From positions 3,660,001-3,724,000 of the forward strand of contig CM075995.1 of the NCBI GenBank assembly GCA_038087875.1: DNA of 64,000 nucleotides, given 5' to 3'. Shown piece after piece: positions 1-64,000 of this stretch. Within the stretch, counting starts at the first letter, position 1. Every line of letters starts with the position of its first letter. A program made the position numbers and the translations under genes. The notes under the pieces are model-generated. The model saw only the letters and a list, made by a program, of their open reading frames with translations. It did no database searches and was not told the origin of the DNA. Source of the DNA: Malacoraja senta. Its lineage: Eukaryota.

Positions 1-114
1 GTATCCTCCCACACTCCAATGGCGCACAGCTTTGTAGGTCAGTGTGGGATAGAATTAGTGTACAGGTGCCCGTTGGGCGGCTTGGACTCAGTAGGCTGAA
101 GGGCCTGTTTCATG

Positions 115-630
115 GAAACATAGAAACATAGAAAATAGTTGCAGGATTAGGCCAATCAGCCCTTCGAGTCAGCACCACCATTCAATATGATCATGGCTGA
201 TCATCCAAAATCAGTACCCCTTTCCTGCTTGTTCCCCATATCCCTTTATTCCATTGATCCTAAGAGCTATATCTAACTCTCTTGAAAACATCCAGTGAAT
301 TGGCCTCTACTGCCTTCTGTGACAGAAATTCCAGAGATTACCAATTCACTGGGTGAAAACGGGTTTCCTCACCTCAGTCCGAAATGGCCTACCCCTTATT
401 CTTCAACTGTGACCCCTGGGCCTGGACTCCCCCAACATCGGGAACATTTTTCCTGCATCTAGCCTGTCCAATCCTTTAATAATTTTATATATTTCTATGA
501 TCCCCTCTCATCCTTCTAAATTCTAGTGACTTTAAGCCCAGTCGATCCATTCTTTCATCATATGTCATTCCCGGAAATTAACCTGGTGAACCTACGCTGC
601 ACTCCCTCAATAATAATAAGTTCCTTCCTC
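115..630 (-). mobile_element. CR1/HER1-type LINE, 3' fragment
   Basis: Reverse strand shows the CR1 ORF2 C-terminal region and the (TTTCTATG)n tail. It is the same family as 2331-3590. Confidence 0.85.
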
Positions 631-1275
631 TGCGCCTTGTTCTTTCATAGTCGTCCTCTGCAATGGTCTAAAGCCAACACGGTGGCTCCATGCCACACCA
701 CATTTGCCTAGCAAACCACTGGGAAAACTTAACGTCAGTGAATTTTACAGTCTAGCTGAGCTCTAAAGTCGACCTATCTGCAGTAAATATCCTGCTGTAA
801 AGTTGTGGGGTGATAAATGTACACCGCTCCAGCTGGTCTGAATGGCTCTGCCTGTGTCTTTGGGGACAAGAGTCTCCTGCTGACAGTAGCATTACTGCAA
901 TTACTATTCATTTTCATAATAACGTGAATCTGGCACATTTACAATAACTCAGAGTCCCATTTCGCTCTTTGATCCAGCCACAGTGGCTAATGGGGACCAA
1001 ATGACACCAGATTTCATTTACCATCATTAGCAAGAGTTTTTTAAGAAAGCTAAATGGAAGATTATCATCAAAAATTCCTGAAGCAGTTTCTCATTTTGAT
1101 GTCCTACAGTACTAGTAGAGATCGCACACCATCTCACCAAGATGGTACAGACTGTGGGGAGAGAAAGGGAGTCTGTAGCATGGACAGGGAATCTCAGTGC
1201 AGCTCTATGAAGCTCTCATATGATTCACTCTGAATGTGGTGGGCGTATGGAAGGAGCTGCCAGAGGATATATTTA

Positions 1276-1800
1276 AAGATAGGCACAAAATTGCTGGAGT
1301 AATTCAGCAGAACAGGCAGCATCTCTGGATAGAAGGAATGGGTGGCGTTTTGGGTCGAGACCCTTCTTCACACTGAGAGTCAGGGGAGAGGGAGACACAG
1401 AGATAAGAAAGTGTAAGGTGTGAGAAGGAGACATCAAAGGGGATGAAGTCCAAGGAAAATGTAGAATAGATAATTGTCAACTAAGAGAAGGTGACAACGA
1501 AGCATACAGAGATAACATTTAATCAGGGGGACTGGTTGGAAAACTAGGAAGGGGGAGGGATGAAGAGAGCAGGGAAGCAAAGGTTAATTGAACTTAGAGA
1601 AGCCAATATTTATAGCGCTGGGATGTAAGCTGCCCAAGTGAAATGCGAGGTGCTGTTCCTCCAATTTGCACTACGAATGGTTAAACTGTTTAGCAACCGG
1701 GAGATGAGGTAGGTTTAGGCGGAGTGAGCAGAGTTTAGTTACTCCAGCATTTTCTGTCTATCTCCGGAGTAAACCAGCCTCTACAGTTTCTTCCTACACA
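1276..1800 (-). mobile_element. Penelope-like element 3' remnant with an inverted terminal piece
   Basis: Minus strand near 1590-1730 reads LPVAKQFN...CKLEEQHLAFHLGSLHPSAINIGFSKF, a PLE C-terminus. A hammerhead-like tail lies near 1345-1372 and an inverted tail copy at 1735-1800. Confidence 0.75.
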
Positions 1801-2180
1801 GAGGAGGTAGATGAGACAGGTATTATAACAACATTTAACGTACTTTTGGACAGGTACATGGATACAAAAGGTTTAGAGAGATATGGGGCAAGGTCATAGA
1901 GTCATAGAGTGATACAGTGTGGAAACAGGCCCTTCAGCCCAACTTGCCCATACCGGCCAACATGTCCCAGCTACACTCGTCCCACCTGCCAGCACTCGTC
2001 CATATCCTGCCAAACCTGTCCTATCCATGTAAATCCTATCCTGCTGGGGCTGGTGTAGATGGGGCATCTGGGTCAGCATGGGCAGGTTGAGCCGATCGGC
2101 CTGTTTCTGTGCAGTATGATTCTATGATTATTGTTTCGTTTAGTTGTTGTAAACGTGACACGTTTATTGTCATGTGTACC

Positions 2181-2318
2181 TTCTTCTTCTTTCGTGTGGC
2201 GTGCATAGCCTAAAGTTGTTGGACAACTTGTTCTATTTGATCTTCCGTCTGTGCACGTCGAGTTGATTGCATTAGTCGAAACAAGGCGGACCACGTAAAG
2301 GTTGCAATCTTCCACCCC
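2181..2318 (-). mobile_element. 138-bp non-autonomous retroposon (Ingi/Vingi-like) with a 5' HDV-like ribozyme, copy 1
   Basis: 12-bp TSD GTCATGTGTACC at 2169-2180 and 2319-2330. It has a (GAA)n tail and is homologous to 22031-22166. Confidence 0.85.
2265..2318 (-). ncRNA. Minimal HDV-like self-cleaving ribozyme motif
   Basis: Minus strand reads GGGGTGG-AA-GATTGCA-ACC-TTTACGT-GGT-CCGCCTT-GTTTCGA-CTAA-TGCAATC. This maps to P1/P2/P3/L3/P3'/P1'/mini-P4/J4-2 (catalytic C)/P2'. Confidence 0.75.
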
Positions 2319-2330
2319 GTCATGTGTACC

Positions 2331-3590
2331 AAGGTTTCGAGGATGTAACTAGTAGAGTGTATAAGGGAGAACCAGTGGATGTGTTATATCTGGACTTTCA
2401 GAAGGCTTTCGACAAAGTCCCACATAAGAGATTAGTATACAACCTTAAAGCACACGGTATTGGGGGTTCAGTATTGATGTGGATAGAGAACTGGCTGGCA
2501 GACAGGAAGCAAAGAGTAGGAGTTAACGGGTCCTTTTCAGAATGGCAGGCAGTGACTAGTGGGGTACCGCAAGGCTCAGTGCTGGGACCCCAGCTATTTA
2601 CAATATATATTAATGATTTGGACGAGGGAATTGAATGCAACATCTCCAAGTTTGAGGATGACACGAAGCTGGTGGGCAGTGTTAGCTGTGAGGAGGATGC
2701 TAGGAGGCTGCAATATGACTTGGATAGGCTGGGTGAGTGGGCAAATGCATGGCAGATGCAGTATAATGTGAATAAATGTGAGGTTATCCACTTTGGTAGC
2801 AAAAACAGGAAAGTAGACTAATACCTGAATGGTGGCCGATTAGGAAAAGGGGAGAGGCAACGAGACCTGGGTGTCATGGTACACCAGTCATTGAAAGTAG
2901 GCATGCAGTTGCAGCAGGCAGTGAAGAAAGCGAATGGTATGTTAGCATTCATAGCAAAAGGATTTGAGTATAGGAGCAGGGAGGTTCTACTGCAGTTGTA
3001 CAGGGTCTTGTTGAGACCACACCTGGAGTATTGCGTACAGTTTTGGTCTCCTAATCTGAGGAAGGACATTCTTGCCATAGAGGGAGTACAGAGAAGGATC
3101 ACCAGACTGATTCCTGGGATGTCAGGACTTTCATATGAAGAAAGACTGGATAGACTTGGCTTGTACTCGCTAGAATTTAGAAGATTGAGGGGGGATCTTA
3201 TAGAAACTTACAACATTTTTAAGGGGTTGGACAGGCTAGATGCAGGAAGACTGTTCCCGATGTTGGGGAAGTCCAGAAGAAGGGGTCACAGTTTAAGGAT
3301 AATGGGGAAATCTTTTAGGACTGAGATGAGAAAAACATTTTTTACACAGAGAGTGGTGAATCTCTGGAATTCTCTGCCACAGAATATAGTTGAGGCCAGT
3401 TCATTGGCTATATTTAAGAGGGAGTTAGATGTGGCCCTTGTGGCTAAAGGGATCAGGGGGTATGGAGAGAAAGCAGGTACAGGATACTGAGTTGGATGAT
3501 CAGCCATGATCATATTGGATGGTGGTGCAGGCTCGAAGGGCCGAATAGCCTACTCCTGCACCTATTTTCTATGTTTCTATGTTTCTATGT
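2331..3590 (+). mobile_element. CR1/HER1 LINE, 5'-truncated, RT domain with an in-frame stop
   Basis: ORFs 2324-2821 and 2876-3490 contain [28 protein letters not shown](E)DDTK and the CR1 C-terminus, followed by a (TTTCTATG)n tail. Confidence 0.95.
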
Positions 3591-3989
3591 ACAGTGAAAT
3601 TTAACGAGCCATTTACAGTGCATAGATACATGATAAGGGAATAACGTTTAGTACAAGGTAAAGCCAGCAAAGTCCGATCAAGAATAGTCCGAGGGTCACC
3701 AAAGAGGTAGACAGTGGTTCAGCCCTGCTCTCTGGTTGTGGTAGGATAATTCAGTTGCCTGATAACAGCTGGAAATAAACTGTCCCTGAATCTGGAGACG
3801 TGCGTTTTCACACCTCTATGAATGTATATCAGTTGTCCTAGAGTCAAGTGTTCAAGGTGAGAGATTTACAGAGGTTTCTGAGTGTTCTAATGCATGATTC
3901 ACAGAAGACTGGTATCACAAGTACTTGAGGATGTTACCAGTTTTTATTGTTTATGGAAGTGGGGACTGAATTTTTTTTTTTAAATGGAG

Positions 3990-4795
3990 ATTCTGGGCAG
4001 CTTGCAACTCAAACGTATGAATATTGATTTCTCTAACTTCAAGTGCATCCCCTCACTCTCCGTCCCTCCCCCACCCTAGGCATCATGCTAGTGTTACTGT
4101 CATCCCGCTAAGTGTTTGTATCACTTGTTATCACCTTCTCCACAGCCGTCAATGGATCATTACCTTTCCTTGATCATCGTTGCTGGCTTTGATTTATCCT
4201 TTTGGATATCTTTCATTCATTTGTTCTATGTACCTTTTCATATCTCTCATTTACCTCTTCCTTGACTCTTAGTCTGAAGAAGGGTCTCGACCCTAATCAT
4301 CACCTATTCATTTTCTCCAGAAATGCTGCCTAACCCGCTGAGTTATTCCAGTTTTTCTGTCTATCTAGAAGCGTAGAAACATTGAATATAGGCGCAGGAG
4401 GAGGCCATTCTGCTCTTTGGCACTTCAAGCGAGCACCCCCATTCAACATCACCATGGCTGATAATCCAAAATCAGTACCCCGTTCCTGCTCCGTCCCTCC
4501 CCCACCCAAGTCATTGCACTAGTTTCAAAGTTGTCTTGTTGAGTCTCATTGTCTGTATCTCATTTTCACCTCACCCACAGCTCACACTGGCCTGTTTCCT
4601 TCATCATTGTTACTTTTTTACATATCTTTCGTTCATTCGTTCTATATCTCCCTATATCGCCGTCTATATCTCTCGTCTCCCTTTCCCCTGACTCTCAGTC
4701 TGAAGAAGGGTCTCAACCTGAAACGTCACCTATTCCTTTTCTCCAGGGATGCTGTCTGACCCACTGAGTTACTCCAGATTTTTGTGTCTGTCTTT
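3990..4795 (+). mobile_element. Two tandem Penelope-like 3' tails separated by a CR1 tail fragment
   Basis: Repeated unit ending CTGAAGAAGGGTCTC(G/A)ACC...CACC...GATGCTG...GAGTTACTCCAG at about 4274 and 4700. A minus-strand CR1 tail lies at about 4370-4490. Confidence 0.7.
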
Positions 4796-5119
4796 GGATG
4801 TTTCTTTTAATTGGAGATTTGAGAATTTTGAGACGTTATTCAGAAATAAGGGGTGAGGCCTTGAAATCATCGATGAAGCATTTATTTTTTCTGAGCTGGT
4901 TGTGAGTCCTTGGATCTCTCTTCTTCAAACAATGGTGGAAGCAGACCATTTGCTAAGGCAGAGTTAGACAGATTCCTGAGATGTAAAAAGATGAAAGAAC
5001 AGTGAAGATGGGAATACAGAGATAAGGTTAAAAAGTCAGAATTGGATAGAGAATCTAATTCCTGCTTCTTATGCATTTGTTCATACTTACGTACAGGGAG
5101 CTGTGCGTAAGGTGCAAAT

Positions 5120-6650
5120 TGAATCAAGAGTTAATATTGGAATGTCGCAAAGGTAATGCCACTGTGGTTATGGGAGATTTCAAGATGCAGGTAGACTGTG
5201 TAAATCAGGTTGGTACTGGACCCCAAGAAAGGGAGTTTGTGGAGTGCCTCCAAGATGGATTCTTAGAGCAGCTCGTACTGGAGCCTACCAGGGAGAAGGC
5301 AATTCTGGATTTAGTGTTGTGTAATGAACCAGATTTGATAAGGGAACTCAAGGTAAAGGAGCCATTAGGGGGTAGTGACCATAATATGATAAGTTTTAAT
5401 CTACAATTTGAGAGGGAGAAGGGAAAATCGGAAGGGTCAGTATTACAGTTGGGCAAAGGGGAGTATGGAGGCACGAGGGAGGAGCTGGCCAAAGTTGACT
5501 GGAAAGAGACTCTAGCAGGGGTGACAGTGGAACAACAATGGCAGGTATTTCTGGGAATAATACAGAAGGTGCAGGATCAGTTCATTCCAATGAGGAAGAA
5601 AGATTCTTAGGGGTGTAAGAGGCAACCATGGCTGACAAGGGAAGTCAAGAACAGTATAAAAAATAATAGAGAATAAGTATAACAAAGCAAAGATGAGCGG
5701 GAAGCCAGAGGATTGGGAAACTTTTAAAGAGCAACAAAAGATAACTAAGAAGGCAATACGGGGAGAAAAGATGAGGTACATGTGTGAAGAGGAAAAAAAT
5801 AGTTAAGACAAATGTGAGTCCCTTGAAGACAGAAACAGAAACATGTATTGTGGGGTAACAAGGAAATGGCAGACGAGTTGAACAGGAACTTTGGATCTGA
5901 CTTCACTTCTAAGGAAGACACAATCTCCCAGATGTACTAGTGGCCAGAGGACCTAGGGTGACGGAGGAACTCAGGGAAATTCACATTAGGCAGGAAATAG
6001 TGTTGGGTAGACTGATGGGACTGAAAGTTGACAAATCCCCAGGGCCTGATAGTCTGCATCCCAGGATACTTAAGGAGGTGGCACTAGAAATCGTGGACGC
6101 ATTGATGATCATTTTCCAATGTTCTATAGATTCAGGATCAGTTCCTGTGGATTGGAGGGTAGCTAATGTTATCCCACTTTTTAAGAAAGGAGGGAGAGAA
6201 AACAGGGAATTATAGACCAGTTAGCCTGACATCGGTGGTGGGGAAGATGCAAGAGTCAATAATAAAAGATGAAATAGCGGCACATTTAAATAACAGTAAC
6301 AGGATCGGTCCGATTCAGCATGGATTTACGAAGGGGAAATCGTGCTTGACTAATCTTCTGGAATTATTTGAGGATGTAACTGGGAAAATGGACAAGGGAG
6401 AGCCAGTGATGTCGTGTACCTGGACTTTCAGAAAGCCTTTGATAAACCACATTAGTGGGCAAAGTTAGGGCACATGGTATTTGGGGTAGGGAATAGACAA
6501 GGATAGAGAATTGGTTGGCAGACAGGAAACAAAGAGTAGGGATTAATTGGTCCTTTTCAGAATTGTAGGCAGTGACGAGTGGGGTGCCGCAAGGCTCGGT
6601 GCTGGGACCGCAGCTATTTACAATATACATTAATGATTTAGATGCAAGGA
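5120..6650 (+). mobile_element. CR1 LINE ORF2 (endonuclease C-part to RT), left arm, interrupted by DIRS copy 1
   Basis: Motifs [50 protein letters not shown] and INDLD, with frameshifts. Confidence 0.95.
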
Positions 6651-8179
6651 TTTTACTTCGGAGTCACGTGAGTGATTCCGTGAAGAACCCGGCAGTCCGC
6701 ATGCGTGTCATTACGACTGACGCATGGCGCAACGACCGGCTGGCAGGCACGTTGCTCCTCCCAGCGGGAAGTTTAAACCTGCAGGTAAGTTTTAAACTTA
6801 TTTCCAGGTTCTGTTTTTTCTTGCAAGAAACTCTTCTTACAGAGTTCTTCCTGCTGGATGATTTCGGGGCGAAGTCCGGACGGGCCGCGCGGAAACCGGT
6901 TATGGACCGTGGGGAATCCTGGTCCGGTCCACGGGTAGCCGGCGGCCGTCGGGTTCGCTACCTAAGTCACTAACAATGGGGTCAGCGGCTCCCAGACCGC
7001 AGTGGTTCCCCAGAACGGGGGTAAAGCCAAGGGTAAGTCGGTCTCGCCACCCGAGTCGCTGACAATGGGGTCAGCGGCTCCCAGACCGCTATGGTGCCCC
7101 AGAAAAGGGGTAAAACCAGGAGTAAGTCGGTCAGGCCTTTGGACTCGGACGAGTCGAGCCAGGAGGCTTCCCTCCTTCAATGGATAGCGTCTGCGGACAT
7201 CTAAACCCACATGGACCACCTGATGGAGAAGTTGCTCCACAATGATATACTCCAAAGGAGGGAGTTATCAGCGCGGGTCTCCTCAGGGCCCGCGGCAGCG
7301 GCACCTGTTTCAGGGCTGCACAATGTCTCCCTCTCTGAGGAGGGGAGCATTAGGGGTCAGTTCCTGTCTGACTCAGAGCAAAAATCCTGATATAGGTCCG
7401 TAGGAGGGGCCATAACAGCGCAGATATCCTCAGGGGCCTGCGGCAGCACCTGTTTCAGGGCTGGCTACGAATCTCACTCTCAGTGGAGGGGAGTGCGAGT
7501 GGTCAGTGTGTAACTGACTTCAAATTCAAAAGTATGTCCGCGGAACATACTGGAGCACATGCATATGGCTCCAAGGAAATACTCGCAAATGAAGGGGTTA
7601 CTGCCGGAAGAGTTGGTTATAGCCGTTGGCAGAAAACCCGGAAGGGGCCAGAGTTCCCCTCATGCTACAAGTGCCATTGGAGGCATGAAATCCAGGAAAT
7701 GAAACCAGCCGCCGAATCTTCTCTTCAGGTAAGACTTATCCAACAGGTATACTGGATGAGGAAGCAAAAGCTGTCGGCCTAATCAAGGTACACCCCACGC
7801 CTCATTGGCAGTAAGCAGTTCACTGAAGCTGGTGGCAGCTTGAAAGCTGGGCAGAGGTCTTTCAGGCCAAGGTCCAAGCCGGCCTCAGGAAATATGGAAT
7901 CCACACATCCTACCAGTCCTACTCTCCAATCAAGGACGGGAATAGAACCCACATCAGGGGCCTTTGGGCTTACCATAAGACCACCGGTAACCATGGAGGT
8001 AGGTGGGTCTAGTTCTTCCGAAACATGTGGTATGTGGACCATTTACAAGTTGCTAATATTTACACTTGTTTTTTGTAATGTTAACATGAGATTCAGATCC
8101 GTTTATAAACCAAAATGATAACATGTGATTGGTTTATTTTGCACAGTATACAAGGGTTCCAAGCATGGCTTGGAATTGG

Positions 8180-8431
8180 GGCCAGAGTTGTCTTTCAAGG
8201 CAGGCTCAGTATTACGGCCAGGATTGCCTTCCGAGACAAGCTCGGAAATATGGCCAGAGTTGTCTTTCGAGGCAGGCTCAGAATTATGGCCGGAGTTGTA
8301 GTTCAAGGCAGGCCCAGTATTATGGCCAGAGTTGTCTTTCGAGGCAGGCTCAGTATTATGGCCAGAATTACCTTTCGAGACAGGCTCGGGAATCTGGTCA
8401 GAGTTGTCGTTCGAGGCAGGCACGGAATTAT
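8180..8431 (+). repeat. 36-bp minisatellite, 7 copies, inside the DIRS RT N-terminal region
   Basis: Unit is approximately GGCCAGAGTTGTCTTTCGAGGCAGGCTCAGTATTAT, with an exact 36-bp period and no spacers. Confidence 0.95.
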
Positions 8432-8458
8432 GGCAGGCGTGGCCTGTTCATTGTGAAC

Positions 8459-9960
8459 GATGGAGGATGTCGGTTCATCCTTGATTTAACTTTCATGTGC
8501 AACATAGATGTTTCAGAATATGGAACTTCGTTACTGTTAAACAACTGATTTCCATTCTCAGGGATCACCGGAGACATTTGAAATTTATCTGGATGCAACA
8601 ATGATAACAGTTAAAGGGTTGCAAAATGGGCTAACTTCAGCTCCCAGGTTATTTACCAAATTACTAAACGGTGCTTGGACTGCCAAAAGCTCAAAAACAC
8701 TTGTTCTGGCTTAACTGGATGATATTCTAAACGCTGTATTTTGCTAAAATCAACTGTTTCAGCCGCAAACTATAATTGAGAAATTGAGGTTCCTCATCCA
8801 TCCAGTTAAATTTAAGTTGATACCAACTAGCGTTATTGATTATTGGGATTTACCTTTAATTATTAATTTGTCTGTGACTCCACCCTGGGGCAAGAGATTG
8901 GAAACAATAGAAGCCTGTATGAAGCAGCCTTCTATTCATCAAGTGTAATTGGCAATTAGCAGCTGTGTTTCAGCAGTGCAAATTGGATCACCAATGTAAA
9001 GCACTTTGGCCAACGAGAGTTGTTTTTTAAATGTGCTATATAAATAAAAGTGACTTGACTTGACTAGATAGCTTGAAAATCTGCAAAAACCTGCAATGTT
9101 AACCATTTTTCTTTTCAAAAACCTTTGCATTATCAGAACTTACAACGTGCAAAGTAGTAACCTCACAGGTGCCATGTAGGTCATTGTTAACAGACCTATG
9201 CTATTAGCAGCTGAAGCTACCAAAGTCACAATGGTGGACGACCAGTATTCAGCATTGCTCCAGTAGGTTTTGGTCACTAAATCTTCAGTTATATTACAAA
9301 CTGATGCTAGTGCTCAAAGATGGAAAATTACGAATGCCATCTCTAGTCACGGAGGCAGATGGGATTTGCATGAGTTACCAATTCCTCAGTTATTGTTATC
9401 AACTACCTATAGACACTATGTGCATTCTATGGGTTAAAGGGTTATTGTGCAAATATGCATAATTTGCATGCTCAATTCCAAGTTGATACACTGCGGTGGT
9501 GGCAAGTCAAAGTATCCTGTCATATTTACCTAACCTCATTTGGCGCTGGTGTATCATCACGTAAAATCAATAACAACACAGAATGGATGTTGGATCACAA
9601 AGTATTTTTTGACATTATGGCTCGATGGAACACCAAATATCGATATGTTTGTATCCAGGCTCATTCACCGGTTGCAAAAATATGTGGTTCACAGTGACGA
9701 GAGATACATTCTCGCTACACGGGGAGGAATGTTCTTTTATGTCTTTTCTCCATTTTGCCTCATCAGTTAGGTCTTGCAATAAATTCAGCAAGTTCCGCTT
9801 CAGGGTTTTCGTACTGTCTGACTGGCCTATGCAGCCATGGTTCCTGCTTATGTTGGGAATATAATAGAACCTTATATGGTTATTCTAAACATAAAACTTT
9901 GCTGGATCAGCCTGTGACTCAGGAAACCAGCCCCTGCATGATAAAATCAATTCATTAGCT
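8459..9960 (+). pseudogene. DIRS RT / RNase H / methyltransferase-like ORF remnants
   Basis: DGGCRFILDL, NGLTSAPRLFTKL, LA*LDDIL (YLDD disrupted), LQTDASAQRW, PNIDMFVSR, FYVFSPFCLI and DWPMQPWF. Many stops and frameshifts. Confidence 0.88.
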
Positions 9961-10039
9961 TGCAGACTCTGAGAAGACTGCTCCTGCGGTTCGGATTGTC
10001 AGACCGATCCATGTATGTGCTCACTGCAGAGTGCAGGGA

Positions 10040-10930
10040 TAGCACCAAAAAATCAGTACATTTCCTCTTCAGGAGATTTATTTAACATATAAATACTATG
10101 TTACATATACTACGGCACGGATTACTGATGTCTTCTAGTTCATTTCAAATAGGTCCTTGACAATAAATTAAGTTATAAAGCCATTAACTATGCCCAACGT
10201 GCCTTCTCATCATATTTGCTGCAGCGAGCGGGACCCACTCTGTCGGGTCTCACCCTCTGATATCCAGTTTATAAAGGATATCTTTAATACAAGTTCTCCC
10301 AGGGCAAAGCACACGGAAGTATGGGATATTGACATTGTGTTAACACTACTTCACCAGGGGGCTCCAGCTACATCCTTATCTTTAGCCGGCTCTCATAAGG
10401 TAGTTATCCTCAGGGCGCTGGTCTCAGCGCAACGGGTCCAGTCACTACATAAATTGCAACTGGACAGGATGGTTACACCTGCAAATAATATATATTTTAC
10501 GTTTATGATTTAGTTAAGTAGAGCAGCCCAGGGGCGTCAGGTCTCAAACTGGTTCTCATGGCATACCCCATGGACCTTCGGTTATGTGTTGTCACACATT
10601 TACAACAATATGTCATGGTCACCTAGAGCCTTAGAGGCTCTGATACTAGCAATATTTGTTAGTTACGAAAAAACTCATAAGAAGGTATCAGTTCAGACCA
10701 TCTCCAGGTGGTTAAAACGGGGTTTTGGCTTATGCAGGAGTAGATACTAATATCTTCTAATCTCACTCCACCAGGGCTGCTACAACATCAGCAGCAAGGG
10801 TTATGTACGTTCCGCTGGACCACATCCTAGCGACTGCATGATGGTCTAACGAACAAGCTTTCCAAACATTTTATAATAACCCATAGCCAGACCGGGGGTA
10901 TTTGCCAACTCTATTTTAGTTTCTATTTTA
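10040..10930 (+). pseudogene. DIRS tyrosine recombinase remnant
   Basis: VWDIDIVL, VSAQRVQSLHKL (catalytic R), QTISRWLK, HSTRAATTSAA, W-SNEQAFQTFY (catalytic Y). Confidence 0.9.
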
Positions 10931-11441
10931 TAGTTTCTCCCAGATGAGAGGGGTTACTATTATTATTATTTGTTCATTAAATAGCATCAGCATGTTTTAA
11001 ATCCATGTCATGTCTGTATGCATTATCGATGTTTCCCTTATCTGTGGTCAACTGATGCTGTTGTGTTTGTGTGGACTTTTCCGGGGCATGAAATCACAGA
11101 GCTTTGAAATCTTCACGGAATCACTCACGTGACTCCGAAGTAAAATAGTAAGATTAAATGAGAACTTACCAGTTTGAAGTTTGATCTTTATTTTATGAGG
11201 AGTTGCAATGAGCGATTGCATGCCCTCCGCTCCCAACCTTCGTATCATAAAGGTCATCTGGTAGTTCTAGTCTTCTCTAATCTTACAATGTCACTTCAAC
11301 TAGTTATCTGTGATTTCACACCGCTGCTTTGAAGATTGACGCGCATGCGGACTGGCGGGCTCTTCACATAATCGCTCATCGTAACTCCTCATAAAATAAA
11401 GATCAAACTTCAAACTGGTAAGTTCTCATTTAATCTTACTA

Positions 11442-11576
11442 TTAAAAGTAACATTAGCAAATTTGCAGATGACTCAAAGCTGGGTGGCAGTGAACTGTGA
11501 GAACATTCTTGCTATTGAAGGAGTGCAGCGTAGGTTCACGAGGTTAATTCCCGGGATGGTGGGACTGCCATATGGT
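11442..11576 (+). mobile_element. CR1 right arm, continuing 5120-6650, internally deleted
   Basis: Reads KSNISKFADDSKLGGS, then jumps to ILAIEGVQRRFTRLIPGM. Confidence 0.85.
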
Positions 11577-11577
11577 T

Positions 11578-11668
11578 AAACATAGAAAATAGGTGCAGGA
11601 GGAGGCCATTTGGCCCTTCGAGCCTGCACTGCCATTCATTGTGTTCATGGCTGATCATCCGCAATTGG
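11578..11668 (-). mobile_element. CR1 3' tail at the 3' end of the Keno-U2 chimera
   Basis: Reverse complement of the CR1 3' UTR, ending CACCTATTTTCTATG. Confidence 0.8.
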
Positions 11669-12014
11669 TAACCCCACTGTCTTCTCTTCAGACCGACGTC
11701 ACCCCGATTGTGGCGACTTCATTCGCAGAGCTGGCAATTGTGACTTTGAACGATTTGTCTGCAAGCTTTTTCTCCTGCCCGGATGTTTCCGTGCATTTGG
11801 ATTGAAATGAGAGCAGCACCTCCTCTAGTCCCCTTAAGGAATCCACTGGTGAAATAAATGAAGGAAAAGCATTTTATGCTCTATGATCTTTGGTCTATGA
11901 TCTTTGATCACACACATGCATAGACACAGAGTGAGAGAGGGCAGCAGGCAGACACGCTTGCGTGTGGAGGAATTTTTGTCCTTTCTTTTCAACTTTGAAA
12001 ATTTCCCAAAAGAG

Positions 12015-12169
12015 AGGTGCACCATTCCCAGAGGTACTGCAATACCAGGTCGATGCATGGAGTGGACGGAGCAAGCCCCTATTCCATCTCCCTGTTCCAA
12101 AAATCAGTTTGATATATGGTTCCTAGATAAGGGATGTATCGGATATGACAAGAACTGATAAGAACAGAT
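12015..12169 (-). pseudogene. RNU2: U2 snRNA fragment, nt ~38 to the 3' end, lacking the 5' 37 nt
   Basis: Minus strand reads ATCTGTTCTTATCAGTT...GATTTTTGGAACAGGGAGATGGAATAGGGGCTTGCTCCGTCCACTCCATGCATCGACCTGGTATTGCAGTACCTCTGGGAATGGTGCACC. This matches vertebrate U2, including the Sm site and the two 3' stem-loops. Confidence 0.95.
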
Positions 12170-13685
12170 TTTTATTTTAAAAAATTTCAAAATATACTTT
12201 ATTCAGGTAAAAATATTTACAATACATAGCACTGTTACAAAATTTTGAGATTTTAAAAATAAAGTCTGCAATTTATCCCATCAGATAAAGCATAAAAAGA
12301 AGTTTAATTTGACACCTAATTCACTTTCATATCTTCAGTATTAAAGAAGTTATGGCCATTTTCATACTCGGAAATTAGCATCTTGTTCCCTATTGCTTTT
12401 CCATTGACTTAACACAAAAGCTGTGATCGAGGACAGTTAAAAGCCCATAACTTTCTTAAAAATTAAGAGAACTGAAAGAAATGTTCAGTTATTATAGATT
12501 GAAGCATTCTGAAACAAATATGAAACAATCTTACTTAGAAGACATGAAAGTAAAGCATATAATTAGTTAGTTACCTAATTGTAGCTAATTACAAAATTCA
12601 ATTACTCGATCTAAACATCTATCAATTTCTTAAGGATAGATTAACATTTTTAAATAGCCTAAGTGTCCAAATAACATTCACACAATAATTCACAATATAA
12701 CAATTTTTAAATCTCATTTTCATGAATTTACAGGCCAAATGGAAGGAATTGAATGTTTAATACCTGTAAATTAATGGGGATTTAAATCATCTTGTGAGTG
12801 AGGATTTCTGGAACGCGATCTTTTGGAACGTTCATTTGCGGTGAATTTAACCCCGAATTGGCATGAAAAATACTGCCGTTAATTCGGGGAATAAAATCAC
12901 CGTGTCGCATGAAAAAATGTGAATTAAAGGCTTCTTAAGAAGCACTTTTATACATTTAAAGAAACCACTTTTGTTTACCTGTCCCGTGTGTGAAATCCGT
13001 CCCCGTTATCGGCGTTGACGCTTCAGGAGCTGATTTTAAAATTACTCCAGCGCTGACATTGACGATTTAATAAAAATAAAAAATACACAAAAGGCCACTA
13101 GGAACGATTATTCAGCCAACGCTTGTACTCCAACAAAATATTAACCAGGACAAGGGAGGAGAAACCCGCGTTTTAACCCCGCCCCCCCTTAAAGGCGCCA
13201 AAATCGCGCACACGGCCAGTGGCAGAATTACAGCACGACTGAAGGTAAGTTTTGTAACATACCTACAATACATGAACTGGGTAAAAAATTCATACGACAT
13301 TTTCGGAGGCTATACAAACGTTCAATACTGTTTACACACATTGCACAAATTACACAAATTTAGCCCCCACCCTTGCCACTCATGTGGCCCACTGGCATGG
13401 AATCCCTTCCCTTATTTTTGAGGGGTGTCTCCACCACACCCTGCTCCCCCATGTCCAGCAGCGGAAGGACCCTATACTGTGGTCCTCCCCCACCGAGGCT
13501 TGGTGTTGGCTGCACCAAGCTTCAGTACGTCCCTCAGCACGTACTCCTGCAGTCTGCAGCGGGCCAGTCGGCAACGTTCCCCGACGGACATCTCGCTCCG
13601 CTAGGTGGTCAACAAAGCTCAGGCAGATCAAACAGCGTCTTTCACGGAGTTGATAACCTTCCAGCAGCACTCGATGTCAGTGGAA
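12170..13685 (-). mobile_element. Tx1-clade (Keno-like, U2-targeting) non-LTR retrotransposon, 3' portion
   Basis: 13685-13472 translates as TDIECCWKVINSVKDAV*SA*ALLTT*RSEMSVGERCRLARCRLQEYVLRDVLKLGAANTKPRWGRTTV*. The 3' UTR has AATAAA and an A-rich tail joined to U2 nt 38/39. The UTR is interrupted by the element at 12227-13265. Confidence 0.8.
12227..13265. mobile_element. ~1.04-kb non-autonomous TIR DNA transposon with a 7-bp TSD, copy 1
   Basis: Imperfect 16-bp TIRs TAGCACTGTTACAAAA and TTTTGTAACATACCTA. TSD CAATACA at 12220-12226 and 13266-13272. Homologous along its whole length to 30650-31690. Confidence 0.9.
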
Positions 13686-14631
13686 CACTCGATGTGATAT
13701 AGCACTCGCTGCTGGAAGCACTCGATGTGATATCCACCCGATTGTGGAAGATCAGCCATGATCACATTGAATGTCAGTGCTGGCTCGAATGGCCTACTCC
13801 TGCACCTATTATCTATTGTCAATTATCTACAAAGATAAAATGTAGTCGGAGACCGCAAGACTGGTAGGAGGACTGCGAAGGGGGAGGGGATGGAAACTGG
13901 GAAGGGGGAGGGGATGGAGGATAGTGAGATTGGTGTGGGGTATACTAATATGCATTAGAAACATCCGTGTGGAGTCAAAATGAAAGGGAGTGTCTCCTAA
14001 CAGCTAGATTGCAACCACAGAGGGGAGAGCTCGGACTGTAAAACCTACAAAGATCGTGACATAGGAAAGCCACTGGAGTCTTAAAGTCTGGACACAATTG
14101 TTTTTAATTGCTGATCAATTTAATCTTGGTTCATTTACTGATTCTGAACCAAGTCAGCCCTTGTAAAATGTGTCTTCATTTCATGCAAATCACCCCCTTC
14201 ATTTTGCCGAGGAAAGCAACAGTAGTGTAGCAGCAACCAATGCTGCTGAAGACTCTGTCATACCTCACCTAGCGTACTCAGCGGGTCTGGGAGCTTCTCT
14301 GAAGAGAAGGAATGGGTGATGTTTTGGGTTGAGACAGTCTGAAGAAGGGTTTATCCATTCCTCTCCAGAGATGCTGCCTGTCCCACTGAGTTAGTCCAGC
14401 ATTTTCCATCTATCTTTGGTGTAAACCAGTACCTGCAGTTCCTTCTTACACATTACTCACCTAGAGTATTGTCCGATTCACCTCTGCTCCATTGCGGACA
14501 TTGGACTTCAAATCCAAGATGGCGCCCAACCCAGGCAACACGTTGTGTGTTAGTCACAGAAATGGATACACAATCACGCATTTCAATCGCTCCACTCTTT
14601 CAAATCTCTACTCCTGCAGCAACATTTCTTA

Positions 14632-14875
14632 AGGGGCTGTTCCACTTGGGCGCCATTTGCGCGTCATTTACACTACATCATTTACGTGTCACGACGCACG
14701 ACGCATGTGTCGTGAAGCGCACGTGATGCGCAAGGTATGCATTACGCACGCATGGTGCGTGGTGACGTAGGCAGTGACGCGCGGTCGCGCGCGACGCCCC
14801 AGGATTTTGGGATGTACAAAATCTTTGCGTGCCATCTGCATGACGCGCAAATGACGCCCAAGTGGGACAGGCCCT
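14632..14875. mobile_element. PIF/Harbinger-type MITE
   Basis: TIRs AGGGGCTGTTCCACTTGGGCG and CGCCCAAGTGGGACAGGCCCT, with a TTA TSD and a palindromic body. Confidence 0.85.
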
Positions 14876-15029
14876 TTACTCTCTTAACACTGTGGATGGC
14901 TCGATTGTAATCACGTATGGTCCTTCTGCTGACTGGTCTTTGAATATTTTAAGGGCATGAGCCGATTGATTTTTAATAAGCAAGGAGGAAGGAGTGAAAG
15001 TTAGTGGAGCAAGAAGGAATGATTTTAGC

Positions 15030-15270
15030 TTAATTTAGTTTAGTTAAATTTAGTTTAGTTTAGTTAAAGCTTTTTACTGTATCTCGATACACGTGACAAT
15101 AAACTAAACTCAAGTTTAGTTTAGTTTAGTGTAGTCTAGTTTAGTTAAGTTTGGTTTAGTTTAGTTTAGTTAAAGCTTTTCACTTCCTCTGTACACATGT
15201 GATAAACTCAACTCTAGTTCAGTTTAGTTTAGTCTAATTTAGTTTACATTAGTTTACTTTAGTTTAGTTG
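15030..15270 (+). repeat. (TTTAG)n microsatellite interleaved with LINE/SINE tail fragments
   Basis: TTTAG arrays separated twice by AAAGCTTTT...GTGA(C/T)AA tail pieces. Confidence 0.8.
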
Positions 15271-16076
15271 AATGAAGATCACAATTATCCTATTAAATAA
15301 TGTACCAGGCTAGAGAGACCATGTGTTTCCTAATTCACATATTTATATTTAGAGCATGATTCTAATGTTATTTGAGGTTTTTCAGAGAAGTAAACCACTG
15401 GCATTTTCACTGCTTCCTGAAATGCAAAGACTCGTAATATTTTTTTTAATATCTGTTCCAAGAATGATTGTTAAATCTATTGGGAAAAATAAAGCCTTTT
15501 TGCTTTGCTTTGCTGGTTGGCATGAGCAGACAAAATGTTTTTCAGAGGGGGAGAGGTTAGAGTATTTTTCAGAGGGGGTGAGGTTAGAATGTGAAGAAGA
15601 GTCTCAACCCGAAACATCACCCATTCCTTCTCTCCAGAGATGCTGCCTGTCCCGCTGAGTTACTCCAGCTTTTTGTGTCTATCTTCGACATGGGTAGACA
15701 ATTTGGTGCTGCCTTTCACCATTTTAAAACGGCTGAAATAAGTGTCCTATCCATTGTCCTTGCTGTCTGAAGCCTGTCTACTGACCTCTCCCACACAGGG
15801 AGAAATGTAGCGGAAGGAACTGTAGATGCTGGTTTAAACCGAAGATAGACACAAAAAACTGGAGTAACTCAGCAGGACAGACAGCATCTCTGGAGAGAAT
15901 ACATTCTGCCATTGGGAAGAAGGTACAGGAGCCTAAAAACTGTAAAGTCCAGGTTCAGGAACTGCTTCTTCCCTACAGCCATTTGGCTATTAAACTCAAC
16001 AACATGAAATAAGGTCTGAACAACATAGACTATTATTGTTATTATTGCACTATTATTCTCTGTTTTTTGTATGTAC

Positions 16077-17236
16077 CTGTGGGTCCCTGTCATGCAGGAG
16101 GCTTGGTCCTCCAACGCAATATTCCACCACTCACCCATAGCCCCCAACTGCACAGATGCAGCTCATTTCCCTTCATCCCTAGCACTCTCTCCCCCTCCTC
16201 TTCACCCTCCCTCTTCTTTCCCCTCTCCTCCTCCCCTCCCCAATCCCTCCCTCACCTCTCTCCCTCTCCTTTCCCCTACCCGCAGTCACTCCTTCCCTCT
16301 CTCCATAGCTCCTCTCTCCTCCCTACTTCCCTCCTCTCCCTCTATCCCCTCTCCTTCCCCACTCTCCCTCCCCAGGACTTTGAGGTTGCTGCTCCTCTCC
16401 CTTCTTGCGTGAGCCAGAGGAGCATCAGTCGTCGGCGCCCTTGGAGCCAGGCCTCGGATCGGCCCGGAAGCACCAGCAGCTACGGCCATGCCGGCATGTG
16501 GGGGTGGGGGGGGGGGGGAGGGACGTGGGGGGGGGGGGGAGAGAGAGCTCAGAGAAAAGACGGGGGAAGTGCCATGCAGAAGAGGCGGGCATCACGGAGG
16601 AGGGGGGCAGGAGCCAGCAAGGGGTTGGAGCTGTGGGGCATTGCGATGATGATGCGTTTGAGACTCACAGAGGGGGCTGGATGCTCTCCTCCGCTGGGAT
16701 CAGACTCTCCGCTTTCCGTTTGGCGACATCTCCTGCACCGGGCCGCTTCCGGTCCCTCCGAAAATTGTGTCCGGTTGGAGACTTCCGCAGGCCACCAACA
16801 GTGCCCCTCAGCTCCAGTAAAGACGCCATGGCGCAGGAAGGGGTGGGCTGTCCCGAGGAGTGACAGGAAAAGAGACCAATCCGCGCGGCGCTGACTGGCA
16901 GGAGAGGAGATCGATCCGCGCATGCGCGGTTTATAAGATTTTTAAACCTCGCTAACTTTTACAATTTACCACCGATTGGAATGAAACTTTGTGCACTCGC
17001 TGCACAGGAGAACGGTGAGTGAGATATCGCTTACCGTTTTTGTGCAAATAGAAAAAACGCGCAAACATGAAGAGCACAAGATCAGAGTTTTAGAGACAGA
17101 CAGACAGACAGACGGACGGACGGACGGACGGACGGACGGACGGGCGGGCGGGCGGGCGGGCGGGCGGGCGGGCGGACGGACGGACGGACGGACGGACGGA
17201 CGGACGGACGGACGGACGGACGGACGATATATATGA
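16077..17236 (-). mobile_element. Non-autonomous Helitron-like element with a (GTCC/GCCC)n microsatellite
   Basis: Minus-strand 5' end A|TCATATATATC is followed by (GTCC)n(GCCC)n(GTCT)n at 17095-17226. The body is low-complexity and GC-rich. Only half of a terminal hairpin (GGGTCC) remains at the left end. Confidence 0.55.
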
Positions 17237-17239
17237 TCA

Positions 17240-17822
17240 CTTATAGAATCTGTACTCACCTTTAACTTCACATCCTGGTTCACCCTCACCTCTGTCAAAG
17301 ACAAATCAAAGCTTTCCCAGATCATCAATCAAGCAAGCAAAATAACTGGCAAAACTCAAAATCAATTATCAGTACTTCACACCCAGGCAGTTAAAAGGAA
17401 AGCCAACCTCATTACACAGGATCCCACCCACCCCCTGCACAAGTCCTTCCAACTCTGCCATCAGGCCGCCGATATAAAGTCCCCCTATCTAAGAAAAACA
17501 TCCACAAAAACTCATTCATACCCATTGCCATAAACAGCTTAAATAAAAAATGAACAATGGACAAATTAACCCTGACGCACTGTCACTTTACACGTATCCA
17601 CAACTTTCATCTTGTCTATCCACAACTTTCATCTCGTCTATTTTTACAGTTTTTAATCCTTATACTTGCTTTTAAGATCTATACACACGGTGTGTGCTCG
17701 CAGAAATCTGTGTTGTATGACTGCTTATCAGTACATTGTCCTGTTTGTATGTTGAGCCACGCCAAAGAAGATTTTCTGTTACGACAGACAATAAAGTTTT
17801 CTGAATCTGAATCTGAATCTGA
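17240..17822 (+). mobile_element. Rex1/Babar-like LINE 3' fragment
   Basis: ITQDPTHPLHKSFQL...SGRRYK...NSFIP C-terminal motif, followed by AATAAA and a (GAATCT)n tail. Confidence 0.7.
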
Positions 17823-18559
17823 ATGATATATGTACTGTGTGCGTATTTGTGAGTATGTGTACATATATTAACTTTTTTTCTCTCTCATTTTTATTATATT
17901 GTTTACAGTGTACTATGTTTACATATTCTGTTGTGCTGCTGCAAGTAAGAATTTCCTTGTTCTATCTGGGACATATATGACAATAAAACACTCTTGACTC
18001 CTCTCTCCAGGGATGCTGCCTGTCCTGCTGAGTTACTCCAGCGTTTTGTGTCTATCACAGGGAGAGGTATTCGGTGAAATCCACGGGTATTGTTATGGCT
18101 TGTTATGACCTCTCACAGCAGATTATTAGCTGGCTGAACTGTTCCATTTTATAGACCTATTTTGCAGGTGTGTTTCATTTTTTGCGTGCAAGTTTTTTTT
18201 TTATGACCGGCTCGTTAACAACAAGAATTTCAGGGAAATCGTTCTTTGTGAAGCAATTCCAGTTTTTCTTGTGGTAGGTTACAGTGCTCCGGAGATTTGT
18301 GACTGACTATCACTCAGCGGTTTACTTTGCCTCAATGTCCCACCAAACCCCTAACTTCACCCGCCCCACCCTCCCCCGCCCCCCATCCTGTTCTTCGGTC
18401 TGGTTCAGGAGTGATGAGTGACTAGGACAGTCAACATCGAGTCGACGTTTCCCTTCCCTGCCCGTGTTTGGTTGTGAGTTGTGATCCCCAATGCTGGCTG
18501 GAGGAAATGCTGGGGATTTTGGCAAATACACAGAGAGGGGGAGTTGGCTGGGTGCGGCC

Positions 18560-19290
18560 GATGGCAGTGAGAGTAGGCGGATGGTCCTGTGTTAACCCCT
18601 GTGTTGAAGCAAGGCTTCACATGCAACATGCTCGGTTAGACATTGGGAGGTCGGGCAGCGGAGAGGCGGGTAGGAGGAGGTGGTGCCAGGAACAGAGGGA
18701 CCCGGTACGGAGGGGGCAAGAACAACTAAGTGAATGGGGGAGGGGGTGGGGGGGGGGGGCGATGAGAACAAAGAGGGATCCAGTGGAGAGGGAGAGGGGC
18801 GAGAATGACGAGGTAACCAGTAGAGGGGGGGGGGGCGAGAACAACAAAGTAACCAGTGTAGGGGGGGGGGGGGGGCAGAGAACAGGGGGACCCAGTGGAA
18901 GGGGGGGGGGGAAAGACCAAAGTGGGAACCGGTGGAGGGAGGGGAGGGGAGGGGCCGAGAACACAGACCTGGCGGAGGGAAGGAGGGGCTAACAAAGATG
19001 GAACCAGTGGATTTGGGGCTGAGAACAAAGAGGGACCCAGCAGGGGCCGCCAAGAACAATGACGGATCTGGCGGGGGGGGGGGGCTTGCCAAGAACGAGG
19101 CACCCGTCAGGTGGAGGGGGCGGTGGACGCTAAGACTGAAGAGGGTCCAACATGACTCTAATGAGCACTTTTGTACCTTTGTTGGTTCCAGATACGCAGC
19201 AACATTTTTGCGTGGTTTTTGTGTTGTCTGCAAAAGGAGAGAACTTCCACTGTGCCACACATGACAATAAAGTGTGGTTGAATCATTAAA
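18560..19290 (+). mobile_element. G-run-rich repeat element with a LINE-type tail (related copy at about 39885-40160)
   Basis: Tandem GAGAACAAAGAGGGACCCAG-(G)n units. Ends CACTGTG...TGACAATAAAG. Confidence 0.5.
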
Positions 19291-19669
19291 GTATCGTTGA
19301 ATTTCCATTCACTTATGTCTTATTAATCCAGAGCTTTCCTCCTCCCTTTCACAAGTGTGTCCCATCAGCATCCACACAATGTTTCCACCCTTCCTGCATT
19401 GGGTCAACATAACCACCACTTGGCTGGCTTTGTAATGGTGGCCAGAACAGGTCAGACCTTGGCCTTATCTAACATCACCTCTGCAGAGATACAGCCACTT
19501 TCACACACTCACATGTCCTTTTCCTGTTCAGCAATAGCAGGAGAAAGGCTAGAAGCAAGGAACTGCCGGTTTACAAAAAAAGGATGCTGCATGACCCGCT
19601 CAGTTACTCCAGCACTTTGCTTCTTTTGCAGCAGAAAGGCTGACAAGCACCGTATTCCCCCTTGTGCAG

Positions 19670-20085
19670 AATGGAAATGCAGATGCTGGTTTACACCTAA
19701 GACAGACACAAAATGCTGGAGTAACTCAGCGGGACAGTCAGCACCTCTGGAGAAAAGACATAGGTGACGTTTCGGCTTGAGACCCTTCTTTAGACTGAGA
19801 GTCAGGGGAGAGGGAGAATAGAGGTATGAAAAGGTACAGAACAAATCAGAGCCAGCACCAATGATTCAAGAAATATGGAGCCCACAATGGTCCATTGTTG
19901 GCTGCCAAAGCGGTATTAACGAAGAGATACAAACTGCGAAACCAGCAGTGGGTGGGGGATGATAAAGGGATACAAACTGTGAAACTAGCAAGACGACTGG
20001 GGGGGAGGGGGGGGGGGGGGGACGGAGAGAGGGAATTCAAGAACTACTTGAAATTAAAGAAATCAATATTTATATCGCTGGGTTC
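19670..20085 (-). mobile_element. Penelope-like 3' tail
   Basis: Same tail as 4490-4795 in reverse orientation, with a hammerhead-like motif at 19764-19794. Confidence 0.7.
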
Positions 20086-20399
20086 ATAAGTGATAGGACC
20101 AGAATTAGGCCCTTCAGCCCATCAAGTCTACTCCTCCCTTCAATCATGGCTGATCTATGTTTCCCTGTTTACCCCATCCTCCTGCCTTCTCCCCATAACC
20201 TGTGACACCCACACTAATCTGGGTAGAATTCCCCTTCGTTGACTTTGGGGAAGGAGGCAAGGCATTGCGTCCTACAAGACCAAGGCATTTAGAGAGGGAC
20301 GTGGATATGCAAGAAATGGAGGGATATGGATCACGGTGCAAGCAGAGGAGATTAACCTTGCATCATGCTTGGCATGGAAATTGTGGGCTGACGGGCCTA

Positions 20400-21040
20400 G
20401 AAATATAGAAACATAGAACCATAGAAAATAGGTGCAGGAGGAGGCCATTCGGCCCTTCGAGCCAGCACCACCATTCATTGTGATCATGGCTGATCGTCCC
20501 CAATCAATAGCCCTTGCCTGCCTTCTCCGCATATCCCTTGATTCCACTAGCCCCTAGAGCTCTATCTAACTCTCTCTTAAATCCATCCAGTGAATTGGCC
20601 TCCACTGCCCTCAGTGGCAGGGAATTCCATAAATTCACAACTCTCTGGGTGAAAACGTTTTTTCTCACCTCAGTCTTAAATGGCCTCCTCTTTATTCTAA
20701 GACTGTGGCCCCTGGTTCTGGACTCGCCCAACATTGGGTACATTTTTCCTACATCTAGCTTGTCCAGTCCTTTTATAATTTTATATGTTTCTATAAGATT
20801 CCCCCTCATCCTTCTAAACTCCAGTGAATACAAGCCTAGTCTTTTCAATCTTTCCTCATATGACAGTCCCGCCATCCCCGGGATCAATCTCGTGAACCTA
20901 CGCTGCACTGCCTCAATCACAAGGATGTCCTTCCTCAAATTAGGAGACCAAAACTGTACACAATACTCCAGATATGGTCTCACCAGAGCCCGATACAACT
21001 GCAGAAGAACCTCTCTACTCCTATACTGAAATCCTCTTGT
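20400..21040 (-). mobile_element. CR1 LINE 3' fragment
   Basis: ORF 20504-20998 reads YRALVRPYLEYCVQFWSP...FTQRVVNLWNSLP, followed by the CR1 tail. Confidence 0.93.
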
Positions 21041-21310
21041 CAGGCCTGTTCCTGCACTCTATTGTTCTATGTTAAGCCCACTGACCCATTCAAAGAGATT
21101 ATGGTTGATCTGCACCCATCGGTCTTAACTACATCGTCCCCCATTACTTTTGGTTTTAAAGAAATCTATTCTCCCCAGATGTAAAGTTATTACTGAGCAA
21201 GAACCAACTGCATATGGAAGAGTTCCTTCTCACTCCCCCCATCCCCGCTCAAGATCCTTTGCATGGCTATGAATTTATTCCTAGTCACTTATGTGCAATT
21301 TAGCAGTTGC

Positions 21311-21642
21311 TTTAGACTTTAGACCAGAGATGCAGCGCGGAAACAGACCCTTCGGCCCATTCGACCAGCAATCAGCCCATACACCAAAGGGGTTGTCCCA
21401 CTTGAGCGACTTCAAGCTCGACGGCCTTGAGCTGGATCGACCGTCCTACACACTAGGGACAATTTTACAACTTACTGAAACCTATTAACCTACAAACCTG
21501 CACGTCTTTGGAGTGTTGGAAGAAACTGGAGATCCTGGACAAAACCCGCATGGCCACAGGGAGAACGTGCGGACTCCATACAGACATCGAACCTGGTCCC
21601 TAAGCGATTTAGGCAGCAACTCTACTGCTGCGCCACCATGCC
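21311..21642 (-). mobile_element. HE1-type V-SINE
   Basis: tRNA-like head (TGGCGCAGCAGTAGAG), V-domain-like core ...CACTCCAAAGACGTGCAGG, and a CR1-like tail. Confidence 0.75.
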
Positions 21643-22030
21643 ACCCCCTGCCCAAGTGCCACAGTTGCTGTGCATTATATTTCAATATTTTTATATATTT
21701 TTTCCGCAATTCATTTTCACTGATCCCAATGGAGCTAATTTTCAAAGATGGAGCAGAATGTTTGATTGAATGGCGGAGTAGATTTGATGGGCTGAATTGC
21801 CTAATTCCAGACATTCCTCTCATATCTACCTGACAGACTGCATCATATAAACGCAAAGTGCTGGAGTAACAGCGGGTCAGGCAGTATCTCTGGAGAAAAG
21901 GGATGGATGGGTGATGTCTCGGGTCGGACTTCTTCAGACTGAGAGGGGAGGGAACTGGAGGTAGGGACTGAAAGTCAAGGGGAGGGAACTGGAGGTAGGA
22001 ATGGGAATGGGACCACCATATCTGAGGAAG

Positions 22031-22084
22031 GGGGTGAAAGATTGCAACCTTCACGTGGTCCGCCCTGTTTCGACTAATGCAATC
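22031..22084 (+). ncRNA. Minimal HDV-like self-cleaving ribozyme motif
   Basis: Reads GGGGTGA-AA-GATTGCA-ACC-TTCACGT-GGT-CCGCCCT-GTTTCGA-CTAA-TGCAATC. It has a G1.U wobble at the base of P1 and an L3 fitting UYCHCGY. Confidence 0.78.
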
Positions 22085-22166
22085 AACTCGACGTGCACAA
22101 ACAGAAGATCAAATAGAACAAGTTGTCCTGCAACTTTGGACTGTGCACGCCACACGAAAGAAGAAG
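22031..22166 (+). mobile_element. 136-bp non-autonomous retroposon (Ingi/Vingi-like) with a 5' HDV-like ribozyme, copy 2
   Basis: 11-bp TSD ATCTGAGGAAG at 22020-22030 and 22167-22177. Ends CACACGAAAGAAGAAG. Confidence 0.85.
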
Positions 22167-22177
22167 ATCTGAGGAAG

Positions 22178-22690
22178 GAGTGCTGACTCTGGAGAGGGTC
22201 CAGAGGATGTTTACAAGAATGATCCCAGGAATTAGCAGGTTAACATATGATAAATGTTTGTCGGCACTGGGCCTGCACTCGCTGGAGTTTAGAAGAATAA
22301 GGGGGGACCTCATTTGAAACGTACAGAAAAGTGATAGGCTTGGATAGAGTAGATGTGGAGAGGATGTTTTCACTAGTGGGAGAGTCTAGAACCAAAGGTC
22401 ATAGCCACAGAATTAAAGGACGTTCTTTTAGGAAGGAGATGAGGATGAGTTTCTTTAGTCAGAGGGTGGTGAATCTGTGGAATTCTTTGCCACAGGGCTG
22501 TGGAGGCCAAGTCGGATATTTTTAAGGCAGATATAGATAGATTCTTGATTAGTACGGGTGTCAGAGGTTATGGGGAGAAGGAAGAAGAATAGGGTTAGGA
22601 GGGAGAGATAGATCAGTCATGATTGAATGGCGGAGTAGACGATGGGCTGAATGGGCTAATTCTGCTACCTATCACTTATGATCTTATGAA
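22178..22690 (+). mobile_element. CR1 LINE 3' fragment
   Basis: LERVQRMFTRMIPG, SLEFRRIRGDLI and FFSQRVVNLWNSLP. Confidence 0.9.
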
Positions 22691-22789
22691 CAGGGGGAGC
22701 TGGAAGCATTTGTTCCGTCTACCAAGTTCACGCCAACCTGTTCACACTCAGTCCACATTATGCCACTTTCTCATCCACTCCCTGCACAT

Positions 22790-22994
22790 GACACCAATTA
22801 ACTTACAAACCTGCACGTCTTTGGGATGTTCAAGTTCAAGTTCACATTTATTGGGAGGAAACCTTGGGCACCGGAGTAAACCCATGCGTTCACAGGGAGA
22901 ACATGCACACTCCATACAGATACCAGCTGCGGTCAGGATCGAACCCGGGTCTCTGGCATTGTGAGGCAGTGGTTCTACCAGCTGCGCCACATGC
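22790..22994 (-). mobile_element. HE1-type V-SINE, 5' part
   Basis: Minus strand has A box TGGCGCAGCTGG and B box GGTTCGATCC. Confidence 0.75.
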
Positions 22995-23128
22995 CACCCT
23001 AATTATGGTTATTATTTGCTGGTAATAACCAAGCAGGGAGATTTGTTTGGGCCAGACAACCATTTATGTAATGTCCTTCAGTACTTTCTAAGCAGTTGTA
23101 TAGCTCTCAGAGCATATTCAAAGAGTAA

Positions 23129-23420
23129 TAGCCCTGTCCCACGGTGTGAGTTCATTCCAAGAGCTCTCCTGGGTTTAAAAAAAAATCTAACTTGTGGTAA
23201 GCACAGAGAATGAACGTAGCGGGTACGTCGGAGCTCGGGGACGTCTCTTAGCGCTAACGGTAGGTACTCGGGAAGACTCGTGAAGATTTTTCAACATGAT
23301 GAAAAATGTCCACAAGAGCCCCGAGCACCGACGAGTGGCCAATACCGTAAATCTCCGAGTTTGAATCAGGGCAAACTCGGGAGAACTCTTGGAATGAACT
23401 CGTACCGTGGGACAGGGGTT
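23129..23420. mobile_element. PIF/Harbinger-type MITE
   Basis: TIRs CCCTGTCCCACGGT.TGAGTTCATTCCAAGAG and CTCTTGGAATGAACTCGTACCGTGGGACAGGG, with TAA and TTA flanks. Confidence 0.8.
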
Positions 23421-23569
23421 TTAGACTCTGATAAAATGCTTGAATCACAGAAGCGAATTTGCACACGTCAAGATTCCAAATATAGCTATGGAATCATTGA
23501 CTGTGCAATATATTACTGCTGTTTAGGGAGGAACTGCAGATGCTGGTTTAAACCGAAGACAGACATAAA

Positions 23570-24795
23570 AGTGTCTTGAGTATTGAAGATGGGAGGTCAT
23601 GTTGCAGTTGTATAGGACATTGGTGAGACCGAATTTAGAGTATTGTGTTTAGTTCTGGGCACAATGTTATAGGCAAGACGATGTCAAGCTGGAAAGTGTA
23701 CAGAGAGATTTACGAGAATGTTGCCAGGACTAGAGGATCTGAGCTGTAGGGAGAGGTTGAGCAGGCTGCGACTCTATTCCCTGGAACGCGGGAGAATATG
23801 AGGTGATCTTATATATGTGTATAAAATCATGAGAGGAATAGATCGGGTCGATGCACAGAGTCTCTTGCCCGGAGTAGGTGAATCGAGGACCAGAGGGCAT
23901 AGGTTCAAGGTGAAGGGGAAAAAAGTTAATAGGAATCTGAGGGGTACCTTTACCACACAAGGGGTGGTGGGTGTATTGAACAAGGTGCTAGAGGAGGTAG
24001 TTGAGGCTGGGACGATCCCAGCATTTTAATATTTAAACATTTTTTTTTATTTATGAGAAGTACATTACATTACAACCACATACATTAGTACTCGTCACTT
24101 ATGTCTTCTTACAATTAATGTACTCCATTTGTTTTTTACACTAGTAAAAGGAAAGGATAAGATTGAAAGAAAGAAGAAAGTGAAGGAAAAAGTGAGAGAG
24201 TAGAAAATGTGACAACAAAAAAGGACGAAGACCCTATAAGAACAAAATTAAAAACAAAAGAAAAAGAGTTAAGAAATAGACCCTAGAAAAGAAGGAGAAA
24301 GAGAAAGAGGAAAAAGAGAGAAACAAATATTTTTTATGAGCATTACGCAAATGGAACATACCAACTCTTCAACTATCATCCCCCCTTACCTGACCTCCAT
24401 TTTTTTTAAGGTACCTTTGCACCCTATATTTGTAATAATTCTATAAATGCAGACCATATCAGGTGGAAGTGATCTGGTTTACCTGCTAGGAGGAGTCTTA
24501 TCTCTTCTAGGTGTAATGTTTCGAACATATTTGAAATCCACATGTTTATAGATGGTATTGGAGCCTTCCAAAATTTTAGGATTAGCTTTTTTCCAGTTAT
24601 TAACCCGTAGTCTATTAGTTTCTTTTGATCCCAGCATTTAAGAAGCAGTTAGACAGATACATGGATAGGACAGGTTTGGAGGGATATGGACCAAACGCAG
24701 GCAGGTGGGACCAGTGTAGCTGGGACTTGTTGGCCGGTGTGGGTAAGTTAGGCCAAAGGGCCTGTTTCCACACTGTATCACTCTATGACTCTATG
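23570..24795 (+). mobile_element. CR1 LINE 3' fragment interrupted by an L1 insertion
   Basis: The CR1 C-terminal motifs YKIMRGIDRV and FKKQLDRYMD lie on either side of 24027-24626. Confidence 0.85.
24027..24626 (-). mobile_element. L1-clade LINE 3' end
   Basis: Minus strand reads GKKLILKFWKAPIPSINMWISNMFETLHLEEIR...FHLIWSAF, followed by an A-rich tail. 13-bp TSD GATCCCAGCATTT at 24014-24026 and 24627-24639. Confidence 0.85.
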
Positions 24796-26027
24796 ATTCT
24801 AAAAAGCTGGAGCTACGCAGCGGGTCAGGCAGCATTGCTGGAGAAAAGGAATAGGTAACTGAAGGTGGGTCTCGACAAGAAACGTCACTTATTCCTTTTC
24901 TCCAGAGATGCTGCCTGACCCGCTGAGTTACTCCAGCTTTTCTGTGTCTGTATTCTTCTAATATGCTACTGGTGTTGGTTACGGACAGATACAGCTCATC
25001 ATATTCTGAACGTCCATACATTCATATCTGTCAGCTCAGTCAGGAGAAAAACATAACTGTTTTTCTTTGACAACTTGGAATCCACTGTCAGAAACAGAAT
25101 GATTGATTATTTCGAGAAATTTGCAATGATTAGAGTTGCCGGCATGGATTTGTAAATGATCGGCCACGAATAATGAATCTAAATGGATGCTTGAGGAAGT
25201 AACCTAAATAGAATTCAGGATTTAGTTTTAGATCGGATGGAGTCCCAGAAGGTTGCAGATAGGGGACTGTAAGCATTCAGAATGAATGTAAGTAACTATT
25301 AGTGTTCCACGAGGCTTTCTGCGATGGTCTCATATATATTCATTATATCTATTAATGATTTTCTAAGCATCAAAAGAGAGATATGTATCTTCATTGCTAA
25401 TGAATCAGATATTTTGCAGATGAAAATAAGCCAAATAAGGGAAAGCAGGAGAGACCAGTAAATAAAGACTCATACATTAAATCTGGGCATTCAATTTTGG
25501 GAGACATGTTTTTAATAGTAAGATTAAACGAGAACTTACCTAAGTTTGAAGTTTGATCTTTATTTTATGAGGAGTTACGTAGGTGATTACGTGAAGAACC
25601 CCGCCAGTGCGCCTGCGCGTCAATCTTCAAAGCAGCGGTGTGAAATCACAAAAAACAACAACCGAAGTAATATAGTCTCATAATAAAACGAGTAATACAA
25701 GAACTTCCATCTGACCGTTATGATAGAGGGTAGGGTCGTGGTGGGCACGTAATCACCTACGTAACTCCTCATAAAATAAAGATCAAACTTCAAACTTAGG
25801 TAAGTTCTCGTTTAATCTTACTATTTTACTTCGGAGTCACGTGAGTGACTACGTGAAGATTTTAAAGCTTTGTGATTTCATGCCGTGGATCAATCCCGGC
25901 TTCTCACTGCATAGATTGACTCGGAACGAGAATAATCAATCATGCATTCATAATAACATTTGTACCACAAATGCAGTATTTCATTTCAATAATGAAATGA
26001 ATCAGATCCCCTTTAAACCAGAGGAAT

Positions 26028-26940
26028 TTACACAGAACTTAAAATAGTTTCTGCAAACAACCCCGCATTAACAATAGGCCGATGGTAAAAATGTTGAAAC
26101 ATCAACTCATTGGACCACCCGGCGGCTGCGAGGATATGGTCGACGGGGCCGTCTTTTGCCCTGGCCGCCGACGTTTCTGCTGCCCTAGCCGAGTGAGACG
26201 TAAAAACATAAGTGTTAATACCAGCAGCTGTTAAGACTTCTTTTATCCATCTGGAAATAGTCTGTATTGAAACTCTCTTGTGTGGTTTCTTGTGTGTGAT
26301 CAACAACCCAGTTTCCGTATTCTCAAATTCTTTGTGACCTCAATGTATTGTAATAAATATGTCTTAATACAGAGACATGGATCATTTGGATATGCTGCTA
26401 GCATAATTTTAAATCCTGTCACACCTGGCCTAATTTACTTTAGTAGGTCATAGATATAGAATGTAACCTTGTCTTCAGTTACTTCCATACTGTCTATTTG
26501 TAATTTTCCAAGTGTTTGCACTCGTTGTGCTGTCACTCATGCCATAAGCATGAATACTTTCATACTGAGCTTGACCAAAGGTAAAGACACACTTGATGAC
26601 CATTCACGAAGTAGTTTCAGTACCACACTTACATCCCAGATTGTCACGTACCTAGGTTTCGGTGGTTTGGAATTAAAGATTCCTTTCATTAGTCTGGAAA
26701 CAATTGGGTGTGACCCAATTGAGTTTCTTTCTGAATCCAGAACCAAATATGAGGACAATGCACTTCTGGCTGAATTAATTGCACTACAACTCAGACCTTC
26801 ATCATAATAAAGTTTTGACAGAAATTCTAAACATTTGAAATATCTGCAGTACTTTATTGCACATTCTTTTGTACACAGAACTCTTCCCATTTCTTAATAT
26901 AAGAAAGGTACTGTTTTTGAGTGCTCTTCCTCCCGGCTGC
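26028..26940 (-). pseudogene. DIRS tyrosine recombinase remnant
   Basis: SAINSARSALS, GIFNSKPPKPRYVTIWDV, QTISRWIK, HSARAAETSAA and AAGWSNELMFQHFYHRPI. Confidence 0.92.
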
Positions 26941-27039
26941 CGTAAGCATGTCCACAGTATGCTCAGACACTCCTCGTCCCAGAAAAGGCATTCTTAAAAC
27001 CTGCAAATCAACAAATCCAAACGATGATATAATGGATGT

Positions 27040-28745
27040 TGTTACCCTGTTACAGGGTGCAGCAATAAATTACTCCTTTTTGGGACTTTCATCAACATTT
27101 GTGTTGTTAATTCTAATATCAACAGATACCATGGCTGTATAGGCCAATCCGGTACTACCAATACCCTTGAAGCAGCATCTTGCCTGATTTTAAGCAAACC
27201 TTGGCTTATGAGGCAGAAAGGTGGAAATATATCTGAAAACATACCACCCCAATGTAGCGAGAAAGCATCAATCGCCACTGCTCCTGGATCTGGTTTCCAT
27301 GAGACATATCTCGATAGCTGATGATTCAAGTCGATGTCAGTCATTCCAAATCTGATTACTATATCATTGAATACCTCTTGATTCAACATCCATTCTTTAT
27401 TATCATGGAACTTTTCGTGACCAGGTGTCTGCTATCGTGTTCATTCTACCTGGTAGATAGATAGCTGAAAACCAAATGTTCTTTTCAATACACCAAGATC
27501 GAAGTTGATTTAACCATTTTGTCACATGACACTGACTTAATTCCACCCATATCATTAATATAGGCAACTACTGTTGTGTTTATTAATTTGAACTTGAACC
27601 TTCCTTTTAGTTGTGTTAGAACCATAAGCTTGGAGTCCATAGAAACCTCCTAAAAGCTCCAAATAGGTAATTCCCCATGTCTGCAGTAACACTAACTTTT
27701 CCTGATTCCATCTGCCTCAGCAGCTAGATGTTAAGTCAGTTGCACCCCATCCTAGTGCACTGGCATCAGTTTGTAATATCATGGAAGGTTGTTCAATCAG
27801 CACTTTGCCTGAACTGCTTGAGACATGTAGAATCCACCACTGCAGCTTAGAAACAGCATTTGTTGTTACTTGCATGGTTCTATCAAAATGACCAGCATTT
27901 ATTCTCAGTGCCTGTTCTTTAATTCTCTGCAGCTGTTGATAATGTAATGGTCCATACTGGACTGCTGGGAATCTACTAATTTTCCCAGTACTCGAGCCAC
28001 CTGTCTGATTAGAGGTTTTTGCTCGTTTAACAGATTACTGCAATCTTTAATCAACTCCACCCTTTTTTCACTGGGCAAAGTAATTTGCATTTGGGCTAAA
28101 TCAATTGTGAACCCCAAATAATTAATCGAGGTACATGTTTTTAACCTTGATTTCTTTGGATGAATTTAGAAACCCCCAAACTTTCAAAAGTTTGATTTTA
28201 TTACTGCAACCGATGCTTCTGTTGACTGTTTTGTCCTTCCTATAATCAGGACATCATCCAGGTATGCCATTAGTACATGCCCCTGGCTCTCAGCAACCCC
28301 AGAATTGATTTTTATAAATATTCTGGAAGGGAACGTTAACCCTTTAGGCAGAGCTTTGAACTGCCCTAATTGGTTCATCCATGTAAATTTAAAATACTTC
28401 ATATCTTGCAAGTGAACAAACACTGAACAAAAGGATTCAGACTTGTCAAGTCTATAATAATCCTACATCCTCCATCCTTTTTTGATCGAGGGAATATATT
28501 TGACCCAAATTGGTGAATTTGGTAGACTGGTTCTTTAATAACACCTTTTATATATAGGGTTTTGAAGCGCAACTTGAACCTCCATTACTTCGCAAAGTGG
28601 AGAGTTCTGCTAGGAACATGCTGGACAGGCAAATCATAATTTGGATTGAAATCCTTGTATATTATTCAGAATTACCACATCTGAAGTAATCTTCTTCCAA
28701 TGTTTATAGAAGAGACGTAATCTGCCTCCAACTTCTGGACTTAAT
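27040..28745 (-). pseudogene. DIRS RT / RNase H / methyltransferase-like remnants
   Basis: VGGRLRLFYKHW, KKDGGCR, ALPKGLT, AYLDDVLI, ILQTDASALGWG, IFPPFCLI and VVPDWPIQPWY. Confidence 0.92.
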
Positions 28746-30649
28746 CCAGTTAGTATGTTCCCCTGAGAACCAGGTCCACCTACCTCTTGAGTCATTTGAG
28801 TATTTTGAGATCCCTGGATTCTCCCGGAAGCACAACCACTTGTCCTTACTCCCGCTGCAGGCCGCCAGCTACGTCCCTGCGTTGATGAGCGACTTGGTCC
28901 TGGTCTAGGATCCGTATGACGTCTGAAAGGATACTTCCTCTTTACAGACTTTGCAACCATTGATGTATTTATCAATCCTGTTTTCGCTTCATCTTCCAAC
29001 TCTTTAATACGTCTCCCGAGATCTCTCCAAAGAGTAAGTTGGGTAATTGTATATTACTTGGTTTGCAGAGTGCTGCGAATTTCGGATTCATAGTAGACCG
29101 TATCGCACTTTCCTCAGATAATTGATCTCGAAGTGGGTGCTGCATAGCAACCCCAGTGCTTGCTGATGCAACTTCGTCATCTTTTGGTTGTTACCTGCTA
29201 TTCTGGTAAAAGCAGTTATTCCAGAACCCAGCAGCTTTAATATTCTCTGCAACTGATTCCAGATAATTTGATTCACTGCTGCTGCTTTCAGCAACCCACA
29301 GTTACTTCTTGCAGTCTCATCCATTTCCTGCTGTTCCAGCTAATGGTAAACCAAGTAATTTATTAAGGAGGCCAGTTCTTCTCCTAATGGCTCTCCTGAC
29401 CCTGACGGGGCAGTGAATCCTACTGCCAGGGGTGGAACATCTGGCAGCTGCCATTCATCGCCTTGTACAGCCTCACCGTCAGAATCGGGGTCTGAAATCT
29501 CATGACCCGTAGCACGCTCCTCATTCCTGAGGGTGCATTCCATCAGCCCTGAGCCAGGTGCTGTTAAGCTGCTCCTGCAGCTTGGATTACAGTACACTCC
29601 TTCCTGAGTGAACTTTGCTCCAACAGCCTATGAAAAAGGCTTTCTATTTGGGCAATACGCTCGAAAGCAGTATCTAGCCCTGTACCAGGAGCTGTTTGAG
29701 CTGTTTCCAGCAGCTTGGCTTTCAGAACACTCCTCTCTGAGTGAACTTTGCTCCAACAGCCTATGTAAAAGGCTTTCTATTTGGGCAATACGCTCGAAAG
29801 CAGTATCTAGCCCTGGAGCTACTTCCATTGCCTGGGACTCCCTCCGTTGGGATTTAAACTTTGTCTTTTGCCCGACAGGCGCTGACTGTGTTTTCACCAG
29901 CCCCAGGTCCACAGTCGCTATGCTCACCGCTGGTGACTGTACCGGGGTTTAGAGGCGGTTGGTCTCTAACCGCGGACTCCCGACTTTCCCGACTTCTGTC
30001 GGCTGTGTCGCTCGCCTCTTCCCCCTGTCCGTTTTTTTCCATGGCGTCTATGGAAAAAATCCCCATAGACCCACAGTAAACGGACCTGGAAAACCTGAAA
30101 AAAGTTTTTACTTACCTTGTAGTTGAAAAACTACAAACCACTCGAGGAGCACTGCTCCTCACGTCCGTTTGCGTCAAAGCGTCTGACGTAATGACGCGCA
30201 GGCGCACTGGCGGGGTTCTTCACGTAGTCACTCACGTGACTCCGAAGTAAAACACAGGTTAGTGTGTCAAGGTCATTTTGGATCAAAATAAGATCAATCT
30301 GAGTATTTCTTTAATGGTTAAAAGCTTGAAATACTGGGGATGCCAGGACAAAGGCACCAAAATATACCAGTCATAGGGTCATAGTGTCATACAGTCTTAC
30401 AATGCGGAAAAGTATCATAGAGTCATAGAGTGAAACAGTGTGGAAAAAGGCCCTTCAGCCCAACATGCCCACGCCGGCCAACATCTGCACTAGTCCCACC
30501 TGCCTACATTTAGCCCATATCTCTCCAAATCTGTCTTATCCATGTACCTGTCTGAATGTTTCTTAAATGTTGCGAAAGTACCTGCCTCATCTATCTCCTC
30601 TGGCAGCTCAATCCATACACCTACCATGATATGATGTTATATCAATGAG

Positions 30650-31690
30650 TAGCAATGTTACAAAATTTTGAGATTTAAAAAATCAAGTCTGCAATTTATC
30701 ACATCAGATAAAGATAAAAAGAAGTTTAATTTGACACCTAATTCACTTTCATATCTTTAGTATTAAAAAAGTTATGGCCATTTTCATACTCGGAAATTAG
30801 CATCTTGCTTTTCCATTAACTTAACACAAAAGCTGTGATCGAGGACAGTCAAAAGCCCATAACTTTCCTAAAAATTAAGAGAACTAAAAGAAAATTTCAG
30901 TTATTATAGATTGAAGCATTGAAACAAATATGAAACAATCTTACTTGGATAACCTGAAATTAAAGCATATAATTAGTTAGTTACCTAATTGTAGCTAATT
31001 ACAAAATTCAATTACTAGATCTAAACATCTATCCATTTCTTAAGAAAAGATTAACATTTTTAAATAGCCCAAGTGCCCAATTAACATTCACACAAGAATT
31101 CACAATATAACATGATTTTTAAATCTCATTGTCATGAATTTATAGGCCAAATGGAAGGAATTTAATGTTTAATTCCCGTAAATTAATGGCCATTTAAATC
31201 ATCTTGCTAGTGTTTTTTTGTGGAACGCAATCGATTGGAACGTTGCGGTTTGCGTTGAATTTGAACCCCATATTGGCAGGAAAAACACTGCCGGTTTGTA
31301 TGGGGCCAAAATCACATTTTCGCCAATGAAATTTTGATTAAAGTCATCCTAAGAAGCAAGTTTATATGTGAAATAAACGACTTGCTTTATGTTTTGTCCC
31401 GTACATGAGATCCGTCCCGTCGTCGGCATTGACGGCATCAGAAGTAGCTTTTTTATTTGACACCAGTGATTAAATTGTCCCGCGATTTTTTTTTTAAACG
31501 TCCGAGAACGGAAGTCGGAAAGATTTTTCAGCATCAGGTAGTAGCCCGAGAAAATATATCTTGGACAGGCAGGAGAAAATGGCATTTTAATCTCGCCCCC
31601 ACCCCCCTCCCCCTCAAAGGTGCCAAGGTTGCGCACACGGCCAGTGGCGGAACTGCAGCGCCGCTGAAGGTAAGAATTGTAACATACCTA
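30650..31690. mobile_element. ~1.04-kb non-autonomous TIR DNA transposon with a 7-bp TSD, copy 2
   Basis: Termini TAGCAATGTTACAA and TTGTAACATACCTA. TSD CAATGAG at 30643-30649 and 31691-31697. Confidence 0.9.
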
Positions 31691-32026
31691 CAATGAGATG
31701 ATCTGGTTTTTGTGATTCAGGTGAGAGACAATAGACAATAGACAATAGACAATAGACAATAGGTGCAGGAGTAGGCCATTCGGCCCTTCGAGCCAGCACC
31801 GCCATTCAATGTGATCATGGCTGATCATCCCCAATCAGTACCCCGTTCCTGCCTTCTCCCCATATGCTGTGACTCCGCTATTTTTAAGAGCCCTATCTAG
31901 CTCTCTCTTGATAGCATCCAGAGAACCTGAGATCCAGAGAGGTTGTTTTTTATTGGGCAAGGAGGATAATTGCTCCTCTCCTTCAAGATCTTTTACATCA
32001 AGCTGAGAGATTAGAAATGCCATCAC

Positions 32027-32526
32027 TAGGGTTGCCAACTTTCTCACTCCCAAACAAGGGACAAATTCCCGACAGCAATTCATTGATCGACTCGGCCGTG
32101 GCTGGGTGAATGATGAGTTGGCCCAGGTGCTGGACTGCACACAAAGCCCAGCTGGTGGGCCAGCTGAGGAGTTTTGGCCCGGGCGCCGGACTTTGCTTGC
32201 GACGTCGCGCGCAAAGTCTGGCACCCCATCCAACTCATGAACCAATGATCGGCCAGGAGAAGGAGGGGTGGTGGTGGTGTCGGCGGGAAGCGAAGATCCG
32301 AAGGTCGGACAGCTGACCGCCTGCCGACCGACGGGGCCACGGGCGAGGCACTGCTGCTGCTGCACTCCATGGGCTGCACTACGTCGGGACGGGTGAGGCG
32401 GGGCCAGACGCGGCGCTCCGACCCGACTGTCCCCTCGACCCGTGTAATAGCAGCCATATACAAGACAAACCAATTTAACCCAATATACGGGATGTCCCGG
32501 TTAATACGGGACAGTTGGCAACCATA
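32027..32526. mobile_element. hAT-like MITE
   Basis: TIRs TAGGGTTGCCAACT and AGTTGGCAACCATA, with subterminal GGGACA motifs. The TSD is not cleanly preserved. Confidence 0.7.
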
Positions 32527-33009
32527 CTCACATATGTCCTCTGGCAGCTCGTTCCACATACCTACCACCCTCTGTGTGAAAAAGTTGTACAAAACACTTT
32601 GGATTATGGGAGAAAAACGGAGCACGTGGAGAAAACCTCCACCACGGTCACAGGGAGAATGTACAAACTCCATACAGACAGCACCCATAGTCCGGATCAA
32701 ACCCGGGTCTCTGGCGCTGTAAGGCAACAACTCAACAGCGGCGCCAATCTGCCGACAACTATTTTACATGCTTTAACAACATTGAACGCCTCTACACTTA
32801 CCAGTTGCAATAGAACTGCTGAGGTTAAAGTTGCAGATTCCCAGTTCTGAACATAAAATGAATGTGGAAACGTGTGACTTATTTGCTTTTCCTTCTTGAC
32901 TGCAGTGTCCTCTATTTTGACATCTGTTCCTTCAGATGTTTTATTCTTTCAGTTCTTTTGATCAGACCTCAGATCTCTTTGACTCATATCATGTATGTCA
33001 GAAGAGGTT

Positions 33010-34120
33010 ATCGTGACTGAGGGGTGACCTGATGAAAGGCTTTAAAAATCCAAAAGCAATTCGAGCGCAGGAGGATGAGGAGTGATCTAATAGATGTGTA
33101 TGAGAACATGAGTGGAATAGATAGGGTGAACGCACAGAGTCCTCTACCCATAGTAGGAGAATCAAGAACCAGAAGACAGAGGGTTAAGCTGAGGGGGGGA
33201 AGATTTAATAGGAGGTATTGTGTTCAATTTTGGCCACCATGTTACAGGAAAGACGTTGTCAAGCTGAAAAGGGAGCAGAGAAGATTTACGAGGATGTTGC
33301 CAGGACTCGAGGGCATGAGCTACAGGGAGAGGTTGAGCAGGCTAGGACTTTATTCCTTGGAGCACAGGAGGATGAGGGGTGACCTTATAGAGGTGTACAA
33401 AATCATGGCATGAATAGATTGGGTAAATGCACAGACTCTCTTGCCCAGAGTATGAGTATTCGAAAACCAGACAACATAGGTTAAAGGTGAAGGAAGCTGA
33501 GGGGCAACCGTTTTTTACACAAGGGGTGTTGGGTGTGTGGAACGAGATGCCAGAGGAGGTAGTTAAGGCAAGGTCTATCACAATGTTTAAAAGTCATTTG
33601 GACAGGTATATGGATAGGACAGGTTTAGAAGGACATGGGCCAAACGCAAACAGGTGAGACTACTATGGATGTGGCATGTGGGTCGACATGGGTAAGTTGG
33701 GCCGAAGGGCCTGTTTCCTCACTGTATAACTCAATGATTCTATGACTCTACATAGAAAAAAACTATTTCTTCTGGTCAGGGGAATCCAGAGAAAGGGGAA
33801 GTATTCTTAAAATTAGAACCAAGAGACATGGCGTGGGGAATCAACAACAAGAGGACATATTTTAAGGTGACAGGGACAAGATTTAATGGGAACCAGAGGG
33901 GCAACTTTCTGAATCAGAGGGTGGTGGGTATACGGAATGAGCTGCCAGAGGCAGTAGTTGAGGCAGGTGTTATAACAGCATTTCAAAAAGCACCTGGACA
34001 GGTACATGGATAGGAAAGGTTTAGAGGGATATGGGCCTAACACGTGTAAATGGGATTAGCTTCGAGGGGGCACCTTGGTCGGTACGGACGAGTTGGGCGG
34101 AAGTTTTGACTTTATGATGC
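33010..34120 (+). mobile_element. Stack of CR1 3' fragments
   Basis: Repeated RGDLIEVYK, FFTQ(R/G)VV and LDRYMD segments. Confidence 0.85.
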
Positions 34121-34667
34121 CATGGCTATGGTAACAAAATCCATAACAGTGACATTAACATTGGTTTCCCATTACCTCTCCATCTGCCCAAGATAGTTAC
34201 TCAAAAAATAACAAAGGTTACATCCAAAACACAGTAGCATTGTCGTTCCATTTTCATTCTTACTAACTGTTCCAACCGTGTGGCATCGTGTGGCGTTGTG
34301 TGGTAAAAACTGTTGTCTCTTCCAACTCTGAGGCTAAACTGACCAGCCCACTCTCTGTGGCTACGCTAGCCTCCGCAGATGTAGACACAACCATCTACGT
34401 ATATAATCCCCACCCCACGAGCGCTCAGAATGATACAGCTAGTTATATCTAGACATGGCTATAATATACTAACAGTAACTAACTTAAGCATAAAAGGCTC
34501 CTACAAGCATTATAATGGCTGGAGCCATACCTCAGCACCACCTCATCAGATATCATGCTTGGGCTCCAAATACACCAGGCAGCAAGGAAACAATGCCACA
34601 CATACAGGAAGAGCATGGTAATGATGAGAACATTAAGGGATAAGGGTAAAGACGAAGGCAACTTTAA

Positions 34668-35656
34668 TAATAATAATAGTAATAATAACTTTTATTTACG
34701 GGCGCCAATGAGGTCTCAAGGGCACCTTACAGAGATTGACAAATAATAAAAATATAATCGGAATAAAATAAATTATGAAGACCAATACACAAATTAAGGA
34801 CAGAATTCATTCCAAAGACACAAAAAAGAAAATCAGAAACACAATTTGAGGAGAAAGCAGCGGCAGCTAAACCGCGCCGTTTAGCATGCTGCTCCAGCGT
34901 CCACTCTCCCCTCCGACCGCCATCTTGGACACAGACTAACATAGACACAACCACAAAAATCATTCCCCACAATGATTACCACTGTGGGGGAAGGCACAAT
35001 GTCCAGTCCCCAACCCCAGTTCACCCAAAGTCAGGCCTAATGAGGCCTCCGCTATTGCCTCTACGGAGGCCCGATGTTCCTGGCCGTTCTCACCGGGTGA
35101 TGTTGCCCCGGCGTTGGGAGAGTCCTTTCAGCGGCTGGGCCACCTGGAACGGCCGCATTCCTCACCGGAGGCCGCAGCTACCGAAGCCGACAAGGCCGCG
35201 CCGGTTTGGAGCTCCAAGGCTCCCGATGTAAAAGTCGGCGCCGCCCGCTCCTCTCCGCAGTCCCGCAGGTGTTGACCTCAGCGGTCACAATCTACCGGAG
35301 CTCCGGCGCGTCAGTCCAGCGCGGCGATCCAGGCAAGGCATCGCCCGCTACGCTCCGCGTCAACACTCCAGCGCTGTGCCGCCACCAAACCGAGGTGCGG
35401 GGCAGTTCCCGCCAGGAAACGGCGCTCCAGGCCCGCTGGTAGGCCACAAGGACGTGTCGACGGGGCAGCCCGGAGAAAAGCTGCCTCACCGACCAGGTAG
35501 GGACCTAGAATTTTCATTGCCCCCCTTCACCAGACATTTAAAAGTAGAGTATCTCCTTTAAACAAAACGGAGACTCACTAAAAAAGTTTTTAAAAAGTGA
35601 TTTAAACAGACGGCTGCTGGTTAGCAGCCGTTCCACAAGATGGCTCCTCCTCCTCG
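34668..35656 (-). mobile_element. GC-rich non-autonomous retroposon, copy A, with a (TTA)n tail
   Basis: 8-bp TSD AACTTTAA at 34660-34667 and 35657-35664. The body is collinear with 37978-38802. Confidence 0.75.
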
Positions 35657-36059
35657 AACTTTAAGGGTTCAGATAACTATTTACATAATCCTATTCAACT
35701 CTTTAGAAATATTGTTACAGGGTTAGTGGATTGTGAAGCAATTCATATTATGATTTTCTATGGCTGACTGCAGGGCAAGGTACCAGTCTCCATGCATGAT
35801 GCCACTGGAGCAGAATCTCAATGTTTATGGTCAACACAGTTCACACCAAGATTCGCCCTTACTATTTAATACAGGAACTCTTACAAGTCTTCAAGGCAGA
35901 CTGCCTGTCTACATGCAAACTTCTTCCTGTCCCCACCTCTTACCGCTTTCCGCAGAGAGCATTCCCTCCATAATTCCATGGTTCACTCCTCACTTCTCAC
36001 CCAATCCACCAACCATCCACCAACCCAAACACTTTTCCCTGCAGCTGCAGGAAGTAGCA

Positions 36060-36582
36060 CCCGTAGAAAGCATTTTATCGGGATGCATCACAGCATTGTT
36101 CAGAAACAGCACCATCCAAGACCGCAAGAAATTGTAGTGAATTGTGGACGGAGTCCAGACCGGCGCTCAAACCAACCTCCCTTCTATTGATTCCATTTAC
36201 ACTTCTTTATGCCTCGGCAAGGCCACCAGCATAATCAAAGATGAGTTGCACTCCCTCTTCTCCCCTCTCCCAAGAAGTTCAGAACTGTGAAAACGCACAC
36301 CTCTAGATTCAGGGACAGTTTCTTCCCTGCTGTTATCGGGCAACTGAACCATCCTACCAACAACTAGAGAGCAGTCCTGACCTCCCATCTACCTCATTGG
36401 AGACATTTAGTCTATCTTTAATTGGACTATCTTGCATTAACCTTCAAACCCTTTATCCTGTATCTGTACACTGTGGACGGCTCAATTGTAATCATGTTTA
36501 GTCTTTCCTCTGAGTGGATAGGACGCAACAAAAAGCTTTTTGCTGTATCTCGTAACACGTGACAATAGACCAAACTAAACTA
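36060..36582 (+). mobile_element. Rex1-like LINE 3' fragment
   Basis: ESILSGCITALF...QDRKKL, with tail GTGACAATAGACCAAACTAAAC. Related pieces lie at about 43925-44945, at 57070-57377 continuing 62220-62432, and at 43040-43320 on the minus strand. Confidence 0.7.
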
Positions 36583-36639
36583 ACACCTGTCCATACACTT
36601 CCTCCCTCACCTCCAACCAGGGACCACAACTTGGAGAGC

Positions 36640-37555
36640 CTTGGCTTGGATAGAGTGGATATGGAGAGTATGTTTACACTAGTGGAAGAGTTTAGGACTA
36701 GAGGTCATAGTCTCAGAATTAAAGGACGCTCTTTTAGGAAGGAGATGAGGAGGAATTTCTTCAGTCAGAGGGTGGTGAATCTGTGGAATTCCTAGCCACA
36801 AAAGGATGTGGAGGCCAAGTCAGTGGATATTTTTTAAGGCAGAGATAGATAGATTCTTGATTAGTACGGGTGTCAGACGTTATGGGGAGAAGGCAGGAGA
36901 ATGAGTTTAGGATCTTTCTTCAAACTCTAAAGGCAAGAGCTGAGGAAATGTTTATGAGTTGGTAGGAATTCCAGAGATAAGTACGGGGAACGTGTGCTGT
37001 GCAGAAGATGACTGTTGGATTTCCCTGCAAAGAGAGAAGAAGAAGAGTCTCGACCCGAAACGTCACCTATTCCTTTTCTACAGATCCGCTGAGTTGCTCC
37101 AGCTTTTTGTGTCTACCTTGAGGGTAATTTTAAATTTAGACTGTTATTGAACTGAAGAACAAGCTCAGGGGTGATAGCAGAGGACAAGCATGAGGATGCC
37201 AACTAGTGTTCTTCTGGGATTATGCAGGAAACATGTTCCCGATGGAGGGAGACAAGAACCAGAGGCCACAGTTTAAGAATAAGGGGTAGGCCATTTAGAA
37301 CTGAGATGAGGAAAAACATTTTCACAAACTGAGAGTTGTGAATCTGTGGAATTCTCTGCCTCAGAAGGCAGTGGAGGCCGATTCGCTGGATGCATTCAAA
37401 AGGGAGTTGGATAGAGCTCTTAGGGCTAGCGGAATTAAAGGGTATGCGGAGAAGGCAGGAACGGGGTACTGATTGTGGATGATCAGCCATGATCACTTGA
37501 ATGGCGGTGCTGGCTCGAAGTATCTGTTGTCACTGTATCTATTGTCAATATATCT
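36640..37555 (+). mobile_element. Two CR1 3' fragments with an intervening Penelope tail piece
   Basis: FFSQRVVNLWNS motifs near 36760 and 37330. Confidence 0.8.
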
Positions 37556-37828
37556 ATCAAATCTAGAGATAACAAAATTATGGGTGAGGATTTCAGCAGC
37601 AGAAGGGCCAGGACAGTCGCCAAGTTGGCAGATGCTGTGGAAATGGAAACAGCCTGCCTTAGTACAGCACGGATACATTATCTGAAGTTCACCTCGGATA
37701 TGGCACTATGTGAGTCTGCTTCAGTTTCCTGGCAGTTCGCACAGAGCTGGTTGGTAATCACCGACTAGGGAACAAAGTTTGTGTGTAGGAAGGAACTGCA
37801 GATGCTGGTCTACACCGAAGATAGATAG

Positions 37829-38932
37829 GGCGACATGGTGGCGTAGCGGTAGAGCTACTGCCTCACGGCGCGGGTTCGATCCTGACTGCGGGTGCTGTCT
37901 GCACGGAGTTTGTACTCTCTCCCTGTGACTTGCATGGGTTTTCGCCGAGATCCTTGATTTCCTCCCACACTCCAAAGGCAAAGGACAAAGGACAAAGGAC
38001 AAAGGACAATTATTTGTCACGTACACCAATTGGTGTAGTGAAATTTGTCTTGCCATGCAGCACACAGATAAAGATAAGACACAACATTAAAGAATTTAAC
38101 AATAAACATAAAAAACATCCCCCCACAATGGTTCCCATTACAGAGTCCAGTCCCGATCCCCTTGTCCACCCATAGTCGGGCCTATTGAGGCCTCCGCAGT
38201 CGCCGCTACGGGACCCGATGTTTCAGGCCCTTCGTCGGGAGAATCCTCTCAGCGGCTTGGGACACCTAGAGCGGCCGCTTCCTAACTGGAGACCGCGGCT
38301 TCCGAAGCCGACAGGCCGCGCTTGATGGAGCTTCACCACTGGCGATCTCGTCGCGAGATCCCAGGCTCCCGGTGAAAAGATCAGCGACGCCGCCCGCAGC
38401 TGGACGCTCCACAGTCCCGCAGCTCCACGATGTTCACCTGCGGTCTCAGCATTCCGGAGCTCCAGCGCGGCGACCCGGGCAAGGCATCGCTCGCTCCGCG
38501 ATAGCGCTCCAGCGCTGTGCCGCCGCCGAAGCTGAGGTTCTGGGCGGTCCCCGACAGGAAACGCCGCTCCAGGCCCGCTGGTGGGCCGCGAGGACGGGTC
38601 GACGGTGCAGCCCGGAGAAAAGCTGCCTCTCCGACCGGGTAGGGACCCTAGAAAACAGTTTCCCCCTTCACCCCCCCCTCCCCCACATAAAAAAGGCTAG
38701 AACTCCGAAAACAAAAAAACTCAACTAACTAAAAATAAAAAAAAGAGAAAAAACGGACAGCTGCAGGCTGGGCAGCCATACCCATACAGGACGGCGCCCC
38801 CTAGGTTTGCAGGTTTGTAGGTTCATTGCCTTGGTGTAAATGTAGAAAATTGTCCCAAGTGTGTGTAGGTGCGGACTCGGTGGGCCGAAGGGCCTGTCTC
38901 TGAGCTATATCTCTAAACTAAACCAAACTAAA
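37829..38932 (+). mobile_element. HE1-type V-SINE split by an insertion at 37978-38802
   Basis: Head TGGCGTAGCGGTAGAG...GGTTCGATCC. The core breaks at CCAAAG| and resumes at CAGGTTTGTAGG. Tail CTAAACTAAAC. Confidence 0.8.
37978..38802 (-). mobile_element. GC-rich non-autonomous retroposon, copy B, with a (TTTGTCC)n tail
   Basis: Collinear with copy A in the body but has a different 3' tail. Confidence 0.75.
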
Positions 38933-39329
38933 ATGCGGAAGCTTGGCTGCACCTCCATCTTCTACCTCGGGGATTCCAATTCCGATTCTAGATCTCCCAG
39001 TTCGGACCCAATCCAGATTACAGGTACATGTCCCACTGAGTTTCTTCAGCATTTTGTATCCAACAAAGTATGTGATGAAGGCCAAACACTAGAATTTAAT
39101 TCCCCCAGATGGTTATTTGAAGGATTTTTTTATTTATTCAGTGCTGAATACTGTGCAAGGACTGATTGATAGAATTGATTGAAAGATACAGAATAGAAAT
39201 AGGCCCTTCGGCCCACTGAGTCCACGTCGTCCATAGATAACCTACTCACATGAGTTCTGTGTTATCCCACTTTCGCATCCACTCCCTACAGACTAAGGGC
39301 AATTTACAGACGACAATTAACTAGCAAAC

Positions 39330-39885
39330 TTTGGAATTCATTGCCACAGACTGCCCTACAACTATCCATTAATTTGGCCTCCACAGCCTTTGGTGGCAAA
39401 AAATTCCACAGATTTCCCACCCTCTGACTAAATACATTTATCTTCCTCCTTCCTAAAAGAACATCCTTTAATTCTGAGGCTATGATCTCTAGTCCTAGAC
39501 TCTCCCACCAGTGGAAACATCCTCTCCACATCCACTCTGTCTGAAAAGGGGTCTCGACCCGAAACGTCACCCATTCCTTCTCTCCAGAGGTCCCGCTGAT
39601 TTAATCCAGCTTTTTGTGTCTATCCACTCTATCCAAGCCTTTCACTATTCTGTACATTTCAATGAGGTTCCCCCCCCCCACCCCCCTCATTCTTGTGAAC
39701 TCCAAGGAGTACAGGCCCACTGCTGACAAACGCTCATCATAGGTTAACCTACTCATTCCTGGGATCATTCTTGTAAACCTCCTCTGGACCCTCTCCAGAG
39801 CCAGCGCATCCTTCCTCAGATATTGTGCCCAAAAAATGCTCACAAAAATTCCAAATGCGACCTTACCGGCGCCTTATAGAGATCG
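39330..39885 (-). mobile_element. CR1 3' fragment interrupted by a Penelope tail
   Basis: LERVQRRFTRMIPG on the minus strand. A hammerhead-like motif lies at 39541-39570 between duplicated ATCCACTCT. Confidence 0.8.
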
Positions 39886-40479
39886 CCAATGTTACAACAT
39901 AACGCCGGGTGGGCCAGTCGAGGACAAGCCACCGAGAGGACAAAGAGGGGCCCGGCGTGGAGGAGGCACCGAGAACAAAGAGGGTCCCAGCGTGGTGGGG
40001 GGTGGGGGTGGGGGGTTAAGAACACAGAGGGGCCATCAGGGACCACATTGAACACTTTGTAACTTTGTCGGTGTCCTATCCGTGGTGGCTCTTTGCATAC
40101 TTTCTGTCTGGTATGCAAGACAAAGAAATTCACTGTGACATGTCAAGTGTGATAATAAAGTTGCTATCGTATCATGTATCTGTACACTGTGGATGGCTCG
40201 ATTGTAATCATGTATTGTCTTTCTGCTGACTGGATAGCACGCAACGAAAAGCTTTTAACTGTACCTCGGTACACGTGGCAACAAACTCAACTGAATAGCT
40301 GAATCTATCAATGAAAGAGAGACAGGAAGGGAGCAGAGTGAGTCAACTCTGGAATTGCTTCTGATCTAAGTCCGGCGAGCATTGGCAATGGTCGGGCTGT
40401 CTTAACATGCCTCGGCGCGCACTGCAAGGCACGTTGCTTGTGCAAGGCCGAAGAAAGCATAGTACTATGAGCAACTTTG

Positions 40480-41000
40480 GGCCGCGTATCTGAGTAAGGA
40501 TGTGTTAGCTCTGGAGAGGGTCCAGAAGAGGTTTTACAAATATGATTCCAGGAATGAAGAGTTAGAATATGATGAGCGTTGGATGGCACTGGGCCTTTAC
40601 CTGCTGGAGTTTAGAAGGTTGAGGGGGGACCTCATTGAATCTTACAGAATAATGTAAGGCATTAGATAGAGTGGATGTGGAATGGATGTTTCCACTGGTG
40701 GGAGAGTCTAGGACCAGAGGTAAAGGCCGCTCTTTTAGAAAAGAGGTGTGGAGGAACTTCTTTATTCAGAGGGTAGTTAATCTGTGGAACTCATTGCCAC
40801 AGAGGGCTGTGGAGGCCAAGTCAGTGGATATTTTTAAGGCAGAGATAGACAAATCCTCGATAGAACAGGTGTCAAGGGCTATGGGGAGAAGGCAGGAAAA
40901 TGGGATTAGTAGGCAGAGATCAGTCATGATTGAATGGTGGAGTGGGCTGGATGGGCCTAGCGGCCTAATTCTGCTCCTGTAACCTGTGAACTTGTGAATG
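40480..41000 (+). mobile_element. CR1 3' fragment
   Basis: NFFIQRVVNLWNSLPQRAVEA followed by the CR1 tail. Confidence 0.85.
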
Positions 41001-42384
41001 TGTGAAAGCAAAAGCTGGATGCGTTTACTTCAGCTGGCAGCTGAGGGCTTGAATGCCCCGTCATTAGCATGTTAAATGAAGGTAGCCTCACTTTATTTGT
41101 TGCATCCCGTTGCTGGCAATCATAGGACACAATTAGTCCGCGCACAGTATAGTCAAGCCGTGGGTCCCTTTTCCGAAGGGGGGGTGTGGGGTCAATTGAG
41201 ATCCATTGAAGCTTGAAGGGAAGAGTGGGGGAGGGGTGGCGGGGAGCAGTAGAGAAGAATTGGCATTTGATTTTGATAAAGTGTGCCAGATTAATTGCAT
41301 TTGATAATTGTGTTTGTTGGGGTGAGGCATACAGAAAGCTCTCCTTTGTGCGATGCAGCCTGACATATGGGCCATCCCTGCTGCTCACCATCCACCCCCC
41401 ACCCCCCCTCCCTCCACCCCTTCCCCGCTCACCACAAAAACCCTCTCAACACTTGGCCTGACTCCCAGAGAAAAAACCTGCTCTTCCAAGCCACTTCTTT
41501 TTGTGCTTAGACAGTAGAATCATAGAAAGTAGGTGCAGGAGTAGGTCATTCGGCCCTGCGTGCCAGCACTGCCATTCAATATCATCATGGCTGATCATCC
41601 AGAATCAGTACCCTGTTCCTGCTTTTTCCCCATATCCCTTGATTCTGTTAGCCCTAAGAGCTTTATCTAACTCTCGCTTGAATACGAATTTCAGATGGAT
41701 ACCTCTCGGAAATCGCACCTTAAATCCCGGAGCCGGCCTCATTTCACCGCATCCCATGTCATTATTTGGCCGATGAATGCCCGTAATAAAAAATTTTGAA
41801 CGGCCTCCTCTGCACTCAGCAGTCTCTTTGCCACTGCAGCAGCCCTTCACCGCAAATGACATGTTCGGTGATTGTAGTTTGTCTTCAAAACGCTGCCTTC
41901 AGTAAACAGTCCCCGGCCTCTCTTTCTCACCCTCACTTTCTCTCTCTTTGTGAGAGGCAGAATGCTAATAGCGGTAGTTTTGTGATTTTGTTGAGGCGCT
42001 TCTCAGCAAAGCTGTTCTGCTTCTGATTTAACCCTTCGTGGGCGGCATCACAATCTGACGATGAAAGGATTGGAAATTGATTTAAAAGCGGTTCAGTTTA
42101 GTTTATTGTCACGTGTACCGAGGCACAGTGAAAAGCTTCTGTTGCGTGCTATCCAGTCAGCAGAAAGACAATACATGATTACAATCGAGCCATTTGCAGT
42201 GATGGTGGAAAGATGATTAAAACCCAAAATGTTGGAAATACTTGATAGATTAAAAAGCTTCTGTTCGGAGAGAAACAATGTTTCAAGTAAATCTTTTACT
42301 GATAGATGAAACAGAAATTAAATACTCTACTCAGGGGCATAGTCACCAAATGACAACAGGCTAGGGCTTTATTCCCTGAAGGAG

Positions 42385-43030
42385 GTTTAGTTTAGTTTAG
42401 TTTAGTTTAGTTTACTTTAGAGATACAAATCAGAAGCTGGCCCTTCGGCCCACCGAGTCTGCATCGACCAGTGATCCCTGCGCATTAACACTATCCTACA
42501 CACACTAGGGACAATGTACACTTATAACAAGCCAATTAACCTACAAACCTGTACGTCTTTGGAGTGTGGGAGGAAAACAAAGATCTTGGAGAAAACCCAT
42601 ATGGTCACGGGGGGAACGAACAAAATCCGTACAGACAACACCCGTAGTCGGAATCGAACCCGGGTCTCTGGCGCTGTAAGTGCTGTAAAGGGCCTGTCCC
42701 ACTTGGGCGTCATTTGCGCCTCATTTACTCATCATGTAGAAAATTGGTCGACGCATCGTGACGCGTGGGGGGGCGCGTGGGTGACGCGCACATAGCGCAT
42801 GGTGAGGCATGGAATCGCATGTGGTGGCGCGCGGTATCGCGTGTCGCTCCAGGATTTCGTAGTGTACCGAAATCCTCGCGCGCCACCTGAGTGATGTATA
42901 GCTTACACACGCTGACGCATTGGCTACGCATGCTGATGCATTGGCGTCACACGCTGACGCATTGGGGTTGCACGTTGTATCACGTGGTGACGCATGGTTA
43001 CGTCACTGTGCGTCAACGTCCGTAAACAAC
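42385..43030. mobile_element. HE1-type V-SINE (minus strand) abutting a truncated Harbinger MITE
   Basis: The SINE spans about 42385-42688. The TIR AGGGCCTGTCCCACTTGGGCG at about 42689 is the same family as 14632-14875. Confidence 0.75.
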
Positions 43031-44424
43031 GTCCGTAATTTATTGTTACGTGTACCGAGATACAGTGAAAAGTTTTTGTTGTGTGCTATCCTGTCAGCGG
43101 AAAGACAATACATGATTACAATCGAGTCACAGATACATGATAAGGGAATAACGTTTAGTGCAAGTTAAAGCCAGCAAAGTATGTTCAAGGATAGTCCGAG
43201 GGTCACCAATGAGGTATATAGTAGTTCAGCACTGCTCTCTGGTTGTGGTAGGATGATTCAGTTGCCTGATAACAGCTGGGAAGAAACTGTCCCTGAATCT
43301 GGAGCTGTGTGTTTTCACACTGCCCAAAGATAGACACAAAAAGCTGGAGTAACACTGTGGGACAGGCAGCATCTCTGGAGAGAAGGAATGGGTGACGTTT
43401 TGGGTCGAGACCCTTCTTCAGTCTGGTTAGGGATAAGGGAAATGAGAGATATAAACGGTGATGTAGAGAGATAAAAAACAATGAATGAAAGAAATGCAAA
43501 AAACATAATGATGATAAAGGTAACAGGCCATTCTTAGTGTAGGGCGAAAACGAAAGAAGAGAGGGTGGCCAGGGTGTGACTTTACTATAAATTCAAGCTA
43601 TTTCTCTGCATACTGGGTTTAGACAGATTTTCTCCCTCGCTTTTCTTCAACAAACAATTGAACGGTGTGGGGCAGGGTTGTAAGACCACCGTGCTCTAAT
43701 CAGTCAGCTGAACTGCTAGCCAGCTGGGCACATTGAGTTATAAAGGGGATGAAGCTTTTGGCCCAGTGCCAGGAGCATGCTGTCAGCGTCTCTCTTCTGC
43801 TTTGAGGGTGACCTACTTCGAACACAACAAAGTATGAAGGAGGAGTGGGAGCAGGACATCTGAGTCCTTGAGTTTGTTCTGCGGCTCAACAAGTTGATGG
43901 CTGAGACTAGGACTGCAGTCCACTTTCCGAGAGAGTTGCGGATGTAGCCCAGACCATCACTTAAACCAACCTCCCTTCCATTGACTTTATTTTCTCGTTT
44001 ATTACATTGTTTACAGTGTATTATGTTTGCATATTCTGTTGTGCTGCTGCAAGTAAGAATTTCATTGTTCGATCTGGGACATATAACAATCAAAACACTC
44101 TTGACGACTCTTTGCTCTTGATCTGCACTTCACGCTGCCTCGGCAAGTCCACCGGCATGATCAAGGACCCGTCTCATCCCGGTCACTCCCTCTTCTTTCC
44201 TCTCCTATCAGGCAAGAGGAATGGAAGTTTGAAAATGCACACCTCCAGATTCAGGGGCAGTTTCTTCCAAGCTGTTATCAGGCAATTAATCGTCCTCTCA
44301 TCAACTAAAGAGCGGTCCTGACCTCCCATTTACCTCATTGCAAACCTTCGAAGTATCTTTAATCAGAATTTACCGGACGTTACCTTAAACAAAACATTAT
44401 TCCCTTTATCCTGTATCTGTACAC

Positions 44425-44819
44425 CAAAGATCCTATAGCGAGCAAGATAGATCACTCGACGAAAAAGACGTAGTACGGTCATGGGCAGATTCATGGGTAA
44501 TTTTCGGCCCCATTTCCGTAACCGGCTTCCGCCTCCGCACCAAAGATCCCATAGGATACTAGTGCGGAGACGGAAGCTGGTTACGGAAACATCATTACAA
44601 AAATAAAAGTTAGTTGGTAAAAATCTTCTCCTCATTTTCAGAATTTTAATTTATTAACACAAACTGTTCCCCCGCAACGTTGATTACACTGCGAGTCAGG
44701 TCGGGTCGGGTTACGGAAATGGATGAAAAAAAGGCCCACGTTCCGTTCTGTTGCGTACTGTATGTCAGCCCATTGAATTTAGCAGGAGTGATCAATCTTG
44801 CTCCGCTATAGGATCTTTG
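44425..44819. mobile_element. 395-bp MITE with CA..TG ends and an 8-bp TSD (P- or hAT-type)
   Basis: TIRs CAAAGATCCTATAGCG(G)AGCAAGAT and ATCTTGCTCCGCTATAGGATCTTTG. TSD CTGTACAC at 44417-44424 and 44820-44827. Confidence 0.9.
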
Positions 44820-45042
44820 CTGTACACTGTGGGCGGCTTAATTGTAATCATGTGGTCTTTTCGCTGACTGGATAACACACAATAAAAAAGCCTTTCACTG
44901 TACCTTGGTACACGTAACAATATTAAACTAAACTTCACTAAAACTAGCTAAACATGTAATCCCCATATATCTGAAGACCTTCTCGAAAGACTCCAGATCC
45001 TGTCTAAATATCTAATGACTCCATCCACTGGAGTCTGGATGA

Positions 45043-45890
45043 TGGCACTGTGGCGCAGCGGTAGAGCTGCTGCCTTACAGTGCCAGAGACCTGGGTTCAA
45101 TCCTGACTATGGGTGCTGTCTGTATGGAGTTTGTACATTCTGCCCGTGACCATAGGTTTTCTCCGAGATCTTCGGGTTTCCTCCCACACCCCAAAGACAT
45201 ACAAGTTATAGGTTAATTGGCTTGATATTGGCTTGAGGAAGGACATTATAGCCATAGAGGGAGTACGGAGAAGGTTCACCAGACTGATTCCTGGGATGTC
45301 AGGACTTTCATATGAAGAAAGATTGGATAGACTTGGCTTATACTCGCTAGAATTTAGGAGATTGAGAGGGGATCTTATAGAAACGTACAAAATTCTTATG
45401 GGGTTGGACAGGCTAGATGCAGGAAGATTGTTCCCGATGTTGGGGAAGTCCAGGACAAGGGGTCATAGCTTAAGGATAAGGGGGAAATCCTTTAAGACCG
45501 AGATGAGGAAAAACTTTTTCACACAGAGAGTGGTGAATCTCTGGAACTCTCTGCCACAGAGGGTAGTTGAGGCCAGTTCATTGGCTATATTTAAGAGGGA
45601 GTTAGATGTGGCCCTTGTGGATAAGGGGATCAGGGGGTATGGAGAGGGCAGGTACGGGATACTGAGTTGGATGATCAGCCATGATCATATTGAATGGCGA
45701 TGCAGGCTCGAAGGGCCGAATGGCCTACTCCTGCACCTATTTTCTATGTATCTATGTATCTATGATATAAAATGTAGAATTGGCCCTAGTGTGTGTAGGG
45801 TAGTGTTATTGTGCGGGGACTGTTGGTCGCAGCGGAATCGATGGGCCGAAGGGCCTGTTTCCGTGCTGTATCTCCAAACTAAACCAAACA
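45043..45890 (+). mobile_element. HE1-type V-SINE split by a CR1 3' fragment (about 45232-45765)
   Basis: A box TGGCGCAGCGG and B box GGTTCAATCC. The CR1 insert reads RKDIIAIEGVRRRFTRLIPG and closely resembles 3058-3590. Confidence 0.85.
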
Positions 45891-46717
45891 CTGTCATCAA
45901 CACACGTGACAGTGCATGGAGCCGTGACTCAATAGCTCGTGAGAAAGTTAGCCTTCTCACCATTCACACTCTCTCAATCCTGAATGTGTAGTTGGCCCGG
46001 ATTATGCGTTCAAGACCCTTGAGTGAACCTTGAGCCCACCTGCCTTCTAAGTGAAGGGTGAAAGTGTAACTTTTCCATCTCCTTTGCTGGACGCTAATTC
46101 ATGTTGCAGTTGCCAAAAGATCAGCTTTTGGTTTGGCTCATCGGACGCGGCCGCACACACACACACACACACACACGCACACACGCACACACACGGGGCC
46201 TCATGGCTAGAGCTATGCTTCCATCATCACATCAGCTACACTTGGCACAAAGCCCGGGTGACACAAGCTTGCTGGTGTCTCACGAGCTTGTTATCGGAAT
46301 AGAATGCATGCATGAGGTCCCCATCACAAGTGCAATTAGCGAGGATAAATCTTCAGTGCTCACTGATATTCACCAGCCTCTTCAGCCTTGGCCTGGGATG
46401 TCTAATGAGTGGAATGCATGCCCAAAGCCAATCTGGCTTCAATGAACATAACCAGATTTGTTCAGCTTGGTTCAAGCCCCTTAGGTGAACATTGTCATTG
46501 TATTCACCACCGCCATCCCTCCCTCAACCCTTGACCCCAGCACGGACCGCATTGCTGCCTAAAACAAATGAAGATTGTCAGGAAGATAGTGACAGCTTAG
46601 CCATCCAGCTTATCCAGGACTTCTGAAGCAGAGCGAAGATTCATCAGTCTTTCTAGCAAACTGGCTGTGATGTCAAAATCGCCACAGAACAAAAAAGATG
46701 TGTGATGCAAACATAAT

Positions 46718-47038
46718 TAGTTTAGTTTTAGTTTAATTTAGTTTAGAGATACAGAGCGGAAACAAGCCCTTCGGCCCATTGAGTCTGCACCGACCAGCGT
46801 TCCCCGTACATTAACACCACCCTACACACACTGGGGACAATTTTACATTCACACCGAGCCAATTAACCTACAAACCTGTACACCTTTGGAGTGTGGGAGG
46901 AAACCGGAGATCTTGGAGAAAACCCTCGCAGGTCACGGGGAGAACATATAAATTCCGTACAGACAGCACCCGTAGTCAGGATTAAACCCCAGTCTCTAGC
47001 GCTGTAAGGCAACAACTCTAACACTACGCCACCGTGCC
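46718..47038 (-). mobile_element. HE1-type V-SINE, near full length
   Basis: Head CACGGTGGCGTAG, core GGTTTCCTCCCACACTCCAAAG, and a (CTAAA)n tail. Confidence 0.85.
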
Positions 47039-47299
47039 GCTCTTATTTCAATGCAAAAAATACCAATTACAAAAATGCAGCTAAGATGTGAAAACTTCTG
47101 TGCTATTCTGCAGCCTAGGCCTATCCTAAATGTGAGCTTCATCAGTCTTGTCAGATGCGGGTTTGAATGACGAATCTCTGGTAGCTGGGAATAAGAAATA
47201 GAAGCAGTAGGCCTTTCAGCCCCTCTAGCCTGCTCCGCCATTCAATGCCACAGCTGATCTTTTAGCTCATAACTACATTCCAACACAAAAACTCTATCC

Positions 47300-47562
47300 C
47301 TTCTATTGAATTCTCCCAATTCTGCTAGCCCTTGCTGTCCCCTCCCCTTCATCAGCCCTCTGGTTGTCTCCTCCCTTCCCCCCAGCCCTCGGGCTCCTCC
47401 TCTGCCTTTTTTCCTTTCTTCTCCCCACCCCCTATCAGTCTGAGGAAGGGTTTCGGCCCGAAACGTTGCCTATTTCCTTCGCTCCATAGATGCTGCTGCA
47501 CCCGCTGAGTTTCTCCAGCATTTTTGTGTACCTTCGATTTTCCAGCATCTGCAGTTCCTTCT
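47300..47562 (+). mobile_element. Penelope-like 3' tail with the best-preserved hammerhead core
   Basis: CTGAGGA-A-GGGT-TTCG-GCCC-GAAA-CGTT at 47440-47467. Confidence 0.7.
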
Positions 47563-47619
47563 TTAAAACTCTATCCCTTCATTCCCTTCATTCTCTCCAT
47601 ACCAAGAAATCTATTTTTT

Positions 47620-47927
47620 TAGTTTAGTTTAGTTTAGTTTAGAGATAGAGCACGGAAACAGGCCCTTCGGCCCACCGGGTCAAACAGACCAGCAATCCCC
47701 GCTATCGCAGATCAACACTATCCCAAACCCACTAGGGACAATTTTACCAAGCCAATTAACCTACAAACCTGTACGTCTTTGGAGTGTGGGAGGAAACTGA
47801 AGATCTCGGAGAAGACCCACGCAGGTCACGGGGATAATGTACAAGCTCCATACAGACAGCACCTGTAGTCGGTATCGATCCCGGGACTTCAGCGTTGTAA
47901 TGCAGAACTTTTCCGCTGCGCCACTGT
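47620..47927 (-). mobile_element. HE1-type V-SINE
   Basis: Same head, core and tail as 46718-47038. Confidence 0.8.
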
Positions 47928-48246
47928 GGTCATGCTTTGTGTCCTGAGTATATTCAGTGGGTAAACCACCACAACAATGATTCACTGATTCAAAGATTCA
48001 CTCACCCACTCTCTTCATCTCTGGCCTGACTAGCTGATCTCTTACCTTGAACCGGTAAATCCTAGTTTTAGACCTTCAGATTTTTACCATCTGTGCCCCT
48101 CATAATTTTATATACCTCCTTCAGGTCCTTCCTCGACCTCCAATATTCCGGAGTCATAGAGTCATACAGCATGGAAACAGGCCCTTCAGCCCAACTTGTC
48201 CACACCGGCCAACATATCCCACATGCTAGTCCCACCTGCCTGCATT

Positions 48247-49088
48247 CAATACAAACAATACAATACAATACAATACAATTTATTGTCATTTGAACCTCAA
48301 ATGCAGTTCAAACGAAATTTGGTTTCTGCAGTCAAACAAAACAAAACAGTTCCTACACGACACACAAACAATTCAATCCACAGAAAAACAATCCACAGAA
48401 GGCAAAGTCTTTTCTCTCCCCTGCACCATCCTTCTCCCGATGTTGAAGCCCCAGGCGGGCAATGTTAAGTCCCACGGCCGTTGAGGCCGCGCCGGGCGGT
48501 GTACGGCCTCGCTCCGGGCCCAAAAGTCACCAAGTTGGAGCCCCCGGCGGGCGCTGGAATGTCCCGCAGCCATTAAGCCGCGCCGGGCGATTTACGGCCC
48601 CGCTCCGGGTCGTTCCAACCCCGCGACACGGGCGGGAGAAGTTGCGTTGCGGGAGCTCCGGAAAGCGGTCTCTCACCCGGACCCGCGAGCTCCCGATGTC
48701 ACAGTCCACAGGTCTGCAGCTGCAGCTGGAGCTCCGGAGTCGGGCTGCAACAGCGAGCCACCACCGCTCCCCACGCTCCGAGGACGGCCAGCCCCACGAT
48801 GGTAAGTCCGCAGCTCCGCAGGCTCCGCGACTGGAGCCCCCAGGTCGTCCCGGTCGGAGGCCGCTCCACGGAGCTAGGCCCCAACGACAACGGAGACCCG
48901 ACAGGGAAAAGGTCGGGTCTCCCGTACAGGGAAGAGATTTTTAAAGTTTCCCCCACCCACACACACACACATATACACAATTAAATACAGTACAAAAAAC
49001 ACAAACAACTACATTTAACTAGACAAAAATTTTAAAAAAGACAGACGGACTGCAGTCGAGCCGCTGCCGTTAGGCGCCGCCACTTCCG
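48247..49088 (-). mobile_element. GC-rich non-autonomous retroposon, copy C (divergent), with a (TATTG)n tail
   Basis: Same layout as copies A and B: GC start, T-rich tract, GC body, T-rich tract, AATAAA and a microsatellite tail. It interrupts a CR1 tail (CCTGCATT|...|GGCCCATATC). Confidence 0.65.
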
Positions 49089-50049
49089 GCCCATATCTCT
49101 CTAGACCTACCCTATTTATGTACCTGTCTTAAAAGTTACGATAGCAACGAGAAAGCAATCCAAGTTTGATCAACCCAATATCTCCCAACACCTATTCAAA
49201 AGATGTGAAGGATGAATGAATATCTAGATTTGTCTCTTTTGCCCTTTCTCCCTTTTGAAGTACATTCTTTGAAGTTTCCGAGTGATTTACGTCGAACCGA
49301 AACATGGCCTGTGTTTATTTAATCTGCGTCGGGTCTTTTCGATTCGTTATTCCAACGTTAGTCACCTTCCGGTGAAGATATGTTAAGAAAACATCAAAAC
49401 AAAACAAAAAGCACAAACTCCACGAGCCGGTTAAAGAAAATAGCAGATGCTGGAGTTTGAAGAAAAATGACTTGGCTTCACCTTCCACAAGAACAAGACT
49501 TCAAAGGAATTCACATCAAAAGACCTGAACATTATTAAAGAGGAACCACACCTCGTTGTGCCGTTATTTGATATTTCCCTCTTACATTTTCACTGGAAGA
49601 GGTTATATTTAGATGAGAAGAAACAGGTCACTCATCCACTCAATAGGCCATAATATTCTTACTGTGGGCGTCATAAGGGCAGAGGGGTTTAATGACACAG
49701 CATGCAGATTGTATCTCCATCAATGATAATGGTTATAAAGTGAGCTGGACGTAATATATGGATGTGTAGGAAAAAAATGAAGATAGACACAAAAAGCTGG
49801 AGTAAGTTAGCAGGACAGGCAGCATGTCTGGAGAATATATGGTAACATATTATCTCATATATATACTCTCCAGTATATATATACTCTCCAGGAATACAGT
49901 ATATGGATGTATTACTGCAACAGTCAGGAAGCCTGGGCATTTTGCTTCCTGAAATAAAAGTCTCAATGATGTGTACATGTTGGAATCAGGACTCATAATT
50001 AGAAATGAAAATCAAATCAAATCAGTTAAGGTGAGGGGGAAAGAGACCT

Positions 50050-50582
50050 GAGAGTGCAGGAGGATGAGGGATGATCTTATAGAGGTGTATGAAATCATGA
50101 GAGGAGTAGATCCTTAGAGTAGCATTTAATTTTACCTAAGGAGCGAGAGATAGATCAGGCATGATTGAATGGCGGAGTAGACTTGATGGGCCCAAAAGGC
50201 CTAATTCTACTCCTATCACTTATGACCTTATGATCGGGTACACACACAGAGTCTCTTTCCCAGAGTAGGGGAATCAAGAACCAGAGGACATTGGTTTAAG
50301 GTGAAGTAGAAAAGATTTACTAGGAATCTGAGGGGTAACTTTTTCACACAAAGGGTGGGGATGTATGGAACGAGCTGCCGGAGGAGGTAGTTGAGGCAGG
50401 GACTATCGCAACACTTAACAAACATTCAGAAAAGTACATTTGATAGGATAGGATTAGAGGTATATGGGCCAAACGCAGGCAGGTGGGACTAGTGTAGATG
50501 GGACATGTTGGTCGGTGTGGGCAAATTGGGCCGAAGAGCCTGTTTCCACGCCGTCTGACTCCATGACTCCGTGACTCTATGA
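50050..50582 (+). mobile_element. CR1 3' fragments
   Basis: GDLIEVYEIMRGVD, NFFTQRV and the CR1 tail. Confidence 0.8.
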
Positions 50583-50879
50583 ATAAGAAGGATGAGCACT
50601 AAGCATAATTTTAAGTGTTAAGTGATTTTGTTTCATGGTCAGTTTAGGCACATGTGCTTAGATTTCACTCGATAGGGTCACATGTGCTGATCTGGGCTTG
50701 TGATTTACAAAGAACCGATGATAGGGATGGTTCATGTCTAGCCACTGGCAGTCACCCTGTTGGCAGGAAGATAAAATAGCCGCTCACATATGCATGCTCA
50801 CAGCTGTGAGTATTCCCTCAACACAAGATAAAATGTGAAATTAACATTTGTAATACCATGTAATACCATGCCTGGCACT

Positions 50880-52931
50880 AGACTTTAGACTATAGACTTT
50901 AGAGATACAGCGTGGAAACAGGCCCTATGACCCACTGAGTCCGTGCCGATCAGCGATCACCCCATACACTAACACCATCATACACACAAGGGACAATTTA
51001 TTTTACAATTTACTGAAGCATTTCTTGATTAGTGCAGTACCAGAGGTTATGGGGAGAAGGCAGGAGAATGGAGTTAGGAGTGAAAGATAGATCAGCCAGA
51101 TTGAATGGCGGAGTAGGCTTGATGGACCAAAAGGCCTAATTCTACTCTTATCAATTATGACCATATGCCCTGAAGCTAATTAACCTACAAACCTGTACGT
51201 CTTTGGAGCGCGGGAGGAAACCGGAGCAGCCGGAGAAATCCCACGAGGTCACAGTCATTATTCCGGATCACAATGCATGTTTCAAAGCTCCTGAATCATG
51301 AATACCATCTCATGCATGCAGAGAAATAAATTATTCTTTAGTTTAGTTTAGTTATTATTGTCAAGTGTACTGAGGCACAGTGAAAAGCTTTTTTGTTGTG
51401 TGCAATCTTGTTAGCGAAAGTCTATACATGATTACCATCAAGCCGTCCACAGTGTACAGATTCCGGATAAAGAGAGTAACGATTCTCCCCCTTTCATTTC
51501 TGAGCTGAAATTAATATTGTACTAGGGAAAGACACATAATGCTGGAGTTACTCAGTGGGTCAGGCAGCATCCCTGAAGAAAATGGATAGGTGGCGTTTCA
51601 GATCGGGACCCATCTTCAGACTGATTGCTATCAGATTACCAGCAGTCTAAAGAAGGGTCCCGACCCGAAACATCACCTATCCATGTTCTCCATTTCCTCC
51701 AGAGATGCTGCCTGATCCGCTGAGTCACTCCAGCACTTCATGTCTATCTTTGGTATAAACCAGCATCTGCAGTCCTTTGTTGCTACATGCAGCCTGACCT
51801 GTTACTTCAGCATTCTGTGCCTATCCTTTGTAAACAGGCAACTGCAGTTCCTTGTGTCTATGTTTATGAATATTGTTATGTCTGTTTCTGCACTTAATTG
51901 GCCTAAAATATCTACGAGCATGTAAACAGCACATAAAAATTAAATCTTGAGTTATAAAAGATATTACAAAAGGCACAGCGATAGAGTTGCTGCCTTACAG
52001 CGCTTGCAGCGCCAGTGACCCGAGTTCGATCCCAACTACGGGTGCTGTCTGTATGGAGTTTGTACGTTCTCCCCGTGACCGCGTGCGTTTGTTCTGAGAT
52101 CTCCAAAGACGTACAGGTATGTAGCTAAATTGGCTTGGTAAATGTTTTAAAAATTTATCCCTAGTTTGCGTAGATAGTGTTAATATGTGGGAATTGCTGG
52201 TGGGCGCGGACTCGGTGGGGCGAAGGGCCTGTTTCCGCGCTGTATCTCCAAAAATACACTAAACTAACTAAAAAATCATCAGTTTTTATTGGTAGGTTTA
52301 TGTTTCCTGCCAAAGCCCAGGAATATTTAATTCCCTGCTGGAATGCAAAACTGCTCACTGCTCTCCGGAACCTCTTCTTCTGAGGAAGTTCAAATCTGCT
52401 TAAATATGCTTATCTGCCTTGAGGCTAAATCAATTTGATTTGAATTAGAATTTTGTAATCGTGCAAAACCAACACATAGGCTTAACTTTATAGAAAGAGC
52501 TTCACCTTGGGGACCAATTTCACTGAGAATTAGAGTAAAACGGTCTCAGCCAAAGGAACATCTAAAAATTCAGTTGATAGAGGACTGCATGGCTTAAAAT
52601 TGTCATTTTTGGAGTGGTATTGTAACAATGGCACGGTGGCACAGCAGTTAGTGCTGCTGCTTTACAGCGTCAGAGACTTGGATTTGATTCTAACTACGGG
52701 TGCTGTCTGTACAGAGTTTATACGTTCTCCCCATGACCATGTGGATATTCCCCAGGTGCTCCATTTTACTCCCACACTCCAAAGACATACAGGTTTGTAG
52801 GGTTTAATTGGCTTCAGTAAAATTGTAAATTGTCCCCAGTGTGCAGAGCAGTGCTAGTGCATGGGGATCGCTGGTTGGTGCGGACTTGGTGGGCCGAAGG
52901 AGTCTGTTTCCGCGCTGTATCTCTAAACTAA
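50880..52931. mobile_element. Cluster of HE1-type SINEs (50880-51253 -, 51972-52270 +, 52630-52931 +) and an inverted Penelope tail pair (about 51530-51775)
   Basis: Repeated SINE head, core and tail motifs, plus oppositely oriented Penelope tails. Confidence 0.75.
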
Positions 52932-53072
52932 GACTTTCTGTATTATCTGAGCCAACGAGCTAAACCTGTTTTTTAATAGATTTGATGGCGAGCCTCTGCC
53001 ACCCCTCCCCCTTGCTCCCCCTACAGACTCTCCCCCTCATTCCCCCTGGTCCTCTTCCTCTGCCCTTTCTTT

Positions 53073-54370
53073 GTCGTGCCTGATCATCAAGGCTCAGCAG
53101 GTGAGGAAGGAGCTGAGCAGACTCTGCCCAGGCAAAGCCATGGGTCCCATTGGTGTCAGCCCTAGGGAACTCAAGACATGTACCAGCCAGTTGTGTGGAG
53201 TACTCCAGCATATCTTCAACCTGAGCCTGAGCCTGGAGAGGTTTCCGGTGATGTGGAAGACATCCTGCCTGGTTCCTGTACCAAAGAGGATGCGCCCCAG
53301 CTCCTCCAATGACTACAGACTGACTTCAAACATCATGAAGCTCCCTGGAGAGGCTGGTGCTCACTCACCTGCGACACCTTGTTAAACCCTACCTTGTCCC
53401 CCTACAGCTCGCTTACCAAACAAAGATGGGAGTTGAGGACGCCATCATCCACCTGCTCCATCGTTGACATTTGATGCAGAGACAACAACCTGGCTGCTCA
53501 ACACGCAGCTTGAGATCTAACTATTCCTTTGGTTTATGTTTCATTCACAAGAAGAAGTCCATCGTTCCTATGTTCACCTGGATAAGCCGGGAAGTATTGT
53601 GAGAGTCATGTTTTTTTACTTCTCCAGTGCTTTTAACACCATCCGGCCTGCACTGCTGGGGATGCTCCATTGGTCTCCTGGATCACCAACTGGACAACCA
53701 CAACATATCAGGCTATAGAACGGTGTCTCGGACGTGAGCAACACAGGGCTCCCCCAGGGGATGGTCCTCTCTCTCTCTCCCTTCCTGTTCACCATCTGCA
53801 CCTCGGACTTCAGATATAACTCAGACTCCTGCCACCTGCAGACGTTTTCAGATGACTTTGCAATTGTGGGCTGTATAAGTGAGGGGAGGGAAGCTGAATG
53901 CAGAGGTGTAGTCAACGACTTTGTTGAGTGGTGTGGGCTGAATCACCTGCAACTCTACACCAACAAGACTAAGGAGTTAATGGTGGACATTAGGAGGATA
54001 GGAACACCCCTGTCTCCATCAATGGTGCGGATGTTCGGTTTACCACGGAGTACAATTACCTTGGACTTTACCTGGACAGGAAACTGGAATGGTCCAGGAA
54101 CGCTGAGGCCCTGTACAAGAAGGGACAGAGCTGGCTGTATATTTTTAGAAAGCTTCACGCCTTCAATGTCTGCATTTAGATGCTGCAGATGTTCTACCAA
54201 TCGGTGGTAGCCAGTGCCATCTTCTTCGCTGCCATGTGCTGGTGTAGCAGAGCGAAGGCCGTGGATGCCAAGAGGATTAGCAAACACATCAGGCAGGCTG
54301 GCTCCATCCTGGGGGCAGGGTTGGATTCATAGGGTGTAGTCTAGGAGGGGAGGATGCTCCTCAAACTCCA
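53073..54370 (+). mobile_element. Rex1/Babar LINE RT remnant
   Basis: GKAMGPIGV, HIFNLSL, WKTSCLVPVPK, NDYR, FSSAFNTI, TGLPQGMVLS and LQTFSDD. Confidence 0.88.
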
Positions 54371-54374
54371 GACT

Positions 54375-55220
54375 CTTGAGAGCAGCCAGTGGATTGGCCT
54401 CCACTGCCTTCTGTGGTAGAAAATTCCACAAATTCACAACTCTCTGGGTGAAAAAAAGTGTTTCCTCATCCCAGTCCTAAATGGCCTACCCCTCATTCTG
54501 AAACTGTGACCCCTGGTTCTGGACTCCCCCAACATCGAGAACATTTTTCCTGCATTTAGCAGAATAAGGGGCAGGCTATTTAGAGCTGAGTTGAGGAAAA
54601 ACTTTTGCACCCAGAGAGTTGTGAATCTGTGGAATTCTCTGCCACTGGAGAATTCACTGGATGTTTCACTGGATGTTTTCAAGAGAGATTTAGCTCTTGG
54701 GGCTAAAGGAATCAAGGGATTATGGGGAAAAAGTAGGAACGGGGTACTGATTTTAGATGATGAGTCATGATCATATCGAATGTCGATGCTGGCTCGAAGG
54801 TCTGATTGGCCTACTCCTGGCACCCCTTCATCCATTTTACTTGTCACAACCTCAAAAACGTCCAGAAGATTAGTCAAGCATGATTTCCCTTTCATAAATC
54901 CATGTTGACTTGGACTAATCCTTTTACTGCTATCCAAATGCCCCATTATTACCTCTTTAATAATTGACTCCAGCATCTTTCCCACCACCGGTCAGGCTAA
55001 CTGGTCTGTAATTCCCTGTTTTCTCTCTCGCTCCTTTCTTGAAAAGTGGGATAACGTTAGCGATCCTCCAATGCACAGGAACTGATCCTGAATCGATCGA
55101 ACATTGGAAAATAATCACCAATGCGTCCGCTATTTCTAGAGCCATCTCCCTGAGGACCCTGGGATGCAGACCATCAGGCCCAGGGGATTTATCATCCTTC
55201 AGTCCCATTAGCCTACCCAT
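54375..55220. mobile_element. CR1 mosaic with alternating orientations
   Basis: Minus-strand 3' piece at 54375-54560, plus-strand 3' piece at 54562-54820, and minus-strand KSPGPDG...QHGF piece at 54820-55220. Confidence 0.85.
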
Positions 55221-55229
55221 GACCAGTTA

Positions 55230-55805
55230 TTGCACAGCACATATGTAATATTGCACAAACAAGAAATTAAATTATCAAGTGTAAAGGTCCAGGATGAGGG
55301 ATGTGCAAAAATGGAGGGGGGTCAATCTATCCCACGACAGAAGGGGGAGGAGTTGTACAGTTTGATAGGCACAGGTAAAAAGGATCTCCTGCGGCATTCT
55401 ACGCTGCACCTTGCTGGGACCAGTCTGTTCCTGAAGGTGGTACTCAGGTTGACCAGTGTGTCATGGAGGGGGTGAGATGTATTGTCTAAGAAGCTCTGCA
55501 GTTTGAGGAGCATCCTCCTTTCCAAGACCACCTCCAATGATTCCAACTGCGCCCCCAGGACAGAGCCAGCCTTCGCCCTGCTACCCCAGCACACGACAGC
55601 GTAGAAGTTGGCACTGGCCACCACCGATTGATAAAACATCTGCAGCATCTTACTGCAGACGTTGAAAGAACGGAGCCTCCTCAGGAAGTACAGATGGCTC
55701 TGTCCCTTCTTGTACAGTGCCTCAGCGTTCCTGGACCAGTCCATTTTTCTATCCAGGTAAACTCCAAGGTATTTGTACTCCTGGGTAAACTACACATCCA
55801 CACCC
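55230..55805 (-). mobile_element. Rex1/Babar LINE 3' fragment
   Basis: KKGQSHLYFLRRLRSF, FYQSVVAS, NTSHPLH and RRSFLPVPIKLYN. Confidence 0.88.
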
Positions 55806-57741
55806 TTGATTTTACAAACCTATTTCAGTTTGGTGAGAAATAAGCACTCTTCAGGAAAAGGTCCGTCAAACTTAATTCCCGTTCTGAGGACTTCTCTCAA
55901 TCTTCGTGTCTCAGGTCCTGATGGGGTTCATCAGCTTACTGGCAAGACCTCCAGACATTATGTCTCGAATCAAGGAAAATAGACTAATCATTCATCAAGC
56001 ATGTGTGACATCTTTCAGACGGAATATGCAACATAAGCATCATATTTAATATTGGCCTGTGGACAATAATTACTCCTTTAATTCTGTTATCTCAAGGAAA
56101 ACATTATCTCAAAGTAAAACATTTGTTTTATTTTGCTATCTCAAAGTAAAATATTTGGAGACTGGAGAGTTATCTGAACGTTTTGTGATGGTTATCAGGT
56201 TTTCTTTTCGTTTTGTCTTTCATTACTGAAGGAGGAATTTATCATATGTGCAAGAAATGTTTAAGAAAGAACTGCAGTTGCTGGAAAAATCGAAGGAAGA
56301 CAAAAATGCTGGAGAAACACAGCAGGTGAGGCAGCATCCATGGAGAGAAGGAATAGGCGACGTTTCGGGTCGAGACTCTTCTTTTGAACTGACCCTTCGT
56401 CTGAAGAAGGGTCTCGACCCAAAATGTCGCCTATTCCTTCTCTCCATTGATGCTGCCTCACCCGCTGAGTTTCTCCAGCATTTTTGTCCACCTATCATAT
56501 GTGCAATACCAGCATATGGAAACTAATTGGCATTGTGGAATCTACAGCCCATTGACCAACCATGTTTGTAACTGCATTTGTCCTCCTAATTTCTTTACTA
56601 CAATCCTCCCTTCCCTTTTGATAACACTGAAGGGCAGTTTCTCCATACCTGCCATTTGCTTACCTTTTTTTAATCCAGACTATTATTTCCCTCAAAATCC
56701 AGGATTCGTGGATTTGCTGTCCATGCTTTTCAAGACTGCCAGATGGGGTAGTTCAGGCAAATACAATAACAGCATTCATAAGATAGGTGGATCAGACAGG
56801 TTTAGAGGGATATAGGCCAAATACAGGCAGATGGGTCTAGTGCAGATGGGACAGGTTGGCCGGTGTGACCAAGTTGGGTCGAAGGACATGTTCCACACTG
56901 TAGGTGTCTATGACTCTATGACCCTATAAGTGGGACCAGCTTAGATGGGGCATCTTGGTCAACATGGATGAGTTGGGCCAAAAGGCCTATTTCCATGCTG
57001 TAAGATTCCATGATTCTAGAGTTGGTATGTGTAGAATTATATGTGTCCATATATATAATAGTCCGATTATATGTGTGTGCATCACAACTTGGTTTGGGAA
57101 CAGTTTCATCCAAGACCCCAAAAAATTGCAGCTAATTATGGATGCAGCCCAGACCATAACACAAACCAATCTCCCTTCCATTGATTCCATTTATACTTCA
57201 CGCTGCCTCGGCAAGGCCAGCAACATAATCAAGGACAAATCGCATCCTGGCCACTTTCTCTTCTCCCCTCTCCCATCAAGCAAAAGGTATAGGTGTGAAA
57301 ACGCACACCTCCATATTCAGGGACCGTTTCTTCCCAGCTATTATCAGGCAACTGAACCATCCTACCCCAACAAGAGACATGGCCGTCCGAGGGGGGGTGC
57401 GTGGCGTGCGACCGCACCGCCCTTATTTTCCACAGAGTAAGAAAAAATCCCCAGAATTATTTTTAAAAATCGGAGCACAATCAGCATTTCCACCCAAAAT
57501 TCTGGTTCCGGCCACTGGGGGAGAAAGAAATGCGCCCATTCGCGCCTGCGCAGTTGGGGAAGCGACGCAAAATGACGCCGTCTCTCCGCGAGTGGGCAGT
57601 GGGCGGGATCAGACTGCCATTTGTGCTTCACCCATTGAGCTCGATGCCTCGTGTCTACTCCAGGTATGTCATGGGTTGGGGGGGGTGTGCGGTGCGTCAT
57701 CTGCCCGCCCGCCCGGTCCAGCGATTCCATCCGCGGTGTCC

Positions 57742-59252
57742 CAAATGTCATTAGAAACGTGAATAGTGCCTGGAGGATTGGCGTACTGCGCATGTTGTTC
57801 CATTGTTTAAAAAGGATTCTAAAAGTAACCCTAGCAATTATAGACCTGTTAGTTTGGCGTCAGTTGTGGGCAAATTAATGGAAAGGATACTTAGAGATAA
57901 TATATATAAGCATCTGGATAAACAGGGTCTGATTAGGAACAGTCAACATGGATTTGTGCCTGGAAGGTCATGTTTGACTAATCTTCTAGAATTTTTCGAA
58001 GAGGTTACTAGGAAAATTGATGAGGGTAAAGCAGTGGATGTTGTCTATATGGACTATAAGGCCTTTGACAAGGTTCCTCATGGAAGGTTGGTTAAGAAGA
58101 TTAAATTGTTGGGTATTAATGGTGGAGTAGCAAGATGGATTCAACAGTGGCTGAATGGGAGATGCCAGAGAGTAATGGTGGATGGCTGTTTGTCAGGTTG
58201 GAGGCCGGTGACTAGTGGGGTGCCTCAGGGGTCTGTGTTGGGTCCACTGTTGTTTGTCATGTACATCAATGATCTGGATGATGGTGTGGAAAATTGGATT
58301 AGTAAGTATGCAGATGATACTAAGATAGGTGGTGTGGTGGATAATGAAGTAGATTTTCAAAGTCTACAGAGAGATTTAGGCCATTTGGAAGAGTGGGCTG
58401 AAAGATGGCAGATGGAGTTTAATGCTGATAAATGTGAGGTACTACATCTCGGCAGGACAAATCAAAATAGGATGTACATGGTAAACGGTAGAGAATTGAG
58501 GAATGCAGTTGAACAGAGGGATCTAGGAATAACTGTGCATAGTTCCCTGAAGGTGAAATCTCATGTAGATAGGGTGGTAAAGAAAGCTTTTGGGGTGCTG
58601 GCCTTTATAAATCAGAGCATTGAATATAGAAGTTGGGATGTAATGTTAAAATTGTACAAGGCATTGGTGAGGCCAATTCTGGAGTATGGAGTACCATTTT
58701 GGTCGCCTAATTATAGGAAGCATGTCAACAAAATAGAGAGAGTACAGAGGAGATTTACTAGAATGTTGCCTGGGTTTCAGCAACTAAGTTACAGAGAAAG
58801 GTTGAACAAGTTAGGTCTTTATTCTTTGGAGCGCAGAAGGTTAAGAGGGGACTTGATAGAGGTCTTTAAAATTATGAGCGGGTTAGACAGAGTTGACGTG
58901 GATAAGCTTTTTCCATTGAGAGTAGGGAAGATTCAAACAAGGGGACATGACTTGAGAATTAAGGGACAGAAGTTTAGGGGTAACATTAGGGGGAACTTCT
59001 TTACTCAGAGAGTGGTAGCTGTGTGGAATGAGCTTCCAGTGGAAGTGGTGGAGGCTGGTTTGATTTTATCCTTTAAAAATAGATTGGATGGGTATATGGA
59101 CGGGAAAGGAATGGAGGGTTGTGGTCTGAGTGCATGTAGATGGGACTAGGGGGTAGTTTTTTTTTTTTTTTAAATAAAAAAAAATGTTCGGCACGGACTT
59201 GAAGGGCCGAGATGGCCTGTTTCCGTGCTGTAATGGTTATATGGTTATATGG
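57742..59252 (+). mobile_element. CR1 LINE, 5'-truncated, with an uninterrupted 448-codon RT reading frame
   Basis: ORF 57803-59149 contains [29 protein letters not shown] and YADDTK. Tail is (ATGGTTAT)n. Confidence 0.95.
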
Positions 59253-59487
59253 TCCCGGGGGGGGGGGTGCAGTGTGCGGTGTCTGCCCGCCCGCCCGCCC
59301 GCCCGCCCGGTCCAGCGGAGCCTCGCCAACGGCCATTGGGGCGACCAGGAGACCGTCTTCCCGTCGCCGGGCGGGAGCGGCTGTAACCCCAACACCAGAC
59401 GCCGCTGCGGCGGGGCTCGCTGCCCTCGCCTCCCCCGCCACCGGGGCCAAGCCATCTTCCACCCATGCCACCCCGCCGACCCCCGAT

Positions 59488-59695
59488 GGCCCACGCCACC
59501 TTCATCTTTGCCCCCCCACCCCCGCTGGGCCCACGCACCTTCATCCCCCCCCCGCTGGGCCCACGCCACCTTCATCTCCCCCCCGCTGGGCCCACGCCAC
59601 CTTCATCTCCCCCGCTGGGCCCACGCCACCTTCATCACCCCCCCCCCCCCGCTGGGCCCACGCCACCTTCATCTCCCCCCCCGCTGGGCCCACCG
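59488..59695 (+). repeat. ~30-bp C-rich minisatellite, about 6 copies
   Basis: Unit GCTGGGCCCACGCCACCTTCAT(C)n with a variable C run. Confidence 0.85.
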
Positions 59696-60845
59696 CCCCC
59701 CCACCAGAAAGAGGGGGGATGTGAGAGGGGGGGAGAGAGAGGGGAAGGGAAGGGAGAGAGAGCTGGGGGAGGGGAGAGGGAAAGGGGGAATGTCTTTAAT
59801 GAGATTGTAAAATTGAGGTAGGTTTTAGAGCTATTATATTTTTTCCTCATGAATAATATCAAATAATATCAAACAATTGGAACTGCTTTCTTTGCCTTGA
59901 TAACAATACCGAAAAATATGAATTCCAAAGTTTATGACTCTTTTTGCAGCATATTTTTAATATAATAAGAATATTACAAAAATCAGCATGTTTTCATGGT
60001 CATCATGGATCTGTCTGCAGTAATGCAGCAGTCCATTGATGATGTTGCTGCTGTGGGAAGCTAGGCAGAAGGAAGATCTCCTTGGTGCAGTAAAAACCAA
60101 ACGTTTTATGATTCTATATCATGAGTTCTTACAAGAATTGTGAAAACTTCACAAATATGCAGCATATCAGTAAAATATTTTTTGAATACATGTCATGTCT
60201 TAAGTCCTGTTAATGATAATATTGGCCAAATAAAATGTCACAAAATGGAGAATCTCTGTATTTGCCAAGCCTGTTTGCCCACTTTCTGTGGAAGGTTGCA
60301 AGCTGTGAGTCATGCTCCAAGGAGTCTGGACCCTAGATGGAAGTTGACGATAAGGCAAGGTCCAAATGTCTCTCCTTTTGTTTATATGTATGAGGGTTTT
60401 GTAGAAGAGCTAAGAGGTGTTGCATATGCATGATCATTAGGTTTGGTCAGATAGGGGGTGTTGTAAAGTACTGTTAATTATGTTGCAGAGTGTTTGTGCT
60501 GTTATCTTGTGAAGTGTGAAGCCTTGTTCAAACTACCTGGAGAAATGTTTCTATTCTTTTGTAAACTGTCTTCCTGCTAGAACTTTCTGTAGAAACAATG
60601 TAATGGTGAATTTTGTGATTGGGTTCAGGAACTGTCAATAGCTATAATCTAATCAAGATCCAAGAGAGTTTATTGTCATGTGTCCCAAATAGGACAATGA
60701 AATTCTTGCTCGAACTTCTCTCGAGCATGAAGGAGAGTTACATAGACCTCATAGGACCATGTGTCGCCCATGCTGCAAGTTTGAGTCGAGTGCAAACGCT
60801 TCTAAACTCGCAAATTATGTCCCCGCAGTGGGACAAGCCTTTAGT

Positions 60846-61728
60846 TGATCCAGTGCTGGACTCGGTGTTTTACTGACCCACATGCCCACCAATCGAGGCC
60901 CACCTGGCTCCTGGGCCCGCCCCCGCTCAAGTACACTCGCGCCAAGCCTCCCGCAGCTGGACTCCCACGTCCACCCGCTCCAACCCCCTCCCGTACAAAT
61001 GCGCAGAAAGAACGAGCGTTCTGCAGATCGGGAGGTCACAGCAGGTTACAGCTGGTCGCCGGAGGCCACCGGCTTCTGAATCCTTTCCGTATCCCCCGCC
61101 CGATGGTAGAACATGGCTGCCCCTCCCTCCCTCCCGCTGCAAACCCAACGCGCTGCCAGTCGCGCCGTTCGCAAGTCCTTTGATAAAAACCTTGCGACCC
61201 CCCCTCTCTCTCCTCTCTCCCCCCTCCTCTCTCTCTCTCACTCCCCCTCCTCTCTCTCTCTCTCTCTCCCTCCCCCTCCTCTCTCTCTCTCTCCCCCTCC
61301 TCTCTCTCTCTCTCCCCCACCTCTCTCTCTCTCTCTCTCCCTCCCCCTCCTCTCTCTCTCTCTCTCCCCTCCTCTCTCTCTCTCCCCCACCTCTCTCTCT
61401 CTCTCTCCCCCACCTCTCTCTCTCTCCCCCTCCTCTCTCTCTCTCCCCTCCTCTCTCTCTCCCCCCCCCTCCTCTCTCTCTCTCCCCCTCCTCTCTCTCT
61501 CCCCCTCCTCTCTCTCTCTCCCCCTCTCTCTCTCCCCCTCCTCTCTCTCTCCCCTTCCTCTCTCTCTCTCTCCCCCACCTCTCTCTCTCTCTCTCCCCCA
61601 CCTCTCTCTCTCTCTCCCCCACCTCTCTCTCTCTCTCCCCCACCTCTCTCTCTCTCTCCCCACCTCTCTCTCTCCTCTCCCCCCTCATCTCCCCCTCCTC
61701 CGACCCAACGGGTCTGCACTTGGTCTAG
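60846..61728 (+). mobile_element. Non-autonomous Helitron-like element (left boundary uncertain)
   Basis: Hairpin GACCC-AAC-GGGTC at 61702-61714 sits 10 nt before CTAG (61725-61728), followed by T. This is the canonical Helitron 3' end. Confidence 0.6.
61200..61700 (+). repeat. ~500-bp (CT)n/C-run polypyrimidine tract
   Basis: Almost pure C/T with a recurring CTCTCTCTCCCCC(T/A)C unit. Confidence 0.95.
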
Positions 61729-61799
61729 TTCTCCTTAATTCTACCACAACTAATGAAGAAGCTGCTAAAGCTATTGCCAACCTCTCAGAAGCTGTACCT

Positions 61800-61980
61800 C
61801 ATACAGAATCACTTTAAACTGGGTCCAACATACAAATATGGAGCCTTGTATAAGAATGGATGCTGGCGAATATTTAACCCTGACTGGTTTCGAGCATATC
61901 CCTGGCTTGTATATAGCGATCATGTGGATGGCGTCTTTTGCCTACCTTGTGCCTTGTTTGTGAACAACAGGAAATCACTT
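61800..61980 (+). pseudogene. hAT transposase N-terminal TTF-type zinc-finger remnant
   Basis: RIFNPDWFRAYPWLVYSDHVDGVFCLPCALF fits the F..W...(Y/F)PWL.YS...D..FC..C..F pattern. Confidence 0.75.
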
Positions 61981-62624
61981 GTCGTCAAGTCGTCAAGTCA
62001 AGTCTATTTGTCACATGTACATACAAGATGTGCAGTAAAATGAAAGTGGCAATGCTTGCGGATTGTGCAAAACAAGGGAACAGGTGGTCCTGAATGTATA
62101 TTGCCATTTACCACTACTACTAATGCAAGGGCATTCGTTGCCCTTGCCCTGTAAACCAACCCTGGTTCTGCAAATCCTGTCATGCCACCCCCCTTTTTGA
62201 AAAGCTTCATACGGGCCTGAGAGAGCAGTCCTGAACTACTATCTACTTCATTGGTGGCCCTCGGACTATCTTTGATTGGACCTTGCACTAAAAGTTATTC
62301 CTTCATCATGTGTCTGTACACTGTAAATGGCTCGATTGTAATCATGTATTGTCTTTCCACTGACTGGATAGCACACAACAAAAGCTTTTAATTGTACCTC
62401 GGTACACGTGACAATAATCTAAACTAAACTAAACAGAGTCTAAATCCTTCTTCATTTGGTAAGCGGTGTACATTGGCATGCCCTAGCTTCTAATTCAGCA
62501 TTCATCTAGCCCGAAGTCTGCAAGATCCGATCCCTGCCTCAGGTAAGTCTCTGTCCCTTAAATGTCAAAGTAAATGCTCACAGGGGGCAACACGTTGTAG
62601 ATGACCAGAATGTCCACTCTACCT

Positions 62625-63040
62625 GTAGTCATAGAGTGATACAGTGTGGGAAAAGTCCCTTCGGCCCAACTTCACCACACCGACGAACATGTCCCTGTAT
62701 TCAAGAGATTTAGATATTGCTCTTATGGCTAATGGAATCAAGGGATATGGGGAGAAAGCAGGGTACTGATTTTGGATGATCAGCCATGATCATATTGAAT
62801 CGCCGTGCTGGCTCAAAGGGCAGAATTGCCTACTCCTGCACCTATATTCTATGTTTCTATGTCCCAGCTACACTAGTCCCGCTTGCATGCTTTTGGTCCA
62901 TATCCCTCCACACATGTCCTACCCATGTACCTGTCTAACTGTTTCTTAAACATTGGGATAGTCCCAGCCTCAACTACCTCCTCTGGCAGCTCGTTCCATT
63001 CACTCACCACCCTTAGTGTGAAAAAGCTACCCGTCAGATT
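62625..63040. mobile_element. CR1 3' fragment (minus strand) with a nested plus-strand CR1 tail
   Basis: FFTLRVVSEWNELPEEVVEA on the minus strand, and a plus-strand tail at about 62698-62860 between duplicated ATGTCCC. Confidence 0.8.
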
Positions 63041-63264
63041 CCTAGTCATGACTTGTGTTGTCAGCCTGACTTGCTGCTTGGTTTGAGTTGTGAGTTGACA
63101 ATTGCTCACTGATTCTCTCAAGGAGAAGTTAACACCATGAAATAATTGCCAAGATCACAGTGTCAGATATTAATTTATCAGCCAAATGCTAAATCTTGAA
63201 ACAGTGCAGCTGAACACAACATAGACATCCCAGTTTCCACGTCTGGCTGGAAGCCACTTACAGC

Positions 63265-63567
63265 TTTAGTTTAGTTTAGTTAAGAGATACAGCGTGAAAA
63301 CAGGCCCTTCGGCCCACTGAGTCCACACAGACCAGCGATCCCCGCACATTACATTATCCTACACGTACTAGGGACAATTTACACTTGTACCAAGCCAATT
63401 AACCGACGTCTTCGGAGTGTGGGAGGAAACCGGAGATGTCGGAGATAACCCACGCAGGTCACAGGGAGAACGTAAAAACTCCATACAGACAGCACCAGTA
63501 GTCGGGATCGAACACGGGTCTCTGGCGCTGCAAGCGCTGTAAGGTAGCAACTCTACCGCCGCGCCAC
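63265..63567 (-). mobile_element. HE1-type V-SINE, near full length
   Basis: A box TGGCGCGGCGG, B box GTTCGATCC, V-domain-like core and a (CTAAA)n tail. Confidence 0.85.
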
Positions 63568-64000
63568 AGAGCAGTTTGAGCTTTGTTTGAGCGAATATTG
63601 TACCATCAGCTCTTACATGTCTTTCCCTGCTGCAATTTGCAGGTCAATAACTAGTTACCATTAACTGAGCAGATTTGTTTTCTTGGCAAAAATAAGATAC
63701 AAGATGCTTATAAGATGCTTTGCCAATATCGTTACGAAATCCCAAACACCTAGTCCAAACTTACTGTTCCTGACATGGCTGAAATTAGTGATAGTGCATG
63801 AAGGCCAATAGATGCATGCAACAATGTCAAATGGCATGCAGCACATGCTAACCATCAAAAAATTCTCAAGCTCATTGTTCTTGAGCAACAAAGGACTTAG
63901 CCGATGAAGTGAGTCTTGCTTTAGCTTTAGAAAAGCACATCCTTAAATAATCAGTTGCCAATGAGGTTGAGTCATCCAACATCTTCCATTAGGTTTCAAT

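Follow-up and report, generated by a model that had tools for sequence, protein, structure and literature searches.

The window, that is, the whole 64,000-nucleotide stretch of Malacoraja senta DNA that was analysed, contains a composite of retrotransposon and snRNA pieces whose layout is real and whose every part is of a known kind (Table 1). Read 5' to 3' on the minus strand, the end of a Tx1-clade ORF2 is followed by AATAAA and an A-rich tail, by U2 snRNA from nt 38 onward, by a flanking sequence and by the 3' end of a CR1 element. The four pieces share one orientation, are truncated on the 5' side and end at an intact CR1 terminus. A DNA transposon is nested in the Keno 3' UTR, and plus-strand CR1 sequence lies on both sides.

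Table 1. Features of the composite and its CR1 surroundings, with the second copy of the nested transposon (positions in the window)
Feature	Position	Strand	Basis or detail
CR1 ORF2 piece, RT region (FADD motif), left part of presumed host	11441..11501	+	75% to 2630-2692
CR1 ORF2 piece, cut at 11576	11502..11576	+	76% to 3063-3137; profile 6 to ~82
CR1 3' end (tail A), ~116 bp	11578..11693	-	profile 403-520, 95.7 bits
Non-repeat sequence directly after U2, ~320 bp	11694..12014	-	no second copy in window
3'-box-like motif, 2 mismatches	11980..11993	-	starts ~20 nt past U2
U2 snRNA, nt 38 to end, decayed	12015..12169	-	Rfam RF00004, 97.6 bits
Distal Keno-type 3' UTR: right target-duplication copy (12226-12220), AATAAA (12203-12198), A/T-rich tail	12170..12226	-	
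Non-autonomous DNA transposon, 1,039 bp	12227..13265	-	self-comparison, termini, target duplication
Proximal Keno-type 3' UTR with left target-duplication copy (13272-13266)	13266..13471	-	
Tx1-type ORF2 end (very likely Keno), last 69 codons and stop, 5'-truncated	13472..13681	-	translation, relatives
58-bp junction scar	13682..13739	.	direct and inverted copies of adjacent Keno end
CR1 3' UTR and tail (tail B)	13740..13830	+	profile 432-519; 83/90 identical to copy at 31738
Second transposon copy, 1,041 bp	30650..31690	-	own, different 7-bp target duplication

The ORF2 end, the U2 remainder and the nested transposon

Keno elements are U2-specific non-LTR retrotransposons of the Tx1 clade with an APE-type endonuclease, represented by KenoDr1 and Keno-1_SSa (PMC4640811; PMC4494074; PMC6136364). 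The original prediction of a Tx1-type ORF2 C-terminus is borne out over positions 13681 to 13472, where the translated remnant is 81% identical to protein P0002 and shares 57 of 69 residues with P0012, a protein of 1,138 aa in which Pfam recognizes the domains Exo_endo_phos (APE), RVT_1 and zf-RVT. P0012 belongs to the 90% cluster of the best protein match, which also includes a protein named as Leucoraja erinacea. Three in-frame stops interrupt the remnant, at codons 18, 21 and 27. The APE and RT domains of a Keno element are present by proxy only, in P0012, the window itself holding 69 codons; Pfam recognized nothing meaningful in ORF pieces of the window itself, which has no other Keno ORF sequence.

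An alignment of 15 relatives was used to fetch at least 80 metagenome loci and 78 genome-bin loci (158 together). Among these listed loci, two show an AATAAA/A-tail joined to U2 nt 38, namely L001, the best match, and L093; in both, U2 5' sequence lies upstream and a further snRNA gene is close by. In a FastTree tree that kept 66 of 113 rows (locus ORFs below 1,000 aa, loci after L120 and six near-duplicates were dropped), P0012 falls within an 11-row clade (SH-like 99) alongside L001, with its U2 nt 38 junction, and L002, which has a U2 5' piece upstream; L093 lies outside this clade, and the other eight rows have no assigned target. The grouping with L001 and L002, together with the U2 nt 38 junction itself, makes a Keno-type origin of the ORF2 remnant very likely. 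Viral contigs yielded no relatives of P0012 and 0 matches to a 19-nt junction motif. L001 (74-99, 5807, 6549-6665, 8698-8723) is a Keno with a full ORF2 in an apparent tandem U2-U5 array and makes a useful comparator.

The U2 remainder begins where it had been placed, at nt 38/39, and runs to the end of the snRNA, as its Rfam score and a numbering based on the intact U2 of L083, in which the same motif starts at nt 38, both confirm. It is the only Rfam match in the window, the first 37 model positions of the alignment being forced onto the A-tail, and it carries a 4-nt insertion and several broken pairs. The reported absence of U2 nt 1-37 also stands: no ungapped match of at least 22 of 37 positions occurs on either strand of the whole window, and the 5' side of the locus lacks both this part and the promoter of an original gene. 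A scan with consensus PSE and octamer motifs gave 20 loose PSE-like matches across the window, none of them close to the junction, which amounts to background level, and one octamer at 14190 that is one of four on that strand. The nt 38 site, the Tx1/APE relative and the clade shared with the U2-inserted L001 support the view that the junction formed at a real U2 gene. The insertion site near nt 37-38 that had been given for Keno and Utopia agrees with the published position at nt 38/39, which is common to both (PMC4640811; PMC6136364).

Between the ORF2 end and U2, the AATAAA and the A-rich tail of the 3' UTR are as first described, in a distal layout that matches the U2 junctions of L001 and L093, but the extent is not: the Keno UTR measures only about 260 bp, because 12227-13265 are a DNA transposon. 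Self-comparison paired 12227-13280 with 30650-31706, and both copies are bounded by inverted repeats, imperfect and about 16 bp long, that begin with TAG. An exact 7-bp duplication flanks each copy (2/2), no other length from 3 to 11 fitting either. Over 1,021 aligned bases the copies agree at 848, with 71% identity in the 5' half as against 95% in the 3' half; outside the element identity drops to about 40%, so that similarity ends at the termini as expected of a transposon at two independent sites. The longest stop-free frame is 62 aa, and the two target duplications have the same four final bases, a hint of target preference at n=2. The transposon is likely hAT-like, its TAG termini being of a kind that we take to be typical of hAT elements. 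With non-autonomous hAT-type elements it shares short terminal inverted repeats, a 7-bp duplication and the lack of coding capacity in a 1-kb insert, and Repbase holds hAT families with 7-bp target duplications (PMC4455052); on the other hand, 7 bp also falls in the range of Dada, whose target duplications are 6-7 bp long (PMC8869645).

The presumed U2 flank, the CR1 pieces and the junction scar

U2 passes without an A-tail into unique sequence, which is presumed to be the 3' flank of a U2 gene. In the original prediction this non-repeat stretch measured about 340 bp and the minus-strand CR1 tail behind it about 90 bp; both are present, and by profile the CR1 end measures about 116 bp, which leaves about 320 bp of flank. 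A 3'-box consensus has been described, with cleavage about 10 nt upstream of the box (PMC2582628). The 3'-box-like motif in the flank is a weak and late match, with a chance of 2.5% per 11-nt start window and a position beyond the roughly 10 nt of that description. A reading of the flank as CpG-rich was rejected, its observed/expected ratio of 0.59 being equalled or exceeded by 31% of 1,270 windows of the same size.

The flank has no match among the 158 fetched loci, and neither the flank nor its junction with CR1 has a second copy in the 64 kb. A search of sequencing runs with 33 sampled words of the flank (18 rows) gave one run at 0.82, which lends no independent support because it is possibly the source sample; 15 rows from eight other studies at 0.06-0.09 count as no evidence, and two rows at 0.00 from the study of the high-scoring run are no proof of absence. 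No RNA runs with flank words occur among the matches listed. The distal flank was also considered as a coding exon, with a pyrimidine tract plus AG and a 51-codon frame, and rejected for want of support: it had no match among 41 candidates, none in PDB sequences and no usable Atlas match, all of them weak blanks, and stop-free frames of at least 62 codons occur in 1,397 of 2,000 random 321-bp windows.

The CR1 pieces were placed on a profile built from 10 CR1 copies in the window. Tail A finishes at the natural terminal repeat and is identical to the copy at 20405 at 80 of 88 bases. The flanking plus-strand CR1 is as had been noticed, the host stopping at 11576 and a plus-strand tail resuming, at 13740. 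Host piece and tail B stand in element order with about 350 bp missing between them; a plus-strand CR1 neighbour in such order is met at 8.7% of random points. Tail B may be what is left of the host or a short insertion of its own. The peptide of the host piece fits CR1 proteins that, at their C-termini, look like the copies closest to tail B, yet host piece and tail B are not thereby proven to be one element, because other CR1 copies in the window share the peptide. Furthermore, of the 21 CR1 tails in the window, 7 begin no earlier than profile position 390, and with short tails so common, A and B could have arrived independently of each other. Within the host, the piece at 11502 lies about 370 bp further along the element than the one at 11441 and is joined to it without any insert, which indicates that deletions alone occur here. 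No 6-mer is shared between the two outer boundaries, so no target duplication surrounds the unit as a whole.

In the scar between the Keno end and tail B, a stretch of 12 nt repeats the adjoining Keno sequence directly and one of 11 nt repeats it in inverted form. None of 5,000 random draws from the window reached 12 nt of direct match, and 5 of 5,000 reached 10 nt of inverted match. In this it resembles the scars that templated end-joining leaves. The scar shows that the truncation of Keno and its join to tail B are a repair-type event, and it is equally compatible with a deletion or with the insertion of tail B itself.

Several other arrangements were noted in the surrounding repeats. At 54362-54838 two CR1 pieces abut in opposite orientation (profile 178-371 minus, then 238-519 plus), an arrangement like that of a 5'-inverted insertion. 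Self-comparison also revealed a short element whose inverted repeats are 74 bp long (11144-11217 and 11370-11443). The stretches 10500-11447, 25510-26288 and 29000-30250 are likely remnants of DIRS-type elements, with a tyrosine-recombinase-like C-terminus recognized by eye; Pfam gave no match on two of the DIRS-like frames.

Possible routes to the composite

The whole locus is likely the displaced fossil of a U2 gene broken by Keno, the joined pair having been copied in by the enzyme of a second retrotransposon. The best reading, which we hold at about even odds (roughly 0.5), is that read-through RNA of the Keno-disrupted U2 gene was reverse-transcribed by CR1 into another CR1 copy. Keno would first have entered a U2 gene at the usual position, as the observed junction suggests. 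Transcription would then have passed the polyA signal of Keno without stopping and gone on across U2 into some 320 nt of flank, a length within reach, given that in human U2 genes it terminates about 600 bp beyond the 3' box (PMC3874203). The CR1 reverse transcriptase would have primed on a CR1 3' end and, after about 116 nt, may have switched template onto the read-through RNA, which is rated slightly ahead as a one-event route; alternatively, the flank may have contained a CR1 tail from the start, so that the RNA ended in it. Template switching by CR1 has been proposed for a bird SINE (PMC5729268). Synthesis would have stopped 69 codons into ORF2, the scar may have formed by templated end-joining at this point, and about 350 bp of the host CR1 would have been lost then or later. 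At some stage a 1-kb DNA transposon also inserted into the Keno UTR.

Copying from read-through RNA is favoured because the single orientation, the intact CR1 terminus and the 5' truncation are as target-primed reverse transcription predicts, and because U2 is complete to its end and leads without an A-tail into unique sequence with a weak 3'-box-like motif. It is further favoured because U2 nt 1-37, Keno ORF sequence beyond the remnant and other snRNA genes are missing here, unlike at L001 and L093, and because plus-strand CR1 resumes in order, next to a host peptide compatible with tail B-like CR1 proteins. The displacement from a U2 locus claimed by the original prediction gains modest support from the lack of U2 5' sequence, other Keno pieces and other snRNA genes in the 64 kb, from the way tail A reaches its natural end where the plus-strand CR1 is cut, and from the in-order CR1; that the unit moved as one, we infer rather than observe. 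Against a read-through RNA stand the lack of a target duplication, the insert-free host gap, the abundance of short tails and the weak, late 3'-box match. The absent target duplication is not fatal to a chimera, because short duplications are found in only 72.5% of platypus U6-L2 chimeras (PMC4476161).

The same picture can arise from a template switch, from a CR1 tail resident in the flank, from capture of DNA or from decay in place with deletions. In a capture, repair of a DNA break would have brought in, by copying or by transfer, a piece of the Keno-disrupted U2 locus. One end could, for instance, have been engaged by strand invasion at similar CR1 sequence and the other sealed by templated end-joining; tail A would have been present beforehand in the host or in the source flank. 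The templated scar at one end and the missing target duplication suit such an event, and CR1 3' pieces, which make up 12.6% of the window, offer homology for it. Capture alone predicts neither the shared orientation nor the stop at the natural CR1 3' terminus; we regard it as unlikely, if the foremost of the alternatives. Next in rank, and likewise doubtful, is a Keno-killed U2 gene that decayed where it stood, receiving independent CR1 insertions and undergoing at least two deletions, through which the gene would have lost its promoter and U2 nt 1-37, Keno about 4 kb or more, and the flank its distal part. Such erosion is in keeping with a dense repeat region in which 42% of the window has a self match, with the insert-free host gap and the common short tails, and tail B with the scar could then be a CR1 that inserted into Keno. 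It would nevertheless have to remove U2 nt 1-37, Keno 5' sequence and other snRNA genes without trace from 64 kb, in which nearby PSE-like and octamer matches stay at background level, and it needs several events in addition to a chance in-order CR1 neighbour.

Much less probable than any of these is a small non-autonomous composite family. Its master copy would be a U2 gene that Keno had broken and that had gained a CR1 tail in the flank; the U2 promoter would transcribe it and CR1 would mobilize it repeatedly. Tail A corresponds approximately to the CR1 3' UTR, the part that SINEs borrow, and stringent LINEs move RNAs that bear their tail (PMC4476161), but neither the flank nor its join to CR1 recurs in the 64 kb, a weak test of such a family. 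If true, cartilaginous fishes would have a multi-copy composite retroelement in which the target-site junction of one LINE clade, Tx1, is moved by another, CR1.

If read-through RNA was indeed copied, the locus would be a clean case of CR1 acting on unprocessed RNA from a Keno-disrupted U2 gene, and such genes would stay transcribed past the 3' box; for CR1, PMC4476161 found only a single incomplete chimera with an snRNA. The copy is likely inert, since a promoter, the U2 5' end and any intact ORF are lacking. It is probably a single dead copy and likely of little functional weight, and a multi-copy case alone would be of much specialist interest. Beyond this, the locus adds a likely skate member to Keno and a DNA transposon with 7-bp duplications.

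Relation to known elements and U1-joined relatives

Like Keno, the locus meets U2 at nt 38/39 with its 3' end, behind AATAAA and an A-rich tail, and it has a close full-length relative with APE, RT and zf-RVT domains, P0012, in a clade with the U2-flanked L001. Unlike Keno, it retains 69 codons, lacks U2 nt 1-37 and the promoter, has its UTR split by a DNA transposon and lies among CR1 pieces instead of in a U2 array. Utopia uses the identical U2 target site with a restriction-like endonuclease, in contrast to the APE endonuclease of Keno (PMC4640811; PMC6136364), and was rejected as a label here, since the ORF relative P0012 carries an APE domain, which serves as a proxy for the window, and no restriction-like endonuclease was found.

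As a whole, the locus is a small variant of the known LINE-snRNA chimeras. In platypus, 5'-truncated U6 is joined to short L2 ends, and a single turkey copy of U6 joined to CR1 could not be fully characterised (PMC4476161). What the present unit shares with the U6-L1, U6-L2 and U6-CR1 chimeras is a short LINE 3' end with an intact terminus, preceded in the same orientation by a foreign segment that would derive from RNA and is 5'-truncated; the unit differs in its foreign part, which would be an unprocessed read-through product (Keno end, U2 remainder and flank) in place of a mature snRNA, and in the missing duplication around the whole unit. SINEU, the many-copy crocodilian SINEs with a U1 or U2 head and a Tx1 tail (PMC4494074), likewise combine U2 sequence with retrotransposon ends, whereas the present unit has the 3' part of U2 inside it and a CR1 tail, and is seen once in 64 kb. 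A SINEU or other SINE was rejected because the U2 5' end, and with it an snRNA-derived 5' head, is absent. Among the open-access papers listed in searches, no title or beginning of an abstract describes a unit of Keno, U2, flank and CR1.

Among the 158 listed loci, seven show Tx1/L1-like ORFs followed by U1 snRNA from nt 3 (L005:6096, L013:2899, L078:2624, L083:4751, L086:7724, L089:8551 and L090:7764). Further U1-joined loci are L084 (a short piece), L070:3800 (U1 from nt 25) and L082:6013 (U1 from nt 36), and the A-tail junction with U1 was read directly in L005, L083, L084, L086 and L090. One assembly accounts for five of the U1-joined loci and a single contig for both L086 and L090, and several lie within U1-U2-5S arrays (20 of the 158 loci were scanned). 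In the FastTree tree most of them form one clade, in which L087 is labelled U1 without its 3' junction having been seen. These ORFs look like U1-targeting retrotransposons of Tx1 type. For U1, PMC4640811 (2015) lists only Dada-U1, and no earlier report of U1-targeting Tx1-type elements was found in passages of the open-access literature; these elements are possibly more novel than the Keno-U2-CR1 locus itself. Finally, L083-L090, L093, L096-L099 and others are contigs of bacterial bins that contain spliceosomal snRNA arrays or LINE-type ORFs and are likely animal or other eukaryote DNA.

Follow-up and report, generated by a model that had tools for sequence, protein, structure and literature searches.

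The retroposon described here is probably a non-autonomous element with a P4-less ribozyme-like head, likely freed from host transcripts by its own cleavage and likely copied by the reverse transcriptase (RT) of Vingi-type LINEs. Its first 54 bases are predicted to adopt an HDV-like ribozyme fold in which the P4 stem is replaced by a short linker. All window coordinates refer to the whole stretch of Malacoraja senta DNA that was analysed (64,000 nucleotides of contig CM075995.1), and published work is given by PMC number.

Two copies in the window and their predicted ribozyme head

The features are listed below; the copies, their duplications, the body and the terminus were read from the sequence.

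22031..22166, + strand: copy 1 of the retroposon, subfamily sf1, 136 bp
22020..22030, + strand: left target-site duplication of copy 1, 11 bp
22167..22177, + strand: right target-site duplication of copy 1, 11 bp
2181..2318, - strand: copy 2 of the retroposon, subfamily sf1, 138 bp, with its head at 2318-2265
2319..2330, - strand: 5' target-site duplication of copy 2, 12 bp
2169..2180, - strand: 3' target-site duplication of copy 2, 12 bp
22031..22084, + strand: predicted minimal HDV-like ribozyme (descriptor, covariation with Vingi heads, weak Rfam HDV match of a sister copy)
22031-22037/22060-22066, + strand: P1, 7 bp, with a G1.T wobble
22040-22046/22078-22084, + strand: P2, 7 bp, preceded by a 2-nt J1/2
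22047-22049/22057-22059, + strand: P3, 3 bp
22050-22056, + strand: L3, 7 nt, TTCACGT
22067-22073, + strand: 7-nt linker replacing P4
22074, + strand: predicted catalytic C, in J4/2 CTAA
22085..22149, + strand: body with an inverted repeat (22092-22099/22142-22149) around a small hairpin, also from the fold of a sister copy
22150..22166, + strand: Vingi-type 3' terminus, ACACGA then (AAG)n, a terminus common to families V2, V5 and V8

The two copies are 93% identical across 137 nt and both end in (AAG)n. A preliminary description of this DNA had taken them for independent insertions with duplications of 11 and 12 bp, and both were located with duplications of these lengths; its placements of P1, P2, P3, L3, the 7-nt linker and CTAA were recovered at the same positions. 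The one or two deviations per head that it mentioned are one in copy 1 and two in copy 2, at distinct sites: G7 to A in copy 1, which breaks the last P1 pair, and, in copy 2, C22 to T, which breaks the sole P1.1 pair, together with C35 to T, which leaves a wobble. Most genomic copies are probably decayed, both window copies among them. Past the right duplication of copy 1 the flank resembles what we take, from its repeats and open reading frames (ORFs), to be a CR1 LINE remnant. Elsewhere in the window, a U2 snRNA-like copy with a damaged 5' end (12012-12195, - strand, 97.6 bits) is probably a pseudogene, and 36-bp units form a tandem array at 8124-8440 in which open frames are present.

The elements of a nested double pseudoknot (P1, P2, P3, P1.1 and a G at +1) are all found in the head, with full pairing in the representatives of three subfamilies, P1.1 consisting of a single C-G pair only. 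The U..CG of L3 and the C-N-A-A of J4/2 are likewise present, as TTCACGT and as CTAA or CGAA, respectively. In PMC6326823, U, C and G are fixed in L3 and J4/2 reads C-R-R-A, a consensus from which the CTAA of the element deviates at the second base. With a strict HDV-like descriptor copy 1 was the sole match within the window, and no match was obtained in 150 dinucleotide shuffles of the window, both strands included. Copy 2 fails the descriptor because its C22 is T, and only 45 of 83 distinct genomic copies passed it, despite the 18 head bases that the search pattern had fixed. When one near-consensus copy was compared with Rfam, HDV_ribozyme ranked first and in the right register, with a weak score (21.8 bits for a cut-off of 50, E 0.26). 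Gathering scores were not reached by the element with RF00094 and RF02682 (21.8 of 50 and 16 of 44 bits, respectively), RF00622 gave no match, and all three models include P4; the Rfam scan of the whole window did not report the head. Folding of the single strand with no pseudoknot gave a structure no stabler than those of shuffled sequences (z -0.12), a value that is uninformative for a pseudoknot. Among sf2 copies, decay at the catalytic CpG had changed C44 to T four times and G45 to A ten times, a difference that is not significant, so that this CpG-asymmetry test gave no sign of selection on the catalytic C44 among copies. Absent protection of the catalytic C is what is expected of dead copies and lends the fold no support.

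Family size, subfamilies and 5' ends

An 18-nt head pattern found 7,106 exact matches in the 1.94 Gb genome, with none for the control. The true copy number is higher because only exact matches were counted, and the genome-wide count that had been proposed thus yields a minimum of 7,106 copies, which fall into three subfamilies. The sample studied comprised 90 matches, taken in chromosome order from the first 100 of the list, and 83 of these had distinct flanks: 10 belong to sf1, 52 to sf2 and 15 to sf3, 6 being unclassified. Their median distance from the majority sequence of the subfamily is 3-4%. Target-site duplications of 8-17 bp (mode, 11-12 bp) were found by script in 58 of the 83 copies and went undetected by it in 25. 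Among the 58, 41 begin exactly at the predicted cleavage G1, four are one base short, two are 4-5 bases short and 11 begin with 1-5 additional bases, in agreement with the pile-up of 5' ends at G1 that had been put forward as a check. When the 3' 71 nt alone served as the query, the best-scoring 30 loci (approx. 25 distinct flanks, with a bias towards young copies) all extended to the head; truncated copies exist and are apparently a minority.

Between the subfamilies, three positions of the head and approximately 11 of the body vary. The head changes lie in J1/2, in P1 (T.G versus T-A) and in J4/2 (CTAA versus CGAA), and all are compatible with the fold; covariation within the family is limited to a single change from wobble to Watson-Crick. 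Dispersed copies, variable duplications, a simple-repeat tail and the lack of an ORF are the features of a non-autonomous non-LTR retroposon. A near-identical sequence was also found, as assembled contigs, in public runs labelled as seven organisms, and a scan of metagenomes gave two loci, both devoid of the 5' end. At one locus (L007:1400-1750) a copy is nested in the 3' hairpin region of an older copy, in opposite orientation.

Vingi-type LINEs as candidate partners

Partner LINEs were sought by means of a C-terminal motif of the Ingi/Vingi group. It gave 1,326 matches in the genome (control, 2), from which at least nine families, V1-V9, were distinguished. Their ORFs end in a zinc finger followed by a 3' UTR of only approximately 10-35 nt. 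V1-V6 and V8 terminate, like the element, in CG, 0-5 nt and (AAG)n, V7 in (TAAA)n, and the RTE families of the same genome in GGCTT(AAG)n or GGCAG(TAAG)n. A full-length V2 element measures 3.1 kb, is flanked by a 10-bp duplication and has a head that begins at G1. Intact ORFs of 991 and 986 aa (L344:1403 onward; L404:630-3605, - strand; L387:960-3920) gave only APE and RT matches in Pfam, with no RNase H, and homologues of the Vingi-type ORFs occur in Anolis, sea urchin, lancelet and insects. The layout given for Vingi in PMC13708176 is a single ORF with APE and RT and no RNase H; the partner LINEs fit this definition of the clade, a label that rests on architecture and on the C-terminal motif. 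V2 is a young family (approx. 1.3% pairwise difference), a further family also has an intact ORF, and both are possibly recently active. At the 5' ends of two V2 copies (L362, L363) a 26-nt piece of the head is repeated in tandem approximately four to six times, as if the RT had slipped repeatedly on a folded 5' end.

The body of the element found no match in the sampled Vingi loci, its only matches being other copies of the element; it may stem from an extinct or unsampled family, or the element may be a chimera. What is shared with Vingi 3' ends is the terminal CG-(AAG)n only: sf1 ends in ACACGA(AAG)n, as do V5 and V8, and the terminus of sf2 and sf3 is ACGC(AAG)n as in V1, V3 ending in TCGC. 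The preliminary description had proposed that an Ingi/Vingi-type RT is borrowed through a 3' part of approximately 80 nt that contains a stem. As to the enzyme the proposal gains from the terminus, which is of Vingi and not of RTE type; the route is not supported, in that the part in common with the short Vingi 3' UTRs is the last bases plus the tail, and the remainder of the 80 nt matched no LINE locus.

Pairwise differences amount to 0.057 in sf1 and 0.076 in sf2 and sf3, and to 0.069 in V1, 0.073 in V8, 0.094 in V3, 0.041 in V4 and 0.013 in V2 (2-11 copies per LINE family). The ages of the element and of the LINE families overlap, and no single donor is singled out. V1 and V3, which end in CGC(AAG), are most likely to have been the donors of sf2 and sf3, and a family ending in ACACGA that of sf1. 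The autonomous LINE with both ends of the element, whose existence had been suggested as a check, did not turn up with four patterns that barred the short element and sought a LINE with its head or its tail. These patterns, each approximately 30-40% sensitive by design and thus missing approximately 60-70% of true LINE variants, gave 108, 68, 30 and 20 matches, and those listed or fetched were just deleted, truncated or interrupted copies.

Partner searches with PF14529 led to LINEs that are unrelated to the element and that we presume to be I/Nimb-like and Daphne/CR1-like. The presumed I/Nimb-like LINE has many uninterrupted frames of 1,277 codons (L091, L092 and elsewhere), and the presumably Daphne/CR1-like one (L095, L098, L101) is a young single-ORF LINE that has a 2A-like peptide and is tailed by (CCAAGAA)n. 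At L101 a copy of the latter adjoins a 3' piece of the element, a chance junction that is absent at two other copies. The search with PF20049 led to RTE-A and RTE-B, which were kept only for the alternative discussed below.

HDV-like heads of Vingi elements

An HDV-like fold was found at the 5' end of all Vingi-type families whose 5' end was reached, namely V1, V2, V3, V4, V6, V7, V8, V9 and four families that could not be tied to a tail; V5 was not reached. When the element was compared with seven LINE heads, 138 of the 144 stem cells were paired, with 29 extra pair types. Shuffling of the partners gave 97.6 +/- 4.0 paired cells and reached 138 in none of 20,000 shuffles, a figure that is not a probability because the heads are related. 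In this comparison the P2 register was picked so as to maximize pairing, and V8, Vd, Ve and RTE-B, being damaged or in a different register, were excluded. The pairing conservation that had been named as a check is thus seen across the element and the Vingi heads. Seven of the heads have C-G as their P1.1 pair, and V4 has T-A; the T-A for C-G exchange, observed in L524 and the other V4 loci (L498-L524), is a natural compensatory change in the core.

The closest head is that of V3, which had 11 exact pattern matches in the genome and is identical to the element at 33 of 47 core positions, so that the 5' homology looked for in a bipartite Vingi derivative is found. Twelve of the 14 differences make up six double compensatory changes, one produces a wobble and one lies in L3, and every pair is preserved across the 13 differences located in stems. 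The P4 region spans 42 nt in V3 versus 7 nt in the element. Since the differences from V3 keep every pair and V3 has a long P4, the head of the element is a Vingi head from which P4 was lost and whose sequence drifted. The patterns used, of limited sensitivity, revealed no LINE whose head or body is identical to that of the element.

A second short family and the CPEB3 ribozyme

The Rfam model RF00622, 'Mammalian CPEB3 ribozyme' (cut-off, 35 bits), is matched by V2 heads with up to 64 bits and by other Vingi families with 18-34 bits. A scan of the genome with this model, in which 59 candidates were scored, gave 51 matches, 39 of them at or above the cut-off. Twelve of 20 further matches that were fetched are a second short element (L568-L579, L588-L617) of approximately 135-180 nt, with duplications, an (AAG)n tail and a V2-like head, for which there were at least 1,483 exact pattern matches (control, 0). 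Its 7-nt linker is identical to that of the first family at six of seven positions and C-N-A-A is present; the stems differ from those of the first family and the minimal layout is alike. Of 17 copies with a duplication, 13 begin at the same G. Its P1 is non-canonical, with only 6 bp in 29 of 30 copies, and for this reason the second family is the weaker ribozyme candidate.

Four decayed copies of another head scored 39-51 bits on RF00622. By hand count, three of them match 52 of 67, 54 of 64 and 50 of 58 consensus positions, the P4 stem included; one P2 change is compensated and several other changes correspond to CpG decay. L581, an internally deleted copy between duplications, joins such a head to a 3' part 84-87% identical to V9, and the CPEB3-matching head is therefore assigned to that family:

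L580, L581, L583 and L587 (e.g. G000:C3:83740660-83740738, - strand): V9 heads, identified by their match to RF00622

V9 heads are approximately 78-86% identical to the CPEB3 consensus, including the P4 stem, which is free to vary. V1, V3, V4 and the element agree with it at 21-23 of the first 40 consensus positions, and six nucleotides only are invariant in the HDV-like fold (PMC8256844). Because these other heads match at only 21-23 of 40 positions and the fold fixes only six nucleotides, the identity of V9 with CPEB3 points to common descent. The RF00622 matches of Vingi heads thus point, at the level of sequence, to a Vingi origin of the CPEB3 ribozyme; as to direction, we infer that the single mammalian copy derives from the mobile and diverse Vingi family. 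None of the 51 RF00622 matches (from the 59 scored candidates) lies on the four contigs with CPEB zinc-finger matches. A trace of Vingi, X12_LINE, has been described in the human genome (PMC5753468), and Vingi elements were therefore active in that lineage. Taken as a whole, it is fairly probable that Vingi elements carry HDV-like ribozymes at their 5' end, that at least two tiny families have P4-less versions of it and that the CPEB3 ribozyme is a domesticated Vingi end nearest to that of V9.

Proposed mechanism and alternatives

In the proposed pathway, a source copy that is read through as part of a host transcript would fold its head and cleave before G1; a Vingi protein would then bind the CG-(AAG)n end, nick DNA and reverse-transcribe the RNA. 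Insertion would leave a duplication of 8-17 bp and a new copy beginning at G1. We infer cleavage, the origin of the RNA in read-through transcription and the part played by the Vingi enzyme. Cleavage in vitro has been shown for HDV-like ribozymes without P4 (PMC10879173), for the heads of R2 SIDEs (PMC3414825) and, in trypanosomatids, for those of NARTco and several SIDERs, which are active HDV-like ribozymes (PMC4035085).

The head might instead serve chiefly as a Pol II promoter within the element, as Pr77 does in L1Tc, with a slow or inactive fold inherited from Vingi, or have a dual role. In L1Tc and NARTc a single stretch of 77 nt serves as promoter and as ribozyme (PMC3383444, PMC8256844), P1 of the second family is one pair short, selection on C44 is not seen among copies, and transcription initiation could explain the uniform 5' ends at G1. 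However, a DNA promoter needs no preservation of pairs, so that the stem changes between the element and V3, which keep them, count against this reading, as do the subfamily changes in the head, all of which fit the fold; with these observations it appears rather unlikely. Also improbable, and clearly more so, is that the head is a ribozyme but was derived from an RTE LINE, or that an RTE LINE moves the element. The 5' end of RTE-B has 19 of 21 nt in common with the head, spanning P2, P3 and L3, short copies with internal deletions are numerous in this family, the tail of RTE-A is (AAG)n, and the duplication lengths are similar by eye. RTE-B, however, starts with C, has P1.1 flipped to G-C and agrees at 28 of the 47 core positions versus 33 for V3, and the CG-(AAG)n terminus is absent from both RTE 3' ends. 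In RTE-B (L170, L175-L204; 395 pattern matches) the HDV-like fold starts with C, P2 is bulged, and two pairs are flipped, namely the first of P1 and that of P1.1.

That the element is an ordinary Pol III SINE, its A and B boxes being degenerate and its fold a coincidence, is very improbable, indeed close to refuted. The linker resembles part of a B box, and the best matches have three mismatches for the A box and one for the B box. Yet boxes were matched as well in 585 of 2,000 shuffles, i.e. at the level of chance, as the preliminary description implied in denying the element Pol III boxes; ARAGORN detected no tRNA gene in five loci, and Rfam gave no tRNA, 7SL or 5S match with the near-consensus copy. 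The absence of descriptor matches in shuffles of the window and the homology to Vingi heads also stand against it. In place of the earlier designation as a SINE, a better term, following Kojima's usage (PMC4494074), is non-autonomous LINE derivative.

Comparison with known systems

Ribozyme-headed non-autonomous elements are already known. Ribozyme-headed SINEs in general have been described (PMC6765202), RTE, Ingi, Vingi and R2 all have known derivatives of bipartite type (PMC5786205), and head and tail may come from different elements (PMC3414825). The list of ribozyme-bearing clades in PMC5786205 omits Vingi, and the terms 'origin' and 'transpos' were absent from PMC8233481 in a term search of its available text. 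A literature search based on titles, the beginnings of abstracts and term counts, with Repbase, Dfam and patents outside its scope, found no paper on this element, none that joins CPEB3, HDV-like, ribozyme and Vingi, and none proposing a Vingi origin of the CPEB3 ribozyme. What appears to be new is the combination of a P4-less head on a high-copy animal retroposon, the occurrence of ribozyme-like heads across Vingi families and the link with CPEB3.

If the head cleaves, a P4-less HDV-like ribozyme, a type so far reported nearly always from phages, heads a successful animal retroposon of 136 bases, and a self-trimming head of 54 bases with a short tail would be close to the minimum for a mobile RNA. 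Vingi, which is being developed for gene writing (PMC13708176), would join the ribozyme-headed LINEs, and this could inform the design of templates. The side result may matter more: the match between Vingi and CPEB3 gives a testable origin for the best-known mammalian ribozyme, one that has been linked to memory. The CPEB3 ribozyme and the element have in common G1.U, the L3 sequence and a single C-G in P1.1. They differ in that the element lacks P4 and does not match the model, and in that CPEB3 is a single conserved intronic copy.

The bipartite elements of the Ingi/Vingi group (RIME, NARTc, SIDER and internally deleted derivatives of Vingi-1_EE; PMC5786205, PMC4035085) are, like the present one, short, non-coding, provided with a LINE 5' head and mobilized in trans. 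The element differs from them by a head devoid of P4, a body unmatched in the sampled LINEs and a two-ended parent that was not found. The R2 SIDEs and the R2/R1 hybrid SIDEs of Drosophila (PMC3414825) similarly combine a 5' HDV-like ribozyme with a LINE 3' end; however, these SIDEs are rare and rDNA-specific and keep P4, whereas this family is dispersed in thousands of copies. With regard to the fold, the closest parallel is offered by the minimal HDV-like ribozymes drz-Mtgn/theta (PMC10879173), which lack P4 like the element, are active in vitro and are inactivated by a C to U change. Nearly 99% of them are found in phages, often tied to tRNAs, and the search of human, mouse and protist genomes described there reported no P4-less ribozymes. 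Thus, the drz-Mtgn/theta ribozymes belong mostly to phages, whereas here the corresponding predicted fold heads an animal retroposon.
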